A program made the translations under genes and the position numbers. The notes beneath the pieces are model-generated. The model was not told the origin of the DNA and ran no database searches. It was given only the letters and a program-made list of their open reading frames with translations. Positions 1 to 64,000 of a stretch of DNA of 64,000 bases are shown one piece after another (the stretch's first letter is position 1; each line of letters begins with the position of its first letter). Source of the stretch: Candidatus Cloacimonadales bacterium (lineage in GTDB: Bacteria > Cloacimonadota > Cloacimonadia > Cloacimonadales > JAFGVF01); contig OY782781.1 of the NCBI GenBank assembly GCA_963678315.1, positions 608,001 to 672,000 of the forward strand, given 5' to 3'.

Positions 1-162
1 TCCTCCTAAATTTATCTGTCATTATTGACATGATACATTATTCAAGCTACATTTTTATATTGTCAATAAAAAAAACTTAGTTAAGAAGTTGGATATTTAA
101 TTTTACTTGACAGTTTCCAAAATTAAGAAAATGATAAAAGAAAAAGTTCCTTGGGAGGAAGT

Positions 163-1134
163 ATGTTTTACAATGGAAACAAAATGAAAGAAGTTTTTCT
201 TAAAGCTAAGAAGAATAGGTTTGGAATTATTGCCTCTAATGTTGTGTTTGACTTTGCTGTAAGACCTATTATTCAAGGTTACATGAATAACAATTCTGAT
301 GGTCTTTTACAGATGAGTGCAGGAGCTGTGAAATACGCTGCTGGCAATACACAAGATATGTTTGTAGGTGCAAACTTAATATCACAGACAGTAAAAATAT
401 TAGCTAATCAGTATAAAAATGCTGGTGTAGGCTTGCACATTGACCATGCCACACCAAACTACATGGATTTTGTTATCTATTGCATTGAGAATGGTCTTGT
501 TTCTTCAGTAATGATTGATGCTTCTCATGAAGAATTTGCTGACAATGTTAGAATCTCTAAAGAGATAGTTGATGTTGCTCACAAACATAATGTAATTGTT
601 GAAGGTGAGATTGGTTATATTAAAGGTACAGAAGATGAAATAGTCTCTGATATTGAACTTTATACCTCACCAGAAGAAGCTTTAGAATATGTTTCTAAAA
701 CTAATGTTGATCTTTTTGCTGCATCTGTGGGAACTAATCACGGTGTTACAAAAGGTTCAAAGGTTAAATTAAACCTTGATTTAATTAAAAAGATTGATGA
801 CCTTTTAATCTCTAACAATTTAGAACGTGGTATTGTGCTTCACGGTGCATCTGGACTAACTGCTGAACAGCAACAAGTTGCTATAGCCAATGGTGTAGTT
901 AAAATTAATAAAGATACAAGATATCAAATGGAAGCTGCTGAAGCTGTTCAAAAATACTGGTCAGGAAATGCTGATGCTATTGTTTGTCCTGAAGGTATGA
1001 ATCCGGATGATTTCTTCCCAGACAAGAAAAGATTTGATCCTAGAAAATGGATTATCAATGCAGAGAAAGCACAGCAAGAAGCTGTTGAAGGTTTAGTTAG
1101 AATGTCTGGTTCTGCTAATAACAGTATTCTTTAA
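163..1134 (+). CDS. fba: Class II fructose-bisphosphate aldolase
   Basis: LHIDH, VMIDASH, VEGEIG, GTNHG, IVLHGASG and KINKDT motifs; ATG 163 follows GGAGG (track start 151 is TTG); precedes gap. Confidence 0.92.
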   Translation: MFYNGNKMKEVFLKAKKNRFGIIASNVVFDFAVRPIIQGYMNNNSDGLLQMSAGAVKYAAGNTQDMFVGANLISQTVKILANQYKNAGVGLHIDHATPNYMDFVIYCIENGLVSSVMIDASHEEFADNVRISKEIVDVAHKHNVIVEGEIGYIKGTEDEIVSDIELYTSPEEALEYVSKTNVDLFAASVGTNHGVTKGSKVKLNLDLIKKIDDLLISNNLERGIVLHGASGLTAEQQQVAIANGVVKINKDTRYQMEAAEAVQKYWSGNADAIVCPEGMNPDDFFPDKKRFDPRKWIINAEKAQQEAVEGLVRMSGSANNSIL

Positions 1135-1176
1135 AAAGACAATAAAACAAAAAATAGAATATTTCAGGAGAAAACA

Positions 1177-2175
1177 ATGAAAAAAGTTGCAATTAATGGT
1201 TTTGGAAGAATCGGTAGACTTGTTATGAGATCTATCCTTGCTTATCATCCAGAGTTAGATGTTGTTGCTATTAATGACTTAACAGATGCAAAAACTCTTG
1301 CTCATCTGTTTAAATATGATTCAGTTCATAAGCAATTTAATGGTGAAGTAGAATCTAAAGATGAATCTATTGTTATCAATGGTAAAGAAATTAGAATCTA
1401 TAGTGAAAGAAATCCTGAAGATCTTCCTTGGGGAGAACTTGGAGTTGAATTAGTATTCGAGTGTACAGGTATTTTCCGTAAAAAAGCTCAATGTGAAATG
1501 CATATTACTGCAGGTGCAAAGAAAGTTGCTCTTTCAGTTCCTGCTAAAGATGAAGTTGATGCTACTATCGTTTTAGGTGTAAATGATGAACTTCTTAAAC
1601 CTGAACACAGAGTGGTTTCTAACGCTTCATGTACTACAAACTGCCTTGCTCCTGTAGCTAAAGTCCTTCATGACAACTTTGGAATTAAAGCTGGTTTAAT
1701 GACTACTGTTCACTCATTCACAGCTGACCAACGTATCCTTGATGCTCCTCACAGCGACCTTAGAAGAGCTAGAGCTGCTTCTTTAAACATGATTCCTACA
1801 ACCACTGGCGCTGCAAAAGCTTTAGGTAAAGTAATACCTTCACTTAATGGTATTCTTGATGGTATCGCTATCAGAGTTCCAACTCCAGACGGTTCTTTAG
1901 TAGATTTAGCTGTTACTCTTGATAAAGAAGCTACAGTTGAAGAAATCAACGCTGCTGTTAAGAAAGCTGCTGAAGGTCCAATGAAAGGAATTATTGAATA
2001 CTCTGAATTACCTCTTGTTTCTACTGATATTCAAGGAAATAAAGCTTCATCTGTATTTGATTCTCAAATGACAGCTGTTAAAGGTAACATTGTTAAAATT
2101 CTTACTTGGTATGATAATGAATGGGGTTACTCAAACAGACTTGCTGAACTTGGTGCAAAAATGTTAAGCATCTAA
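1177..2175 (+). CDS. gap: Glyceraldehyde-3-phosphate dehydrogenase type I
   Basis: INGFGRIGR, SNASCTTNCLAP, WYDNEWGYS. Confidence 0.98.
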   Translation: MKKVAINGFGRIGRLVMRSILAYHPELDVVAINDLTDAKTLAHLFKYDSVHKQFNGEVESKDESIVINGKEIRIYSERNPEDLPWGELGVELVFECTGIFRKKAQCEMHITAGAKKVALSVPAKDEVDATIVLGVNDELLKPEHRVVSNASCTTNCLAPVAKVLHDNFGIKAGLMTTVHSFTADQRILDAPHSDLRRARAASLNMIPTTTGAAKALGKVIPSLNGILDGIAIRVPTPDGSLVDLAVTLDKEATVEEINAAVKKAAEGPMKGIIEYSELPLVSTDIQGNKASSVFDSQMTAVKGNIVKILTWYDNEWGYSNRLAELGAKMLSI

Positions 2176-2203
2176 TATCTTTAGATGTCTTTAAGATAAT
2201 AAG

Positions 2204-2229
2204 AAGAGCTCCCTTGGGGGCTCTTTTTC
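2204..2229 (+). terminator. Rho-independent terminator after gap
   Basis: AAGAGCTCCC / GGGGCTCTT stem followed by T-run. Confidence 0.75.
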
Positions 2230-2262
2230 TATAGAAGTAGATATTATTTCTAGTAAAGCAAT

Positions 2263-2297
2263 AAGAGAGGAGCTAAGTAATCAAGCTCCTCTCTTTT
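2263..2297. terminator. Hairpin terminator, likely for the C25 protease gene or bidirectional
   Basis: AAGAGAGGAGCT-N9-AGCTCCTCTCTT perfect 12-bp stem between convergent genes. Confidence 0.75.
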
Positions 2298-2315
2298 ATG
2301 TTTAACTTTTATTAT

Positions 2316-5300
2316 CTATTTTCTAGCTGTTATTCTGAACAGATACATTTCAGTAGCAAATCTGCTTTGTGTTAGTGTGTAGTTTGTTTGATTAGTAGTA
2401 GTTAAGATACTCCAATCATGATAGTTAGTAGAGTATTCAATCAGGTATTCTGTTGCATAAGGAATAGCATTCCAACTTAAGTTAGTATTTGCACCTTCAA
2501 CCTGAATAGAAATATTGTTTGGAGCAATTAGTTCTTCTTGTCCCATACTAATCAAGAATGGATTATTTGCTGAACCAACATTTTCACCAGGGTTAATTGT
2601 AGTTGCGTTTGATAAGATGCAGACTAGGTCTTCACTATAATCATACAGTTTAAAACTAACATTCTCATTTGGATTAGCACATTGAACAACTAAAGCCACA
2701 TAAGCATTGCCATCAGCTTCAACAATATCAGCAACTGCTCTGCATTCATCTCCTACAAATACACCAAGAATATCACCTTGTTCAGCTGGAATATTATACA
2801 GTTCAACTTGTCCATAAATTATTGCACTGTTGTTTGGATATATTACAGCTTCCCATGATGGTTCATTTTGTGGAGAAGTAATATTGAGATGAACAGGAAT
2901 ATCTAAATTAGAATTCTCAGCTGAATTTGATTGAATTTGAATATTTGTATAGTAGTCTCCATCTTCGAAATCAGTGCTATTGAAGTAAACCCAGAAGTCT
3001 TCTGAACTATTAGGAGCAACATTAACATTTAGCATATTGCTATCTAATGACACCCATTGAGGCTCAATGTTGCCTTGACCTGTAATTACTAAGTTATCTA
3101 TAGCCCAATACCAATCATAATCTGCATCATAGTAGTGGAATCTAAATTTTACTTGAGAATAGCCTTCATTAGTTATTTGGTAAGAGAAGTGGTTAGGGCT
3201 AGCCCATGTACCGACATCACTTCCAGAATAACTAGCAATGTTAGTCCATTCTGTACCATTCCAGAAGTCAACGTCAGCTATCTCTGCTTGATATTTGCGG
3301 AAGTACTGGTCGAATTCAATTGTTACAGTCTCGTAATTAGAAACATCAATTAGAGGAGTTTCAGCTATATCATTAAAGCTTACTCCACTACCAGCAGCAT
3401 CACTATCTACTAGTAAGAATGAACCTGTTCCCATACTATTACCTTCTCTATCTTCAACAATTTGCCAAGTATAATCAGCACTTGATTCATAAGTTATACT
3501 CCAATCACTCAAATCATCATCATCAAAGTTATGAGAATATAGAATGTCACCATCTCTTGTACTTAGGTCATCTAGACTTACCACACAGTTCAATTCGACA
3601 TCGCCATCATTAGTGATTGTAACAGCAAGTGAGTCCTGTGTAGAAGGTCTTAAGTTCTTAGAAATTGAAGTAGGGTTAACTATTATGCTAGCAGGTTCAA
3701 TAACCTCTAAGCTAACAGGAATTGAAATATTAGGCTCATTTATAGCGTTTGAGATAATGCTTATAGAGCTAGAGAATATTCCAACATTGTTTGTAGGGTG
3801 ACTACAACTGAAGTTTTTTGTCTGTGCAGAAGGAATAGTAATATTGATATTCCTATTGCTCTTTTTCATTTTAGAATCTGAACTGATATATCTGGATTTG
3901 CCTATTCCTCTTCTTGTAATTTCTTCTATTACAAATCCATCATTAACAGACATTTGAATAATTAAATCTTCTCCACCAGTATTAGTAATAGAGAATTCTT
4001 CCTGCGCTAAGGAATTAAGGAAAACTGTAGCCATGTCAATAGACTCAACATCAACCTCTATAGCAGCTTGGGTAACAGATCCAATATGTAGCGAAACAGG
4101 TATTTCTATCCAGGTATTATCTGGATCATTTGTTACTATTTGTATAGTCTTATTATAGACACCTGTTTCATAATTAGTTGTGTTGAACGATAACGTTACA
4201 GTCTCACTTTCACCCTCAGCTAAAGATAATTCAGTAGTGTCTATAGTTAACCACTCTGGTGTTCCTGTTGCTGAAAATAGTATTGCATATTCATCTGTTA
4301 GAACTTCTTGATTATAACCAATTAAGAGACCATCATCACCATTATGATTCTCGATACCTACTGTATAGTCAGTTTGAGTAGCTATAGTTTTATATTGCAT
4401 TAGTATGTTTCCACTGGCATATAATATTGCTTGGAAAGTAATGCTTTCAGAAGGAGCAGAAGAACTCCAGTGAGAGACATTTTCCCACTGAATTACAGTG
4501 TAATCGGTAAAGTTTTGATAATAAACATTTCCCCAATCTACATCACTAACAAGACCTAGAGGTTTCAAATCATCCCAATAAGGAGCTATAACTCCATTAG
4601 GTGTTGAAGAGGTAGGCAAGCTAGTATTTGTGTAAGTAACTGCATCATCAACAAGGCTTATAAAACCGTTAGAGCATACATTTAAAGAAGTATAACTTTC
4701 ACCATAATACTCAAAAGTAAATGGTAAGGTAACTTCTTCTGACTCATCATCTTCTTCAGCTATTACTGTTCCTGTGCTTGAAATATCTATCCAGTTATAC
4801 TCTAATGAAGTTTCATTACTATCAATCCAAGTGTAGCCATAAGTATCTGGTCCTCCACTGTTTCTATCTACATCGGCAATATCTATAACTATATCCAATG
4901 TTCCAGAACCACTATTAGTTATAGTTAGTGATTCGGTATCAGTTTCATCAGTGTTCATTACTTTATTAAACATTCTATTATCAGCACTATATTGAGGTTT
5001 AACTCCACATGCAACAAGAGAAATATACTTGCTACTTCCTTCAGCATTATGGCTTATTTCGATATTATTGTTATAGCAAAGCTCTGTTGTTGGTGAGAAT
5101 ATTATATTAAATTCTTGGTTGTTACCAGCAGTTATTGTATAAGGAATTGTTGATAATCTTGTAGAAATATAATCCTTATTATCACCTCTATTAGCCAGAT
5201 TAAACCCTGTTGGGAGAATTACATTACCGACTAAATCAGAGCCACCGTTATTAGTTATAGTGAAGTTCTTTGTTACACTTTCACCCAAAACAACATCACC

Positions 5301-8300
5301 ATAGTCTAATGATGTAGGATTAACACTAATTAGTGCTTCATTAGTAGATTCACTAGGAAAAACCCTGATATTTGGCTTATAAGCTGTAGGGTTTCCAGTC
5401 GGAGGTGATGCTGGATCTGGATTAGTAGAATCACTATAGTAATAGATACTTTGATTACTTGAAGTTGTAAAACAGTAGAATTCATCGCTTGAAGCATGGT
5501 ATCCACTAGTATTCTCATCAATTGCAATAACTAAATTACTTGTTCCGTTGTAGTTAAATGGGATAGTAAATTCAATTTCTACCCAATCATCACTTGTATT
5601 TACAGAGAAATCACCAGCATATACTTCTGTTAGTTGGCTTACAGGAAACCAATCAGTAGTTGAGGAGAAAGAAGCATCTGTTGTATGACCTAGATATAGT
5701 TTTATCTCATCAGTAAAACTAGAATTTTTATTCCAATTATAAGAAATCTTATTTATTGCACAAGATCCTAAATTTAGTTCATCACTTGTGTAAATAGATT
5801 GACTATAGGTGTAACCATAATATGGTTCAAGAGGTAAATGAGTTTCTGTCTCTGTGCCTTGGCCTATAATTAATAGATTAGCAATAAAGGTATCACTTAA
5901 TGAACTTGAGCCATTTGGATAAGTTGTATTTGCGTTAAATATAACTTCTCTTCCTGCCTCTATAAATGATGAGGAAGTGCACTGTATATTAACTGTCTCT
6001 ATTACCCCTGCATCAATGGTTGGAACATTAACACTTGTAGGACAAGTAATATCTGTCATTGAGCTTATTGCTAAAGTCCCGATTGGAGACTGTGCTCCAC
6101 CTTGATTTCGCACACTTACAACAAAATCAAAAGTTTCACCAGCATCAATTATATTATTCCCATTCCCAGATTGACTATCATCAATAGTTACTTCTTGAAG
6201 GGTTATATTATAACTTGCAATACTAAAGTTGATTTGTCCATTATAAGTATCACTTCCAGAAACTATTTCATAGTCAATTTCAATAGAAGAGTTATCCGGA
6301 AGATTGGAAACAACATTAAAAGAACATACATTATTTAGTTGAATTGAACTACCATCATTAACAGAACTTATGCTCTCACTATTGTCTGTTATTGTTATAT
6401 ATTGAGAAGATTCTGTAAATGTAATTGTTCCACTTGAAGAATCTTCAATACCGGAATTCTCTATTGTTAAATCAATAGAACATGACTCTCCATATTCAAC
6501 TATTTCATCATTATCAGAAGTATTGAATGAATAATCACTTACACTTAGGTATGGACCTTCTGCTGGAATAACTTCGATGCTACCTACGTGAGGTCTATAA
6601 TCAGTGTGAGTAACTACTATCTTCAAGTTTTGAGTAGTATTTAAAGCATCAAAAGTAAGTTGAGCACTTCCACTAGAATTAGCTAAAGCTGCATCTAATA
6701 AAACACCATCTCTACTTAAAGCTACATAAGAATAAGGAGCAGCAGAAACATCTAAAGAAGTTGTTCCAATAAAAACATTTGATTGATAGTTAGCAGTTTG
6801 AGTTTCAGGAAGTCCAATATAAGGATTCAATGATGGATCTCCCATAATTGAGTAGATTTCCCAGTAGTAATTCTTATCATTTGAAGAAGAGCTTTGTACT
6901 GCCATATTTCCAGAATACACCATTGCTCCCGTTGTGTTAGCCCAGGTATCAAAAGCTTGGCCATTCTCATGGAAAAGAGCATCAAACATACCTGTTCCTG
7001 TGCCAGCATAAGTAGGACTATCGGTGTCTGTATCAGCAAAGTATCCAACTGACCACCAGTAATCCTCATCCCATAGAGTGGAGTTTGTTCCACCAATATA
7101 GATTACCGCACCATTCTCAGCTCTTAACCAAGCTTCACCAAAACAAGTTCCTGTATCAAAGTGATTAGTTAAACAACAATTACCCACAACAACAGGATAC
7201 ATTTCATTATTCGTAAAACTATTAATATCTGAAATAGTCATGTTCGGATCTGCCCATGAAGTTTCAGAGCCATGAGCTGTATAATTTAAATAACCAAGTC
7301 CTTCATTAACATCAGCAAAAATTTGACTTTCACTAGAGCCTGATGCAGGATATAGGTAAGTTGTTGCATCAATACCATGAGCTGAGTTAAAATAATAAGT
7401 AGAACCATAATTGATAGTTCCGTTACCGTGAGTAGGAGCCCAAGAAGCATCAACACCAGCAATAAGTGTAACACGTTCAAGGTAGCTTGGATCTGACATC
7501 TCAAATTTTTCATACATGAGAGTCTTATTTACTTGCGTCTGTAGTTCAGCCACGCTTGTAGCTGAAAATCTACCATAATACATCTCAGGTAAATAATCAG
7601 AACCTTCAAGCTTTACATAATCTAAGTCTGTAACATGACCTGATTCTGTCTGTCCGGTCCATGCTGGAACCTGTGCCACATCTCCAACAATAAGTAGGTA
7701 TGATGGAGCAGGATTTGAAGCGTTAGCACTATTCCATATACTTGTAATTTCAGATTTTATTGCACTGCTAGTAGAACCAATAGCTTCAGTAGTAAGAATT
7801 GTTACATCAAATCCTGATTCTTTCTTCCATGTAATAAAAGGTTCTAAAGTATCAAGAAACCCTTGTGGTGTAACAATCAAATATCCTAAAGGATAGTTTT
7901 CTAAATATCTTGTATCATTTCTATAGTTCAAAATTGTTTTTGCAAACATTCCTTCAAAAGCTCTAGAGTATGTCTTCTCTCTCATCTGGTCAGTAAGAGA
8001 ATAATCTCCACCAATAAAGTTCACTTCAACATTAGCAAATCTTGTTACAATCAACTCATTTTTAGCAATGTTATAGCTAATCGGATTGTAGCTTATCTCA
8101 AATAAACGATAACCCCTCATCATACCAATTTCTTCTGTTTCTATTAACTTTAGGGTGTACACTTCATTTGAAGAATATATCTTGTTATCAATTACAAACT
8201 TTATATCTTCAGGTTTAGCACTTTTTGAGACTGAAGGTTGATTTGGAAATATTGGATTTGTGAAACCTTGTTCTCTAAGATTAATTATTTCCTTTTTCTG

Positions 8301-8612
8301 ATTTGTGATAGAAATATCTAACCTAGCTCCCATTGGAACAGATATTATTTTTGTGATTGAAGGTAATTGTGGTTGACCATGCTTGCCTGTATAACCAAAA
8401 TTATCTGCTATCAAACGAATATATTCTCCGTTTTCATCATTAATATTTTCAATATCTAATGAATTTAAAGAATATTCTAGCTTAATTAAATTGCTTGAAT
8501 TTTCTGTTAACTCTAAAGAATTATCACTTCCTGCTATAACCGATACAGGACTTGATAAAGCCAAACCTATCGCACTAATAAACAAAATAACTAGTAATAA
8601 TTGTTTTCTCAT
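2316..8612 (-). CDS. Large secreted gingipain-like (peptidase C25, Kgp-type) polyprotein: propeptide, catalytic, Ig-like and accessory beta-sandwich modules
   Basis: Signal peptide MRKQLLLVILFISAIGLALS after AGGAG (start 8612, not 8669); NYTAHGSETSWADP (His), VVGNCCLT (Cys), WDEDYWWSVG and IMGDP motifs. Confidence 0.88.
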   Translation of the reverse strand: MRKQLLLVILFISAIGLALSSPVSVIAGSDNSLELTENSSNLIKLEYSLNSLDIENINDENGEYIRLIADNFGYTGKHGQPQLPSITKIISVPMGARLDISITNQKKEIINLREQGFTNPIFPNQPSVSKSAKPEDIKFVIDNKIYSSNEVYTLKLIETEEIGMMRGYRLFEISYNPISYNIAKNELIVTRFANVEVNFIGGDYSLTDQMREKTYSRAFEGMFAKTILNYRNDTRYLENYPLGYLIVTPQGFLDTLEPFITWKKESGFDVTILTTEAIGSTSSAIKSEITSIWNSANASNPAPSYLLIVGDVAQVPAWTGQTESGHVTDLDYVKLEGSDYLPEMYYGRFSATSVAELQTQVNKTLMYEKFEMSDPSYLERVTLIAGVDASWAPTHGNGTINYGSTYYFNSAHGIDATTYLYPASGSSESQIFADVNEGLGYLNYTAHGSETSWADPNMTISDINSFTNNEMYPVVVGNCCLTNHFDTGTCFGEAWLRAENGAVIYIGGTNSTLWDEDYWWSVGYFADTDTDSPTYAGTGTGMFDALFHENGQAFDTWANTTGAMVYSGNMAVQSSSSNDKNYYWEIYSIMGDPSLNPYIGLPETQTANYQSNVFIGTTSLDVSAAPYSYVALSRDGVLLDAALANSSGSAQLTFDALNTTQNLKIVVTHTDYRPHVGSIEVIPAEGPYLSVSDYSFNTSDNDEIVEYGESCSIDLTIENSGIEDSSSGTITFTESSQYITITDNSESISSVNDGSSIQLNNVCSFNVVSNLPDNSSIEIDYEIVSGSDTYNGQINFSIASYNITLQEVTIDDSQSGNGNNIIDAGETFDFVVSVRNQGGAQSPIGTLAISSMTDITCPTSVNVPTIDAGVIETVNIQCTSSSFIEAGREVIFNANTTYPNGSSSLSDTFIANLLIIGQGTETETHLPLEPYYGYTYSQSIYTSDELNLGSCAINKISYNWNKNSSFTDEIKLYLGHTTDASFSSTTDWFPVSQLTEVYAGDFSVNTSDDWVEIEFTIPFNYNGTSNLVIAIDENTSGYHASSDEFYCFTTSSNQSIYYYSDSTNPDPASPPTGNPTAYKPNIRVFPSESTNEALISVNPTSLDYGDVVLGESVTKNFTITNNGGSDLVGNVILPTGFNLANRGDNKDYISTRLSTIPYTITAGNNQEFNIIFSPTTELCYNNNIEISHNAEGSSKYISLVACGVKPQYSADNRMFNKVMNTDETDTESLTITNSGSGTLDIVIDIADVDRNSGGPDTYGYTWIDSNETSLEYNWIDISSTGTVIAEEDDESEEVTLPFTFEYYGESYTSLNVCSNGFISLVDDAVTYTNTSLPTSSTPNGVIAPYWDDLKPLGLVSDVDWGNVYYQNFTDYTVIQWENVSHWSSSAPSESITFQAILYASGNILMQYKTIATQTDYTVGIENHNGDDGLLIGYNQEVLTDEYAILFSATGTPEWLTIDTTELSLAEGESETVTLSFNTTNYETGVYNKTIQIVTNDPDNTWIEIPVSLHIGSVTQAAIEVDVESIDMATVFLNSLAQEEFSITNTGGEDLIIQMSVNDGFVIEEITRRGIGKSRYISSDSKMKKSNRNINITIPSAQTKNFSCSHPTNNVGIFSSSISIISNAINEPNISIPVSLEVIEPASIIVNPTSISKNLRPSTQDSLAVTITNDGDVELNCVVSLDDLSTRDGDILYSHNFDDDDLSDWSITYESSADYTWQIVEDREGNSMGTGSFLLVDSDAAGSGVSFNDIAETPLIDVSNYETVTIEFDQYFRKYQAEIADVDFWNGTEWTNIASYSGSDVGTWASPNHFSYQITNEGYSQVKFRFHYYDADYDWYWAIDNLVITGQGNIEPQWVSLDSNMLNVNVAPNSSEDFWVYFNSTDFEDGDYYTNIQIQSNSAENSNLDIPVHLNITSPQNEPSWEAVIYPNNSAIIYGQVELYNIPAEQGDILGVFVGDECRAVADIVEADGNAYVALVVQCANPNENVSFKLYDYSEDLVCILSNATTINPGENVGSANNPFLISMGQEELIAPNNISIQVEGANTNLSWNAIPYATEYLIEYSTNYHDWSILTTTNQTNYTLTQSRFATEMYLFRITARK

Positions 8613-8666
8613 ATTGACTCCTATATATCTTAAATAATCATTTTTCACATAATTATACAAATTTTT

Positions 8667-8689
8667 CAAGTATCTTTGATACTTGTCAA
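8667..8689 (-). promoter_or_regulatory. TTGACA (-35-like) with overlapping perfect inverted repeat CAAGTATC-TTT-GATACTTG
   Basis: IR at 8667-8685 and tgtcaa at 8684-8689, upstream of the protease gene. Confidence 0.4.
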
Positions 8690-8732
8690 TAATTAAGTAT
8701 GTTTTTTTAAATTTTTCTTGTTTTACTACTTT

Positions 8733-9182
8733 CTCTAGACGTTTTCACAAGATCTCTACATCACCGTAATAAGGTCATCCTTACTTGCCCCCTTGAAAAA
8801 AAGCCGATTTTTCAATGAGGGGCGTAAGGGAGGAGTTAGGATTGAGTTACTGGGAACGCTCAGTTGGAAGCTGGCTAAACACTGGGAACGCTCAGTTGGA
8901 AGCTGGCTAAACACTGGGAACGCTTTGCCTTTAGTCCGGCTACTGCCGGATAGCCGGCTAAACACTGGGAACGCTCGGCTGCTAGCCGGCTAAACACTTA
9001 GAACGCAGTTATAAGTGAATTTGTAGAGACGTTTGGCAAAACGTCTCAATCGCAAGCAAGGACCGTGACAGGCGAAGACTGTTGCTTGCAATCCTAAATA
9101 CAAGCTAGAAGCTTGTGTACCCAGATGGTGATGGCGTGTAAGCGTCCACCGATAGGTTGAACAAAGGTCATGCTTACGCAAA
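8733..9182. repeat. Mosaic REP/BIME-like hairpin array 1 (degenerate C, A, B x4, C, D, F, E)
   Basis: Every module recurs in other intergenic regions of this window; ACTGGGAACGCT...GCTAAAC units at 8849, 8881, 8913, 8964. Confidence 0.9.
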
Positions 9183-9229
9183 TTAAAGTGATAAGATTTA
9201 AAGTTTTAATGAAAAAAAAGTTATTTGTC

Positions 9230-9259
9230 TTGACATTATTTTATCAATAATGATATAAT
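9230..9259 (+). promoter_or_regulatory. Consensus sigma70 promoter TTGACA-N18-TATAAT
   Basis: TTGACA 9230-9235, TATAAT 9254-9259, 7 nt before acyP ATG. Confidence 0.7.
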
Positions 9260-9266
9260 TATTTTT

Positions 9267-9536
9267 ATGAATGGAAAAGAAATAGTAGTTTTTGGTAGAG
9301 TTCAAGGTGTAGGATTCAGAAGATTCGTACACCAACAGGCTAAAATCTGTAATATCAAAGGATATGTTCAGAACAGGCCTGATGGTTCTGTCTATGTAAT
9401 TGCCTATTCAGAAGCTAAAAATTTACAACTATTTCTGTCATTAATTAGTAAAGGAAACTCATTCTCGAGAGTAGAAAGAATACAAGAATCGGATTTAAAC
9501 AGCAGTAATAGTTATGATAGGTTTTCAATCAGATGA
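9267..9536 (+). CDS. acyP: Acylphosphatase
   Basis: GRVQGVGFR and GYVQNRPDGSV motifs. Confidence 0.93.
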   Translation: MNGKEIVVFGRVQGVGFRRFVHQQAKICNIKGYVQNRPDGSVYVIAYSEAKNLQLFLSLISKGNSFSRVERIQESDLNSSNSYDRFSIR

Positions 9537-10462
9537 AGAAATTCCAACACTTTGCATGTCTTATATTGATATTAATTATTACTTCATGCAGTATAAATAA
9601 GGGTAAAAGCCAAGGATTCATCTATACTGTTAAGAAAGGGGATAATTTACATCAGATAGCTAAAAAATACAATACTTCAGTAAAAGATATAAAATACTAC
9701 AATGACAAGTATTACAATGATTTGGCTATTGGTGAGACTCTCTTTATTCCTTCAACAAAGAAAATAGCAGTCAAGGATTCAGCTTCTCAGTCTCCTGCTA
9801 AGACTTATCCTACACAAAAAGATGATTATGGACTCTATTATACAGTTGTAAAGAAAGATAATCTTTTCAGAATTTCTAAGAATTTTGGTTTATCATTAAC
9901 CGAACTCAAAGAGATGAATAACCTTGCTGTTGATAACATTGATGTTGGTCAAAAGCTTTATGTTAAGGTATTTGAGCCTAAGTCAATCCAGAAAGAAAGA
10001 CATAAGAGAACTAGCTCAACTTATGCTCAGAATTCAAAAGGATCTATTGCAAACTTTCCTAAGAAATGGCAAAATGAGTTCATACTACCAGTTGAGGGAA
10101 GAGTTTCTTCTCCATTTGGGCAGAGAAATGGTCGCTTACACAAGGGAGTAGATATCACTGCTCCTCCTGGAACTTCTATTAAAGCGACCTATTCTGGAAC
10201 AATAAGTTATAGTGGTTTCTTATCTGATTATGGAAATGTTATAATAATTGAGCATGGATTAGAGATAGTATCAGTTTATGCTCACAATGAAATAAATCTT
10301 GTCAAAAAAAGTGATAAGGTAAAAAAAGGTGATATAATAGCTAAAGTTGGTTCTACTGGTAGATCTTCAGGACCACATTTGCATTTTGAGTTAAGAATTA
10401 GTAATAAACCAGTTGATCCTGCAAAAATTGTGAGTGAAATTGATAAACTAAAAAGACTTTAA
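9533..10462 (+). CDS. Lipoprotein with two LysM domains and an M23 peptidase domain (NlpD-like)
   Basis: Lipobox ITSC; YTVKKGDNL and YTVVKKDNL LysM; HKGVD, YAH, GPHLHFE. Confidence 0.9.
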   Translation: MKKFQHFACLILILIITSCSINKGKSQGFIYTVKKGDNLHQIAKKYNTSVKDIKYYNDKYYNDLAIGETLFIPSTKKIAVKDSASQSPAKTYPTQKDDYGLYYTVVKKDNLFRISKNFGLSLTELKEMNNLAVDNIDVGQKLYVKVFEPKSIQKERHKRTSSTYAQNSKGSIANFPKKWQNEFILPVEGRVSSPFGQRNGRLHKGVDITAPPGTSIKATYSGTISYSGFLSDYGNVIIIEHGLEIVSVYAHNEINLVKKSDKVKKGDIIAKVGSTGRSSGPHLHFELRISNKPVDPAKIVSEIDKLKRL

Positions 10463-10479
10463 TTATATAAGGAGAATCA

Positions 10480-11343
10480 ATGAGTGAGAATGTGTTTTCA
10501 GATAAAGCATTACAGAGCTACTTGAATCAAATATCAAAGTTTGGTACATTTACTCGAGAAGAAGAAAATGCTTTAGCTGTTAAGGCAAGGGACGGAGATC
10601 AAGATGCTATGAATAAGCTCTTGCAAGCAAACCTTAAGTTTGTTGTAAAAATAGCGTCCAAGTATCAGAATAGAGGACTAACTCTTTCTGAGCTCATTAG
10701 TGAAGGTAATTTAGGGTTAATTAGAGCAATCCAGAAATTTGATCCTGATAAAAATATCAAGCTTATTTCTTATGCCATTTGGTGGATTAAACAAAAGATA
10801 ATGCAAGCTGTTGCTGAGAGATCTTCTCTAATAAAAGTTCCTCTTGGAAAGATTAATACAGCTTATAAGCTTAAATCTACAGAATCAGCTATTTATTCTA
10901 AAACAGGACATCATGCCTCTGTTTCTGAGCTAAGTGACAATACAGATATCAATAAGAAAACTATTAAGAAATTGAAGCATCAAATTATTGATACTTTTTC
11001 TATGGATACTAAAATAAATGGTGATGATTCTGGTTCTGCAATCAGTGATTTGATAGGCAATCCTGAGTCAATGGATCCACAATCTATCTACTACAAAGAG
11101 AAGATTAAAGAGGAAATTGACCAGGCAATAGAATCTCTGACTGCTAGAGAGAAGTTTATTATCAACTCCTACTTTGGGCTTGATAACTCTAAATCAGAGA
11201 ATTTTGCTCAGATTGCTGAAAAGATGGGGCTTTCAAGAGAGAGAGTAAGACAGCTACAGTTAGTAGCTTTAGATAAAATTAGATCAAAAATATCTTCACA
11301 TAAAGAGAAATTTGAAGAGTATTTTAAGAATCACGATATTTAA
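10480..11343 (+). CDS. Sigma70-family sigma factor (RpoD/RpoS-like, short form without region 1.1)
   Basis: NLKFVVKIASKY, ELISEGNLGL, SYAIWWI, LSRERVRQL. Confidence 0.9.
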   Translation: MSENVFSDKALQSYLNQISKFGTFTREEENALAVKARDGDQDAMNKLLQANLKFVVKIASKYQNRGLTLSELISEGNLGLIRAIQKFDPDKNIKLISYAIWWIKQKIMQAVAERSSLIKVPLGKINTAYKLKSTESAIYSKTGHHASVSELSDNTDINKKTIKKLKHQIIDTFSMDTKINGDDSGSAISDLIGNPESMDPQSIYYKEKIKEEIDQAIESLTAREKFIINSYFGLDNSKSENFAQIAEKMGLSRERVRQLQLVALDKIRSKISSHKEKFEEYFKNHDI

Positions 11344-11373
11344 TAAAAAATTATATATAATTGTGGAGGATTA

Positions 11374-12276
11374 ATGATTAAGAACTTCAATGAAATGTTA
11401 GATAGTGCTAGAGCTATTGAAGGTAAGAAAGCTATTATTGCTGGAGCTCAAGGAGATTTGCCTATAGAAGCTGCTGTACTAGCAAAAAAAGAAGGTCTTT
11501 GTGATAGTATTTTAGTTGGAGATAAAGCTAAAATACTAGAGATTCTTGAGAAGAATGCACCAGAATATAAAGATTCTTTTGAAATAATTGATACAGGTGC
11601 TGATTTAGTGGCTGCTTGTAGAGAATCAGTTCGTTTAGCAAAAGAAAATATAGGACATGTTATTCTAAAAGGAAAAGCTGACACAGCTATTCTTTTGAGA
11701 GCTGTTCTTGATAAAGAAAATGGTTTAAAACAAAGTAAGGTTATTAGTGATATTTTAGCTTTCGAACATCCTGAAAAGATTTTATTCATGGGTGACGGTG
11801 GAATAAACCTAGCTCCAGATGTATCAGAAAAAGTTGCAATCGTTAATGCTGGTGCACAAGTTGCAAGAGCTTTCGGTGTTGAAGACCCTAAAGTTGCTAT
11901 GTTATGCGCAGTAGAAAAAGTTAATCCAAAAATGCAAGCTACAGTTGATGCTGCAATAATTTCAGCAATGAATAAACGTGGTCAAATCAAAGGCTGTACA
12001 GTTGATGGACCATTAGCATTTGATAACGCAATTAATGAAGAAGCAGCTAAAATTAAAGGGATTAAATCACCTGTTGCAGGTAAAGCAGATGTGCTTATTG
12101 TTCCTAATATCGAGGCTGGTAACATATTCGGTAAAGCTCTTACCTATTATTGCAACTACCGTGTAGCTCACGTTGTGATGGGTACTAAAGTTCCTATCCT
12201 TATCCCTTCAAGAGCTGACAATGGAGAAACTAAAATGCTTTGTATGGCTATGGGACTCTTAGTAGCTAATAAATAG
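11374..12276 (+). CDS. ptb: Phosphate butyryl/acyltransferase
   Basis: VDGPLAFDNA, PNIEAGN, PILIPSRAD. Confidence 0.85.
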   Translation: MIKNFNEMLDSARAIEGKKAIIAGAQGDLPIEAAVLAKKEGLCDSILVGDKAKILEILEKNAPEYKDSFEIIDTGADLVAACRESVRLAKENIGHVILKGKADTAILLRAVLDKENGLKQSKVISDILAFEHPEKILFMGDGGINLAPDVSEKVAIVNAGAQVARAFGVEDPKVAMLCAVEKVNPKMQATVDAAIISAMNKRGQIKGCTVDGPLAFDNAINEEAAKIKGIKSPVAGKADVLIVPNIEAGNIFGKALTYYCNYRVAHVVMGTKVPILIPSRADNGETKMLCMAMGLLVANK

Positions 12277-12315
12277 GATTTCATATAAATTAGTACGATT
12301 CAGAATAGATGTTAG

Positions 12316-12352
12316 AAGAGTCTTGATTATTCAAGGCTCTTTTGTTTTTTTT
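12316..12352 (+). terminator. Rho-independent terminator after ptb
   Basis: AAGAGTCTTGA-TTAT-TCAAGGCTCTT plus T-run. Confidence 0.75.
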
Positions 12353-12514
12353 ATTAGTTATTTAAAATATTTTATTGAAGTGTGCCAAAAAAGGAAAAAG
12401 TGTGCCCATATATTATTAGAGGGTAAGACTAAATCCTTTAATAATTCTCTTTTAGAGATTTTTATTGACATAGAATCATACATATAAATAGGGTTTGCAT
12501 GAGGTAGAACTTAA

Positions 12515-14314
12515 ATGAAACAAAGTAATATTAGAAATTTTTGCATTATTGCCCATATAGATCATGGCAAATCAACATTAGCAGATAGACTCTTAGAAGA
12601 GACAAATACTGTTGATAAAAATAAAATTGTCGCTCAAGTATTAGATGACATGGACCTTGAACGTGAGAAAGGTATCACAATCAAGTCTCATGCTATTCGT
12701 ATGACCCATAAAAAAGATGGTGAAACTTTTGTATTTAACTTAATTGATACACCAGGTCATGTTGACTTCACCTATGAAGTTTCACGCTCTTTAGCTTCTT
12801 GTGAAGCAGCTCTTCTTCTAGTTGATGCAGCCCAAGGTATCGAGGCTCAAACAATGAGTAACTTATATTTAGCTCTTGATAATGACCTTGATATTATTCC
12901 TGTAATCAATAAAATTGACCTTCCAAAGGCTGATGTAGAAGGTGCTGAGCATGACTTAATAGAGCTTCTTGGATGTAAAAAAGAAGATATCTTTAAAGTT
13001 AGTGCTAAGAGCGGTATTGGGGTTGCTGAATTACTCGATGGAATTGTTGACCATATCCCAGCTCCTAAGGGTACTGAAGACATAGCTCCTAAAGCTGTTA
13101 TCTTTGATTCTTATTTCGACACTTATCGTGGCGTTGTGGTGCTTGTGAGACTCTTTGAAGGTAAATTCAAAAAAGGTGATTCTATTAAGTTAATGGCTTC
13201 AGGAAAGACCTTTGATATTGAAGAACTAGGCTATTTAGGACTTAAACTTGAACCTCAAAAAGAACTTACAACCGGAGAAGTTGGCTACTTAATCTGTAAT
13301 ATCAAAGACGTGGCAAATGCTCGTGTTGGGGATACTATTACTTCAGCTAAAGACGGTTGCCAAGAAGCTATTACAGGTTATGAAGAACCTAAACCAATGG
13401 TGTATTCTGGTATCTTCCCTATTAATGGCGAAGACTATGCTAACCTTGTTGAAGCTATGGCAAAATTGAAGCTAAATGACTCTTCTCTTATCTATGAAAA
13501 AGAAAGTTCTCTAGCCCTAGGATACGGATTCCGTTGTGGTTTCTTAGGTATGCTTCACTTAGAAATAATCAAAGAACGTCTCTTTAGAGAATACAATATT
13601 CCTATTATTGCAACTACCCCTAGCGTACGCTTCATTGTTCATTTAAAAGATGGTTCAGAGAAGATAGTCTATAACCCAATAGACTTTCCAGATCCAGCCC
13701 ATATCGAATTCATAGAAGAACCCCTTATGGATACAGAGATTATCGTTCCTTCTGAGTTTATTGGTAATATCATGCAGTTGGCTCAAGATAGAAGAGGAGT
13801 ACAACGTGATATGAAATATATCGACGAAAAACGCGTTGCTCTTCACTACGATATGCCATTGATTGAGATTATCTTTGACTTCTATGATAAACTAAAGACC
13901 CTTTCTCGTGGCTATGCTTCTTTTGACTATTCTTTCAAAGAATATCAGACCTCAGACGTAGCTAAAGTAGATATCATGATTAATGGCGAAAAAGTTGATG
14001 CTATGTCATTTATATGCCATTCAGATAAAGCTTTCAACTGGGGTAAAAGTGTTACACGTAAGCTATCTGAAGTTATACCTAAGCACTTATTTAAGATTGC
14101 TTTGCAGGCTTGTATTGGTGGTAAAATCATTGCCCGTTCTACTATTAACGCAATGAGAAAAGACGTTCTTGCTAAATGTTATGGTGGTGATATATCCCGT
14201 AAACGTAAACTTCTTGATAAACAAAAGAAAGGTAAGAAAAAGATGAAAGAAATCGGTTCAGTGAATGTACCACAAGAAGCATTCTTAGAAGTGCTAAAAG
14301 CTGACCGAGAATAA
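12515..14314 (+). CDS. lepA: Elongation factor 4
   Basis: AHIDHGKSTLADR, GFRCGFLGMLH, KDVLAKCYGGD. Confidence 0.98.
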   Translation: MKQSNIRNFCIIAHIDHGKSTLADRLLEETNTVDKNKIVAQVLDDMDLEREKGITIKSHAIRMTHKKDGETFVFNLIDTPGHVDFTYEVSRSLASCEAALLLVDAAQGIEAQTMSNLYLALDNDLDIIPVINKIDLPKADVEGAEHDLIELLGCKKEDIFKVSAKSGIGVAELLDGIVDHIPAPKGTEDIAPKAVIFDSYFDTYRGVVVLVRLFEGKFKKGDSIKLMASGKTFDIEELGYLGLKLEPQKELTTGEVGYLICNIKDVANARVGDTITSAKDGCQEAITGYEEPKPMVYSGIFPINGEDYANLVEAMAKLKLNDSSLIYEKESSLALGYGFRCGFLGMLHLEIIKERLFREYNIPIIATTPSVRFIVHLKDGSEKIVYNPIDFPDPAHIEFIEEPLMDTEIIVPSEFIGNIMQLAQDRRGVQRDMKYIDEKRVALHYDMPLIEIIFDFYDKLKTLSRGYASFDYSFKEYQTSDVAKVDIMINGEKVDAMSFICHSDKAFNWGKSVTRKLSEVIPKHLFKIALQACIGGKIIARSTINAMRKDVLAKCYGGDISRKRKLLDKQKKGKKKMKEIGSVNVPQEAFLEVLKADRE

Positions 14315-14381
14315 TAGATAATTATTGATTGAGTTAGGATTCTAAATGTTTCCTAACTCTCCTTTATTATTAGAACAAACA

Positions 14382-14915
14382 ATGGTTAGTAAGCTTAAAT
14401 TATTCTCTATCTTTTTCAAGATTGGTGCCTTTACTATAGGTGGTGGCTACGCAATGCTACCCCTTATTGAGCATGAACTTGTAGAGAAAGAACAACTTCT
14501 TGATGATGAGACCTTCCATAATGGATTAGCACTTTCACAGACCTCTCCTGGTCCGATTGCTGTTAATATGGCTATCTTTCTAGGTCAACAGATTGGGGGT
14601 GTTCTTACAGCAATTCTTTGTACAATAGCCGTAATCTTACCTGCTTTCTTGATTATTAGTCTACTTACAGGCTTTTTAGTTAAATATGGTAACACTCCTT
14701 TAATGCTTAAATTCTTTAGTGGTGTAAGACCAGCAGTTGGAGCAATGATAGCCTTCTCATTAATTAACCTAATTAGAAAAGCTAAGCTAAACATTCTAAA
14801 AGCGACTCTCTTAACCACTTCATTTCTATTATTAATCCTGGGCATAACTAACCCGATTGTAATTATATTAAGCTTAATCATCATAGGTATTACTTGGGAG
14901 AGGCTTGCTAAATGA
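14382..14915 (+). CDS. Short-chain chromate transporter subunit (N-type)
   Basis: FFKIGAFTIGGG and SQTSPGPIAVN; start probably MVSKLK at 14382 (track 14346). Confidence 0.85.
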   Translation: MVSKLKLFSIFFKIGAFTIGGGYAMLPLIEHELVEKEQLLDDETFHNGLALSQTSPGPIAVNMAIFLGQQIGGVLTAILCTIAVILPAFLIISLLTGFLVKYGNTPLMLKFFSGVRPAVGAMIAFSLINLIRKAKLNILKATLLTTSFLLLILGITNPIVIILSLIIIGITWERLAK

Positions 14916-15430
14916 TATACCTAAAACTATTCTGGATATTCTTTAAAATAGGAATCTTTTCTTTTGGTGGCGGACTTGCCATGCTTCCTTTTATACAGGA
15001 AGAAGTAGTCATCAATAACGCTTGGTTAACTGAGCAAGAATTCATAGATTTAGTAGCAGTAGCCCAATCAACTCCTGGACCCATTGCCGTAAATGGAGCT
15101 ACCTTTATAGGGCAGAAGACCGCTGGCTTTTTGGGTGCTTTATCAGCAACTGCTGGGGTTGTATTACCTGCTATAATCATTATGCTGATTATCGCTTCTT
15201 TCTTCAGTGCCTTCTCCAAGAACAGTTATGTTAAGCGTGTTTTAAGCTTAATCAAACCAGCAACCATTGGCTTCATTGCTTCAGCAGTTTGGTTTATTGG
15301 TTCTAAAACTCTAGTTAACTGGCAGAGCTTAGCTATCTTTTCAGCAGTGCTTGCTTTCTCTTTTTACAAGAAGCCTAATCCTATCCTAGTAACTTTGATT
15401 ACCGGTCTTTGCGGAATACTTTTATTTTAA
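14912..15430 (+). CDS. Short-chain chromate transporter subunit (C-type)
   Basis: FSFGGG and AQSTPGPIAVN; ATGA overlap with the partner gene. Confidence 0.87.
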   Translation: MIYLKLFWIFFKIGIFSFGGGLAMLPFIQEEVVINNAWLTEQEFIDLVAVAQSTPGPIAVNGATFIGQKTAGFLGALSATAGVVLPAIIIMLIIASFFSAFSKNSYVKRVLSLIKPATIGFIASAVWFIGSKTLVNWQSLAIFSAVLAFSFYKKPNPILVTLITGLCGILLF

Positions 15431-16192
15431 CCCTAGTCTCTTTTCAAACTCAGCTAATCTGTCATTCTCTCTAAGCTGATACTCTATAGAATCAATCTTC
15501 TTAACATAAACAATTCCTTGCACAGAATTAGTGGTAAAAGCCCCATCAAAGCTTGCTAATTCTTCCACAAGAACATCTCTTTCAATTACTGGGAAAGTCT
15601 CAGCTAAAGCTTGCCTAACCACTCCATTAAGAATATTTCCTTCAGCTTTAGGAGTAATTATCTTATCATCTTTTAAGAAGAATATATTAGAAAAGCATGC
15701 TTCACAAAGCAGATTATCTGAGTTAACTAGAAGCCCTTCTGAGAAGCCTTCAATTACAGCTGTTTTATTTAGTAGAACATTCTCTAAGTAGTTCACAGTC
15801 TTGTACTTTCTAAGCATTGTTTTATTGTAATCATTACTTACAATCTTTAAAGCTTTTGCTTCATGCCTAGCTATAAATTTAGTGCATGTAAGCAAGAGAT
15901 CAGTTCTCCCTCTTTCCCCAAGTGAGATAATAACCTTAATCCTTAAATCGCCAATTCCATTCTCTGCAACTAGTTGTTCTATGAGGTCTAATGTCGGAAT
16001 TTGGCACTTACAAATCCCCAACAATTCGCAACCCTTTTCTAGTCTAGCAAGGTGCTTATCAAATAGCACAGCTTTGCCCTTATTGGTCCTAAAGGAAGTA
16101 AATATACCATAACCGTAGTGATAAGCCTGTGTTTTAGGCTTCATTGAAATCTCTTCTTCAGGTAGAAAGTCACCATTATAATACCATATCAT
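15422..16192 (-). CDS. pabC: Class IV aminotransferase / aminodeoxychorismate lyase
   Basis: YGYGIF, HLARL, KTVNY, ILNGVVR; operon with pabA and pabB. Confidence 0.8.
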   Translation of the reverse strand: MIWYYNGDFLPEEEISMKPKTQAYHYGYGIFTSFRTNKGKAVLFDKHLARLEKGCELLGICKCQIPTLDLIEQLVAENGIGDLRIKVIISLGERGRTDLLLTCTKFIARHEAKALKIVSNDYNKTMLRKYKTVNYLENVLLNKTAVIEGFSEGLLVNSDNLLCEACFSNIFFLKDDKIITPKAEGNILNGVVRQALAETFPVIERDVLVEELASFDGAFTTNSVQGIVYVKKIDSIEYQLRENDRLAEFEKRLGLK

Positions 16193-17454
16193 AAATCTAA
16201 AAATGTCCTTATTTTGTGTAGTATTTCTTGATATTCAGCCAGAGGATCAGAATCAATTGTTACAGCTCCCCCACTATTTACAAAGAGTTTATTGTCTTTA
16301 ATTATGCCTGTTCTGATTGCAATATTACTTTGTAGAAAGCAATTATTAACAAGAAGAATAGAACCTGTGTAAATGTTTCTTCTGTAGCTTTCAAGTTCTT
16401 CAATGACTTTCATTGATGCTATCTTTGGGCATCCAGTAATAGAACCACCTGGAAAGCAGGCTTTGATTAAATCAGTCATTGAATACTCTATTTTCAACAT
16501 TCCTGTAACTATTCCCACTAAGTGAAAAACATTAGCAAATACTTCTAATCTATTGGGATCAACTACTTCTACACTCCCTAATCGGCACACTTTGGAAAGG
16601 TCATTCCTCATCAAATCAACTATCATGTGAAGCTCTGCAAGGTCTTTTTCAGAAGAGAACAATTCTTGTTTATTCTTCAAATCCTCCTGCAGATTTTTGC
16701 CTCTTGGAGCTGTTCCTTTGATTGGTTTTGTTAGCACTTGTCCATTATTACTCTTCAAGAAGCCTTCAGGAGATATAGAAGTTACAGCCATATCCTCATA
16801 GTTAAGAAAGGCTGAAAAGGGAGCAGGGTTTTTCTTATATAAGCTTGTAAAAAGCCCCCAAGAAGAACCTTCAAAATCACTAGTGAACTGCTGAGTAAGA
16901 TTTACCTCATAGACATTGCCAGATAGAATATAATCCTGTATCTTGGCAACCTTATCCATATATTCCTGCTGAGTGCATTCTTGTTCAATCCTGCCAATAC
17001 TAAATCCCTCTCTTGCCTGGATAGATTGCTGTTCTGCTGTCTCACATTTTAATTCAATCTTCCAGCATTTTTTTCTTAGATTATCCCAATACACATAGTG
17101 CTTATACAAACGAAGCCTTGCTTGTGGGAGATGATAAGATTCATTAGTGCTGCTAGGAAATGATTCAATATGACGTCCCATATCATAGCTTAAATGTCCA
17201 ATCCATCCGCATCTTTTAGCAGGGAATGGCAATCTTGAGAAGTCATGTCCTTCAATTAATTCATGCAGACTATCCCAAACTTCACTATCATTATCAGAAT
17301 TAAATTCAGCGATGAGAGTGTGGCCATATATTGTGAATTCCGATTGTTCTTCATTGCCGGTCAGCAAGCTTGCATCTTGGTAGAAGTTTCTTTCTACATA
17401 GTCGAGAGGATTTACCCAATCAATCTCCTGCAATTCTTTTAATTCTATGACCAT
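16189..17454 (-). CDS. pabB: Aminodeoxychorismate synthase component I
   Basis: SPEGF, PIKGT, MIVDLMRND, FPGGSITGCPK. Confidence 0.88.
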   Translation of the reverse strand: MVIELKELQEIDWVNPLDYVERNFYQDASLLTGNEEQSEFTIYGHTLIAEFNSDNDSEVWDSLHELIEGHDFSRLPFPAKRCGWIGHLSYDMGRHIESFPSSTNESYHLPQARLRLYKHYVYWDNLRKKCWKIELKCETAEQQSIQAREGFSIGRIEQECTQQEYMDKVAKIQDYILSGNVYEVNLTQQFTSDFEGSSWGLFTSLYKKNPAPFSAFLNYEDMAVTSISPEGFLKSNNGQVLTKPIKGTAPRGKNLQEDLKNKQELFSSEKDLAELHMIVDLMRNDLSKVCRLGSVEVVDPNRLEVFANVFHLVGIVTGMLKIEYSMTDLIKACFPGGSITGCPKIASMKVIEELESYRRNIYTGSILLVNNCFLQSNIAIRTGIIKDNKLFVNSGGAVTIDSDPLAEYQEILHKIRTFLDL

Positions 17455-18017
17455 AAGAGCCTCAAGAAGTTCTTAATCATAACATCCCCTTTAGGAGTTA
17501 GGAAAGATTCTGGGTGAAACTGAATACCATAAATAGGAAGTTTAGTATGTTCAATAATCATTGGAATATCATCTTTTGTTGTAGCTGTGACTCTTAGTTG
17601 CTCAGAAGCAATAAGAGTCATTAGAGAATGATATCTTGCTACAAGAATATTTCCTGCAATACCTTCTAGAATGAAGCTAGAATTTATCTGTCTGATAGTA
17701 TCTTGTTTACCATGAACAGGCTTTGGAGCTCTAATAGTTTTACCAGCAAAGAAGTCATTAATGCACTGCATCCCAAGGCATACACCTAGAAGAGGCTTAG
17801 TCTTATAGCAAAGCTCTATTACCTTCATAGTAAGGCCTGAATCAACCGGACTTCCAGGTCCTGGTGATATAACTATAGCCTCATATTTATCTAGTTTATC
17901 TATATCCACAACATCATTTCTTACCACTTCTACAAGCCCAGAGTAGTGCTCTTGAATTAGGTAATAGAGATTATAGGTAAATGAATCAAAATTATCTATT
18001 AGCAGTATCTTTCTCAT
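17445..18017 (-). CDS. pabA: Glutamine amidotransferase component II
   Basis: IDNFDSFTYNL, SPGPG, GVCLG, QFHPES. Confidence 0.9.
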   Translation of the reverse strand: MRKILLIDNFDSFTYNLYYLIQEHYSGLVEVVRNDVVDIDKLDKYEAIVISPGPGSPVDSGLTMKVIELCYKTKPLLGVCLGMQCINDFFAGKTIRAPKPVHGKQDTIRQINSSFILEGIAGNILVARYHSLMTLIASEQLRVTATTKDDIPMIIEHTKLPIYGIQFHPESFLTPKGDVMIKNFLRLLWS

Positions 18018-18086
18018 ATTTACATAGAAGCAAAAGAGCTTTCTTTATGTCAAATTAAATGTTTTTCCATGCTTAGACAATGCAAA

Positions 18087-18119
18087 AGACCCTGAATATT
18101 TGGGGGATATTCAAGGTCT
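18087..18119 (-). terminator. Terminator after the CotH gene
   Basis: AGACCTTGAATAT...ATATTCAGGGTCT followed by TTT on the minus strand. Confidence 0.6.
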
Positions 18120-18159
18120 AATACTTGAGAGTATTTATGAATTATTCTATTATTAGTTA

Positions 18160-20532
18160 CTATTTCATCATTATCATTTTGTTAATTTTACTATTGCCAG
18201 CATTTTCTAGTCTATAGAAGTATAATCCGGAAGATACTTTCTTACCTCTGTTATCATGTCCATCCCATACAACAGTATGCTTACCACTGTTTTGAGAAGC
18301 ATTTACTAATGTCTTCACTACTTGTCCTTTGGCATTAAAAACAGTAAGTTTAACTTTACCATTTTCAGTTATATTATATGAAATTGTTGTTTGTGGATTG
18401 AATGGGTTAGGATAGTTGCTAAGTTCCATAGTTACAGCTTGCACAGATTCATCACTGTTAGGAGTAACGCCACTACTGTTTGCAGATCCTGGAGTACCGT
18501 TGCCCATTGAAGCTTGCCAGTTCTCTGCTAGATAGTTATCAGAATTAGCGTCTATGAGTTCAAGTGTGTTGCCCTGACCATCAGGAAGTGTTGACCAGTC
18601 CCCTTCATCTTCATATAAAACGGAATCAATTAAAGTCTCATTTCCATCATAAAGTCTAAGTAATTCACCACCCCCAGCAAGACCAAAGTCAAAATCGCCA
18701 ACATAGTTTGTTACTTCAGGGAATAAAGCAGTAAAGCTCTCAGAATCTTTTGTTAAGACTAGATATGAATCAGCTGCTAGAATTGTGTTTTCAGGAATCT
18801 CAAAGCTGTGATCATCGTCTTCATCTTTAAAAATCCAACCAGATATATTTATTTCTTCTTGGCCAGGGTTATATAATTCTAACCAGTCTCCACTATCAAA
18901 TTCATCAGAAGAATTATAGTTTATTTCATTAATTACGATATTACCAGTCTCTGTTCTAACTTCAGCTACATAAGGTTGGAAGGCTGATTTGCTAGGAAGG
19001 AAGCTACCTTGACTGCTATTCTCACCCCAGAAGTAGTATTCTAAATCACTGTAACCAACTTCTATTTCTGCACCATAGATACCGTCATTTGCTTGACCAT
19101 CATTGTGAGAACCATCGTCAAACATCTCTACTTGACTATATTTATCATAGCTTGAAGATCTATAATATAACCATAATTGATCTACATCATAGGCTTCTAC
19201 ATTGAATGAAGCTGTTGAATTAGCAAATATTTCATTTCCTACAATAGTGTTATTTTCAATAGTTGGAACTGTACCAGAAAACTCACTTTGTTGTTGTAAC
19301 CAGCTACATCTTGTATTCATTAAATATGTTAAACCAACAATAGTTTGAGCTTGTGGACCCCAACCTTCTGAAATAATTGAAGTAATACCATCTGATAACT
19401 GTGAAGTTGTGTAAAATTTGTTTTGATCAGCATTATAATCATCATATATTAAATCTTGAAGTTCATAAGCTCTTGTTTCAAACCAACCACTTTCAAAGAT
19501 GTCTTCTATCATGGTTCTAATATGAGCAATATACATCTTCTTATAAGTATCATTAGTGAGAATTTTATTCAAAATAGGGTAAGTGCTATCATCAGCATTT
19601 AACATTGGATCTAATTGTTGTTTTCCTGAAGCACTTAAGTTACCGTTCCAACCACCGCTTAGAACTTGTGAGAATCCACCAAAAGCCATGTTTAAATCCC
19701 ATATTACAGGGTTAAATCTATTAGTATCATCTTTAATTAAATAGTAGTTGTGAGCAAAGTTAATTGGGGCATCTAGGTTAACAGTTAGGTTATCGAAAGC
19801 AAGCATCCAAAGGTGATTATCAACATTCAAATAGTCTTCTATATTATCAGTATCATTATTTAAGACATCTAAGAATTCAATTAAATCTTCCCAGCCTTCA
19901 TCTGATTCAATCTCATATAGATAAGTATAATCATCAGGATTACTTCCCTCATAACCCCAAATAGTTTCTTCAGAAGGCATACCATTACCAACAATCTCTC
20001 CTTTAAATCTTACATCATTTGTATCAGAAAGATGCTCTCTCATAAACTTTTTATCTACATCTTGAGAACTAGTGTAAATACCGATTAAAGAACCATTAAT
20101 ATAAACATTAGCATAATTAGATTTACCAGCAGGCATATATTGTCTAGCGATTTCATAAGCTAGTGTTTCTCTGACATAAGAAGGATCCATATAGCCATTT
20201 GCAAGCTTGATAGTACCGTATCCATCAATATCTTGATCTTCAATTACATAGTCTAATTTAATATTTAAAGGATTCTTTACTTGGTAGTCTTTGTAAGAAG
20301 AGTTACCCTTATATCGAACTCCAACACTGTCATATTGAACACCATTGATTACAGCAGTAGCCAGTAATCTTTCCCCTTGATCTGCTTCATAATAATTATC
20401 TAAGATTGCGTCCCAATTTGATTCTTCGAAGGTTAGTTCTATTGTGTTAATTGTATTCATATCATAAAAGTCATCAGCCATCATTATGTTAACTGCCATT
20501 AATACTATTATTAGAATAAATGTCTTTTTCAT
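18160..20532 (-). CDS. Secreted CotH-kinase family protein with lamin-tail domain and FlgD-Ig/T9SS-like C-terminal domain
   Basis: Signal peptide; VRYKGNSS, HNYYL, WDLNMAFG; MFDDGSHNDG; IVINEINYNS; NYPNPFNPQT...SSGLYFYRL. Confidence 0.85.
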   Translation of the reverse strand: MKKTFILIIVLMAVNIMMADDFYDMNTINTIELTFEESNWDAILDNYYEADQGERLLATAVINGVQYDSVGVRYKGNSSYKDYQVKNPLNIKLDYVIEDQDIDGYGTIKLANGYMDPSYVRETLAYEIARQYMPAGKSNYANVYINGSLIGIYTSSQDVDKKFMREHLSDTNDVRFKGEIVGNGMPSEETIWGYEGSNPDDYTYLYEIESDEGWEDLIEFLDVLNNDTDNIEDYLNVDNHLWMLAFDNLTVNLDAPINFAHNYYLIKDDTNRFNPVIWDLNMAFGGFSQVLSGGWNGNLSASGKQQLDPMLNADDSTYPILNKILTNDTYKKMYIAHIRTMIEDIFESGWFETRAYELQDLIYDDYNADQNKFYTTSQLSDGITSIISEGWGPQAQTIVGLTYLMNTRCSWLQQQSEFSGTVPTIENNTIVGNEIFANSTASFNVEAYDVDQLWLYYRSSSYDKYSQVEMFDDGSHNDGQANDGIYGAEIEVGYSDLEYYFWGENSSQGSFLPSKSAFQPYVAEVRTETGNIVINEINYNSSDEFDSGDWLELYNPGQEEINISGWIFKDEDDDHSFEIPENTILAADSYLVLTKDSESFTALFPEVTNYVGDFDFGLAGGGELLRLYDGNETLIDSVLYEDEGDWSTLPDGQGNTLELIDANSDNYLAENWQASMGNGTPGSANSSGVTPNSDESVQAVTMELSNYPNPFNPQTTISYNITENGKVKLTVFNAKGQVVKTLVNASQNSGKHTVVWDGHDNRGKKVSSGLYFYRLENAGNSKINKMIMMK

Positions 20533-20651
20533 TTTTAACTCCCAAATCTTTCTTTAAAAACATGTTTCTAACCTTTATGACTTAACTATGTTAATTATCC
20601 TTCACTTTTTTTTATTATTTTTGTTTTTTTATTGTTTTATCAATTGATTAT

Positions 20652-21577
20652 AAGGTCATCCTTACTTGCCACCTTGAAAAAAAGCCAATTTTTCAAGGAG
20701 ACCCTTAAGGAAGGAGTTAGGAGGGAGGAGTTAGAAGTTAGAAGTAGTGGAGTGTAAGCATCCACCGAAGGTTGAACGGAATTCATGCTTACGCAAATTG
20801 ATTCGTAAGCTGGGAAGCTTACAATCCCAGTGTGAGTTTTTCGTAAGCTAGGAAGCTTACAATCCCAGTGTGAGTTTTTCGTAAGCTAGGAAGCTTACAA
20901 TCCCGGTTTGTGTTTTCGTAGCCAGAGATGGAGTGTAAGCATCCACCGATAGGTTGAACGAAGTTCATGCTTACGCAAAGAGAAGCACTTTACTTTCGTA
21001 AGCTAGGAAGCTTACAATCCCAGTGTGAGTTTTTCGTAAGCTAGGAAGCTTACAATCCCGGTTTGTGTTTTCGTAGCCAGAGATGGAGTGTAAGCATCCA
21101 CCGATAGGTTGAACGAAGTTCATGCTTACGCAAAGAGAAGCACTTTACTTTCGTAAGCTAGAAGCTTACAATCCCAGTGTGAGTTTTTCGTAAGCTAGGA
21201 AGCTTACAATCCCAGTGTGAGTTTTTCGTAAGCTAGGAAGCTTACAATCCCGGTTTGTGTTTTCGTAGCCAGAGATGGAGTGTAAGCATCCACCGATAGG
21301 TTGAACGAAGTTCATGCTTACGCAAAGAGAAGCACTTTACTTTCGTAAGCTAGGAAGCTTACAATCCCGGTTTGTGTTTTCGTAGCCAGAGATGGAGTGT
21401 AAGCATCCACCGATAGGTTGAACGAAGTTCATGCTTACGCAAAGAGAAGCACTTTACTTTCGTAAGCTAGAAGCTTTCAATCCCAGTGTGAGTTTTTCGT
21501 AAGCTGGGAAGCTTACAATCCCAAACAGCTTTCGCAAGCAAGGACTGTGACAGGCGAAGACTGTTGCTTGCAAGCCA
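20652..21577. repeat. Mosaic REP/BIME-like array 2: A, then E-FFF-E-FF-E-FFF-E-F-E-FF-D
   Basis: 5 copies of E (GGAGTGTAAGCATCC...GCTTACGCAAA) and 11 of F (CGTAAGCTAGGAAGCTTACAATCCC) with repeated linkers. Confidence 0.95.
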
Positions 21578-21630
21578 AAATAAATCCCAAAACTTCTAAG
21601 CTCTTAAAAAGTATGTTTCTTAGTATCTTT

Positions 21631-22797
21631 TTATTGCTTCTTCTTCATCATTAGAACAATAGGGATTATACCTAAAGCTAAATAGCCACCTACTCTATAT
21701 GTAGTTACAAGATTAAAACTATCTCCGATAAGTCCTATAGCAAGTGAGGCTAGAGATGCTATCATAAAGTTAATAGTCATATACATACCATTAACAAAGG
21801 CTTGTCTATTTGTATCGTAATCATGAACATAAGCAAGTATTATTGGGTTTGTAAAGAACATAAAGAAACCGAGAAGAGCTAGCACTATCAAAGCAGAAGT
21901 TCCACTTAAATAAGTGTAGGCTATCATTAAGATTGGAGATGCTATCGCCATAATTAATAAGGCATTTTTACGGCCGATATAATCTGAGATTGTTCCTGCA
22001 GTTAAGGTTCCTAAAGCTCCTGCAAACTGCATAACTGACAGAGAAATACTGGCTACAAGAAGTGTAGAACCTGATTCTGTCATGTAGGTAGGCAAGAAGT
22101 TCATTAGTCCTTGCTTCATAACAGATTGAAAAGCTACTATACCACCCACAGTTAAGAAAATAGGCATCATGTATTTCAGAACTTGAGAATGACTTTCTTG
22201 CTTAGTTTCTAAGCTTGTTGGAGCAACTTTCTTTGAATCTTGCTCTACTTTATGAATCTTTATAAAAATTAGAAAGGACAATAAATATCCAATTGGTATT
22301 AATCGCCAGACTCCTTCAAGAGTCCAATATGAGATTGCACTGGTGATAACAAGAGGACCCAGCGACCTGGCTAGTTCTCCACCAAGCATATAAAAGCTCA
22401 TACCTGTTCCCTTATTATTACCTGAGACCTTCTTTATTAGCACAGGAGAAGGAACATGAATGAGGGTAGAACCGAAACCGGCTAGGAGTAACAATAGAAA
22501 AAGAGTTGCAAAGTTTTCAGCAATGCCCATCAGAGTCATGGAAGTAACAGCAATAGCAGGAGCCGATGCGACTAGGTACTTGAGTTTTAACCTATCAGAA
22601 TAAGACCCTATGAAGGGATTTAGAAGATTAGGCAGTCTTAGTGCAATTGGCAATAAACTTGCTAAAAACAGGCTAAATCCAAGCTTATCTTTTAGAAGGG
22701 GTAGCATGATAGCAAAAAAGGCAGTAAAAGTGTCATGTAGCATATGAGCTACAGAGATTGTTATTACATTGGCAAGCTGAAACTTATTATTCTTCAT
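21631..22797 (-). CDS. MFS transporter (Fsr-like)
   Basis: AHMLHD start motif, about 12 hydrophobic segments, GTISDYIGRK; start probably MKNNKF. Confidence 0.85.
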   Translation of the reverse strand: MKNNKFQLANVITISVAHMLHDTFTAFFAIMLPLLKDKLGFSLFLASLLPIALRLPNLLNPFIGSYSDRLKLKYLVASAPAIAVTSMTLMGIAENFATLFLLLLLAGFGSTLIHVPSPVLIKKVSGNNKGTGMSFYMLGGELARSLGPLVITSAISYWTLEGVWRLIPIGYLLSFLIFIKIHKVEQDSKKVAPTSLETKQESHSQVLKYMMPIFLTVGGIVAFQSVMKQGLMNFLPTYMTESGSTLLVASISLSVMQFAGALGTLTAGTISDYIGRKNALLIMAIASPILMIAYTYLSGTSALIVLALLGFFMFFTNPIILAYVHDYDTNRQAFVNGMYMTINFMIASLASLAIGLIGDSFNLVTTYRVGGYLALGIIPIVLMMKKKQ

Positions 22798-23140
22798 TTT
22801 TGTTAAGTTGGTCCCAGAAGTCAAAAGCCCTTCTAAGATGAGGAATTACAATTGAACCACCAACTAGCATTCCAATTGAAAGCGCTTCTTCAATCTCTTT
22901 ATCTGTATAATTAAGATCATGACATTTCTTTAAGTGATATTTCACACAATCATCACATCTTAAAACCAGAGATGAAACCAAGCCTAAGAGCTCTTTTGTT
23001 TTAGCTGGAAGAGCACCATCACGGTACATCTGATTATCAAGTGAAAGAAACCTATTTGATTCTAAACCAGTGTATTTAAACATTATTTCATTAAGTCTAT
23101 CTCTTTCATCTGCAAATTCTTTATATTTAGTCTTTTTCAT
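22787..23140 (-). CDS. Carboxymuconolactone decarboxylase/AhpD-like protein
   Basis: GALPAKTKELL...LRCDDCVKYH. Confidence 0.85.
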   Translation of the reverse strand: MKKTKYKEFADERDRLNEIMFKYTGLESNRFLSLDNQMYRDGALPAKTKELLGLVSSLVLRCDDCVKYHLKKCHDLNYTDKEIEEALSIGMLVGGSIVIPHLRRAFDFWDQLNKNEE

Positions 23141-23187
23141 AAGCCCTTTCTTGATTTAATTAATAGAATTGTTTAACTGTAGTAAGT

Positions 23188-25704
23188 TTATTTTGGAGAG
23201 CAAAGAGCATCCATTTTCTCATAAAGCTCTAACTTCTTGATTGGCTTAGCAACAAATTCGTTACAGCCCATAGTTAGATACTTATCTCTTTCTTCATGCA
23301 TAGCAAAAGCTGTAAGTGCTATAACCGGGAAGTCTTTATATTCAGGGTTTTTACGAATATTCTTTATTGTAGTCATACCATCCATTACTGGCATTTGCAT
23401 ATCAAGAAGAAGGATATCATAATGGCCTTCCTCAAGTTTATCTAAAGCTATTTGTCCGTTATCAGCAAGATCACACTTAATATTTACTTTCTTTAGAATA
23501 GAGCGGATAAGTTTTTGGTTGATTTTGTTATCTTCTGCTACAAGAACCTTTAGATGACTTAAATCATAATCAATCTTATCATCCTTAGCTTTAAGTTGGA
23601 TATTCTTAGTGGACTTCTTTAGTGGAAGTTTGATAGTAAAAGTAGTACCAACATTTAATTCTGATTTTACTTCAACAAAACCATTCATGGAATCAATAAT
23701 ATTCTTTACGATAGCAAGCCCTAATCCGGTACCTGATGTTATCTTCTTATCATGGTGCTTTATCTGCTCAAAGGCATCAAATATCTTATTAACTCTATCT
23801 TTAGGAATACCAACACCAGTATCTTTAATCTCAAAGATAGCTAGGTTATTCCTGTGAGAAATAGTGAGGGTAATCTTACCTCTTTCAGTATAATTTACAG
23901 CGTTGGAAAGTACATTGATTAGAACTTGTTTAATTTTCAGCTCATCCCCAATTACATTCTCAGGAATAATATCATTCTTGTAAGTTTCAAGTTTAAGATC
24001 CTTTTGAGAAGCAGAAACCTGAATAAGCCTTGTAACTTCATCAAGCATATTCTTGAATGAGAATTCTTTATCAGTGATTCTTTCATTACCAAGCTCAACT
24101 CTTGAGAGCTCTAAAATATTGTTTATGATGTTTAGTAGGTGCTCCCCAGAAGAAACAATGGTACGCAGTTTATCACGTTTATCCATGTCAGTTTCCACAT
24201 CGTAAATAAGCTGAGCGAAGCCATTTATAGCATTCAAAGGCGTGCGTATTTCATGACTCATGTGAGATAAGAATGTAGATTTAGCAAGACTTGCAGCCTC
24301 AGCCTTCTCTTTAGAAATCTTGAGCTTATTCTCAAACTCTTTCATTTCAGAAACATCAATGAGATACTCAAAGAAACCAATACACTTATCATTTTGATTA
24401 AAAGTAAGATTAGTGTGGTCTTTAACCCAAATCTCAGTATTGTCTTTCTTGATAATCTTGTATGGTTCATGAGTGTAGTGTTCTTTATGTTCTTCCAAAT
24501 ATTTATTAGCTTCCTTGAACAACTGCTCTTTGTTATCATTTGCTATCAAATCATTGATATCAAGATTCTCTCTCAGAAACTCTTCTTTAGTGTAGCCAGT
24601 AAAATGATGAACATTATCAGAAATCCAGTCTACCTTTTTCTTTCCACCAATATAAGAACACTTCAATATCATGACAGGACCGTTCCTGAATAAGTTTCTT
24701 TCATTCATGAGGTTCTGTTGATGTTCTCTTCTTTCTGTAATATCAGTAAAACCAATTAAGATAGACCTGTCTTCCATTTTGGTTATGCTTAGCTTGAAGA
24801 TGTGAACTCCTAAATCAATGTTGATTGGGAATTCTTCAATAACAAATGATTCTTCACTATGCCCTAATGATAATTCCCTAATCTTTCTAATAAAGAATTC
24901 ACGATCTTTATAATCACTTGCATAAGTTAACATAAATTCTAAGATTGTGTGGTTAACTAATGGCTTTTTAAACTTGTTTAGAATATTCTTGTTAGCATAA
25001 ACAATCTTTGAGTCATTGATTATTATTAGGGGATATGGCACTTCATCTAAAGCCATTCTAAGCCCAAGTTTACTTTGCACAGTATTATCAGAAACAAAGA
25101 AATCTTCTGTTTCATCATGAATGGTTATAGTCTTATATGTTTTCCCGTGCACAGTTATTAAGTTAAACATTGACACTTTTAAATAAGATACCCTTCCATT
25201 TAGGATACCATCAAAAGTAAATTCTTGCTTACCTTGTCCTGAACATAAGCTTTTCTCTTTTGCATAGAATATGTCCATATCTTCAGTAGATATATTGAAG
25301 AAAGTTAAGATTTCACTAACATCGAATTGTTCTCTAGACTCAAGGAATGAATCAAGATCTTTGCTTAAGGAATTATGGAGAGAAGTAGTTTTACCTTTGT
25401 TATCTCGGCATAGAATTATTGTGGACCTTGATTCTGCAAGGTTTTTAACTAAAGGGCAAAGATTATCCAAAGCAGTCAGATTATTTGAAAGGTTGAGCTT
25501 TTCAACTATATCTTCATGAGAAAATCCTAATTTAATGTAATTATCGATAAGCACTAATTTATCAATAATATCACATGAAAGTTCTGCTTCAGCGTAGTTG
25601 GTGAGCTTTTCATCAACGAACAAATATTGGTAAAAATCCTTTAAGTTCTCTTCTTTGAGTCCCAAGTTTTCTATCAACTCTAATAACTTAATTTTCTTCT
25701 CCAT
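23188..25704 (-). CDS. Cytoplasmic PAS-containing hybrid histidine kinase with receiver domain
   Basis: H-box SHEIRTPLN, N-box QVLINVLSNA, G1 DTGVG, G2 GTGLGL, REC AEDN...LDMQMP...KP. Confidence 0.93.
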   Translation of the reverse strand: MEKKIKLLELIENLGLKEENLKDFYQYLFVDEKLTNYAEAELSCDIIDKLVLIDNYIKLGFSHEDIVEKLNLSNNLTALDNLCPLVKNLAESRSTIILCRDNKGKTTSLHNSLSKDLDSFLESREQFDVSEILTFFNISTEDMDIFYAKEKSLCSGQGKQEFTFDGILNGRVSYLKVSMFNLITVHGKTYKTITIHDETEDFFVSDNTVQSKLGLRMALDEVPYPLIIINDSKIVYANKNILNKFKKPLVNHTILEFMLTYASDYKDREFFIRKIRELSLGHSEESFVIEEFPINIDLGVHIFKLSITKMEDRSILIGFTDITERREHQQNLMNERNLFRNGPVMILKCSYIGGKKKVDWISDNVHHFTGYTKEEFLRENLDINDLIANDNKEQLFKEANKYLEEHKEHYTHEPYKIIKKDNTEIWVKDHTNLTFNQNDKCIGFFEYLIDVSEMKEFENKLKISKEKAEAASLAKSTFLSHMSHEIRTPLNAINGFAQLIYDVETDMDKRDKLRTIVSSGEHLLNIINNILELSRVELGNERITDKEFSFKNMLDEVTRLIQVSASQKDLKLETYKNDIIPENVIGDELKIKQVLINVLSNAVNYTERGKITLTISHRNNLAIFEIKDTGVGIPKDRVNKIFDAFEQIKHHDKKITSGTGLGLAIVKNIIDSMNGFVEVKSELNVGTTFTIKLPLKKSTKNIQLKAKDDKIDYDLSHLKVLVAEDNKINQKLIRSILKKVNIKCDLADNGQIALDKLEEGHYDILLLDMQMPVMDGMTTIKNIRKNPEYKDFPVIALTAFAMHEERDKYLTMGCNEFVAKPIKKLELYEKMDALCSPK

Positions 25705-25897
25705 ATATCACCCATATAAATATTTATACTTTATTTTCTTATTTAGTTACGTTTGTCAAGTAATATCGCTATATCTAATATAATTATTCCATAAACAAAG
25801 ATTTTTATTTTCTAATAATAAAGCTAAGAAAAGAGAATCTAGTCCAAGTTTAAGGATAAAATTCTCTTTGAAAAACTTCTTTATGGTAGTATTATTA

Positions 25898-27037
25898 TTA
25901 ATAAGCTAGAATAAGAATAGCCTCAATATCTTCTCTATTCAGTTTGCTCATAGCACCAATAGATGGGAATTCCATTATCTTATCAGCGATTGCCTTTAAA
26001 TCACTCTTTTGAATGCAGAGATCTCTTAATGATATAGGATTACCCCACTCACGAAGCTTAGTCCTCATATTGATAAGAGCAGCAATAAAGTTATCTGCCC
26101 CCCACACTTTGCACCAGCGAGTAAACTTGCTAGGATATCTAATAGCCATGAACTCTATCCAAGCAGGGAATATAACTCCCAGTCCAGCACCGTGAGCAAC
26201 TCTCGGATACAAGGCTGAGATACCGTGTTCAATAATATGACATGCCCAATCTCCACCACTCATTCCAATTCCTGAGATACCATTAAGCGCTAGGGTAGCA
26301 GACCATGCCAAACTAGCTCTAGCATTGTAGTCATGAGGATTTGCTTGTAGCTTATCAGTAGCTCTGATAACAGACATCATTAAAGCTTCATCAAGGCTTA
26401 GCGTTACATCGTTATCTTCAGAAATAAAGTAATACTCCATAATATGAGCAAGAGCGTCAATGGCTCCATTAACTGTCTGATTCCATGGTAAGCTAAACTG
26501 TACAGAAGGGTCTATGATAGAGACTTTCGGGTAAAGAAGATCTGAGCCTCCACCCCACTTTTGCTGGGTTTCTGAATTAGTTATAACGAAGCCTGAATTC
26601 ATCTCAGAACCTGTAGCTGATATTGTTAGAACTGTATAAATAGGAAGTGCTTTTGTTGCCTTAACCCTTCTTTGCATAAACATCCAGACATCATCTAAGT
26701 AAAAGCCAACAGCAATAGCTTTAGCAGAGTCAATTACAGATCCTCCACCAACTGCAAGTATAGCTTGAACTTCATTATCTCTTGCAAAAGCAATAGCTTC
26801 ATTTACCTTACTTAAAACAGGGTTTGCTTGCACACCCCACATTTCCACAAATTCTATCTTGTTCTTTTGTAAAGAATCAATCGTTTGTTCATAAACTCCA
26901 TTCTTCTTGATAGAACCGCCACCTGCCAAGAGAAGTACCTTCCCTATCTTGTCAGCGACTAGCTCTTTAGCTATTTCACTTATCTTATCTTTCCCGAATA
27001 TTATCTTTGTCGGGTTATAGAAATTAAAATCATTCAT
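25898..27037 (-). CDS. Iron-containing alcohol (butanol) dehydrogenase
   Basis: FYNPTKIIFG, GGGSVIDSAK, HIIEH, HGAGL; exact start uncertain. Confidence 0.9.
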   Translation of the reverse strand: MNDFNFYNPTKIIFGKDKISEIAKELVADKIGKVLLLAGGGSIKKNGVYEQTIDSLQKNKIEFVEMWGVQANPVLSKVNEAIAFARDNEVQAILAVGGGSVIDSAKAIAVGFYLDDVWMFMQRRVKATKALPIYTVLTISATGSEMNSGFVITNSETQQKWGGGSDLLYPKVSIIDPSVQFSLPWNQTVNGAIDALAHIMEYYFISEDNDVTLSLDEALMMSVIRATDKLQANPHDYNARASLAWSATLALNGISGIGMSGGDWACHIIEHGISALYPRVAHGAGLGVIFPAWIEFMAIRYPSKFTRWCKVWGADNFIAALINMRTKLREWGNPISLRDLCIQKSDLKAIADKIMEFPSIGAMSKLNREDIEAILILAY

Positions 27038-27112
27038 CTGAACCACCATTAAAAGCAATTTTATTTATAATATAAATTTACATTTAGCTAAAGCAAATAA
27101 TTTAATACTTAA

Positions 27113-27916
27113 TTACTTTTTGATAAAGGTAGTAATAAGGTATGAAGCTCCAGCTAGAACAATTATAACTGCCCCAGTAGGAAGATTTAATTCATAGGAA
27201 GCCCACAAGCCAGAAATAGTAAAGATAAAGCCCAGAATAGTTGCCCAGACCATCATTCCACCGATTGACCTAGTAAACTGTCTGCTGATTGCAGCTGGTA
27301 AGGTTAAAAGAGCAATAACAAGAATAATGCCCACGACTCTTATCAACATTACCACGCTTAGTGATATTAAGCAAAGAAGCAAGATATAGAGAAAGTTGAC
27401 TGGAATATTCTTTAACCTAGCAAACTCTTCATCAAAGATAATAGCTACAAACTGTCTATAGAATAACAATACTACACCAATAATGAAGACATCAAGCGCT
27501 AGTAGTAGCCAAATATCCATATCTGTAACTAACAATATATTACCGAATAGATAAGTCATTAAGTTAGTATTATATCCAGGTGTTAAAGACATAAATATTA
27601 TGCCCACAGCCATACCCACAGCCCAAAAGGCACTCAGAACAGTATCTTCGTTTTGCTTCTTATTCAGTTTTACCCAGCCAATTAACACTGCAGCTAGGAT
27701 AGCAAATACAAATGCTCCTAAGTTTGGGTTTAGCCCAAGATAGACAGCTATTCCAATGCCACCTAATACTGAATGGGCAATTGCTCCACTTACAAAAGAT
27801 ATTCTTTTTACTACTACCAATGAGCCAGACACTCCGCAGGCAATACTTGCTAGAATTCCAGCAAAAAAGGCATTAATTAAGAAAGGTGTTGAGGTTAGTG
27901 CTTGTAAAAATTCCAT
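27113..27916 (-). CDS. znuB: Zn/Mn ABC transporter permease
   Basis: AIAHSVLGG, YLFGNIL, FDEEFA. Confidence 0.85.
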   Translation of the reverse strand: MEFLQALTSTPFLINAFFAGILASIACGVSGSLVVVKRISFVSGAIAHSVLGGIGIAVYLGLNPNLGAFVFAILAAVLIGWVKLNKKQNEDTVLSAFWAVGMAVGIIFMSLTPGYNTNLMTYLFGNILLVTDMDIWLLLALDVFIIGVVLLFYRQFVAIIFDEEFARLKNIPVNFLYILLLCLISLSVVMLIRVVGIILVIALLTLPAAISRQFTRSIGGMMVWATILGFIFTISGLWASYELNLPTGAVIIVLAGASYLITTFIKK

Positions 27917-27917
27917 C

Positions 27918-28646
27918 TTACAAACCACACTGGTGTTTAATATGTTTCATTGGGCCATTATACATTTCAGCATTCTCCTCAGAACAAACATCATTGATAT
28001 CATGAGTATTAAGATTGACATTAACACAAAAGACTCTATTAACATACTTTGTTACAAAATTAACGTCATGAGTTACCAAGATAATAGTCATCTTTTTATT
28101 TAGATCATGTAGAAGCTCATATATATCTTGTTCAACCGAAATATCCACAGAAGCAGTAGGTTCATCTAGAATTAGGAGTTCAGGGTCGTCTAAAAGAGCT
28201 CTAGCAATCAAAGCACGTTGTCTCTGTCCTCCTGATAACTCTTGAAGAAACCTATTTTCAAAGTCTTCAATTTTGAGCTGTTTAAGAATTGATTCAGCTT
28301 TCAGAATATCTTCTTTTGCATACTTAACAAATAAAGAATTCTTCCTTAATTTACTCTGTAGCACCATATCAATTAATCTTAAAGGAAAGTCTTGTCTATG
28401 AGTAATAAACTGAGGTACATAGCCAATTCTATGCAGGTTTTTCTCTGGTTTATCACCAAATATCATAACCTGGCCTGAATCTGCTTTAATTTGATTTAGA
28501 ATTAACTTTAGTAGTGTAGACTTCCCACCCCCATTAGGACCTACAATCGCTATGAAATCATTCTTTTCAATAGTGAAATTAATCTTAGCGAGAGTAGGAG
28601 TCTTACTATAAGAAAAGTTTACATCTTTAAATTCAACAATACTCAT
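27918..28646 (-). CDS. znuC: Zn/Mn ABC transporter ATPase
   Basis: GPNGGGKST, GYVPQ, LSGGQRQR, LDEPT. Confidence 0.88.
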   Translation of the reverse strand: MSIVEFKDVNFSYSKTPTLAKINFTIEKNDFIAIVGPNGGGKSTLLKLILNQIKADSGQVMIFGDKPEKNLHRIGYVPQFITHRQDFPLRLIDMVLQSKLRKNSLFVKYAKEDILKAESILKQLKIEDFENRFLQELSGGQRQRALIARALLDDPELLILDEPTASVDISVEQDIYELLHDLNKKMTIILVTHDVNFVTKYVNRVFCVNVNLNTHDINDVCSEENAEMYNGPMKHIKHQCGL

Positions 28647-28647
28647 T

Positions 28648-29568
28648 TTATTTTAAGCTGATAGCAATCTTGTTTGCTATTGACATCATATTATCCAAGT
28701 ATTTTTCTCCTAAAGGATCTAAAGAAACAACCTTGCCATTAATTTGTTCAGCAATGGATTTGGCTATATCCTCATTGAACTGTTTCTGCACAAATACAGT
28801 CTTAATACCATGTTCTATAGCATAATCTATTATCATTTTTTGTTCTTTAGGAGTAGGTTCTTTGCCTTCAATCTCAATAGGAACTTGCTTTAGCCCATAG
28901 CGATCTGCGAAATATCCCCAAGAAGGGTGGAAGCATAAGAAGCTCTTTCCTTTCACTTTTCTCAGAATCATCTGAATATTACTATCAAGTTCATTAAGCT
29001 CATTAATATAGTTCTTTGAACCTTTTCTGTAGTCTTCTTCAAACTCAGGATATTCAGCCACAAGATAATCTGTCATAGTTTGAACCTGCTTGATAACCAG
29101 TGTTGGGTCTAACCAGATATGAGGGTCAACTCCTCCGTGATTGTCCCCATGATGGTGGTCATCTGCTTCTGCATGATGATGACCATCAGCTTCCATTAAT
29201 TCTTGGATAGTAGCAGGTTTTCTTTTTTCAATACCTTTGTCAGTAGCAATAATATCAAGGTCTGGAAGTTGCTTTTTTAACTTAGGAATTAGCACTTTTT
29301 CAAAAGGAACTCCTATAGTAAAAAGAACCTTAGCCTTGCTAATATCTGACATTTGTTTTGTAGTTGGTTCATAAGTAGCAGGACTTGCCCCTGCTGGAAC
29401 AAGCACTTGAATATCACTAGAGTAACCAACAATCTGGTTTACCATGTCTTTTTGAGGAAGCAAGCTAACAAAGATTGCTTCTTTATTAACTTCCTTCTTT
29501 TTATTTGAGCAAGCTGTAATTGCTATCATAGCAATTATTAACAATACTATAAATCTAGCTTTACGCAT
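28648..29568 (-). CDS. znuA: Zn/Mn ABC transporter lipoprotein solute-binding protein
   Basis: Lipobox ITAC, His-rich loop, DPHIWL. Confidence 0.88.
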   Translation of the reverse strand: MRKARFIVLLIIAMIAITACSNKKKEVNKEAIFVSLLPQKDMVNQIVGYSSDIQVLVPAGASPATYEPTTKQMSDISKAKVLFTIGVPFEKVLIPKLKKQLPDLDIIATDKGIEKRKPATIQELMEADGHHHAEADDHHHGDNHGGVDPHIWLDPTLVIKQVQTMTDYLVAEYPEFEEDYRKGSKNYINELNELDSNIQMILRKVKGKSFLCFHPSWGYFADRYGLKQVPIEIEGKEPTPKEQKMIIDYAIEHGIKTVFVQKQFNEDIAKSIAEQINGKVVSLDPLGEKYLDNMMSIANKIAISLK

Positions 29569-31351
29569 CACATACCTCAATAAATTTGTTTATATCATCT
29601 ACTATTAAATTCAATGAAGATTTCCAGAATTCAACTGAGTTAACATCAATTCCCATTAACTTAACTACATCTGTAATATCATTCTTGCCAGTAGCTTCAA
29701 GTAACTTGTCATAATCTTCTAAGAAGCTTTCTCCACGTTTTTGGTATTCAGCATATAGACCTAAAGCAAAGAGCTGACCAAATGCATAAGGGAAGTTATA
29801 GAAGTTAGCAGTTACATAATAATAATGAGGTTTACATGCCCACATATATGGGTGTAAGAATTCACTATCTAAACCATCTCCATAAGCATCTTTCTGTGCT
29901 TGAAGCATAGTTTCCTTTAACTCTTCTACTGTTAAATCACGTTCTTTTCTCTTTTCGAAGAGAGCCGATTCAAACAAGAATCTACTGTAAATATCAACTA
30001 TTGTTTGAGTAGAATCTGATATTCTTCCTTCAAGAAGTGTAAATGTTTGTTCAGGTGTAGCATTTTCTAAAACAGCATTGTTTATAATTGTTTCACAGAA
30101 AATTGAAGCAGTTTCTGCTAAAGGCATCGGGTAGTCAGAATTCAAAGCACTTTGAGAGCTTAAAACATGACCATGATATCCATGACCAAGCTCGTGAGCT
30201 AATGTAGACACATCACTGAAAGAACCTGTAAAATTGGATAATATTCTTGATTGGCCAATTGCATGAATACCAGAGCAGAATGCTCCACCACGTTTACCTT
30301 TTCTTGGCTCAGCATCAATCCAATTCTTATCAAAGGCATTCTTTGCAAAGTCTGATAGCTTGCTACTAAATTTACCAAAGTTCTCAACTATAAAATCTCT
30401 TGCTTCATCATAAGTGTAAGTCATGTCTGCTTGCCCCATTGGAGCAAACATTTCATAGAAAGGAAGTCCTTTCTTATGACCTAACAATTCACCTTTCTTT
30501 TTAAGGTATTTTCTAAATTCTGGTAAGGTCTCTCTGATAGCTTCAAGCATTGCATCTAAAGTTGATTGCTCCATTCTAGAATTAAATAGGGTCATAGCTA
30601 ATGGAGAGTCATAGCCTCTTTGATCACAAATAGTAAGGACTTCGCCCTTGATTGCATTAAGTGATGCACCAACCACATCTTCAACTTTTTTATAGGCTTT
30701 AAGCTCTGCTTCATAAGCATCTTTTCTTACTTTTGCATCTTTATGATAAGCCATGTTGCGAACTACTGGAAGGGGTTCTTGAACAGACTTACCATCTTTC
30801 TCCATATCAACCATTAAAGTAGAGATCACGTTTGATTGAAGTCTCACCCAGGCTGTTGAACCAGTTTGCTGTAACTTAGCATACATTAATTCAAGCTCGT
30901 CAGAAAGCATATAGTCTTTCATCTTTGCTATTTCATGAATATAATATCTGTGCTCTTTAAGAAAATCAGATTCATCAATTATTTCATCAAGATTTGGAAT
31001 CATACAAACCCATTTGTTAAACTTAACATTAGCATCTGTCATTTCTATAAACTTACTTTGCAATAATTGAATATATTTTATTGAATCTTCATCTTGTACA
31101 TTAGTAGAATTTGTAAGGGAAGCAAATGAATAAAGCGTATCTGCTAATTTGCTTATATCTAATGAAGTTTGAAGTCTAGCCTCTAATGCTTTAACTACTT
31201 CTTCTTTAGTGAAATTGTCTTTATTCTCATTCAAATGTTGTGCATCTTTGTTTGTTTTTACTATTAAATCATCTAATTTACCTAAATCTCTCTTGTATTC
31301 AGCTGATTCAAAAGCAGTATATAATTCTTTTAAGCTCCATCTCATTTCCAT
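29561..31351 (-). CDS. pepF: M3 family oligoendopeptidase F
   Basis: GKRGGAFC, HELGH, PLAETAS, FYNFPY. Confidence 0.9.
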   Translation of the reverse strand: MEMRWSLKELYTAFESAEYKRDLGKLDDLIVKTNKDAQHLNENKDNFTKEEVVKALEARLQTSLDISKLADTLYSFASLTNSTNVQDEDSIKYIQLLQSKFIEMTDANVKFNKWVCMIPNLDEIIDESDFLKEHRYYIHEIAKMKDYMLSDELELMYAKLQQTGSTAWVRLQSNVISTLMVDMEKDGKSVQEPLPVVRNMAYHKDAKVRKDAYEAELKAYKKVEDVVGASLNAIKGEVLTICDQRGYDSPLAMTLFNSRMEQSTLDAMLEAIRETLPEFRKYLKKKGELLGHKKGLPFYEMFAPMGQADMTYTYDEARDFIVENFGKFSSKLSDFAKNAFDKNWIDAEPRKGKRGGAFCSGIHAIGQSRILSNFTGSFSDVSTLAHELGHGYHGHVLSSQSALNSDYPMPLAETASIFCETIINNAVLENATPEQTFTLLEGRISDSTQTIVDIYSRFLFESALFEKRKERDLTVEELKETMLQAQKDAYGDGLDSEFLHPYMWACKPHYYYVTANFYNFPYAFGQLFALGLYAEYQKRGESFLEDYDKLLEATGKNDITDVVKLMGIDVNSVEFWKSSLNLIVDDINKFIEVCDA

Positions 31352-31481
31352 GATAAACTCCTATTATTGTTTTCTTGTTATAATATAATAAGCACTTGCA
31401 ATTAGTCAATTTAAAAAATCTATTTGTTGTTAACAAAGAACTTGTAATTAGATTATCTAAAAATAAAAAGGTGGTATTAAA

Positions 31482-31904
31482 ATGATATTGAATCCATATT
31501 TAACATTTAATGGTAACTGTGAAGATGCCTTCAACTTCTATAAAGAAGTATTTAATAAGGAATTCTCATACTTCTCTCGCTTAAAAGATATGCCAGACAA
31601 TAATAACATACCTAAAGAAATGGCAGAAAAGGTTATGCATGTTTCTCTTCCACTAAGCAAGGAAACTGTTCTAATGGGAAGCGATGCTTATGAAGAAGTT
31701 ACCCCTGAAGTTTCTTTCGGTAACAATATTGTATTATCAGTTACATTCGACAACATTGATGAAACTAATAAAGTCTTCAATAGCCTAGCTGATGGGGGAA
31801 AGATAATTATGCCCATTGAAAAAACCTTTTGGGCTCCACTTTATGGACAAGTTGAAGATAAATTTGGTATCAATTGGATGATTATGACATATCTTCCTGA
31901 ATAA
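31482..31904 (+). CDS. VOC/PhnB-like protein
   Basis: PYLTFNGNCEDA, DKFGINW. Confidence 0.88.
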   Translation: MILNPYLTFNGNCEDAFNFYKEVFNKEFSYFSRLKDMPDNNNIPKEMAEKVMHVSLPLSKETVLMGSDAYEEVTPEVSFGNNIVLSVTFDNIDETNKVFNSLADGGKIIMPIEKTFWAPLYGQVEDKFGINWMIMTYLPE

Positions 31905-31921
31905 ATCATCCTTAAATATCG

Positions 31922-31949
31922 GCCCATGATTGAAATCATGGGCTTTTTT
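31922..31949 (+). terminator. Rho-independent terminator
   Basis: GCCCATGAT-TGAA-ATCATGGGC-TTTTTT. Confidence 0.85.
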
Positions 31950-31980
31950 GTTTGCCCCTTTGGGAGTATCCTGCAAAATC

Positions 31981-32258
31981 GGAAGGCCATCGTCCTTGAT
32001 GGCCAAACCTACGAAAGTAGGTTATATAAGAGATTTAAATATATGTTTAGCATATATTTAAATACAAAAGCCGGCACGGAGGCCAGCGTTCCCAGTATTA
32101 TTAGCCAGCTATCCGGCAGCAGCCGGACTAAAGGCAAAGCGTTCCCAGTATTTGCTGGATTAAAGACACAACAGCGTTCCCTTCACTCCTAACTAACTCC
32201 TGCCTTACTGGTCTCCTTGAAAAATTGGCCTTTTTTCAATGGGACTAGTAAGGAAGAC
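31981..32258. repeat. Mosaic REP-like array 3: unique hairpins, B modules in reverse, A in reverse
   Basis: 32104-32149 is a near-perfect reverse complement of 8913-8958; 32186-32258 is a reverse copy of module A. Confidence 0.85.
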
Positions 32259-32610
32259 GTAAGCAACTATCAAGAGTTGGATTGACTAGCCTTTTCTTAC
32301 ACCTTAAACCCAGATGATGTATTAGACTTGACGAAAAGAGTGCATATTATTTCAGCAAAATATCTTACAGAATCGAAGTTTGAATAATATATATTCTAGC
32401 TGAGATTATGGAACTTATTCTTGCCATGAGTCTTCGCTAAAGCTACGCCCTCACAGGAATAATATAGTGCTATTTTTCAAGTTCTAGTGCATTATTTGGG
32501 TTAAACAAAACATTACAGTAAATAATTTAAAGACCAAGCAGGTAACTAGGAAATATCTTGACAGTCTTATAAACTACTAATATTATTTGATTTATAACAA
32601 AGGAGATTTT

Positions 32611-34437
32611 ATGTGTACAATGAAAAAAGTATTTGTAATCATTATTTTATTTACGTGTTTTGCTTTATTTGCTGACGGAGTAGCCCCTTTAGGAACAGGA
32701 ACAAATGAGGATCCTTATCAAATAGAGACACTTAACAACTTACTATGGTTATCCACAAATCCAGATGTATGGGATGATAATGCCTATTTTATACAGACAA
32801 GTGATATCATTGCTACTGATACTGAAAACTGGAATTATGGTTCAATTCATATACCTCCTTTTGATGTCTATCAGGGGTTTTCCCCAATTGGAACATCTGA
32901 CCAAAATTTTACGGGTCACTATGATGGGCAGGGCTTTTCAATCACAAATTTATATATTTTTAGAGGACAATACCATATTGGCTTATTTGGAAATATTTCT
33001 GGTTCAATTGTTGAAAATGTAGTAATTGAAAATTCGGTGATTGATGGATTGGGCCATGAAGGAGGACTTGTGGGAACATGCGATACATCAGAGATTTCTA
33101 ACTGTATTATGATAAACATTGAAATTAATCAAAACTTTGATGATATGTTACTTAATATTCACAGTCCAAGCGACATTGGAGGTATGATAGGAGACTCCTA
33201 TCTGTCTACAGTAACTAATTGTCAAGCTAGCTGTACACTTAAAGGTTATGATAACATTGGTGGTATAATCGGTTATAACCACCAAACATCAGTAAGTAAT
33301 TCATTTTCCTCTGGAAACCTAATAGGAGAAAACAATATTGGCGGACTAATAGGCTTTAATCAGTTTATGTCTCCAGTAACCTATTGCTACTCAGCTTGTA
33401 ATGTTACAGGGACTGAGGAGGTTGGTGGCTTGATTGGAGATAATACAACTTCTGAAGTTAAAAACTCTTATGCTCTTGGTGCTGTTGAGGGAAATATCCA
33501 GGTCGGGGGTTTAGTTGGTTCCTGCCAAAACGATTCACATGTTAAGTATTGTTATTCAACAGGAAATGTAATTGGAACAACAGACGTAGGTGGTTTGATA
33601 GGAGTTAATTATCAATCAACAGCTGAATCATCATTCTGGGATATGGGTACATCAAATCAAGCAAATAGCATTTTAGGAACTGGAAAGACTACTGTCGAAA
33701 TGCAACTAATCTCAACTTATACCGATGCTGGATGGGATTTTGTTGGTGAATCAGCTAACGGAACCGGAGATATATGGGATATTGATAGTGGATATCCAAT
33801 TATTGTTGCAACTCCGGAAGAAGATGAAACGCTACCGGTTCAGCTATCCTCATTCGATGCTATTGCGACATCATCTAATACTGCTCAATTGAACTGGTCA
33901 ACAGCATCAGAATCTAACCTTCTAGGATACAATATATACAGAAATGAGAACATGGATTCCCAAACAGCTCAAAGAATTAACTCTAATTTAATCACAGCTA
34001 ATAACTTCTCTACAGGCTCAGACTACACTTATATTGATGATGAAATTGAACCAGAGGTTACCTATTATTACTGGCTAGAAAGCTTAGAATTAAGTAATGA
34101 AAATTGCTTATATGGACCTGTGAGTGTTAGAATTGAAACTGTAGAAAATGAGAATGTATTACCTGCAGAAACTATCCTCTTCTCTGCTTATCCAAATCCA
34201 TTCAACCCGCAAACAACTATTAAATTCAATGTTAAAGAAAATGACCAAGCTTCACTCACTATCTTTAACTCTAAAGGACAAGTCGTAAAATCATTAGGAA
34301 ACTACCTTCCAGGACAGCATACACTTGTCTGGAATGGACAAAATAATCAAGGCAAAAATGTATCATCAGGTGTTTATTTTTATCAACTTAAATCAAGTGG
34401 ATATAGCAAGATAAGCAAAATGATGCTTATGAAATAG
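32611..34437 (+). CDS. Secreted GLUG-repeat beta-helix protein with LPVQLSSF domain and FlgD-Ig/T9SS-like CTD
   Basis: GTGTNEDPYQI, repeated (V/I)GGL(I/V)G, TLPVQLSSF, AYPNPFNPQT; AGGAG before ATG 32611. Confidence 0.85.
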   Translation: MCTMKKVFVIIILFTCFALFADGVAPLGTGTNEDPYQIETLNNLLWLSTNPDVWDDNAYFIQTSDIIATDTENWNYGSIHIPPFDVYQGFSPIGTSDQNFTGHYDGQGFSITNLYIFRGQYHIGLFGNISGSIVENVVIENSVIDGLGHEGGLVGTCDTSEISNCIMINIEINQNFDDMLLNIHSPSDIGGMIGDSYLSTVTNCQASCTLKGYDNIGGIIGYNHQTSVSNSFSSGNLIGENNIGGLIGFNQFMSPVTYCYSACNVTGTEEVGGLIGDNTTSEVKNSYALGAVEGNIQVGGLVGSCQNDSHVKYCYSTGNVIGTTDVGGLIGVNYQSTAESSFWDMGTSNQANSILGTGKTTVEMQLISTYTDAGWDFVGESANGTGDIWDIDSGYPIIVATPEEDETLPVQLSSFDAIATSSNTAQLNWSTASESNLLGYNIYRNENMDSQTAQRINSNLITANNFSTGSDYTYIDDEIEPEVTYYYWLESLELSNENCLYGPVSVRIETVENENVLPAETILFSAYPNPFNPQTTIKFNVKENDQASLTIFNSKGQVVKSLGNYLPGQHTLVWNGQNNQGKNVSSGVYFYQLKSSGYSKISKMMLMK

Positions 34438-34457
34438 TATCATATTATCCCATAAAG

Positions 34458-34485
34458 AAAGAGACGCCCAATAAGCGTCTCTTTT
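34458..34485. terminator. Bidirectional terminator
   Basis: AAAGAGACGC-N7-GCGTCTCTTT between convergent genes. Confidence 0.75.
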
Positions 34486-34514
34486 ATATATATTGTTTAT
34501 TTAATCTACTAAGA

Positions 34515-35987
34515 CTATTTAAGTAAATCTTCCACCCATACTTGAAGGTTTTCTTCTAGGGCAGGACTATAGCCACCCTCAGTAAATCTTATCTTACCTT
34601 CTTTATCAATAACGCACAAGAAAGGAATTCCATCAAATCCAAACTTGTCGGATAGATCATCAGAACCAAAAGCAAGGTCCATTTTGTATCCTTCTTGTTT
34701 GAACATACCTACAGCATTTCTTTTGTTTTGTTCCCAAACATTGATAGAGATTACCTTAACATCTTTAGGAGCACTTTCTACAAACTTGCTAAGAACTGGC
34801 ATAGCCATTCTGCAAGGTCCACACCATGTAGCCCAGAAATCTAGAATAAGAACATTACCTTTAAGACTCTCAAGAGTGTATTCATTACCATCAACATCAG
34901 TTATTGTTGTAGCAGGTGCGTCTTTACTAATCTTCTTTGATAAGGTTTCCTTCTTTCTTTCAGGCTTACCTTTATCCCAGTTCTCTCTAGCTTTAGCTTT
35001 TATCCTTTCAAATCTTTTGTTACCTGCTAATTGATCATATCTTTCTTGATTATCAAAAGAATAATAAGCATCAAAACCATTTTTAACAGCTTGTTCGTAG
35101 TAGTCACAGAACTTCTTAGTGTTATTTACACTTAGATATGTTTCTCCAATAAGTAATAATCTCATCTCATCTTCAATATACTTATTTTCTGAGATAAACT
35201 TAACTGTCTCATCAGTAGATTTGTTATTTAGAATAAGTTCAATCATTCTAGTAGAAATCATCTGCATAAGTTCAGCTTGACTATACTTATCTTTGTATTG
35301 AGAATAAGCAGACTGCCAAACGACATAAGCTCTTGGATAATCAGCCATCAGAGTATAAAGACTAGCATATTCAACATCAAGATTAAGGGCAAGCTTTTCA
35401 GTCTTATGCTTATCTAGGATAGCCATAGCTTCTTTATATTTACCTTGAGCAAGAAGAATTCTATATTTAGTAGTGATATTGTTCTTATCTTCAACATCCA
35501 TTTGATAATAAACATCAAACTTAGCTAAGTCTTTCTTTATCATTTCAGTTAACTCAGGCTTCTTGTCCATAGACTTGTTTTCAAGAAGTGAGATATAGGC
35601 ATTAGTTAACAAGCGATATCCATACTCCCAATCAGAATCAATATCAATTGCCTGATTAGCTAGAAGTATAGATTCTTGACCATCCTCTGTTATCCTTCCA
35701 TAAAGATAAATCGCAACTTTATCTTGAGGATTACGCTTATACTTTTGGAATGCTAAATCTATACTCTTCTCAGGATTCAGTCTTTCTAGCATACTAGATG
35801 AATTCCTTAGAACTGTAATGTCATCACTATTTGAGAAATATTCAACAGCAATCTCTTCTGCTTTCTTTTCATCTCTTTGCTTATAGGCTTGTTCAATTTC
35901 GCTTTTGTAGTTTTCTAATGTAAAGTCTTTGCTAAATAAACTAAGGCTTACAATTAATACTGCAAACAAGATAAGATACTTTTTCAT
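34515..35987 (-). CDS. Exported helical-repeat (TPR-like) protein with C-terminal TlpA-type redoxin
   Basis: Signal peptide; LDFWATWCGPC; GIPFLCVID. Confidence 0.85.
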   Translation of the reverse strand: MKKYLILFAVLIVSLSLFSKDFTLENYKSEIEQAYKQRDEKKAEEIAVEYFSNSDDITVLRNSSSMLERLNPEKSIDLAFQKYKRNPQDKVAIYLYGRITEDGQESILLANQAIDIDSDWEYGYRLLTNAYISLLENKSMDKKPELTEMIKKDLAKFDVYYQMDVEDKNNITTKYRILLAQGKYKEAMAILDKHKTEKLALNLDVEYASLYTLMADYPRAYVVWQSAYSQYKDKYSQAELMQMISTRMIELILNNKSTDETVKFISENKYIEDEMRLLLIGETYLSVNNTKKFCDYYEQAVKNGFDAYYSFDNQERYDQLAGNKRFERIKAKARENWDKGKPERKKETLSKKISKDAPATTITDVDGNEYTLESLKGNVLILDFWATWCGPCRMAMPVLSKFVESAPKDVKVISINVWEQNKRNAVGMFKQEGYKMDLAFGSDDLSDKFGFDGIPFLCVIDKEGKIRFTEGGYSPALEENLQVWVEDLLK

Positions 35988-36014
35988 AAGATAACTCCTT
36001 TTTATATGCTTATA

Positions 36015-37304
36015 CTATTTTTCAAGCTCGTTAACCCAGCGAGCAATATCATTAATCACATCTTCAGCAACAAAACCAGCTTTCATGTATTCAGATGGTT
36101 GTGAAGGACCTTGACCAGCAATGAATAAATGGTTAAGAGTTGGGTAGCTTTTAAAGTCCCAGTTGTCCTCGCCATCATAATACTTCTTCCAAAGATTGAA
36201 GTCTGTCATGGTTACTTGGTAATCCCTTTCTCCTTGTAGTACAAGAATAGGCTTTTCAACTTCTTCTGCTACGGCTATTTGGTCGTAAGAGTTAAGACTA
36301 TACCAATATTCTTTTGATAAGCCAAGAAGAAGGGGTTCTGCAACCTCTACATCTAAGCTTGTAATCTTCTTAACTTCTTTCAATTGAGCTTTTATCAGAG
36401 CTAAATCAGCCTTATCAACCTTACCTTTAATATCCATTATATATTGAACTTGTTCTAAAACTAAATCTTCTGTTGGTCTAGCATTAGCAGCAAGCATTAT
36501 TGCACCCTGGAACGCTTTATCACTAGTCATAATCTTTGGTGCTACAAATGCTCCCATACTATGACCTAAAAAGTATATATTTCTACCTTTCCACTTCTTG
36601 CTAATAAAATCAAAAGCTGCATTTACTTCAGTTAAATACTCATCATCAATATTGAAGCCTGGAATATCTTTAACTATTATTGGGTAATTCTTTGTTCGTT
36701 TGTCATATCGAAAAGTTGCTACACCTTGGCTAGCTAGACCGTAAGCTAAATCTCTAAATGGTTTATTTGAAGCAAGCGTTTCATCTCTATCGTTAGGACC
36801 TGAACCCGTTGCCATAATAATTATAGGGAAAGACCTCATGTTCTTGGGTATGGTGATAGTACCTTTAATCATATACCCTTGACAATCAAACTCTACATCC
36901 TCTTCAATCATTGCTTTTGCATCAGTGTAAGGAGGTATTTCGAAGTTTGTAGTGTGTTGAGATGGTTTGAAATAGATTCCTGAAAGCTTTTCATCATTAG
37001 AAATTGTAAGAAGCAGGTCCATGTAAACATTCTCGAACTTGAGAGTAATTGTATATGCAGTGAACTCTTCTCTTTTATCAGACTTCTTATCAACAAGCTT
37101 TTCAAAAGTCCCTGTACTCTCAATTAAACTATGCCATACAGACTCTAAGCGACCTGGTAAAAGTACCTCTGACATCTCTTTACTATATAACTCTTCACAC
37201 TCAGTAAACTGCTCATTAATAAGCATATCTGTAATCTTATCTGCAAGATCGGCATATAATCCGACAGCTATTAACAGAATAAAAGCAATCAATACTTTTC
37301 TCAT
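36015..37304 (-). CDS. Exported alpha/beta hydrolase (DUF3887-like N-terminus)
   Basis: GSGPNDRDE, RYDKR, GHSMG, LQGERDYQV, LNHLF. Confidence 0.85.
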   Translation of the reverse strand: MRKVLIAFILLIAVGLYADLADKITDMLINEQFTECEELYSKEMSEVLLPGRLESVWHSLIESTGTFEKLVDKKSDKREEFTAYTITLKFENVYMDLLLTISNDEKLSGIYFKPSQHTTNFEIPPYTDAKAMIEEDVEFDCQGYMIKGTITIPKNMRSFPIIIMATGSGPNDRDETLASNKPFRDLAYGLASQGVATFRYDKRTKNYPIIVKDIPGFNIDDEYLTEVNAAFDFISKKWKGRNIYFLGHSMGAFVAPKIMTSDKAFQGAIMLAANARPTEDLVLEQVQYIMDIKGKVDKADLALIKAQLKEVKKITSLDVEVAEPLLLGLSKEYWYSLNSYDQIAVAEEVEKPILVLQGERDYQVTMTDFNLWKKYYDGEDNWDFKSYPTLNHLFIAGQGPSQPSEYMKAGFVAEDVINDIARWVNELEK

Positions 37305-37380
37305 ATCACCTCTAACATAGTTCTTTAGTAAAATCTACCTACCCATATTCAAGAATTTACTTCAGCCCACTTTACTGCTA

Positions 37381-37713
37381 TTATCTATTAGCTAAGAATT
37401 CCTTAAAGCTATTTATTGCATCAGTTAAGAATTGGTAATATTCATCAAAGTTAGAAGAATCCTGCTCTTTTCCTGCCATTTCAAATCTCTTACCTGCTTC
37501 ACTTAATTGATGAAGTGCTAAATTTGCAGCTGTGCCTTTCAAAGTATGACCAGCAATTCTGACTGATTCAAAGTCTCCATTCTTAATACCATTAGATATT
37601 TGTTCATCAGTCTCTTCAGCAAGTTCAATCACATCTTCAAGCAGTTCATAAATAAGTTCTTCGTCACCAATTCTATCTATTGCCTCTTGTGCATCAAATA
37701 TTTTATATTCCAT
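37381..37713 (-). CDS. Stand-alone Hpt phosphotransfer protein
   Basis: GHTLKGTAANL; GGAGG before MEYK at 37713. Confidence 0.85.
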   Translation of the reverse strand: MEYKIFDAQEAIDRIGDEELIYELLEDVIELAEETDEQISNGIKNGDFESVRIAGHTLKGTAANLALHQLSEAGKRFEMAGKEQDSSNFDEYYQFLTDAINSFKEFLANR

Positions 37714-37803
37714 CTTTCCTCCAATATTAGTTATTCTATGCATTATCTTCAATAATATTATAGCTTGTCAATGATTATCTTAAAGTCTGATTATAAGTTT
37801 TAC

Positions 37804-39339
37804 TTAGAAACTCTTTTCTAAACTTCTATATTGAATTGCCTCTGAAATATGTTCAGCTTTAATCTTGTCTGAAGCATCTAAATCAGCTATGGTTCGAGCA
37901 ACCTTAAGGATTCTATCATAAACTCTTGCCGAATACCCTCTCTTTTCTATAGTCATTTTCAATAAATGGTTAGAATCTTCGTCTAAGTTACAGAACTTTC
38001 TAGTGTGCTTCGGACTCATCTGAGCATTACAGAATATTCTATCTTGGTCAAATCTTTTTAGCTGTATCTTTCTTGCTCTGTTAACCCTATCACGTATTTG
38101 CTGTGAATATTCTCCATCGGGTATGCCACCCAAATCCTTATAAGGAACAGCTGGAACTTCTACATGAATATCAATTCTATCAAGCAATGGACCTGAGACC
38201 TTAGCCCTATATCTCTGTATCATGTTGGCTGTGCAAGTACAGTCATGCCCTACCACATTTGTGTTGTAGTAACCACAAGGACAAGGGTTCATAGACGCTA
38301 CAAGTATGAATTTTGCTGGGAACATCAAAGATTGAGAAGCCCTTGAAACAGTAACAATGCCATCTTCTAAAGGCTGTCTTAGAACTTCCAGAACTGATTT
38401 CTTGAACTCTGGTAATTCATCTAAAAAGAGAACTCCGTTATGAGATAGAGAAACTTCTCCTGGCTTAGGATAAGTACCACCACCAATCAAGGCAACATCA
38501 CTTGTGGTATGGTGTGGAGATCTAAAAGGTCTAGAAACGACTATTCCATTAACCTTATTGGTTGGTAAACCAGCAACAGAATGTATCTTAGTGGTCTCAA
38601 GTGCTTCATCCAATGACAAATCAGGTAGAATTGTTGCAAAGCGTTTAGCAAGCATTGTCTTACCTGAGCCTGGAGGTCCGACCATAAGAAGGTTATGTCC
38701 TCCTGCTGCGGAAACTTCTAACGCTCTCTTTACGTGATATTGACCTTTTACGTCATGCATATCTGCATCAGAAGTGTTAAGCACATTGAAAAGTTCTTTC
38801 AAATCAAAGTGGTAAGGTTCTATTTGAATTAGTTTATTGAAGAAGTTTGTAGCATCATTAAGTGAATGAACAGGTATCACATCTAATCCTTGAATCACTG
38901 CTGCCTCGCTAGCATTTTCATAAGGGACAACAATACCTTTTAGTTTGTCTTTTTTAGCTTCCAAAGCAATAGGCAAGACCCCTTTTATAGCCTTCACAGA
39001 GCCATCTAATGATAATTCTCCTATGATTGCATATTTATCAGCATCTCTAGTTTTGATTTCTCTTCTTGCTATTAAAGCAGCAACAGCAATAGCTAAATCT
39101 AAAGCTGAACCCTCTTTCCTTAAATCAGCAGGTGCCAAATTGATAATATAGCTTCCAGCCTTTCTAGTAAAACCAGAATTAATAATTGCAGTTAAAACTC
39201 TTTCCTTGCTCTCTTTTACGCTATTTGAAGCCATTCCCACCATTATTGGTGCATTCATTTTAGTTCTAAAATCTGCTTCTATTTCTACTTTATGAGCTTC
39301 TATACCAACAGTTGTATATGATAAAGATTTACCTAACAT
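37804..39339 (-). CDS. comM: YifB/ComM Mg-chelatase-like AAA ATPase
   Basis: INLAPAD, GPPGSGKTM, PFRSPHHT, NPCPCGY, GPLLDRID. Confidence 0.93.
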   Translation of the reverse strand: MLGKSLSYTTVGIEAHKVEIEADFRTKMNAPIMVGMASNSVKESKERVLTAIINSGFTRKAGSYIINLAPADLRKEGSALDLAIAVAALIARREIKTRDADKYAIIGELSLDGSVKAIKGVLPIALEAKKDKLKGIVVPYENASEAAVIQGLDVIPVHSLNDATNFFNKLIQIEPYHFDLKELFNVLNTSDADMHDVKGQYHVKRALEVSAAGGHNLLMVGPPGSGKTMLAKRFATILPDLSLDEALETTKIHSVAGLPTNKVNGIVVSRPFRSPHHTTSDVALIGGGTYPKPGEVSLSHNGVLFLDELPEFKKSVLEVLRQPLEDGIVTVSRASQSLMFPAKFILVASMNPCPCGYYNTNVVGHDCTCTANMIQRYRAKVSGPLLDRIDIHVEVPAVPYKDLGGIPDGEYSQQIRDRVNRARKIQLKRFDQDRIFCNAQMSPKHTRKFCNLDEDSNHLLKMTIEKRGYSARVYDRILKVARTIADLDASDKIKAEHISEAIQYRSLEKSF

Positions 39340-39459
39340 AGATCCTCCTTTATTTGTAGTACATATTTAGCTACTATAAAAGATATGTCAACATATTATA
39401 ACTTTACAACTGTCAAATAAACAATCTAAATAGACCTCTATCCAAAGAAAATTGTTCTA

Positions 39460-40191
39460 TTAATTTCCTTTAGCTTGTAAATACTCCTCAGCCTTCACTA
39501 AATCTTCTGGAGTATCAATACCTATAGCTTTATAATTAGTTTTTACCATCTTGATTCTATAGTTATTTTCTAAAAACCTTAATTGTTCCAACTTCTCAAT
39601 CCCTTCCAGTTTAGACATAGGAAGTTTGATAAAGTCCATTAAAGCACTTTTCCTATAAGCATATACCCCAATATGTTTATAATAATCAACAGCGTCTATC
39701 TTGTCTCTGTTAAAAGGTATAGGACAACGGGAGAAGTAGAGAGCATACCCTTCTTTAGAGCAAACAACTTTCACATTGTTAGGGTTAGTAATCTCATCCT
39801 TTGAATCTATTTTATGCATCAAAGAAGCAACATCTACAGTTTTATCTTCAAATGCTTGAAGAAGCTCTTTTAGTGGTTCTATCTGAATAAAAGGTTCATC
39901 ACCCTGAACATTAATTATCACATCATAATCTAGCTTTTCTACAACTTCAGCTATTCTATCTGAACCTGATTGGTGCTTATCTGAAGTCATTTCAACATTT
40001 GCACCAAAGCTTTTTACTGCCTTGAAAATCATCTCGTTATCGGTTGCAACTATGACAGGAAGACCAAGTTTCTGCACAGCCTCATAAACGTGTTGTATAA
40101 TTGGCTTGTTTCCTAAATGAACTAATGGTTTCCCAGGAAATCTACTTGAAGCAAATCTTGCTGGAATCACTATTACTGGCTTTATATTCAT
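39460..40191 (-). CDS. kdsB: CMP-KDO synthetase
   Basis: IPARFASSRFPGKPL, NVQGDEP, EKLEQLR. Confidence 0.95.
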   Translation of the reverse strand: MNIKPVIVIPARFASSRFPGKPLVHLGNKPIIQHVYEAVQKLGLPVIVATDNEMIFKAVKSFGANVEMTSDKHQSGSDRIAEVVEKLDYDVIINVQGDEPFIQIEPLKELLQAFEDKTVDVASLMHKIDSKDEITNPNNVKVVCSKEGYALYFSRCPIPFNRDKIDAVDYYKHIGVYAYRKSALMDFIKLPMSKLEGIEKLEQLRFLENNYRIKMVKTNYKAIGIDTPEDLVKAEEYLQAKGN

Positions 40192-41018
40192 TATTTTTCC
40201 TTATTAGAATCTCTTTCTTGAGAACACTTATTCCATTTAATTTCTACAAAGGCATCATAAACATAGGAACCTTTGTGAAATCTTAACATCAATGAATTCT
40301 TGGTATTTATTATCGACCGAATCACCTTAGAATTATTAATCTCTCCGAAGTTCCCTACATCCAAATTCTCTTGCCACTCAAGATTATTAACCTTTACATC
40401 AAAAGAAGCAGCAAGCTTTTCTATAGCATCCTCATAAGCTCTATTATAGGCTTCAGTCGGATTAATAGCAGTCCCTTTACCTGAAGAAATATATTGAGTT
40501 CCATCTACCACAACCTGACCAAGCCAAGAAGGGGCTTCTTTCACAACCACTAAGCTGGTATCCAATTCTACACCATTATCAGATAGCCCAACCATACCCA
40601 AAGCTATATTTTTAAACTCATGCTTAGCTAGAACTTTACTATTATCATAGATAGTTTGTAGTTGTTCAACATCATTTGAAACTTGTACATCAAATTCTAC
40701 TAGTTTCTGATTCTTATCTTTGCTATTATGACGCATCTTAGTCTTAGAAACAACAATACATGATCTGTTCCTAGCAATTCTAACACTTGCCTTATCCCTT
40801 AGAGAAGCATCAAGAGAATCCCTTTCCCAGCGTGAAATACCCTGGAAAGAGTAAGCAATCTCATTCGCTTGAGGAACTTCTAAAAACCACTTTGGTAATT
40901 CTAAAGAATGAACTTCACCCTCTATTTGCCTAAAAGAATCAACCTCTGTTTGCAGATATGTCTTAGCACAGCAGGAGATAATTAAAATTAGCATAAAGAG
41001 CGAAATAACTTTTTTCAT
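40191..41018 (-). CDS. Hypothetical lipoprotein
   Basis: Signal peptide ending ISCC; operon-embedded 275-aa ORF. Confidence 0.65.
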   Translation of the reverse strand: MKKVISLFMLILIISCCAKTYLQTEVDSFRQIEGEVHSLELPKWFLEVPQANEIAYSFQGISRWERDSLDASLRDKASVRIARNRSCIVVSKTKMRHNSKDKNQKLVEFDVQVSNDVEQLQTIYDNSKVLAKHEFKNIALGMVGLSDNGVELDTSLVVVKEAPSWLGQVVVDGTQYISSGKGTAINPTEAYNRAYEDAIEKLAASFDVKVNNLEWQENLDVGNFGEINNSKVIRSIINTKNSLMLRFHKGSYVYDAFVEIKWNKCSQERDSNKEK

Positions 41019-41026
41019 GATTAAAA

Positions 41027-42862
41027 CTAACCTTTTTTGTAATATTTTTTTAGATACACTAGTAAGGAAGAAACATCATTAAAGTTAACCCCAGGAATTC
41101 GGGACATCTGCCCTATATTGCTAGGTTTAATCTTATTCAGTTTTTCTCTTGCTTCATAAGCTATAGATTCTATTTTCATGAAGTCAATATCATCAGGAAT
41201 AACATGATTTTGAGCATTCTGGAATTTATTAATATCTGCTAATTGTCTCTTCAAATAGCCCTCATACTTACATTCTAGAGATATTCTTTGGGCAACATCT
41301 TCTGGAATCTCTTCTTCAAACTTAAAGCCGTATTTAGCTAAGTCCTCGAACTTGATATCTGGTCTCTTAAGTATTTTAATGAACTTAGTTGGTTCTTTTA
41401 TCTTATCAAGAGCCAAACAGTTTCTACGTGATAAATATTCTATAACTCTATCTTTTAGTTCTTGTTTTGATTTATAAATCTGCCATCTTGTATCAGAAAC
41501 TAATCCTAATTCATAACCTAATGGCATTAACCTTTCATCAGCATTATCCTGTCTCAAGAATAACCTATGCTCAGCCCTTGAAGTAAACATACGGTAAGGT
41601 TCATTAGTCCCTTTTGTTACTAAATCATCTAATAAAACACCAATATATGACTTAGATCTATCAAATACTAATTCTTCTCTGTTACTTAAAGAGAGAACAG
41701 CATTTATACCTGCAGAAATACCTTGTGCCCCAGCTTCTTCATAACCAGAAGTACCATTAATCTGCCCAGCTAAATACAAGCCAGAAATTGTTTTTGTCTC
41801 CATTGTACTCTTGATATTAGAAGGAATCACGTAATCATACTCAATAGCATAAGCATATCTTAACAACTTTGCCTTCTCTAATCCAGCAATAGAATGAATC
41901 AATTCAATCTGTACATCTGGCGGTAAACTATTGCTTACCCCATTCACATAAGCTTCATAGGTATCAACACCTTCTGGTTCTATAAATACATGATGCTGGT
42001 CTTTATCTGCAAACTTAACTATTTTATCCTCTATTGAAGGACAATATCTCGGACCTACTCCTGATATCTTTCCACCATAAAGAGCAGATTTCTTTAAATT
42101 ATCTTGGATAATTTGATGTGACTTAGGGTTTGTGTGTGTTAGCCAACAATCTACTAAATTCTTTAGCTTAACATCTCTATAAAAAGAGAATCCAGTAGGG
42201 TTTTCATCACCTGGTTGTATCTCTAATTTAGAATAATCAATAGAACGTAAGTCAATTCTTGCTGGAGTTCCTGTCTTAAACCTTGCAAGCTCTAAACCCA
42301 GCTTTCTCAAAGAAGCAGATAATTCTAAAGATGCAGGCTCACCGGAGCGTCCGCCAGAATACTTAGTATGGCCAATATGAATTGCACCTTGTAAGAAAGT
42401 GCCATTAGCCAAGATTACCTTTTGTGCTTTATAGTTAAAGCCGATATTAGAAACTACACCTGTAACCTTATTATCAGAATCAACACAAATCTCTGCTATT
42501 GTATCTTCAATTATATGAAGATTATCCTGATTTTCTAGGTGTTGACGCATTATTTTAGAATACAAATCTCTATCATTTTGAGAACGTGGAGCCCATACTG
42601 CTGGACCTTTCTTCTGATTAAGCATCCTGAATTGGATACCACTCAAATCAGCTACATAGCCAAGCTCACCACCTAAAGCATCTATCTCTCTTGCTAAATG
42701 ACCTTTGGCTGGTCCTCCAACCGAAGGATTGCATGACATTCGCCCTATACTTTCTAACTTTATAACAAAAATAGCAGTGTTTGCTCCCATTCTAGCAGAA
42801 GCTAAAGCAGCCTCAATTCCAGCATGACCTGCCCCAACTACTATCACATCAAAATTCTTCAT
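41027..42862 (-). CDS. mnmG: tRNA U34 modification enzyme MnmG/GidA
   Basis: GAGHAGIEAA, MSCNPS, GPRYCPSIEDK, GQINGTSGYEEA. Confidence 0.98.
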   Translation of the reverse strand: MKNFDVIVVGAGHAGIEAALASARMGANTAIFVIKLESIGRMSCNPSVGGPAKGHLAREIDALGGELGYVADLSGIQFRMLNQKKGPAVWAPRSQNDRDLYSKIMRQHLENQDNLHIIEDTIAEICVDSDNKVTGVVSNIGFNYKAQKVILANGTFLQGAIHIGHTKYSGGRSGEPASLELSASLRKLGLELARFKTGTPARIDLRSIDYSKLEIQPGDENPTGFSFYRDVKLKNLVDCWLTHTNPKSHQIIQDNLKKSALYGGKISGVGPRYCPSIEDKIVKFADKDQHHVFIEPEGVDTYEAYVNGVSNSLPPDVQIELIHSIAGLEKAKLLRYAYAIEYDYVIPSNIKSTMETKTISGLYLAGQINGTSGYEEAGAQGISAGINAVLSLSNREELVFDRSKSYIGVLLDDLVTKGTNEPYRMFTSRAEHRLFLRQDNADERLMPLGYELGLVSDTRWQIYKSKQELKDRVIEYLSRRNCLALDKIKEPTKFIKILKRPDIKFEDLAKYGFKFEEEIPEDVAQRISLECKYEGYLKRQLADINKFQNAQNHVIPDDIDFMKIESIAYEAREKLNKIKPSNIGQMSRIPGVNFNDVSSLLVYLKKYYKKG

Positions 42863-42870
42863 TTTTCACC

Positions 42871-43479
42871 TTAAAATAGTAAATCTTTTATCCACTTTTG
42901 AACATGCTCAATCCCCATCTTTTTTATCGATGAAAAAGGATATACTTCTTGACCATGTAAGTCAAATTCTCTTCTTATTCTAGCCAATTCTTTAGGTATG
43001 GTAGTCTTTTTTATCTTATCACATTTGGTAGCAATCAAGCAAAAAGGAATACCTGATTGAACTAGTAAATCCTTCATTAACAAGTCTTTTGGATCTGCCT
43101 TTCTTCTTACATCGACTAATAGAGCTATCCCTTTTAATTGATATCTCTCCTCAAAGTAAGTTGCAATCATCCTCTTCCAGGAATCTCTTTCTTTTTGAGA
43201 AACTTTAGCAAAACCATATCCCGGCAAATCTGTAATAGTAAAGTATGCTGATTCTTCAGAATTATCAAGTTTTACTCTAATTTCAAAAGTGTTCAACAAT
43301 CTAGTTTTACCAGGTTTACCTGATGTCTTAGCTAGTAATTTCCTATTTAGGATAGTGTTTATCATAGTAGATTTACCCACATTGGAACGACCAGCAAAAG
43401 CTATCTCGCCAAATACTGTCTCAGGATAATCTTTAGGATGAACTGCAGATTTAACAAATTTAGAATCTAATATACGCAT
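42871..43479 (-). CDS. engB: Ribosome biogenesis GTPase YihA/EngB
   Basis: GRSNVGKS, DLPGYG, TKCDK. Confidence 0.95.
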   Translation of the reverse strand: MRILDSKFVKSAVHPKDYPETVFGEIAFAGRSNVGKSTMINTILNRKLLAKTSGKPGKTRLLNTFEIRVKLDNSEESAYFTITDLPGYGFAKVSQKERDSWKRMIATYFEERYQLKGIALLVDVRRKADPKDLLMKDLLVQSGIPFCLIATKCDKIKKTTIPKELARIRREFDLHGQEVYPFSSIKKMGIEHVQKWIKDLLF

Positions 43480-43481
43480 AG

Positions 43482-43850
43482 TTATTCTGAGTAAACTACA
43501 GATGACTTTTCAGATTCCCAAACTTCAATTTCTGCTACTTGACAACCATCTATATCAACCATGCTTTTAAGTCTGTGGTATAGATACTTAGCTATGTTTT
43601 CAGAAGTAGGATTAATCTCATCAAAAGGTTTTATATCATTTAAATTCTTGTGATCCAACTCAGTCATTAAATCATCTAACCATTTCTTAGCTAGAGTAAA
43701 ATCTACTGCCATTCCAAGCTCATCTACTTTTTGACAGTTAAGTGCTATTCTTACCTTCCAGTTGTGACCATGCAAATTCTTGCATAATCCAGGATATTCT
43801 CTCAAGCTATGAGCAGCTGAGAAATGTGATGTCACGTTTATTTTATACAT
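43482..43850 (-). CDS. queD: 6-carboxytetrahydropterin synthase
   Basis: FSAAH, CKNLHGHNW, LDH, PTSENIA. Confidence 0.93.
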   Translation of the reverse strand: MYKINVTSHFSAAHSLREYPGLCKNLHGHNWKVRIALNCQKVDELGMAVDFTLAKKWLDDLMTELDHKNLNDIKPFDEINPTSENIAKYLYHRLKSMVDIDGCQVAEIEVWESEKSSVVYSE

Positions 43851-43949
43851 TCTATTCTCCTAGGTTATATTCTCTTATTTACTATATATTTATACAATTT
43901 TACATAATCATTTTCAACTGCGTAAATGTCAAATAAATTTTCATTTCAA

Positions 43950-44212
43950 CCTTACTGGCCTTCTGCATAAAAAGGCAATTTAATGCAGGAGACCAATAAC
44001 CCAAAGTAACTAGAAAATAAAATAAGGCGTGAAGCCGAAGCTTCACGCCTTATGTGTATGCTATTTTGACGTTATGGACTATTTATCACTAGTAGTGGAG
44101 TGTAAGCATCCACCAATAGGTTGAAGGAACTTCATGCTTACGCAAAGATAAGCACATTGTAGAGACCTTTAACAAAACGTCTCAATCGCAAGCTAGAAGC
44201 TTACAACCCTAG
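43950..44212. repeat. Mosaic REP-like array 4: diverged A, terminator hairpin, E, C, F
   Basis: E at 44096-44146, GTAG-C module at 44159-44183, F ending 1 nt from stop codon 44214. Confidence 0.85.
44022..44053 (-). terminator. Perfect 14-bp hairpin terminator for the upstream minus-strand gene
   Basis: ATAAGGCGTGAAGC-CGAA-GCTTCACGCCTTAT; T-rich tail on the minus strand. Confidence 0.75.
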
Positions 44213-44213
44213 T

Positions 44214-46502
44214 TTATTTCAATTTAAGAACCTTATAAGCTTTTGTTTGTGATGGAGTAGTCATTCTAAAGAAGTAGATGCCATTAGCAGTTTTATTTCC
44301 TTTTGAATCATTACCATTCCATTCGAAAGTATGGTTACCAGCTGAGAAGCTTTCTCTTTTCACTACTTGTCCTAATAGGTTATATACTGTTACACTTGCA
44401 GTCTCCCCATCTTTTACTCGTAAATCAGCTTGTGTGTTTCCTGCAAATGGTGATGGGTATGGATTACCTAAAAGTGTTTCTGTAGGAAGTTGAGGACTAT
44501 CTTCACCAGCTTTAACTTCAACCATGAATGCGTGACTTAGTTCTACTTCATTAGAGAGTTCTCTTGTTTCTAACCAATAGTAGTATCTTCCAGCTGTTAC
44601 TTCATCATCTACAAATGAATATTCAGAAGTTTGACTTGTATTATTAGGAGCAATCATTGAGCTGTTAACTCTTACAGAGTTTTCTACATTCTCAGTTTCA
44701 GCTCTAAGCACATTGAAGCCTAAAAGATTTGATTCTGATTCTGTTACCCAGTTGATTGATACATACTCATCAGAGTAGGCTACAGCATTGAAAGAAGAAA
44801 GGGTTACAGGAAGGGTTTGATTTTCTACATTATTAGTAATAACAATATCAACATCACCTTTTGAACCATCAGTGTAATTAACCATTAAATAAATGAGACC
44901 TTCAGCGGCAATTGCCCACATTCCACCTTCAACATTACCTTTCATGCCTACCATAGTCAATTCAACACCATTAGCATATACATGAGGTGAATTCGTATAC
45001 CAATCCATTGTAAATACTTCACTGTAAAATTCTATGTTAAACGATCCTGTCACATCAAAGTTATAGGAAAAAGCAGCTAGTGACTGGTATGGAAGATTGT
45101 TAGGTAGTGTTTCTGGCACAACTAAGTCACTTGCTTGACTACCATCAGGACTAGTAATGATTACTTGAGAAACTGGATTATTAGCATTTGGGTTATCTGA
45201 GACATCAACTCCAGCTATTGTACTGAAGTTAATTGTTACTGGATCACCTGATTGGTCAGTTCTTACTCCACTAATATTATTTATAGCATAAGTAGTATAT
45301 TCAATGATATATTCAGTTCCATAATCAAGTCCCAGATCAGCCACTTCTATACTTGAAGTTTCAGAAGTTGTATTAAAAACGGTATCTCCACTATCTGCAT
45401 CTTTTATGGTTAAAACATAATAGTTATCATGATTATCAGAAGAATATCCTCCACTCATATTAATGTTATCATGAAGGAAACTGACATTAATAGCTCCATC
45501 ATCAGGGTCAAGAATACCATAATTATCTATTACTAATTCTTCAACCTTAAAATAATGTACATCAGGCTCAAAGTCAATTGGATACAACTTTTCTCCGGTA
45601 GTATTGTTTTCAAAGTATGGTTTAACATACCAAGCATAATCACAATCATAAATAAGACTCAAGAAGTGCCAATTAGATTGCGTAGTGGTTCGTGGTTGAC
45701 CAAAATTATATTCCATTGTTTCATAATTCTTAATACAATAATAGAATTCATAACCACCACTATATCCTGGATCAGGAGAATTTGCAAAATCCTCCCAGTC
45801 TAGGGTAGGACTTAAATCAACATCTGTAGCATAATTGCTAGGAGAGACATACACAACATCTAATGGATGAGTTGGTTCTGCTTCCACAGTATATTCAAAT
45901 CTAATGAAAGGTTTATATTTTTCTGGGGGTGTAGCCATTCTGTTTGTGCCTTTTGCAACTACATCTCCGGGAAAAGATGTGCTACTTTCATCAAGAGCAG
46001 AGACATATGTTCCTGTATCCACTACATTAAATCTGGGATATCCTGGCTGGTTTACTCCATGCCTATTTTCCCAGTATACAATAATATTCCCGCTACCATC
46101 ATATTCAAATGCTGTGTCTAATTCGATAGTAATCCAAGAACCAGCATCTCCATTAAAAACTATTGTGCCAGAATATACTTCAGTTGCCCCAGCAGTAACA
46201 GGATTCTCATAAGAAGTATCAGAAGCTGTAGTGGACAAATCAGTATAACCAATATAAATAGTCTGATTATTACTAGTAAAGTTGCTAATATCATTTCCTA
46301 ACTGGTAAGATAGCTTTGTTATGTTGCATTGTGTGTAATTTAAATCCTCTCCATTATAGATTGTTCTTCCCCAACTATATGCCCAATATTCATTTACTGG
46401 GACATTGTTATTAATTCTAGCTTCTCCACTAACTTCAAAAAATTCCGCATTTGCAATAACACAGGTCATTAACACCAATAAAAGAATAAAACATTTCTTC
46501 AT
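44214..46502 (-). CDS. Secreted modular protein (paralogue 1) with LPVTLSSF domain and FlgD-Ig/T9SS-like CTD
   Basis: Signal peptide MKKCFILL...ANA; GGAG RBS; C-terminal 200 aa nearly identical to 49225..51081. Confidence 0.85.
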   Translation of the reverse strand: MKKCFILLLVLMTCVIANAEFFEVSGEARINNNVPVNEYWAYSWGRTIYNGEDLNYTQCNITKLSYQLGNDISNFTSNNQTIYIGYTDLSTTASDTSYENPVTAGATEVYSGTIVFNGDAGSWITIELDTAFEYDGSGNIIVYWENRHGVNQPGYPRFNVVDTGTYVSALDESSTSFPGDVVAKGTNRMATPPEKYKPFIRFEYTVEAEPTHPLDVVYVSPSNYATDVDLSPTLDWEDFANSPDPGYSGGYEFYYCIKNYETMEYNFGQPRTTTQSNWHFLSLIYDCDYAWYVKPYFENNTTGEKLYPIDFEPDVHYFKVEELVIDNYGILDPDDGAINVSFLHDNINMSGGYSSDNHDNYYVLTIKDADSGDTVFNTTSETSSIEVADLGLDYGTEYIIEYTTYAINNISGVRTDQSGDPVTINFSTIAGVDVSDNPNANNPVSQVIITSPDGSQASDLVVPETLPNNLPYQSLAAFSYNFDVTGSFNIEFYSEVFTMDWYTNSPHVYANGVELTMVGMKGNVEGGMWAIAAEGLIYLMVNYTDGSKGDVDIVITNNVENQTLPVTLSSFNAVAYSDEYVSINWVTESESNLLGFNVLRAETENVENSVRVNSSMIAPNNTSQTSEYSFVDDEVTAGRYYYWLETRELSNEVELSHAFMVEVKAGEDSPQLPTETLLGNPYPSPFAGNTQADLRVKDGETASVTVYNLLGQVVKRESFSAGNHTFEWNGNDSKGNKTANGIYFFRMTTPSQTKAYKVLKLK

Positions 46503-46558
46503 AACGTCTCCTTTGTTTTTTATAAAAGTTTATTTGTTAGTTACATTCTATATATAAT

Positions 46559-46574
46559 AGCAATATTGCGACCA
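46559..46574 (-). promoter_or_regulatory. Putative sigma54 -24/-12 promoter of paralogue 1
   Basis: Minus strand TGGTCGCAATATTGCT = GG-N10-GC, ~57 nt upstream of ATG. Confidence 0.65.
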
Positions 46575-46732
46575 CAGTTTAAAGAAATATTATTATTTTC
46601 TATATTACTGTTATATATAGACTTACATCTTCAACTACACTTATTCATAATCCAGTTTAAAAAACATATTGACAGAATGAGCGTTTTCGCTGTTCAATAA
46701 CGCCATAGTGTGCGAAAACTAAGGAGCTATTT

Positions 46733-49042
46733 ATGACGGAATTATTAAGGAAAATAGATGATGCAAGCAGGCTTGAGCAGTTTGAGATATATTTAGAGAT
46801 TTTTACCAAATGTTTTAATCAAAGAGACATGAAAATCTTTACTTACTTTGATGAGTTTTTATTAAAATGGCAAGAATTTTTGAGCTTTGAGAAAAAGCCT
46901 AACAAGCAAGTTAGAAACCTTATTAGTAAAGATTTTGAACTTTTCTTTAGATTTATTAGAGCTTCAAACAATCTTGATGCCTTTAACAAATTTCTACCTG
47001 TCTTTCTAGACAATGAAAAGTATTTAAGTAACTATTTCTACCTAGCTAATATCTATGACTATTTTGGATATTTAATGTGGTTAAAGCATGACATTAAGGC
47101 TGGAGTAGATTACTTACTTAAAGCTCTAGATATAGCAAATAAGCACTGCAAACCCAACGAGCTTCCTGGACGTTATACTAATTTAGGCTATCTTTATGAA
47201 GTTGTTGGAGACCTTAGTAAAGCTGAATATTATTATAACGAAGGCTTAGATTTTGCTCTTAAATTCAATTCTATTAATGCCTTAAAATTAGCTTATAATG
47301 CTATGGGAAGACTATATATTGGCAAAAACTTATTTGACAAGGCTATTGAATATTTTGAAGATAGCTTGAGTCTTTATGATAGGGAAAAAGATGTTGATAA
47401 GGTAACAGTAATTAACAACCTTGCAATGTGTTATAGAGCTATTGATGATAATAAAAGAGCTAAAACTCTCTATGAAAGTCTTGATAAAGAATGGTTATTA
47501 CAAAAAGACCCAGAATTATATTTTTCCGTGCAAACTAATCTAGGAAATATTCTTAGCACCTACAAAGACTTCAAGCAAGCAGAAGAGAAATTTCTAAAAT
47601 CTTTAGACTTTGCAGAAAAAGTTAAGGCACTCGACCAAGTTATTTCTATCTATATTAGCCTGGGAAATCTATATAATAGTACAGATAGAAAGGAACAAGG
47701 TATTGAAATTCTTGAAAAGGCACTTCATCTTAGTATAGAAAGCAAAAATCACAGAAAGCTAAAATCTATATATGCTGACTTTGCAGACATCTATATAGAA
47801 CAAAACGAATATGAGCTTGCTCTTTCATATATTGAAAAATTAATTGAGATAGCTGAAGAAGTTAATAATTCTGCTTTCCAAATAGAAACACTTAAAAAAC
47901 AAGCATTTTGCTATGAAAAACTTAAAGATTATAAGAAAGCATGTACTTGTTACAACAAACTTTATAAAATGCAGGCACAAGTCGAAGAAGAGAAAAAAGC
48001 CAAGATGAGAAAAGACGAGCTCAAACTGGTAGGCAAAAGCAAAAGAAAACACTTCATTTTCCAAGGAAATGATTCCCTTATTTCTAGAGAATTATCTGCA
48101 AAAATTGGAACAAACCTTATTGGTAAAGATCCTGCCATGCAGACCCTTATCAATAAAGTTTTGCTAGCTTCTTCAAACTGCGATGCATCTATTCTTATCA
48201 GAGGAGAATCGGGAACTGGCAAAGATATTATTGCCCGAATCATTCATTATTCTAGTCTTAGAAAAGAACATCCTTTCATTGCTGTTAACTCTGGTTCTTT
48301 CTCTCCAGGAATAGTTAATTCTGCATTATTTGGCCACAAGAAAGGTGCATTTACTGGGGCTGTAACCGACCATGTTGGTTATTTTGAAGCTGCGAAAGGT
48401 GGTACCATATTCATGGACGAGATCGGAGAAATGCCTCAAGATATTCAAATTGCTCTCTTGCGTGTTCTTGAAGATAAGAAAGTGCTTCCAATTGGTTCAA
48501 CTAAAGCTATTCCAGTCAATTTTAGACTTATTTCTGCTACGAATGTCGATATCAATGAAGAAGTAAAACAAGGCAAGTTAAGGCTGGATTTCCTTAATAG
48601 AATCAACACTGTTGAAATTAATGTACCTGCCCTTCGAGAAAGAAAAGATGATATTCCTGTACTTGTTGAAGCTTTCTTAGATGAGATCTCTCTCAAAATG
48701 AAGATTAAAAAACCAAAATTTTCCATTTCTGCTCTAAGAACCTTAATGAGTTACGACTTTCCAGGCAATGTTAGAGAACTCAGAAATATGATTGAAAATC
48801 TTATGATTTTTAATGATAAAAAAGAAATTACACCTGATGATATTTATAATCTAAGTCTGAAACTCCATACAAGCATTGATGCTTCTAATAATCTTCCAAC
48901 CTTAAATTTAGAGGTACTAGAAAAAAATGCTATCATAAGAGCTATGAAAGATTCTAATAATGTTAAAACTTCTGCAGCAAAATTGCTAGGAATAACACCT
49001 TATGCACTTCACAGAAGAATTGTAAAATATGGGTTAGTTTAG
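46733..49042 (+). CDS. TPR-repeat sigma54-dependent enhancer-binding protein (TPR-AAA+-Fis HTH)
   Basis: Multiple TPRs; GESGTGKD, intact GAFTGA, FMDEIGE, FPGNVREL, C-terminal AAKLLGI HTH. Confidence 0.93.
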   Translation: MTELLRKIDDASRLEQFEIYLEIFTKCFNQRDMKIFTYFDEFLLKWQEFLSFEKKPNKQVRNLISKDFELFFRFIRASNNLDAFNKFLPVFLDNEKYLSNYFYLANIYDYFGYLMWLKHDIKAGVDYLLKALDIANKHCKPNELPGRYTNLGYLYEVVGDLSKAEYYYNEGLDFALKFNSINALKLAYNAMGRLYIGKNLFDKAIEYFEDSLSLYDREKDVDKVTVINNLAMCYRAIDDNKRAKTLYESLDKEWLLQKDPELYFSVQTNLGNILSTYKDFKQAEEKFLKSLDFAEKVKALDQVISIYISLGNLYNSTDRKEQGIEILEKALHLSIESKNHRKLKSIYADFADIYIEQNEYELALSYIEKLIEIAEEVNNSAFQIETLKKQAFCYEKLKDYKKACTCYNKLYKMQAQVEEEKKAKMRKDELKLVGKSKRKHFIFQGNDSLISRELSAKIGTNLIGKDPAMQTLINKVLLASSNCDASILIRGESGTGKDIIARIIHYSSLRKEHPFIAVNSGSFSPGIVNSALFGHKKGAFTGAVTDHVGYFEAAKGGTIFMDEIGEMPQDIQIALLRVLEDKKVLPIGSTKAIPVNFRLISATNVDINEEVKQGKLRLDFLNRINTVEINVPALRERKDDIPVLVEAFLDEISLKMKIKKPKFSISALRTLMSYDFPGNVRELRNMIENLMIFNDKKEITPDDIYNLSLKLHTSIDASNNLPTLNLEVLEKNAIIRAMKDSNNVKTSAAKLLGITPYALHRRIVKYGLV

Positions 49043-49058
49043 CTTATTTTTTCCTCAC

Positions 49059-49223
49059 CCTTACTGCCCTCCTTGAAAAAAACCATTTTTTCAAGGAGGC
49101 AAGTAAGGAAGGACTGTGACAGGCGAAGACTGTTGCTTGCAATTTGAAGCCGGCTATCCGGCAGTAGCCGGACTAAAGGCCCAGCGTTCCCAGTAATAGT
49201 AAGCAAGTAACTTACAATCCTAG
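49059..49223. repeat. Mosaic REP-like array 5: A fused to D, then B, F
   Basis: Modules match arrays 1, 2, 3 and 6; lies between convergent stop codons. Confidence 0.88.
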
Positions 49224-49224
49224 T

Positions 49225-51081
49225 TTATTTCAATTTAAGAACCTTATAAGATTTTGTTTGTGATGGAGTAGTCATTCTAAAGAAGTAAATGCCACTTGCA
49301 GTCTTATTTCCTTTTGAATCATTACCATTCCATTCGAATGTGTGGTTTCCAGCAGAGAAGCTTTCTCTCTTCACTACTTGCCCTAATAGGTTATAAACAG
49401 TTACACTTGCAGTCTCACCATCTTTAACTCGTAAATCAGCTTGTGTGTTTCCTGCAAATGGTGAAGGATATGGGTTACCTAGAAGTGTTTCTGTAGGAAG
49501 TTGAGGACTATCATCACCAGCTTTAACTTCAACCATGAATGCTTGACTTAGCTCAACTTCATTAGAGAGTTCTCTTGTTTCTAACCAGTAGTAATAAATC
49601 CCTGCTGTTACTTCATCATCTACAAATGAATACTCAGAAGTTTGACTTGTATTATTAGGAGCAATCATTGAGCTGTTAACTCTTACAGAGTTTTCTACAT
49701 TCTCACTTTCAGCTCTAAGCACATTGAAGCCTAAAAGATTTGATTCTGATTCTGTTACCCAGTTGATTGATACATATTCATCAGAGTAGGCTACAGCATT
49801 GAAAGAAGAAAGGGTTACAGGAAGGGTATTATCTTCAAGATTAGTGACAACAATATCTTTCTCACCTTTAGAACCATCATAGTAGTATTCAATGCCAAGT
49901 CCTCCACCTTCTACACCTATCCATTCCACTGCATATACTAACTCATTACCACCAATATATAAATGAGCATTTCCATTTATGATATCATCAGTGAAAAGTT
50001 GTGATTCAATTAATATTGTATAGTCTCCAATAAGATCAAAGTCATAGCTACAAGCCACTAATGGCTGATAATCATAATCTGTTGGAAGTTCTGCTAAAAT
50101 CTGAGGAACATTTGGTATAGCGTTGTCAGGAATTACTATTTCAATATCTGTAATCGGATTTTCTTCAACTGGTGTATCAGGAGCAGCACCAGCTAAAGTG
50201 TAGAAAGTAACTATTTCAGGGTTCTCTGTAGGATAAATTTTAACTAAATCTTTTTCATAAAATGGCTTAACTGAACAGGTGTATGATGTTGAATAATCTA
50301 CCCTACCTTCAAGAGCATAAGAATTGCCATCTACAACATCTATTTGCTCACCATTAAAGATTATTTCATAGCCTCTGTTATATCCTTCTAAGATCGGAAG
50401 TTCATTCCAACTTAAGTATGCGTCTAATCTTACGTTAACTTCATTATTTTGAGGATTAACTATGTCTACAAGAGGACATTCTGGCTCAGGACTATTTTCA
50501 ATATTGAATCTAATATTAGGTTTGTAGTCACTTAAAGTGCCATTACTAGTTGGAAAAGATGCATCCAAATATTTATATACAGAAGAATTATTTACATTAT
50601 CACAAAACCATTTTGGGTATCCACCTGCCCAAGAACCATTTCTGTTTTCCCAATAGATTACAATATTATCTGTTCCATTGTATTCAAAATCATTCATATT
50701 GAAATCAATTTCAAACCAATGCGCAGCAGTTCCATTAAAATTAATATTTCCATCAAATACTTTAGTAGCACCATTCAAAAGAGGATTGTCATAAATACTA
50801 TTACTAAAACTACTCGCAGTTTCGTGCTTAATATATATTGTTTGATTTAGCATTTCATAATTATCTGGACTATTATAAAACTGATATTGTAGCCCAGTTA
50901 TTGTGTTAGCCGTATTTTGTAAATCTTCTGCTTTGTAGATTACTTTTGACCAAGTATAACTATAAAAGCCATAGACAGGAACATATTTACTACTACTTGT
51001 TCCTCCACTACATTCAATAAATTCTGCAAAAAGGGATAGACTAAAAACCATAACAAATATGACTACAACAATTTTCTTCAT
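49225..51081 (-). CDS. Secreted modular protein (paralogue 2) with LPVTLSSF domain and FlgD-Ig/T9SS-like CTD
   Basis: Signal peptide MKKIVV...LFA; AGGAG RBS; homologous to 44214..46502. Confidence 0.85.
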   Translation of the reverse strand: MKKIVVVIFVMVFSLSLFAEFIECSGGTSSSKYVPVYGFYSYTWSKVIYKAEDLQNTANTITGLQYQFYNSPDNYEMLNQTIYIKHETASSFSNSIYDNPLLNGATKVFDGNINFNGTAAHWFEIDFNMNDFEYNGTDNIVIYWENRNGSWAGGYPKWFCDNVNNSSVYKYLDASFPTSNGTLSDYKPNIRFNIENSPEPECPLVDIVNPQNNEVNVRLDAYLSWNELPILEGYNRGYEIIFNGEQIDVVDGNSYALEGRVDYSTSYTCSVKPFYEKDLVKIYPTENPEIVTFYTLAGAAPDTPVEENPITDIEIVIPDNAIPNVPQILAELPTDYDYQPLVACSYDFDLIGDYTILIESQLFTDDIINGNAHLYIGGNELVYAVEWIGVEGGGLGIEYYYDGSKGEKDIVVTNLEDNTLPVTLSSFNAVAYSDEYVSINWVTESESNLLGFNVLRAESENVENSVRVNSSMIAPNNTSQTSEYSFVDDEVTAGIYYYWLETRELSNEVELSQAFMVEVKAGDDSPQLPTETLLGNPYPSPFAGNTQADLRVKDGETASVTVYNLLGQVVKRESFSAGNHTFEWNGNDSKGNKTASGIYFFRMTTPSQTKSYKVLKLK

Positions 51082-51144
51082 AATAACTCCTTTGTTTGTT
51101 TGTTTAAAACTAAATTATTGTTTTACATTCATATTTATCTAATG

Positions 51145-51160
51145 TGCATGATTTAGACCA
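51145..51160 (-). promoter_or_regulatory. Putative sigma54 -24/-12 promoter of paralogue 2
   Basis: Minus strand TGGTCTAAATCATGCA = GG-N10-GC, ~64 nt upstream of ATG. Confidence 0.6.
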
Positions 51161-51310
51161 CCTGGATAAATATTTATATTTTGTTATGTAACAAATATTT
51201 AGCATTTATGAAGATGAAAAATTGTTTTAATCAAGTATAATCAAATCCCGTTTTCGGTATAAGAAAAATCTCAATATCGGGATTTATGCATTTTAATGCT
51301 GAAAATAAGA

Positions 51311-51503
51311 TGAAGTGTAAGCATCCACCGCTAGGTTGAAGGAAGTTCATGCTTATGCAAAGATAAGCCTTCTGTAGAGACGTTTGGAAAAACGTCTCAA
51401 TCGCAAGCGGAATGCTAACAATTTGATGCCGGCTATCCGGCAGTAGCCGGACTAAAGGCACAGCGTTCCCAGTAATAGCAAGCTAAAAGCTTGCAAGCCC
51501 TAG
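51311..51503. repeat. Mosaic REP-like array 6: E, C, partial F, B, F
   Basis: 51311-51408 repeats 44096-44193; 51419-51503 repeats 49140-49223. Confidence 0.9.
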
Positions 51504-52280
51504 CTACTTAGCTCTTTTAAGTAAATTATTAATTCTTTCTTGTGAAAGCTTATTAGACCACAATCCTTCTTCTTTAACATAAGAACCAACTATAACTGCA
51601 TCGGCGTATTGAAGATAAGATTTGATATTATCAGCATTAATACCTGAACCGATCAAGACAGGGATACTAACAGCAGATTTCACAGCTTTAAGCTCTTCTA
51701 TATCAGCACTTACACCTGTAGAAATGCCTGTTACGATAAGGCCATCTGCGTTAAAGAACTGAGCAGCTTTAGCAGTTTCAACAATATCGACATCAGCAGT
51801 AATTGCATGAGCTGAATGTTTCTTCTTGATATCAACAATAACTTTTACATTATCAGCACCTATCTGTTTGCGATAGCGTAATAATTCACCTGCACAAGAA
51901 TTCATTAATCCTTCATCTGCAACATGAGAGAAAACAAAGCCTTCAGCCCTGATAAAATCAGCTCCAGAAGTATAAGCTACAGCAAGAGCTTCTTTGTTAG
52001 CTCCTGCCAGAATTTGTATGCCAAGATTTATATCAAATCTTTTCTTTAATTCATAAGCTAATATTGCCATTGAGGAAGTTATCTCAGGTCCAACGCTATT
52101 GAGCAAATAGGGGGTGTCATGCATGTTTTCTATTATCAGACTAGTGATACCACTATTTAGATAAATTTCAGCCTCTCTTAAGCTAAAATCGATGATTTCT
52201 TGCATTGATTTGTGGTTACGGGGAGTACCAGGTAAAGCTTGAACATGCAACATGCTAATTATATCTTTGTTTAATTTCAT
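51504..52280 (-). CDS. BtpA/SgcQ family TIM-barrel protein
   Basis: MLHVQALPGTP, IENMHDTPY, DIKKKH, ADGLIVTG; start probably 52280. Confidence 0.88.
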   Translation of the reverse strand: MKLNKDIISMLHVQALPGTPRNHKSMQEIIDFSLREAEIYLNSGITSLIIENMHDTPYLLNSVGPEITSSMAILAYELKKRFDINLGIQILAGANKEALAVAYTSGADFIRAEGFVFSHVADEGLMNSCAGELLRYRKQIGADNVKVIVDIKKKHSAHAITADVDIVETAKAAQFFNADGLIVTGISTGVSADIEELKAVKSAVSIPVLIGSGINADNIKSYLQYADAVIVGSYVKEEGLWSNKLSQERINNLLKRAK

Positions 52281-52315
52281 TGTATTTCCTTTTTGTAACA
52301 TCCAGCTATCTTAAT

Positions 52316-52492
52316 GTAGAGACGCTTCATAGGTGCGTCTAAAAATAACGGTGCAAGAAGAATCGCAGTCTAGAAGACTGCAACCCATAAAGCACTGGGA
52401 GTGTAAGCTTCCAGCTTACGCAAAAGAATCGCATTCACGATGAATGCAACCCATAAAGCACTGGGAGTGTAAGCTTCCAGCTTACGCAAAAG
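52316..52492. repeat. Mosaic REP-like array 7: C-like hairpin plus two 66-bp tandem units of back-to-back F-type hairpins
   Basis: AACCCATAAAGCACTGGGAGTGTAAGCTTCCAGCTTACGCAAAAG occurs twice with a 66-bp period. Confidence 0.9.
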
Positions 52493-52499
52493 CATAATC

Positions 52500-53552
52500 T
52501 TATAGTAATTTATCGTTATTTTCTTTAAGGTATTCTACTACTTTTTTAACGTCTTCTGATCTATCCTTTTTAGATAGCAGAATAGCATCATCTGTCTCAA
52601 TTAAGACAAGGTTCTCAACTCCAATTAGAGAAACAAACTTCTTACTTCTAATGTAGTTACCTCTGGCTTCTATTGTAAAATGTTCTGCTTCAAAAGTGTT
52701 GTCATCTTCATCAATTTTAGAAATATCTGCTAAAGCTCTCCAAGAACCGACATCACTCCAACCTAAATCAACAGGAAGAACTACTCTCTTTTCTGCTTTT
52801 TCCATAATACCAATATCAACTGGGATTTTAGGCATTTTAGCGTATAAATGAGAGATATCAGCATCTAATCCCTGCTCTTTCCACACTGTACTTATCTTAT
52901 CAAGAACTTCCACTACTTGAGGAAGACATTTCTTATAGTTGTTTTCGATAGTTTCAATAGTCCAGGCAAACATACCACTATTCCAGAAGAAGTTTCCTGC
53001 TTGAATGAACTCTTGAGCAAGCTCATAATTAGGCTTTTCTTTAAACTTAGAAACTTGGTAGCAAGTATCACTAAGCTTATCTCCAGCTTCGATATAACCA
53101 TAGCCTGTGGCAGGATAAGTTGGAATAATACCAAAAGTAACAAGGTTATTATCCTCAGCAGGTTTTTCAGCATTATACATGCTTTCCCAGAAGGCATCTA
53201 TTTTAGTTATAAGATGGTCAGCAGGTAATACTACCATAGTTTCATTAGCTTGAGCAAAGAGCTTAACATAAGCATAACTGAGGCCGATACATGGAGCTGT
53301 ATTCATACCAAAAGGTTCAGCAATGATGTTTTCAACTGGAAGTTCATTAAGATGTTCTTTAACTAAATGAACTTGTGATTGAGCTGTTACAACGAAGATT
53401 TTCTCTTTAGGAAGCTTTTCTAGAAGTCTATCCATTGTTAATCTAATCATAGATTTAGAGCCAACAACTTCTAGGAATTGTTTAGGTTTAACTTTTCTAC
53501 TTTGTGGCCAAAAACGAGTACCTGAACCACCAGCCATAATGACAGCAATCAT
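52500..53552 (-). CDS. manC: Mannose-1-phosphate guanylyltransferase
   Basis: MAGGSGTRFWPQSR, LPADH, FKEKP, WNSGMF, WSDVGSW. Confidence 0.93.
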   Translation of the reverse strand: MIAVIMAGGSGTRFWPQSRKVKPKQFLEVVGSKSMIRLTMDRLLEKLPKEKIFVVTAQSQVHLVKEHLNELPVENIIAEPFGMNTAPCIGLSYAYVKLFAQANETMVVLPADHLITKIDAFWESMYNAEKPAEDNNLVTFGIIPTYPATGYGYIEAGDKLSDTCYQVSKFKEKPNYELAQEFIQAGNFFWNSGMFAWTIETIENNYKKCLPQVVEVLDKISTVWKEQGLDADISHLYAKMPKIPVDIGIMEKAEKRVVLPVDLGWSDVGSWRALADISKIDEDDNTFEAEHFTIEARGNYIRSKKFVSLIGVENLVLIETDDAILLSKKDRSEDVKKVVEYLKENNDKLL

Positions 53553-53575
53553 ACTTTACCTCCATGGTTTAAATT

Positions 53576-54211
53576 TTATCTATAGTTAACTATTTTAGTC
53601 TCTTCATTGATATCTAAGAGCCATCTTTCTTTAGGAATTTCCTTATTAATCTTGATGTTTATCAAATCTAATGTAATCCAATTACTAGAATCATCAGCAT
53701 ATTTTATCTGGTGAACTAAGAAGTTATCACCATTAATGGTAAATATAACCTCTTGAATATTGCTTAATTTATTTTCTTCAGTTAAGACTAATCTAACCTG
53801 ATATTGCTTGTTTTCTTCACTAAGGATTGTAATGTTATCATCGTCCCAGTAGTTATTAATAAAGTAACCAACATTCAGTGATACAAGGGAAGAATCTGCA
53901 TAGGTTTGATAAAGAGTATTCTCTGAAGCTTGATAATAGTCTATCTTGTTTTCGTGAAAGAGGATCTGCTCTATTTCAGGGTCATAATAACGTAAACTTA
54001 ATAGGTCATTATTATAGTACAAATCACCATTAGACTCTCTCTCGATGCCTATCTCTTCATAATAAGCAGTTTGTCTTATCTGAGCTTGAAAAGATTCAAT
54101 AGAAGCATATTTATCATTAAGTAGACTATGTAACTGATCTTTATCTATTGCTTTTAAACTTACTGTTATAATTAGGATTGCTAAAACTAGCTTAAAATTC
54201 TTCAATACCAT
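53576..54211 (-). CDS. lolA: Outer-membrane lipoprotein carrier LolA-like protein
   Basis: Signal peptide, SFQAQIRQ...G.LYY pattern, directly downstream of ftsK. Confidence 0.65.
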   Translation of the reverse strand: MVLKNFKLVLAILIITVSLKAIDKDQLHSLLNDKYASIESFQAQIRQTAYYEEIGIERESNGDLYYNNDLLSLRYYDPEIEQILFHENKIDYYQASENTLYQTYADSSLVSLNVGYFINNYWDDDNITILSEENKQYQVRLVLTEENKLSNIQEVIFTINGDNFLVHQIKYADDSSNWITLDLINIKINKEIPKERWLLDINEETKIVNYR

Positions 54212-56579
54212 AAACTTTTAAATCCTCCATTGTTGCAGTTACTTCTCTTGATTTAGAACCCTTATGTGGTCCAACTATATTAGCCCTTTCGAGCATGTCG
54301 ATTAATCTTCCAGCTCTGGCATAGCCTATTTTGAAGCTTCTTTGTAGCATAGAAACAGAGGCCATTCCAGAAGAAACTACCATTCTAGCAGCTTCTGGGA
54401 AAAGTTCATCATCATAATCAAACTCTTCATCAAATTCATCAGAACTTGCTACAATCTTCTCCATTCTAAAGGCAGGTTTTGGTTGTGTTTCAAGATAATC
54501 TACAATATTATTGATTTCTGCATCTGATACATAAGCTCCATGTATTCTTTGCAGTTTAGACGTTCCAGGTGGAATAAATAGCATATCACCTTTACCAAGA
54601 AGCTTTTCAGCTCCCATCTCATCAAGAATAACGCGAGAGTCGATTCTAGAAGAAACTTGGAAGGCAATTCTTGCTGGGAAGTTAGCCTTGATATTACCAG
54701 TAATTACCTTACTGGAAGGTCTTTGAGTTGCCAAGATGATATGCATGCCAACCGCACGAGCCATTTGAGCAAGCCTTGCTATAGGAAGTTCAATCTCTTT
54801 ACCGGCTGTCATGATTAAATCAGCAAATTCATCAACAATAATGACTATGAAAGGCATTTTACTTTTATAATTAACATCTGTGCTTTCAAGCTTAGCATTC
54901 ATCTTTTCTACTTTCTTATTGTAGCTCTTTCTATCTCTAACACCTAAAGCCTGCAAGGATTCATAACGTCTTTCCATCTCCTCAACAGCCCATCTAAAGG
55001 TCTCTAGAGCTTCTTCTGGGTCAGTAACTACATCAGTCCATAGATGAGGAATAGATGCATATCCAGCCAGTTCTACACGCTTAGGATCTATCATAATCAT
55101 TCTTACTTCATCAGGAGTAGTTCTAAGCAATAAACTTGTGATAATAGTGTTGATACAGACAGATTTACCAGATCCTGTAGCACCAGCAATAAGAAGATGA
55201 GGCATCTTAGCAAGGTCAGCTACTACTGCCCTTCCAGAGATGTCTTTACCCAAGCCTATAGTTAAAGTATTATCATTGTGCTTTAACTCATCAGAAAGAA
55301 GAATCTCTTTTAGGAAGATTACATCTCTATGCTTGTTGGGGATTTCAATACCAACAAGCCCACGACCTGGGATAGGAGCTTGAATACGTATAGAAGAAGC
55401 CTTTAAAGCTAGACCTAAGTCATCAGCATAAGAATTGAACTTGTTAACCTTAACTCCAGAAGCAGGCTTTAGCTCATACTGGGTGATGATTGGACCTATA
55501 TTAACATTCACAACTTCGGCTTCAATACCAAATTCAGCAAGCTTATTCTGCAAGATAACACTAGTTTGCTTAATATTCTTTTCAATCTCTTTCTTATCAA
55601 AATCATTAGGAATATTTTCTATTTCTAAGAACTTATTAACATCAGGTTTAATATACTTAGCTTTCTTACCATCAGCTCCTTGAATGTGGTCAGGAGAACT
55701 CTTTTTAACCTTCATCAAAACAGTCTTTTCTGGTTCAGTTATATTGAAGTCTCCCTTCTTTCCTCTGGGAGTAGAAGCTTCTTGTTCAATGATATCTGTA
55801 ATATCAGCATCATCTACCTTATCTGCTGGAGCCTCTAAATAATCAACTCGACTGTTAGCTATTGTAGGACTAGGCTTCTTGTCAGTAGAGAAGCGTCTAT
55901 CTTTCTTGATATCAGGGTCATCTTCTATCTCAACAGACTTCTTATCTTTACTTGCTTTATTCTTATGAAAAATAGGAGCAAATATAGTCTTCATTACCGA
56001 GAAGAAAACCTGTTTAACAGGTTCCCAACCAAAGATTAAAAGTATATCTAAAATAGCAATTATCAATAGAAAAGCTACTGTTCCATTACTACCTATAATC
56101 TTACCCAAAAAAGTATCTATTCCATAGGCTACATAACCAATGAGCACCTTAGAACTTGTAATATAAAAATGGCTAAAAAGTAAATGTACAAAGAAAAGCA
56201 ATCCCATAACTAAATTAATGTTATGAACTATTACAGAATCCTCTTTATGGAACAATTTAGTAAAATTAATAGCAACTAAAGAGAGCATTAAAGCTATTGC
56301 AAAATAATGCCCAATCGAAATTGATACTAAGAAACCAAAGATTGCACCAAATATTCCTACAGGATTAGAAAATGGCTGTGCTTCAGCAGAAAAGCTATCC
56401 CACAAACCCATGTCGTGTAAGATATTGAAGTCCTCTTGTAAGGTAGTGCTGCTTACCAATAATGAATAAGTAACAAGCGAACATACCAAGATTAAGGCTA
56501 TTCTAAGAATCTTTATATATAGTTTATTCCCTCTAATCTTTTCAACTTTTTTAGATGCACTGCTCTTAGTTCTTGCCAT
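54192..56579 (-). CDS. ftsK: DNA translocase FtsK
   Basis: N-terminal TM region; MPHLLIAGATGSGKS, IDPK, ATQRPS, gamma domain IGYARAGRLID. Confidence 0.96.
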   Translation of the reverse strand: MARTKSSASKKVEKIRGNKLYIKILRIALILVCSLVTYSLLVSSTTLQEDFNILHDMGLWDSFSAEAQPFSNPVGIFGAIFGFLVSISIGHYFAIALMLSLVAINFTKLFHKEDSVIVHNINLVMGLLFFVHLLFSHFYITSSKVLIGYVAYGIDTFLGKIIGSNGTVAFLLIIAILDILLIFGWEPVKQVFFSVMKTIFAPIFHKNKASKDKKSVEIEDDPDIKKDRRFSTDKKPSPTIANSRVDYLEAPADKVDDADITDIIEQEASTPRGKKGDFNITEPEKTVLMKVKKSSPDHIQGADGKKAKYIKPDVNKFLEIENIPNDFDKKEIEKNIKQTSVILQNKLAEFGIEAEVVNVNIGPIITQYELKPASGVKVNKFNSYADDLGLALKASSIRIQAPIPGRGLVGIEIPNKHRDVIFLKEILLSDELKHNDNTLTIGLGKDISGRAVVADLAKMPHLLIAGATGSGKSVCINTIITSLLLRTTPDEVRMIMIDPKRVELAGYASIPHLWTDVVTDPEEALETFRWAVEEMERRYESLQALGVRDRKSYNKKVEKMNAKLESTDVNYKSKMPFIVIIVDEFADLIMTAGKEIELPIARLAQMARAVGMHIILATQRPSSKVITGNIKANFPARIAFQVSSRIDSRVILDEMGAEKLLGKGDMLFIPPGTSKLQRIHGAYVSDAEINNIVDYLETQPKPAFRMEKIVASSDEFDEEFDYDDELFPEAARMVVSSGMASVSMLQRSFKIGYARAGRLIDMLERANIVGPHKGSKSREVTATMEDLKVYGIEEF

Positions 56580-56594
56580 TAAAATATTCCTCGT

Positions 56595-57674
56595 TTATAC
56601 GTTGAATCTAATATTTAATATATCACCGTCTTTTACTATGTATGTCTTGCCTTCTAAACGGAATAAACCTTTATCTCTTACTGCTTTTTCAGAACCGTGT
56701 TCCATTAAATCAGTATAATTGAAACACTCAGCTCTAATAAAACCTCTAGCTAAATCAGAATGAATCTTACCAGCAGCTTCTACAGCATTATCCTTCTGTT
56801 CAATAGTCCATGCTCTAACTTCATCTGTTCCTACAGTAAAGAAAGAAATGTAACCTAATACATCATAAGAGAACTTAGTAAGTGTATCACGAGCTGATTC
56901 TGTAATTCCCATGTCTTCCATGAAGACTTCACGTTCTTCATCATCCAGACTATTGAGTTCAGCTTCAAACTTGCCAGCAAACTCCAATGATGGATAAAGA
57001 GCTTTAAGTTCTTCTAGAAGCTCAGCATTCTCATTGTAATTATTCTCATCTGAATTAAGTATGACAAGTAAAGGCTTTTGACTTACAAACTGGAAACCTC
57101 TAATAGCTTTTTCTTCTTCTTCAGGAAGCTCTAAGGTTCTAATAGGCTTATCTTCATTCAAATGTGCTATGATAGCATTAATTGCTTTTTCTTCAATCTG
57201 TAAGGCAGGAGTTTTGATACCACGCTTGTAGCTTAAAGCTATCTTCTCAAGCCTCTTTTCAGCAATAATCAAATCAGAAATAATCATTTCTGCTTCTATA
57301 GTTTCAACTTCACTCTTAGGGTCAGGAGAACCATACATCTCATCTAGGACAGGGTCTGAAAAGTTCCTAGCTACTAATGCTAAGGCATCAGTATTCTTTA
57401 ATAAAACCATACCTTGACCTGACATTAACTCCTGAGAACCGTCACTCTTGGAAACACCAGCAAAATCTATGTATTCTATAGTAGCATAAATTGTCTTCTT
57501 AGGATTATACATCTCAGACAATTTAGTTATTCTTTCATCTATAACATTTATAATTGATTGGTTTGGCTCTGTATCCCCCATGCCATAAGCACTTGTTTCA
57601 ATATTCATGCCTGTAAGAGCATTGAAGATTGTAGTTTTACCTGTCTTTGGTAAGCCAATTAATCCTATCTTCAT
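56595..57674 (-). CDS. ychF: Obg-like ATPase YchF
   Basis: GLPKTGKTT, FFTVG.DEVRAW, AAGKIHSD, RLEGKTY. Confidence 0.93.
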   Translation of the reverse strand: MKIGLIGLPKTGKTTIFNALTGMNIETSAYGMGDTEPNQSIINVIDERITKLSEMYNPKKTIYATIEYIDFAGVSKSDGSQELMSGQGMVLLKNTDALALVARNFSDPVLDEMYGSPDPKSEVETIEAEMIISDLIIAEKRLEKIALSYKRGIKTPALQIEEKAINAIIAHLNEDKPIRTLELPEEEEKAIRGFQFVSQKPLLVILNSDENNYNENAELLEELKALYPSLEFAGKFEAELNSLDDEEREVFMEDMGITESARDTLTKFSYDVLGYISFFTVGTDEVRAWTIEQKDNAVEAAGKIHSDLARGFIRAECFNYTDLMEHGSEKAVRDKGLFRLEGKTYIVKDGDILNIRFNV

Positions 57675-57689
57675 CTTTATTCCACCTAT

Positions 57690-58406
57690 TTATTTTAATT
57701 TATCTTCTTTTAAATATCTAATTTCGCTTCTAGTCAAGAATCTCCAATTACCAATCTCCAGTTTTCCTATCTTAATTTCACCAATTTGGGTTCTCTTTAG
57801 ACTAATAACTTTAGATTCTACAACTTCAAGCATACGTCTAATCTGACGTTTCTTTCCTTCTTTAATAACCATTTTAAGGGTTGACTTGGTATCACTCTTC
57901 TTACGAACATAAACACCTGCAGGCTGGGTAGTACAATCTCCTATATCAACCCCCTCCCTTAATTGGCTTATCTGCTTCTTAGAGAGTGTTCCTCTGACTA
58001 CAACCCTGTATGTTTTATCTAGCTTATATTTAGGATGAAGTATTTTATTAGCTAAATCACCATCATTAGTTAGAATGATTAATCCCTCAGAATTTCTATC
58101 AAGCCTTCCTACTGGCTTTAAATCAAAGAATTCAGCAGGTAATAAATCATAGACAGTTTTACGCCCGTACTCATCTGATCTAGTAACAACAAAGCCCTTT
58201 GGCTTGTTAAGCAATAGATACTGAATAGGTTTATCAAGAGTAACTAACTTCCCATTAACCTTGACTACATCTGTTTCAATTTCAATGACTGTTGATAAAT
58301 CAGTACATACTTTCCCATTAACTTTAACAGCTCCAGAACTAACAAGGTCATCAGCCTTACGTCTTGATTCACCAGTGCATTTTGCAATGTATTTATTTAT
58401 TCTCAT
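57690..58406 (-). CDS. RsuA/RluB-family pseudouridine synthase
   Basis: S4 domain, LNKPKG, VGRLD, EGKKRQIRRM. Confidence 0.92.
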   Translation of the reverse strand: MRINKYIAKCTGESRRKADDLVSSGAVKVNGKVCTDLSTVIEIETDVVKVNGKLVTLDKPIQYLLLNKPKGFVVTRSDEYGRKTVYDLLPAEFFDLKPVGRLDRNSEGLIILTNDGDLANKILHPKYKLDKTYRVVVRGTLSKKQISQLREGVDIGDCTTQPAGVYVRKKSDTKSTLKMVIKEGKKRQIRRMLEVVESKVISLKRTQIGEIKIGKLEIGNWRFLTRSEIRYLKEDKLK

Positions 58407-58408
58407 CT

Positions 58409-58903
58409 TTACCAGTCTTCCAATGTATTTTGCATTATTTTCTCAAATAAATCTTCGTAGATGCCATTTTTAGCATCATCATAGTTATCGTATTCAGCTC
58501 CAGTTTCAACACCATTAACTGAATATATTTGCGATACTCTAAGGTTTTTCTCGTCATATAGTACTTGATTGTTCTTCATATCCGTCATCTTAATAGAGAA
58601 TGACATCTTAATTATATATTCTTCCACATTATTGGCAGAATCTGAAGAATGTATTTCTTCATTATAGCCCAAAACCGAACCTTGTAATAGTATATCTGGT
58701 GATTGATTGACAATATTTAGCCGACCATCATCAGAATATTGCTCTATCATACTATCGAACACTTCAACTTCTAAATTACTTTCCGTGGATTTGTTCTCAA
58801 AGGGTTCTATACGCAGAGTTTCCAAGTCTGGATATTGGTTAGTTCTGAACGAGTAACTGCAACCAAATGTGATAATTATCAATATAATTAAACAAATTTT
58901 CAT
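58409..58903 (-). CDS. lptE: LptE-like LPS assembly lipoprotein
   Basis: Lipobox TFGC followed by SYSF; PFENKS; start probably MKICL. Confidence 0.7.
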   Translation of the reverse strand: MKICLIILIIITFGCSYSFRTNQYPDLETLRIEPFENKSTESNLEVEVFDSMIEQYSDDGRLNIVNQSPDILLQGSVLGYNEEIHSSDSANNVEEYIIKMSFSIKMTDMKNNQVLYDEKNLRVSQIYSVNGVETGAEYDNYDDAKNGIYEDLFEKIMQNTLEDW

Positions 58904-59034
58904 AAATTTCTTGACCATGTTTATAAGGTCTATCATTTATTGTATTTGTCAAGTAATAGTTTAGCATAATTAGAGGTTAATTAAATTCATCAATAAAAAT
59001 GATTAGAATTAAGATAAAAATAGTTGGAGGAACA

Positions 59035-59691
59035 ATGGAGAAAAAGTTACTCACTAAAAGTGAGGCAGCTAAGTATTTGAAACTTACAGAAAGTGTTATT
59101 GATGAAATGATAGCCCAGAAACTTTTTACAACTAAAAGTGTTGGACGTGCTATTAAAATTGACTCTGCGTCTATTGATGAATGGAGAGAAAGTCTTTCAG
59201 AACAAGAAGTTAGAGAGCTTGCTTTAAAGAAAACTATTTGTAGATTTAAAGAGTATTTTAGAACAGAATGTATTTTCTTAGACTTCGAAGCAAATAATAA
59301 ATATGAAGCAATTAGATTCATGTCTGAAAAAGCAAAAGAATTAAAACTAGTTAAAGATGCTAGATGGCTCTACGAAGTAGTTGTTGCTAGAGAAGAACTA
59401 GTATCTACCGCTGTAGGTAATGGTGTTGCATTATTGCACCCAAGACATCTTCACCCTTCAAAGATTAAAAAACCAACTGTATTGTTTGGTAGATGCCCTG
59501 AAGGTGTTGACTTCGATTCTATCGATAACAAACCTGTAACTCTTTTCTTTATGTTACTTTTACATGATGATAAACAGCATCTATTCTCATTATCATATCT
59601 TTCTAAAATAATGCTTAACGAAGATAATGTTAAGATATTGAATGGTGCTAAGGATATTTTAACTATACATAATACCCTAACAGACATCTAA
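59035..59691 (+). CDS. Excisionase-type HTH fused to PTS EIIA (PtsN-like) domain
   Basis: LLTKSEAAKYLK HTH; AREELVSTAVGNGVALLHPR EIIA motif; GGAGG before ATG 59035. Confidence 0.85.
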   Translation: MEKKLLTKSEAAKYLKLTESVIDEMIAQKLFTTKSVGRAIKIDSASIDEWRESLSEQEVRELALKKTICRFKEYFRTECIFLDFEANNKYEAIRFMSEKAKELKLVKDARWLYEVVVAREELVSTAVGNGVALLHPRHLHPSKIKKPTVLFGRCPEGVDFDSIDNKPVTLFFMLLLHDDKQHLFSLSYLSKIMLNEDNVKILNGAKDILTIHNTLTDI

Positions 59692-59706
59692 ATAAATGGA
59701 GATATA

Positions 59707-60159
59707 ATGGCTAAATTAGTTAGAGTAATTATTGGAAGCAAATCGGACCAAGAACAAGCGAACAAGATCTTAGAATTTTTAGATAAATTTGAGATTGAGT
59801 ATGATTTCTATGTTTCTTCAGCTCACAGAAAACCTGAACAAACAATGCAGCTAGCAAAGAATGCTAAGGATGAAGGTATACAAGTTATCATAGCTGGTGC
59901 TGGTATGGCTGCTCATTTACCTGGAGTAGTTGCATCACACACATCTTTACCAGTTATTGGAGTTCCATTCCAAGGAGCTACTCTTTCTGGAGAAGATGCG
60001 TTATTATCAATAGTTCAAATGCCTACTGGTATTCCTGTAGCAACTGTTGCAATCAATGGTGGTAAAAATGCAGCTATCTTAGCAGCTCAAATTATTGCCT
60101 TAAACAATGAGAAAATCAATAATAATCTACTAAGATTTAGAGAAGAACAATCTAAATAG
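59707..60159 (+). CDS. purE: N5-CAIR mutase
   Basis: GSKSD, SAHR, AGMAAHLPG, SIVQMP.GIPVATV. Confidence 0.96.
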   Translation: MAKLVRVIIGSKSDQEQANKILEFLDKFEIEYDFYVSSAHRKPEQTMQLAKNAKDEGIQVIIAGAGMAAHLPGVVASHTSLPVIGVPFQGATLSGEDALLSIVQMPTGIPVATVAINGGKNAAILAAQIIALNNEKINNNLLRFREEQSK

Positions 60160-60173
60160 TTTCACGTGAAACG
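60158..60173. promoter_or_regulatory. parS-like site
   Basis: aGTTTCACGTGAAACg, 14-bp perfect palindrome matching TGTTNCACGTGAAACA. Confidence 0.85.
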
Positions 60174-60196
60174 GGGCTTGTCCCCGTTTCTTTTTT
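60168..60196 (+). terminator. Terminator after purE, overlapping parS
   Basis: GAAACGGGG-CTTGT-CCCCGTTTC-TTTTTT. Confidence 0.8.
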
Positions 60197-60207
60197 ATGA
60201 GGTTTGT

Positions 60208-60891
60208 ATGGTCGATATTAAGGAAATGCAGAAAGGACACAAGGCACGCTTACAACAAAGATATCAAAATGAATCACTAGAGGCTTTTGAAGCTTATGAA
60301 GTTTTAGAGATGATTCTATCAATGACAATTATCAGGAAAGACACTAAACCAATAGCCAAAAAGTTGCTTAAAATCTATGGTTCATTAAATGGAGTAATGT
60401 CTACCCCAATTGAAGATTTACTTAGCAACGATTCTATAGGATTAAAAACAGCTACTAATATTAAATTGTTTAAGGATGTTAATGTTTACCTATTGAGGGA
60501 AAAAGTAATAAAGACTAATGTCTTCAAGAGTGTTAATGATGTTGAAAATTATCTACTCTCACGATATAAAGGTTGTAAGACAGAAGAATTTAGGGTTCTT
60601 TATTTAAATAGTAAGAATGTTCTGCTCAAGGATGCTGCAATATCTACAGGAACAAGCTCTAAAACTTATGTGGATTTTACATTGATGGCTAAGCATATAA
60701 TTGATATAGGTGCAACAGCAATTATAGTATTACACAATCACCCAAGTGGTTCAATTACACCTTCTGAGCAAGATATTAAAACAACCCAGAACCTCAAAAA
60801 GTTCTTAACTTACTTATCAGTAAGGCTACTTGATCATTTTATTATAGGTAGTAATGAGATACTTAGCTTTGCAGATGAAGGTTTAATCTAA
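60208..60891 (+). CDS. radC: RadC/JAB-domain protein
   Basis: EEFRVLYLN, HNHPSG, LLDHFII; GAGG before ATG 60208. Confidence 0.92.
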   Translation: MVDIKEMQKGHKARLQQRYQNESLEAFEAYEVLEMILSMTIIRKDTKPIAKKLLKIYGSLNGVMSTPIEDLLSNDSIGLKTATNIKLFKDVNVYLLREKVIKTNVFKSVNDVENYLLSRYKGCKTEEFRVLYLNSKNVLLKDAAISTGTSSKTYVDFTLMAKHIIDIGATAIIVLHNHPSGSITPSEQDIKTTQNLKKFLTYLSVRLLDHFIIGSNEILSFADEGLI

Positions 60892-60892
60892 A

Positions 60893-62047
60893 CTATATTT
60901 TCTCTGAGACTTTATATTTAATGCTTTTTAATTCTTTATTTCTGAATACTTGCAGTTCAACTTCATCACCAACAAATGTATCTATGATTGCAAGATCTAT
61001 ATCGCTTTCTTCAGTAATACTGATTCCATTTATGGCATATAAATAATCACCAACTTCTAATCCCGCTTTTTCGCATGGAGAATCAGCTTGAATACTTGCA
61101 ATTCTGACATATAATTTATTATTGTTAGCTCTGTTATATCTTTTGACCCTAAAACCAAACTCAATATCTCTTATTCTTCCATATTGCACTAACTCATAAA
61201 CTACTTTTTTCACCCTATTAATTGGAATAGCAAAACCTATACCTACTGAACCACCAGTACCAGATAAGATAAATGTATTAATCCCTACTACTTCTCCTTT
61301 TAAAGAGAGTAAGGGTCCTCCACTGTTTCCAGGGTTAATAGCTGCATCAGTCTGAATCATTCTTTTATAGACTTTATCTTCTTGAGTTCTATTTGAAGAA
61401 AAGTTTCTATTCATTGCCGAAATAACACCAAAAGATAGTGTAGGCTTAGAGTCTTTGATAACAAATCCATAAGGATTACCTAAAGCATAAACAAACTGAC
61501 CTAAAACTAGTTTATCAGAATCTGCGATTTTTGAACAATGATATCCGTTACCTTCCATTTTAAGGACTGCAATATCATGTTCAGGAGCTCTACCAATAAT
61601 GCTAGCTTTTCTATAGTCACCATTATCTAAAACAATCGTGATATCAATCGCTTTTTCAACTACATGTGAGTTGGTAACCAAATAACCATCTTCAGTAATA
61701 ATCACACCTGTACCAATAGATTGCACATCTTTATAGCGAGGGTAAAGTCCAAAGAATTGATCTAATGGAGAATATCTTCTAGGGTCATTATGTTCTCTTT
61801 TTAACACATTCACAGACACCACAAAATTAGATGATAGTTGTGCAGAAGTAACTAATGACTCTTGTATATCATCTACTGTGATTTCATCTATATTATCAAA
61901 AACATTATTTAATTGTTTAATATCATTCTTTTGAACAAAGTTATTTTCTTCTAATCTATCCATTATTGTGTAATCAATATACTTCAAAATACCAAATGCA
62001 ATAGAAATAGATAGTAAGCTTACCAGGATTATTTTTGATAGTTTCAC
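60893..62047 (-). CDS. HtrA/DegP-like serine protease with PDZ domain
   Basis: TNSHVV, DIAVLK, QTDAAINPGNSGGP; likely GTG start 62047 after AGGGG. Confidence 0.92.
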   Translation of the reverse strand: MKLSKIILVSLLSISIAFGILKYIDYTIMDRLEENNFVQKNDIKQLNNVFDNIDEITVDDIQESLVTSAQLSSNFVVSVNVLKREHNDPRRYSPLDQFFGLYPRYKDVQSIGTGVIITEDGYLVTNSHVVEKAIDITIVLDNGDYRKASIIGRAPEHDIAVLKMEGNGYHCSKIADSDKLVLGQFVYALGNPYGFVIKDSKPTLSFGVISAMNRNFSSNRTQEDKVYKRMIQTDAAINPGNSGGPLLSLKGEVVGINTFILSGTGGSVGIGFAIPINRVKKVVYELVQYGRIRDIEFGFRVKRYNRANNNKLYVRIASIQADSPCEKAGLEVGDYLYAINGISITEESDIDLAIIDTFVGDEVELQVFRNKELKSIKYKVSEKI

Positions 62048-62055
62048 GTGAAACA
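62040..62055. promoter_or_regulatory. parS-like site
   Basis: aGTTTCACGTGAAACA; gives the MFHVK peptide in the ORF track. Confidence 0.85.
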
Positions 62056-62058
62056 CCC

Positions 62059-62790
62059 CTATAAATATTGTTTTATTAGTTCTTCTACTTTACCAACGTC
62101 ACAAGTAGTATTGAAACAAGGACCATTAGGTCTATTATTCAAAACACCTAGCGTTGGTATCATCTCTATATCTTTTATGCCTTCTATAAGGTCTCTGTAA
62201 CAAGCAACAGCGATAATAACTTTAGGTCTTGAATCCTTAATTATCTTACGAGCTAAAGTCCCACCAGTTGCCACTCTAATATTGACCTTATACTTCCTAT
62301 GCAGAGCCTTAAAGTCTTTAATTACACACTTACCACAATCTACACAATTATTTATATCATAGGTTATTTTGTGGCCACAATCAGCATTCTGCAGACAGTG
62401 GGGAAGTAGAACAAGTATATCCTCAGGATTATATTTCTTAAGAGATTTTTTTGCTATAATGTTGTTCCATTCAATTAGTTTACCTGTAAACTTCTCATAT
62501 CCTTGTGAACTTGACCTATAGAATAAGTGAATTAGTGGATAAATTTGCTTGTTTAAAAAGAAGTGTGAAATCTCTGAAAAGAGTCTTTTCTTTTTAGAAA
62601 TGACATTAAATACCACTGTTGTTACAGCAAATAAGTTGAGAAATACAAGCAATGGGATTAGTATTAAGTATACTAATTTTGTTAGTATTAAAGAATAGCT
62701 TTCTGCAACAAAAGGAGCTATTATTAACATAAGTATGATAATAGTAAAGCTAATAAAATAGACTAGCCATGAATAGATATTCTTAGCCAA
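62059..62790 (-). CDS. DUF116-like membrane protein
   Basis: LLPHCLQ...C, C..CGKC, ATGGTLAR, AVAC, GPCFNT; typical neighbour of fmt. Confidence 0.75.
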   Translation of the reverse strand: MAKNIYSWLVYFISFTIIILMLIIAPFVAESYSLILTKLVYLILIPLLVFLNLFAVTTVVFNVISKKKRLFSEISHFFLNKQIYPLIHLFYRSSSQGYEKFTGKLIEWNNIIAKKSLKKYNPEDILVLLPHCLQNADCGHKITYDINNCVDCGKCVIKDFKALHRKYKVNIRVATGGTLARKIIKDSRPKVIIAVACYRDLIEGIKDIEMIPTLGVLNNRPNGPCFNTTCDVGKVEELIKQYL

Positions 62791-63745
62791 GGATCTCCCC
62801 TATTCCAAGCTTATTACCTAAATTATAGGCATGTGCAGACATTACTTTTTTACCTTCAGCTTGAACTTCAGTAACAAGTAATTCTCCACCATTGCAGGAG
62901 ACTACAAAACCAACATTCTTGATAACATCAATAATTTTACCTAAGTCTTGGTGTTGTTTATTACTATGCACGCTAGCTCTTAATATCTTTAACCATTTGC
63001 CATTACGAACAGTCTTAGCTCCTGGAATATAGGATAAGCCTCTAATTTTCCCTAAGTTATCCACAATATCATCCTTCCAGTTAATAAGCAAATCTTCTTT
63101 TTCTATTTTTCGTGTAAAAGTAGCTTGTTCATGATCTTGCGGTATTGCTTCAAGCCCTTCTTGCTCAATACTTTCAAGTAATTCTATCAAGAGGTCAGCC
63201 CCTCGATGAGACATCATTTCCGAGTATTCAGTGAAGATAGTCTCCTTCTTAATAGGGAACTTCTTTTGCAGTAAGATTGGACCAGCATCCATGGCTGCAA
63301 CTATTTTAAATATTGAAATACCTGATTGATCTAAGTTATCAAACATAGTAGATTGTAGAGGAGAAGCTCCTCGATATTTAGGAAGCAGAGAAGGATGTAA
63401 GTTAATACAGCCTAAAGGAGCCATTTTTCGAAGCTTTTTGCCCAAATAACCGCCATACGCCACCGTTATAATGATATCTGGACTAAGGAGTCTAATTTCT
63501 TCTAAAACGTCCTCAGAATTGATATTTGGAGGCTGTAAAACTGGCACTCCATTTTCTAGTGCGCTAATTTTAACAGGAGTTGCTTGTAATTGCTTTTTTC
63601 TGCCTTTAGGTTTGTCAGGTTGGGTAACCACTAATACGGGTTTGTATTTTGAGGTACACAATCTTTCAAAGCTTGGAACTGCAAAATCAGGTGTACCTAA
63701 AAACACAACATTTTTAATATTTGCTTTTTTGAATATTTTCGCCAT
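62783..63745 (-). CDS. fmt: Methionyl-tRNA formyltransferase
   Basis: FLGTPDFA, TQPD, NLHPSLLPKYRGASP, MDAG; start 63745 or 63751. Confidence 0.96.
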   Translation of the reverse strand: MAKIFKKANIKNVVFLGTPDFAVPSFERLCTSKYKPVLVVTQPDKPKGRKKQLQATPVKISALENGVPVLQPPNINSEDVLEEIRLLSPDIIITVAYGGYLGKKLRKMAPLGCINLHPSLLPKYRGASPLQSTMFDNLDQSGISIFKIVAAMDAGPILLQKKFPIKKETIFTEYSEMMSHRGADLLIELLESIEQEGLEAIPQDHEQATFTRKIEKEDLLINWKDDIVDNLGKIRGLSYIPGAKTVRNGKWLKILRASVHSNKQHQDLGKIIDVIKNVGFVVSCNGGELLVTEVQAEGKKVMSAHAYNLGNKLGIGEILG

Positions 63746-64000
63746 TGTCATTTGTTTTATTTTTTATGCTATTAATCTTCGGTTTATGAAGTAATAGTTT
63801 TAGTTTTGTAAGATGGTCAATAAAGAGCACACCTTTTAAATGGTCAAACTCATGCTGGAAAACTACAGCTGGAAAATCTGTTAATTCTTCTTCTATAGGA
63901 TTTCCATATCTATCTTGAGCTTTAATCTTAATGTGGTTCGGACGCTTTACCTTCTCAAACACATCAGGAACGCTTAGGCATCCTTCTTCGTGAGTAATAG
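63714..64000 (-). CDS. def: Peptide deformylase (5' part outside the window)
   Basis: EEGCLSVP and FQHEFDHLKG. Confidence 0.93.
   Translation of the reverse strand, partial: ITHEEGCLSVPDVFEKVKRPNHIKIKAQDRYGNPIEEELTDFPAVVFQHEFDHLKGVLFIDHLTKLKLLLHKPKINSIKNKTNDNGENIQKSKY

Follow-up and report, generated by a model that had tools for sequence, protein, structure and literature searches.

Within the 64,000-nt window (the whole stretch of DNA that was analysed), the gene for a sigma-54 activator, EBP1, is flanked by two genes for T9SS-type cargo proteins, the divergent CTD1 and the convergent CTD2 (Table 1). A hairpin between the convergent EBP1 and CTD2 genes, with A/T runs on both sides, is probably a bidirectional terminator; it was not listed by the terminator scan, whose loop and T-run rules it fails. 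The CTD2 unit is bracketed by two copies of a modular intergenic repeat that belongs to a genome-wide family: a BLAST search of the genome with the two flanking intergenic sequences produced 378 alignments, mostly to modules of ~50 nt.

Table 1. Genes, control elements and repeats at the EBP1 locus (positions refer to the window)
Feature	Position	Strand	Description	Evidence
CTD1	44214..46502	-	762-aa secreted T9SS-type cargo, divergent from EBP1	ORF, TIGR04183, Pfam
CTD1 sigma-54 -24/-12 element	46559..46574	-	TGGTCGCAATATTGCT; 56 nt before CTD1 ATG	
Presumed -35 of EBP1 sigma-70 promoter	46669..46674	+	TTGACA	hexamer kept beside array
EBP1-type enhancer	46682..46720	.	three octamers, between presumed -35 and ribosome-binding site of EBP1 gene	
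EBP1-array octamer 1	46682-46689		CGTTTTCG	
EBP1-array octamer 2	46695-46702		CAATAACG	
EBP1-array octamer 3	46713-46720		CGAAAACT (7 of 8)	
EBP1	46733..49042	+	769-aa TPR-AAA+-HTH sigma-54 activator	Pfam, NCBIfam, alignment invariants, AlphaFold2 model
Hairpin	49059..49108	.	23-nt arms, 91% complementary, 4-nt loop, A/T runs both sides	repeat search
Modular intergenic repeat	49134..49220	+	genome-wide family; second copy 51413-51499, 87% identical	repeat search
CTD2	49225..51081	-	618-aa T9SS-type cargo, paralogue of CTD1	
CTD2 sigma-54 -24/-12 element	51145..51160	-	TGGTCTAAATCATGCA; 63 nt before CTD2 ATG	
EBP3-type enhancer	51246..51282	.	envelope TCCCG-N27-CGGGA with two octamers spaced by 15 nt	
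EBP3-type array octamer 1	51249-51256		CGTTTTCG	
EBP3-type array octamer 2	51272-51279		CAATATCG	

EBP1 consists of a TPR superhelix (residues 1-424), a linker (~425-460), an AAA+ domain with its lid (462-705) in which the GAFTGA sequence is intact, and a Fis-type HTH (726-766). Pfam matches Sigma54_activat with an E-value of 5.9e-58, as well as AAA_lid_14 and HTH_8, and several TPR families match residues ~187-415; no REC, GAF or PAS domain was matched by Pfam in EBP1. In the AlphaFold2 model of residues 1-445 (pLDDT 90.8) the N-terminal ~425 residues are all-helical, and in an alignment of 14 homologues the residues of Walker A, Walker B and GAFTGA are all invariant. Pfam and the model agree with the first-pass annotation, which had described an activator with TPRs in place of REC, GAF or PAS and an intact GAFTGA, and by its sequence EBP1 is a complete sigma-54 activator. 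The presence of rpoN, which that annotation had left to be confirmed, was established: the genome carries a full-length ORF of 486 aa in which the AID, CBD and DBD domains are all found.

The TPR fold is a generic superhelix, for which LGN/Pins chains were the top matches in a fold search of the model. LGN/Pins TPR chains bind extended peptides in their groove, and a protein or peptide, as proposed in the first-pass annotation, is tentatively favoured as the ligand of EBP1. The match to TPR_MalT in Pfam (51.3 bits against a cut-off of 45) would equally allow a small molecule. A reading of the domain as a MalT-like sensor of a small-molecule inducer, or as a docking surface for an anti-activator, and not as an RRNPP-type peptide receptor, is judged rather doubtful: besides the TPR_MalT score, it draws on the low places of NprR (rank 34) and Rap (rank 41) in the fold search, on the lack of any conserved small ORF adjoining EBP1 in the loci of 12 relatives, and on the weaker relatives of the N-terminus, which are TPR histidine kinases, CHAT proteins and cyclases, while the groove-bound peptides of LGN/Pins, the best fold matches, speak against it. 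The likeness to NprR (E 1.7e-7, TM 0.46-0.55) is at the generic TPR level. Nor was a conserved partner gene found adjoining EBP1 in the relatives' loci.

CTD1 has an N-terminus that resembles a signal peptide, beta-rich passenger domains, a shared C-terminal module of ~200 aa and a type A sorting domain (TIGR04183, 36.7 bits against a cut-off of 23), and Pfam matches FlgD_ig, CHU_C and Por_Secre_tail at residues 682-757. The AlphaFold2 model of CTD2 is a string of beta-sandwich domains. The N-terminal parts of the two proteins are 34% identical over a 356-column alignment, and the last ~600 nt of their genes are 88-100% identical. The T9SS components PorU (573.6 bits) and SprA (517.4 bits) were both found in the genome. 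The first-pass annotation had placed a -24/-12 element before each of these T9SS-type neighbours, and both lie exactly where it put them. It had also drawn attention to a TGGTC start and to GAATGTAA downstream of the element, which are indeed present at both promoters, but are not conserved in orthologues, where the start reads TGGCTC, TGGAAT, TGGAAG or GGGAAT and GAATGTAA is absent from the promoters. The promoter-proximal regions of CTD1 and CTD2 are diverged duplicates (local alignment z 4.6, with the score reached by none of 200 shuffles), and this paralogy explains why the two promoters have both motifs in common; GAATGTAA occurs 171 times genome-wide, and the chance that two AT-rich stretches of 60 nt share some 8-mer is estimated at ~10%. 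Across the genome, TGG-N9-TGC[AT] occurs 10-150 nt upstream of only 25 of 2232 genes (crude longest-ORF calls made for this analysis, on which the genome-wide counts are based), and 13 of these 25 are T9SS-CTD genes, of which the genome has 131 (odds ratio 19, p 1.6e-10).

The first-pass annotation had noted inverted repeats further upstream of both promoters, both containing CGTTTTCG. They are present where it located them, and prove to be parts of conserved, enhancer-like arrays whose distance from the promoters is fixed: GTTTTCGC/GCGAAAAC (46683-46690/46712-46719) is the outer octamer pair of the EBP1-type array, and AAATCCCG/CGGGATTT (51243-51250/51278-51285) forms the outer arms of the EBP3-type array. 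The octamers are palindromic, with a core CG-W4-CG and a fuller form TGCG-W4-CGCA, and CGAAAACG/CGTTTTCG occurs 14 times in 2.99 Mb, three of these in the three enhancer-like arrays. The EBP1-type array sits 107-143 nt upstream of the divergent CTD1 element. The same arrangement is seen in relatives whose protein identity is as low as 35%. Next to full-length EBP1 homologues (35-69% identity) a divergent cargo gene with the shared C-terminal module is found in 7 of 12 fetched loci, and in an eighth the homologue is adjoined by a 1146-aa ORF. Of 13 loci, 11 have a divergent-strand -24/-12 element, which in nine lies 158-206 nt from the activator ATG and in two is displaced by insertions; the remaining two have no divergent gene (L044) or lie at a contig edge (L049). 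A TTGAC(A/T/G) hexamer stands beside the array in 12 of 13 loci, and in L047 an insertion parts the array from the hexamer nearest the activator. Where a module retains all three octamers, they lie about 139-143, 121-125 and 107-113 nt from the promoter, and several distant relatives keep one or two. CG-W4-CG has 14 sites in 3.6 kb of sequence upstream of the activators and 12 in another 139.8 kb of the same loci, an enrichment seen in 10 of 12 loci with a binomial p of 3e-16, although the kin genomes are not independent and such p-values overstate the evidence. Five further EBP1-type arrays of the same geometry lie away from an activator start, two in tandem in genome G001 and one each in G003, G005 and G007, and each precedes a -24/-12 element and then an ORF with a signal-peptide-like start; in the window's genome the EBP1-type array is the only one of its kind. 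Taken alone, the loose two-octamer pattern for the EBP1 type is unspecific, with more matches in the reversed control, probably as the reversed pattern has no CpG.

The array upstream of CTD2, with octamers 88 and 111 nt upstream of the -24/-12 element, is of a different type. In flanks, number of sites and position it matches the enhancer that adjoins EBP3, a paralogous activator encoded 690 kb from the EBP1 locus, with orthologues in 9 of 11 family genomes; in all ten EBP3 loci a pair of octamers stands 110-113 and 87-90 nt from a -24/-12 element. The strict pattern TCCCGWWWWNG-N15-CNWWWWCGGGA is found at six places in 12 family genomes, five of them by EBP3 orthologues and one upstream of CTD2, and its reversed control had no match in these genomes. 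Since its enhancer is of the type that adjoins EBP3, CTD2 most likely responds to EBP3, alone or together with EBP1, and the locus is probably not the self-contained regulon, flanked by its two targets, that the first-pass annotation had proposed. Its position next to EBP1 and the homology of its promoter-proximal region to that of CTD1 count against assigning CTD2 to EBP3. Binding of both repeats by EBP1 alone, with activation of both genes, would fit the adjacency of CTD1 and CTD2 to EBP1, the duplicated promoter-proximal regions, the presence in both arrays of CGTTTTCG, of the CG-W4-CG core and of a site some 110 nt from the promoter, and the two or three targets that EBP1 orthologues serve in relatives, as in G001 with its three arrays. 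However, the extra targets in relatives have three-octamer arrays with TGCG/CGCA flanks, whereas the array of CTD2, as in 10 of 10 EBP3 loci, is flanked by TCCCG/CGGGA and has two octamers, at 111 and 88 nt; the recognition helix differs between the two clades, x-Y-A/S-L-x-R-R/K in 13 EBP1-type proteins vs (A/N)-N-(S/A)-I-A-R-(R/K) in 10 EBP3-type proteins; and in three orthologous loci the activator is followed downstream by genes that lack such an array and are not orthologous to CTD2. Control of both genes by EBP1 alone is therefore judged unlikely, though EBP1 might use the CTD2 array as well, because the core and the ~110-nt site are common to both types.

It is very improbable that the -24/-12 look-alikes are inert, with CTD1 and CTD2 read from sigma-70 promoters and the arrays serving as autoregulatory operators or as sites of another regulator: the AT-rich DNA does hold sigma-70-like pairs, one overlapping the CTD1 element, and autoregulation alone could maintain an array that overlaps the presumed EBP1 promoter, but such pairs are at chance (shuffle) level in both control regions (4 vs 2.5 +/- 1.7 expected, and 9 vs 10.6 +/- 3.8), the elements are scarce in the genome and over-represented at T9SS cargo genes, they keep a fixed distance from the array in distant relatives, and they also follow the five arrays away from an activator start, which autoregulation cannot explain. 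The overlapping pair at CTD1 is weak (TTTAAA-18-TATTAT with an upstream TG), and some sigma-70 transcription may start from it.

The arrangement resembles NtrC at glnA of enteric bacteria, where dimers bind at several sites that precede a -24/-12 promoter by about 100-140 bp and overlap a sigma-70 promoter, so that activation and repression share one set of sites; EBP1 likewise has a C-terminal Fis-type HTH and an upstream multi-site array over a presumed sigma-70 promoter. It differs in its octamer sequence, in its target (a secreted T9SS cargo gene in place of nitrogen metabolism) and in its input, which is a TPR superhelix of ~425 residues with no kinase partner in the locus, whereas that of NtrC is a phosphorylated receiver domain. 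In XylR/DmpR, NorR and NifA an N-terminal sensor (V4R/XylR_N or GAF), which binds small molecules or metals, represses the ATPase until the signal arrives. The sensor of EBP1 is also joined to its AAA+ domain by a linker and may follow the same logic, although Pfam matches neither V4R/XylR_N nor GAF. PspF-PspA, HrpS-HrpV and NifA-NifL are cases where a sigma-54 activator is set by binding another protein, encoded in the same cluster; such control would suit a TPR input domain, but PspF, HrpS and NifA have none, and EBP1 has no conserved adjoining partner gene. RRNPP regulators (Rap, NprR, PlcR, PrgX) use a TPR superhelix as a cytoplasmic sensor, as a transcription regulator with the EBP1 architecture would, and the folds are similar at the generic TPR level. 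Membership of EBP1 in that family was rejected on its opposite domain order, its AAA+ sigma-54 module, the lack of an adjacent pro-peptide gene and its host, a T9SS-bearing cell and hence no Firmicute. MalT, an activator working with sigma-70 that combines a STAND NTPase, a TPR-like sensor and a LuxR-type HTH, is comparable in that a TPR-like domain governs an ATPase-containing activator, but in EBP1 the ATPase is a GAFTGA-bearing sigma-54 AAA+ domain and the HTH is of the Fis type.

The favoured reading of the locus, given a probability of about 0.65, is a sigma-54 activator-cargo module in which EBP1, as a cytoplasmic enhancer-binding protein, drives CTD1, and EBP3, with or without EBP1, drives CTD2. 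The assignment of proteins to arrays, and the autoregulation, we infer from sequence comparison. Most likely, the TPR domain would keep the ATPase of EBP1 off, by negative control, until its ligand is bound, and dimers of the Fis-type HTH would bind the three CG-W4-CG octamers over the presumed sigma-70 promoter and 5' leader of EBP1's own gene, probably also throttling its transcription. From this array the AAA+ ring would touch the sigma-54 holoenzyme at the CTD1 element and open the promoter. CTD2, as a duplicate of CTD1, would likewise be sigma-54 dependent, and the product of CTD1 is predicted to be a surface protein of beta-sandwich domains, exported by the T9SS.

In the genome (G000), the window covers bases 608001-672000 of a single 2.99-Mb contig (C1) that has a G+C content of 32.8%. 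EBP1, encoded between two paralogous genes for type IX secretion (T9SS) cargo, CTD1 and CTD2, matches Sigma54_activat (PF00158) over residues 462-629 (Pfam, E 5.9e-58) as well as AAA_lid_14, and carries a C-terminal, Fis-type DNA-binding HTH (HTH_8, residues 726-766, E 1e-9). Its Walker residues G491/E492/G494/G496/K497 and D562/E563 are invariant in an alignment of 14 homologues, as are G538, T541 and A543 of the GAFTGA loop (GHKKGAFTGAV), where F540 and G542 are nearly so. Many TPR families match within residues ~187-415, no REC, GAF or PAS family does so in Pfam at E up to 0.01, and no NCBIfam equivalog reaches its cut-off. Sigma-54 itself, which the first-pass annotation had asked to be confirmed, is encoded by one 486-aa rpoN ORF with Sigma54_AID, Sigma54_CBD and Sigma54_DBD. 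By sequence, EBP1 has the hallmarks of a bacterial enhancer-binding protein: an AAA+ domain with Walker motifs, GAFTGA, a C-terminal HTH and sigma-54 in the same genome. Proteins of this class act as ATP-dependent hexamers by which the sigma-54 closed complex is opened. The predicted target promoters, as judged by their bases and conservation, are likewise of the expected form, with GG-N10-GC elements and putative activator sites in the range of ~80-150 bp upstream, the arrays lying at 88-143 nt. Sigma54_activat matches occur at 12 places in the genome, 10 of them strong. Three of the 12 are proteins of ~750-770 aa with a long helical N-terminal region, namely EBP1 and two paralogues, EBP2 just outside the window and EBP3 at a distance of 690 kb.

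Genes and predicted control elements of the EBP1 locus (window coordinates)
Feature	Position	Strand	Description
CTD1, 762 aa	44214-46502	-	T9SS-type cargo gene
EBP1, 769 aa	46733-49042	+	sigma-54 activator gene
CTD2, 618 aa	49225-51081	-	T9SS-type cargo gene
-24/-12 element	46559-46574		upstream of CTD1
EBP1-type octamer 1, CGTTTTCG	46682-46689		
EBP1-type octamer 2, CAATAACG	46695-46702		
EBP1-type octamer 3, CGAAAACT	46713-46720		
-24/-12 element	51145-51160		upstream of CTD2

Every motif listed in the first-pass annotation was found where it had been placed. The promoter pattern TGG-N9-TGC[AT], 10-150 nt upstream, precedes only 25 of the 2232 genes called (crudely, as longest ORFs) in the genome, and both neighbours of EBP1 are among them. 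A T9SS C-terminal domain is present in 13 of the 25, against 131 such genes genome-wide (odds ratio 19, p 1.6e-10). Sigma-70-like hexamer pairs are no commoner in the two control regions than in shuffles, and one weak pair overlaps the CTD1 element. Elsewhere in the genome, a 457-aa activator (C1 ~543473-544846) with no similarity to the TPR region of EBP1 adjoins a pattern-bearing cargo gene (~540248-543313).

Six genomes of the family to which G000 belongs encode full-length EBP1 homologues with 67-69% identity, and other families of the order have such homologues with 35-48%. Twelve relatives' loci were fetched (counts over 13 loci add the window). In seven of the 12 the activator adjoins a divergent cargo gene that has the shared C-terminal module of ~200 aa, and an eighth has a 1146-aa ORF in its place; no other conserved neighbour was found in the window or the 12 loci. 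The -24/-12 element is present on the divergent strand in 11 of 13 loci, 158-206 nt from the activator ATG in nine of them and pushed to 318 and 1027 nt by insertions in the other two. One of the loci without it, L044, has no divergent gene, and the other, L049, stops at a contig edge. The expectation that the motif is kept at orthologous loci is borne out at most of them for the element as a whole but not for its TGGTC start. TGGTC and the string GAATGTAA, common to both promoter-proximal regions, had been pointed out in the first-pass annotation. Neither is kept at orthologous EBP1 loci, and both are rejected as functional motifs; over a promoter-proximal stretch of ~155 nt, CTD1 and CTD2 can still be aligned as diverged duplicates (z 4.6; score reached in 0 of 200 shuffles).

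Upstream of the activator gene lie a TTGAC hexamer, then up to three CG-W4-CG octamers (often longer, as TGCG-W4-CGCA), and then the ribosome-binding site and ATG. The hexamer, TTGAC(A/T/G), adjoins the octamer array in 12 of 13 loci; an insertion separates the two in L047. The inverted repeat GTTTTCGC/GCGAAAAC of the first-pass annotation is real, though it is the outer pair of the three-octamer array rather than a repeat standing alone. Among the 12 relatives' loci, 14 strict CG-W4-CG sites fall within the 3.6 kb upstream of activators versus 12 in the other 139.8 kb, and four of these 12 are pairs preceding a -24/-12 element. At least one strict site lies upstream of the activator in 10 of 12 loci (binomial p 3e-16, a value overstated through the kinship of the genomes). 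Where all three octamers are present they lie about 139-143, 121-125 and 107-113 nt from the promoter; several distant relatives retain only one or two. Five more arrays of the same geometry are found away from an activator start, two in the relative G001 in a tandem cargo array and one each, remote, in G003, G005 and G007, and behind each of them come a -24/-12 element and an ORF with a signal-peptide-like start. These five arrays set the coupling of array and promoter apart from mere autoregulation of the activator gene. For the loose two-octamer pattern of EBP1 type, searched family-wide, the reversed pattern is an unfair control as it holds no CpG, and matches were used singly, after inspection of their context.

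Next to the EBP1 orthologue of G001 (L153, L048; C1 ~1130300-1139130 of that genome) stand three tandem cargo genes, all of them with an almost identical three-octamer array and a -24/-12 element in front. In G000, the stretch C1 593485-597994, 12 kb ahead of the window, has EBP2 with a cargo gene in tandem downstream; TGGTCCTAAGATTGCA is found 121 nt upstream of the called start of this cargo gene. The EBP2 locus lacks a CG-W4-CG array, and for this reason the binding site of EBP2 is probably of a different type.

The array upstream of CTD2, to which the second inverted repeat of the first-pass annotation belongs, resembles that of EBP3. In the non-coding DNA of the genome, TCCCG-N27-CGGGA occurs in two copies, one upstream of CTD2 (51246-51282) and the other between EBP3 and its divergent target. 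Orthologues of EBP3 are found in nine of 11 family genomes. Each of the 10 EBP3 loci has a -24/-12 element with a pair of octamers ahead of it, at 110-113 and 87-90 nt and in most cases with TCCCG/CGGGA-type flanks; the octamers of CTD2 lie at 111 and 88 nt. The strict pattern TCCCGWWWWNG-N15-CNWWWWCGGGA occurs at six places in 12 family genomes, with 0 matches in the reversed control; five are by EBP3 orthologues, and the remaining one is that upstream of CTD2. The HTH recognition helix reads x-Y-A/S-L-x-R-R/K in 13 EBP1-type proteins versus (A/N)-N-(S/A)-I-A-R-(R/K) in 10 EBP3-type proteins. At all 10 EBP3 loci (L136-L145) a conserved ORF of 65-73 aa, for which no Pfam family was matched, has its ATG 12-13 nt beyond the end of the -24/-12 element. 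This spacing puts the expected start site at the start codon, and the ORF would be either a leaderless message or a non-coding leader. At the G000 locus (C1 ~1346467-1346832, outside the window) the ORF precedes a further cargo gene, CTD3.

From array type, geometry and recognition helix, we read CTD1 as the target of EBP1, and CTD2 as most likely answering to the sister activator EBP3, or to EBP1 and EBP3 both. The shared CG-W4-CG core and the shared site at ~110 nt would make cross-activation possible. The first-pass annotation had described a self-contained regulon in which EBP1 controls both neighbours. That proposal is made less likely by the match of the CTD2 array to the EBP3 class and by the presence of only a single EBP1-type array in G000. 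The interpretation holds in part: from the comparison of loci we take a conserved sigma-54 activator-cargo module to be real, and its input domain to be of a new kind. The simplest history would be that a cargo gene was duplicated together with its promoter and that the enhancer then changed.

Sigma-54 activators are grouped by their input domain. The AlphaFold2 model of EBP1 residues 1-445 (12-row alignment) is all helical with a mean pLDDT of 90.8, and comprises 22 helices up to residue 424, after which comes a linker of low confidence; its N-terminus shows neither a signal peptide nor a membrane-spanning segment, in sequence or model. Foldseek searches of the PDB return generic TPR superhelices, the best being the LGN/Pins TPR (E ~4e-9, TM 0.4-0.55), with NprR at rank 34 and Rap at rank 41. 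Only generic TPR clusters are found in the protein atlas (scores 0.88-0.91), and the Pfam family TPR_MalT is above its cut-off at 51.3 bits. A generic TPR solenoid of this kind would suit peptide, protein and small-molecule ligands equally. The patch P-x-R-Y-T-N-x-G-x-x-Y-E at residues 145-156 (P145-R147-Y148-T149-N150-G152-Y155-E156) does not vary among 12 homologues with identities as low as 27%, and is the foremost candidate for a surface that contacts a ligand or another domain.

Two known classes of regulator invite comparison. In RRNPP regulators an HTH or a phosphatase domain at the N-terminus is joined to a TPR sensor at the C-terminus, an ATPase is lacking, and the gene for a secreted signalling pro-peptide lies alongside. 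In contrast, EBP1 has the order TPR, AAA+, HTH, and falls outside that class. No conserved small ORF of the pro-peptide kind lies beside EBP1 in the window or the 12 relatives' loci, nor is there a paralogue of the EBP3-locus small ORF near it. MalT and the other STAND regulators consist of a STAND NTPase and a LuxR-type HTH. Only the TPR_MalT region of EBP1 matches these, whereas its ATPase is Sigma54_activat and its HTH Fis-type, so that it is not a member.

CTD1 and CTD2 score 36.7 and 41.6 bits for the type A sorting domain TIGR04183 (cut-off 23) and fall just below the cut-off of 27 for Por_Secre_tail in Pfam (26.3 and 26.4). Their N-termini, as read from the sequence, start with MKK and continue with hydrophobic residues and then an Ala-rich site that resembles a cleavage site. 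The genome encodes PorU (573.6 bits, cut-off 420), SprA (517.4 bits summed, cut-off 200) and a PorV-like protein (131.8 bits, under the cut-off of 250). The two cargo proteins are 34% identical in their N-terminal part (356 columns) and 67% over the C-terminal 371. Counterparts of their first ~230 residues open several giant proteins of the genome, and counterparts of the last ~200 are found on proteins with very different passenger domains. At the DNA level, the last ~600 nt of CTD1 (44214-44815), CTD2 (49225-49825) and a third gene (C1 ~1913500-1914108) are 88-100% identical, with a sharp boundary, and CTD3 (C1 ~1344009-1344610) is 68-87% identical over the same stretch. The pattern suggests gene conversion, or an exchange of cassettes on a shared anchor module. 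The N-terminal passengers of the genes with this module differ, being adhesin-like, GLUG-repeat or beta-helix-like. CTD2 is modeled as a chain of beta-sandwich domains (pLDDT 75, pTM 0.37), and its fold matches, all of low TM, are Ig/Fn3-like strings, a Bacteroides surface glycan-binding protein and an S-layer protein. As only such strings were matched, CTD2 is given no specific function; we take both proteins to be surface-attached and binding or adhesin-like. A further cargo paralogue in the window (32587-34437) has GLUG-like repeats and the shared C-terminal module, with no -24/-12 element within 330 nt upstream of its called start.

G+C-rich, hairpin-forming modules of ~50 nt occupy the intergenic regions 49045-49225 and 51286-51503 and many other places in the genome, and two intergenic queries around CTD2 gave 378 BLAST alignments. 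The 87-nt direct repeats around CTD2, considered as possible ends of a mobile cassette, are members of this modular family spread genome-wide. Rfam finds no family in 43000-53000, only two sub-threshold chance matches.

EBP1-type N-terminal domains are present in 30 of 201 genomes of the phylum (E up to 1e-40) and 19 of 61 genera, and all but one of these genomes fall in the same order. A word-based search with residues 1-445 gave 13 clusters that also have Sigma54_activat; weaker matches are TPR histidine kinases, CHAT proteins and cyclases. A profile run against 1.84 billion representatives gave, among its 150 best matches, 18 that are single-stretch and near full length, 16 of them with 769-788 aa and the other two with 586 and 710 aa; the remainder of the 150 are repetitive giant TPR proteins. 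When the full-length alignment was used to scan contigs, the patterns derived from its AAA+ domain, and so returned only generic activators of many phyla, uninformative on the EBP1 family. Public records label EBP1-type proteins only as "sigma 54-interacting transcriptional regulator". Literature listings and the opening parts of abstracts yielded no report of TPR-input sigma-54 activators, or of sigma-54 control of T9SS cargo, and as far as these searches show a large TPR superhelix is undescribed as the input of a sigma-54 activator. Sigma-54 control of the cell exterior is the title theme of Francke et al. 2011 (PMC3162934), in whose main text a term search finds TPR, tetratricopeptide and Bacteroidetes never mentioned.

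A wider interpretation is tentative, and we give it a probability of about 0.3. It holds that TPR-input activators are undescribed, ligand-gated cytoplasmic sigma-54 switches of one little-studied, T9SS-bearing phylum only, which act through private three- or two-site enhancers on one or a few genes for secreted surface proteins. Paralogous cargo genes would have moved between paralogous activators by an enhancer swap, with the promoter kept; sigma-54 would be the main route for T9SS cargo expression, and a protein or peptide cue would be sensed in the TPR groove. If so, TPR-input activators would be the sigma-54 counterpart of RRNPP logic. To judge by CTD1 and CTD2, a new enhancer alone may be enough to pass a duplicated cargo gene from one paralogous activator to another. 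The link of sigma-54 promoters with T9SS cargo, in 13 of 25 genes, widens the sigma-54 cell-exterior idea as it appears in the title of PMC3162934. Made up of an activator, an enhancer of three sites, a promoter whose distance is fixed and a single cargo gene, the module should be a tractable system for the gating of an AAA+ ring by TPRs.
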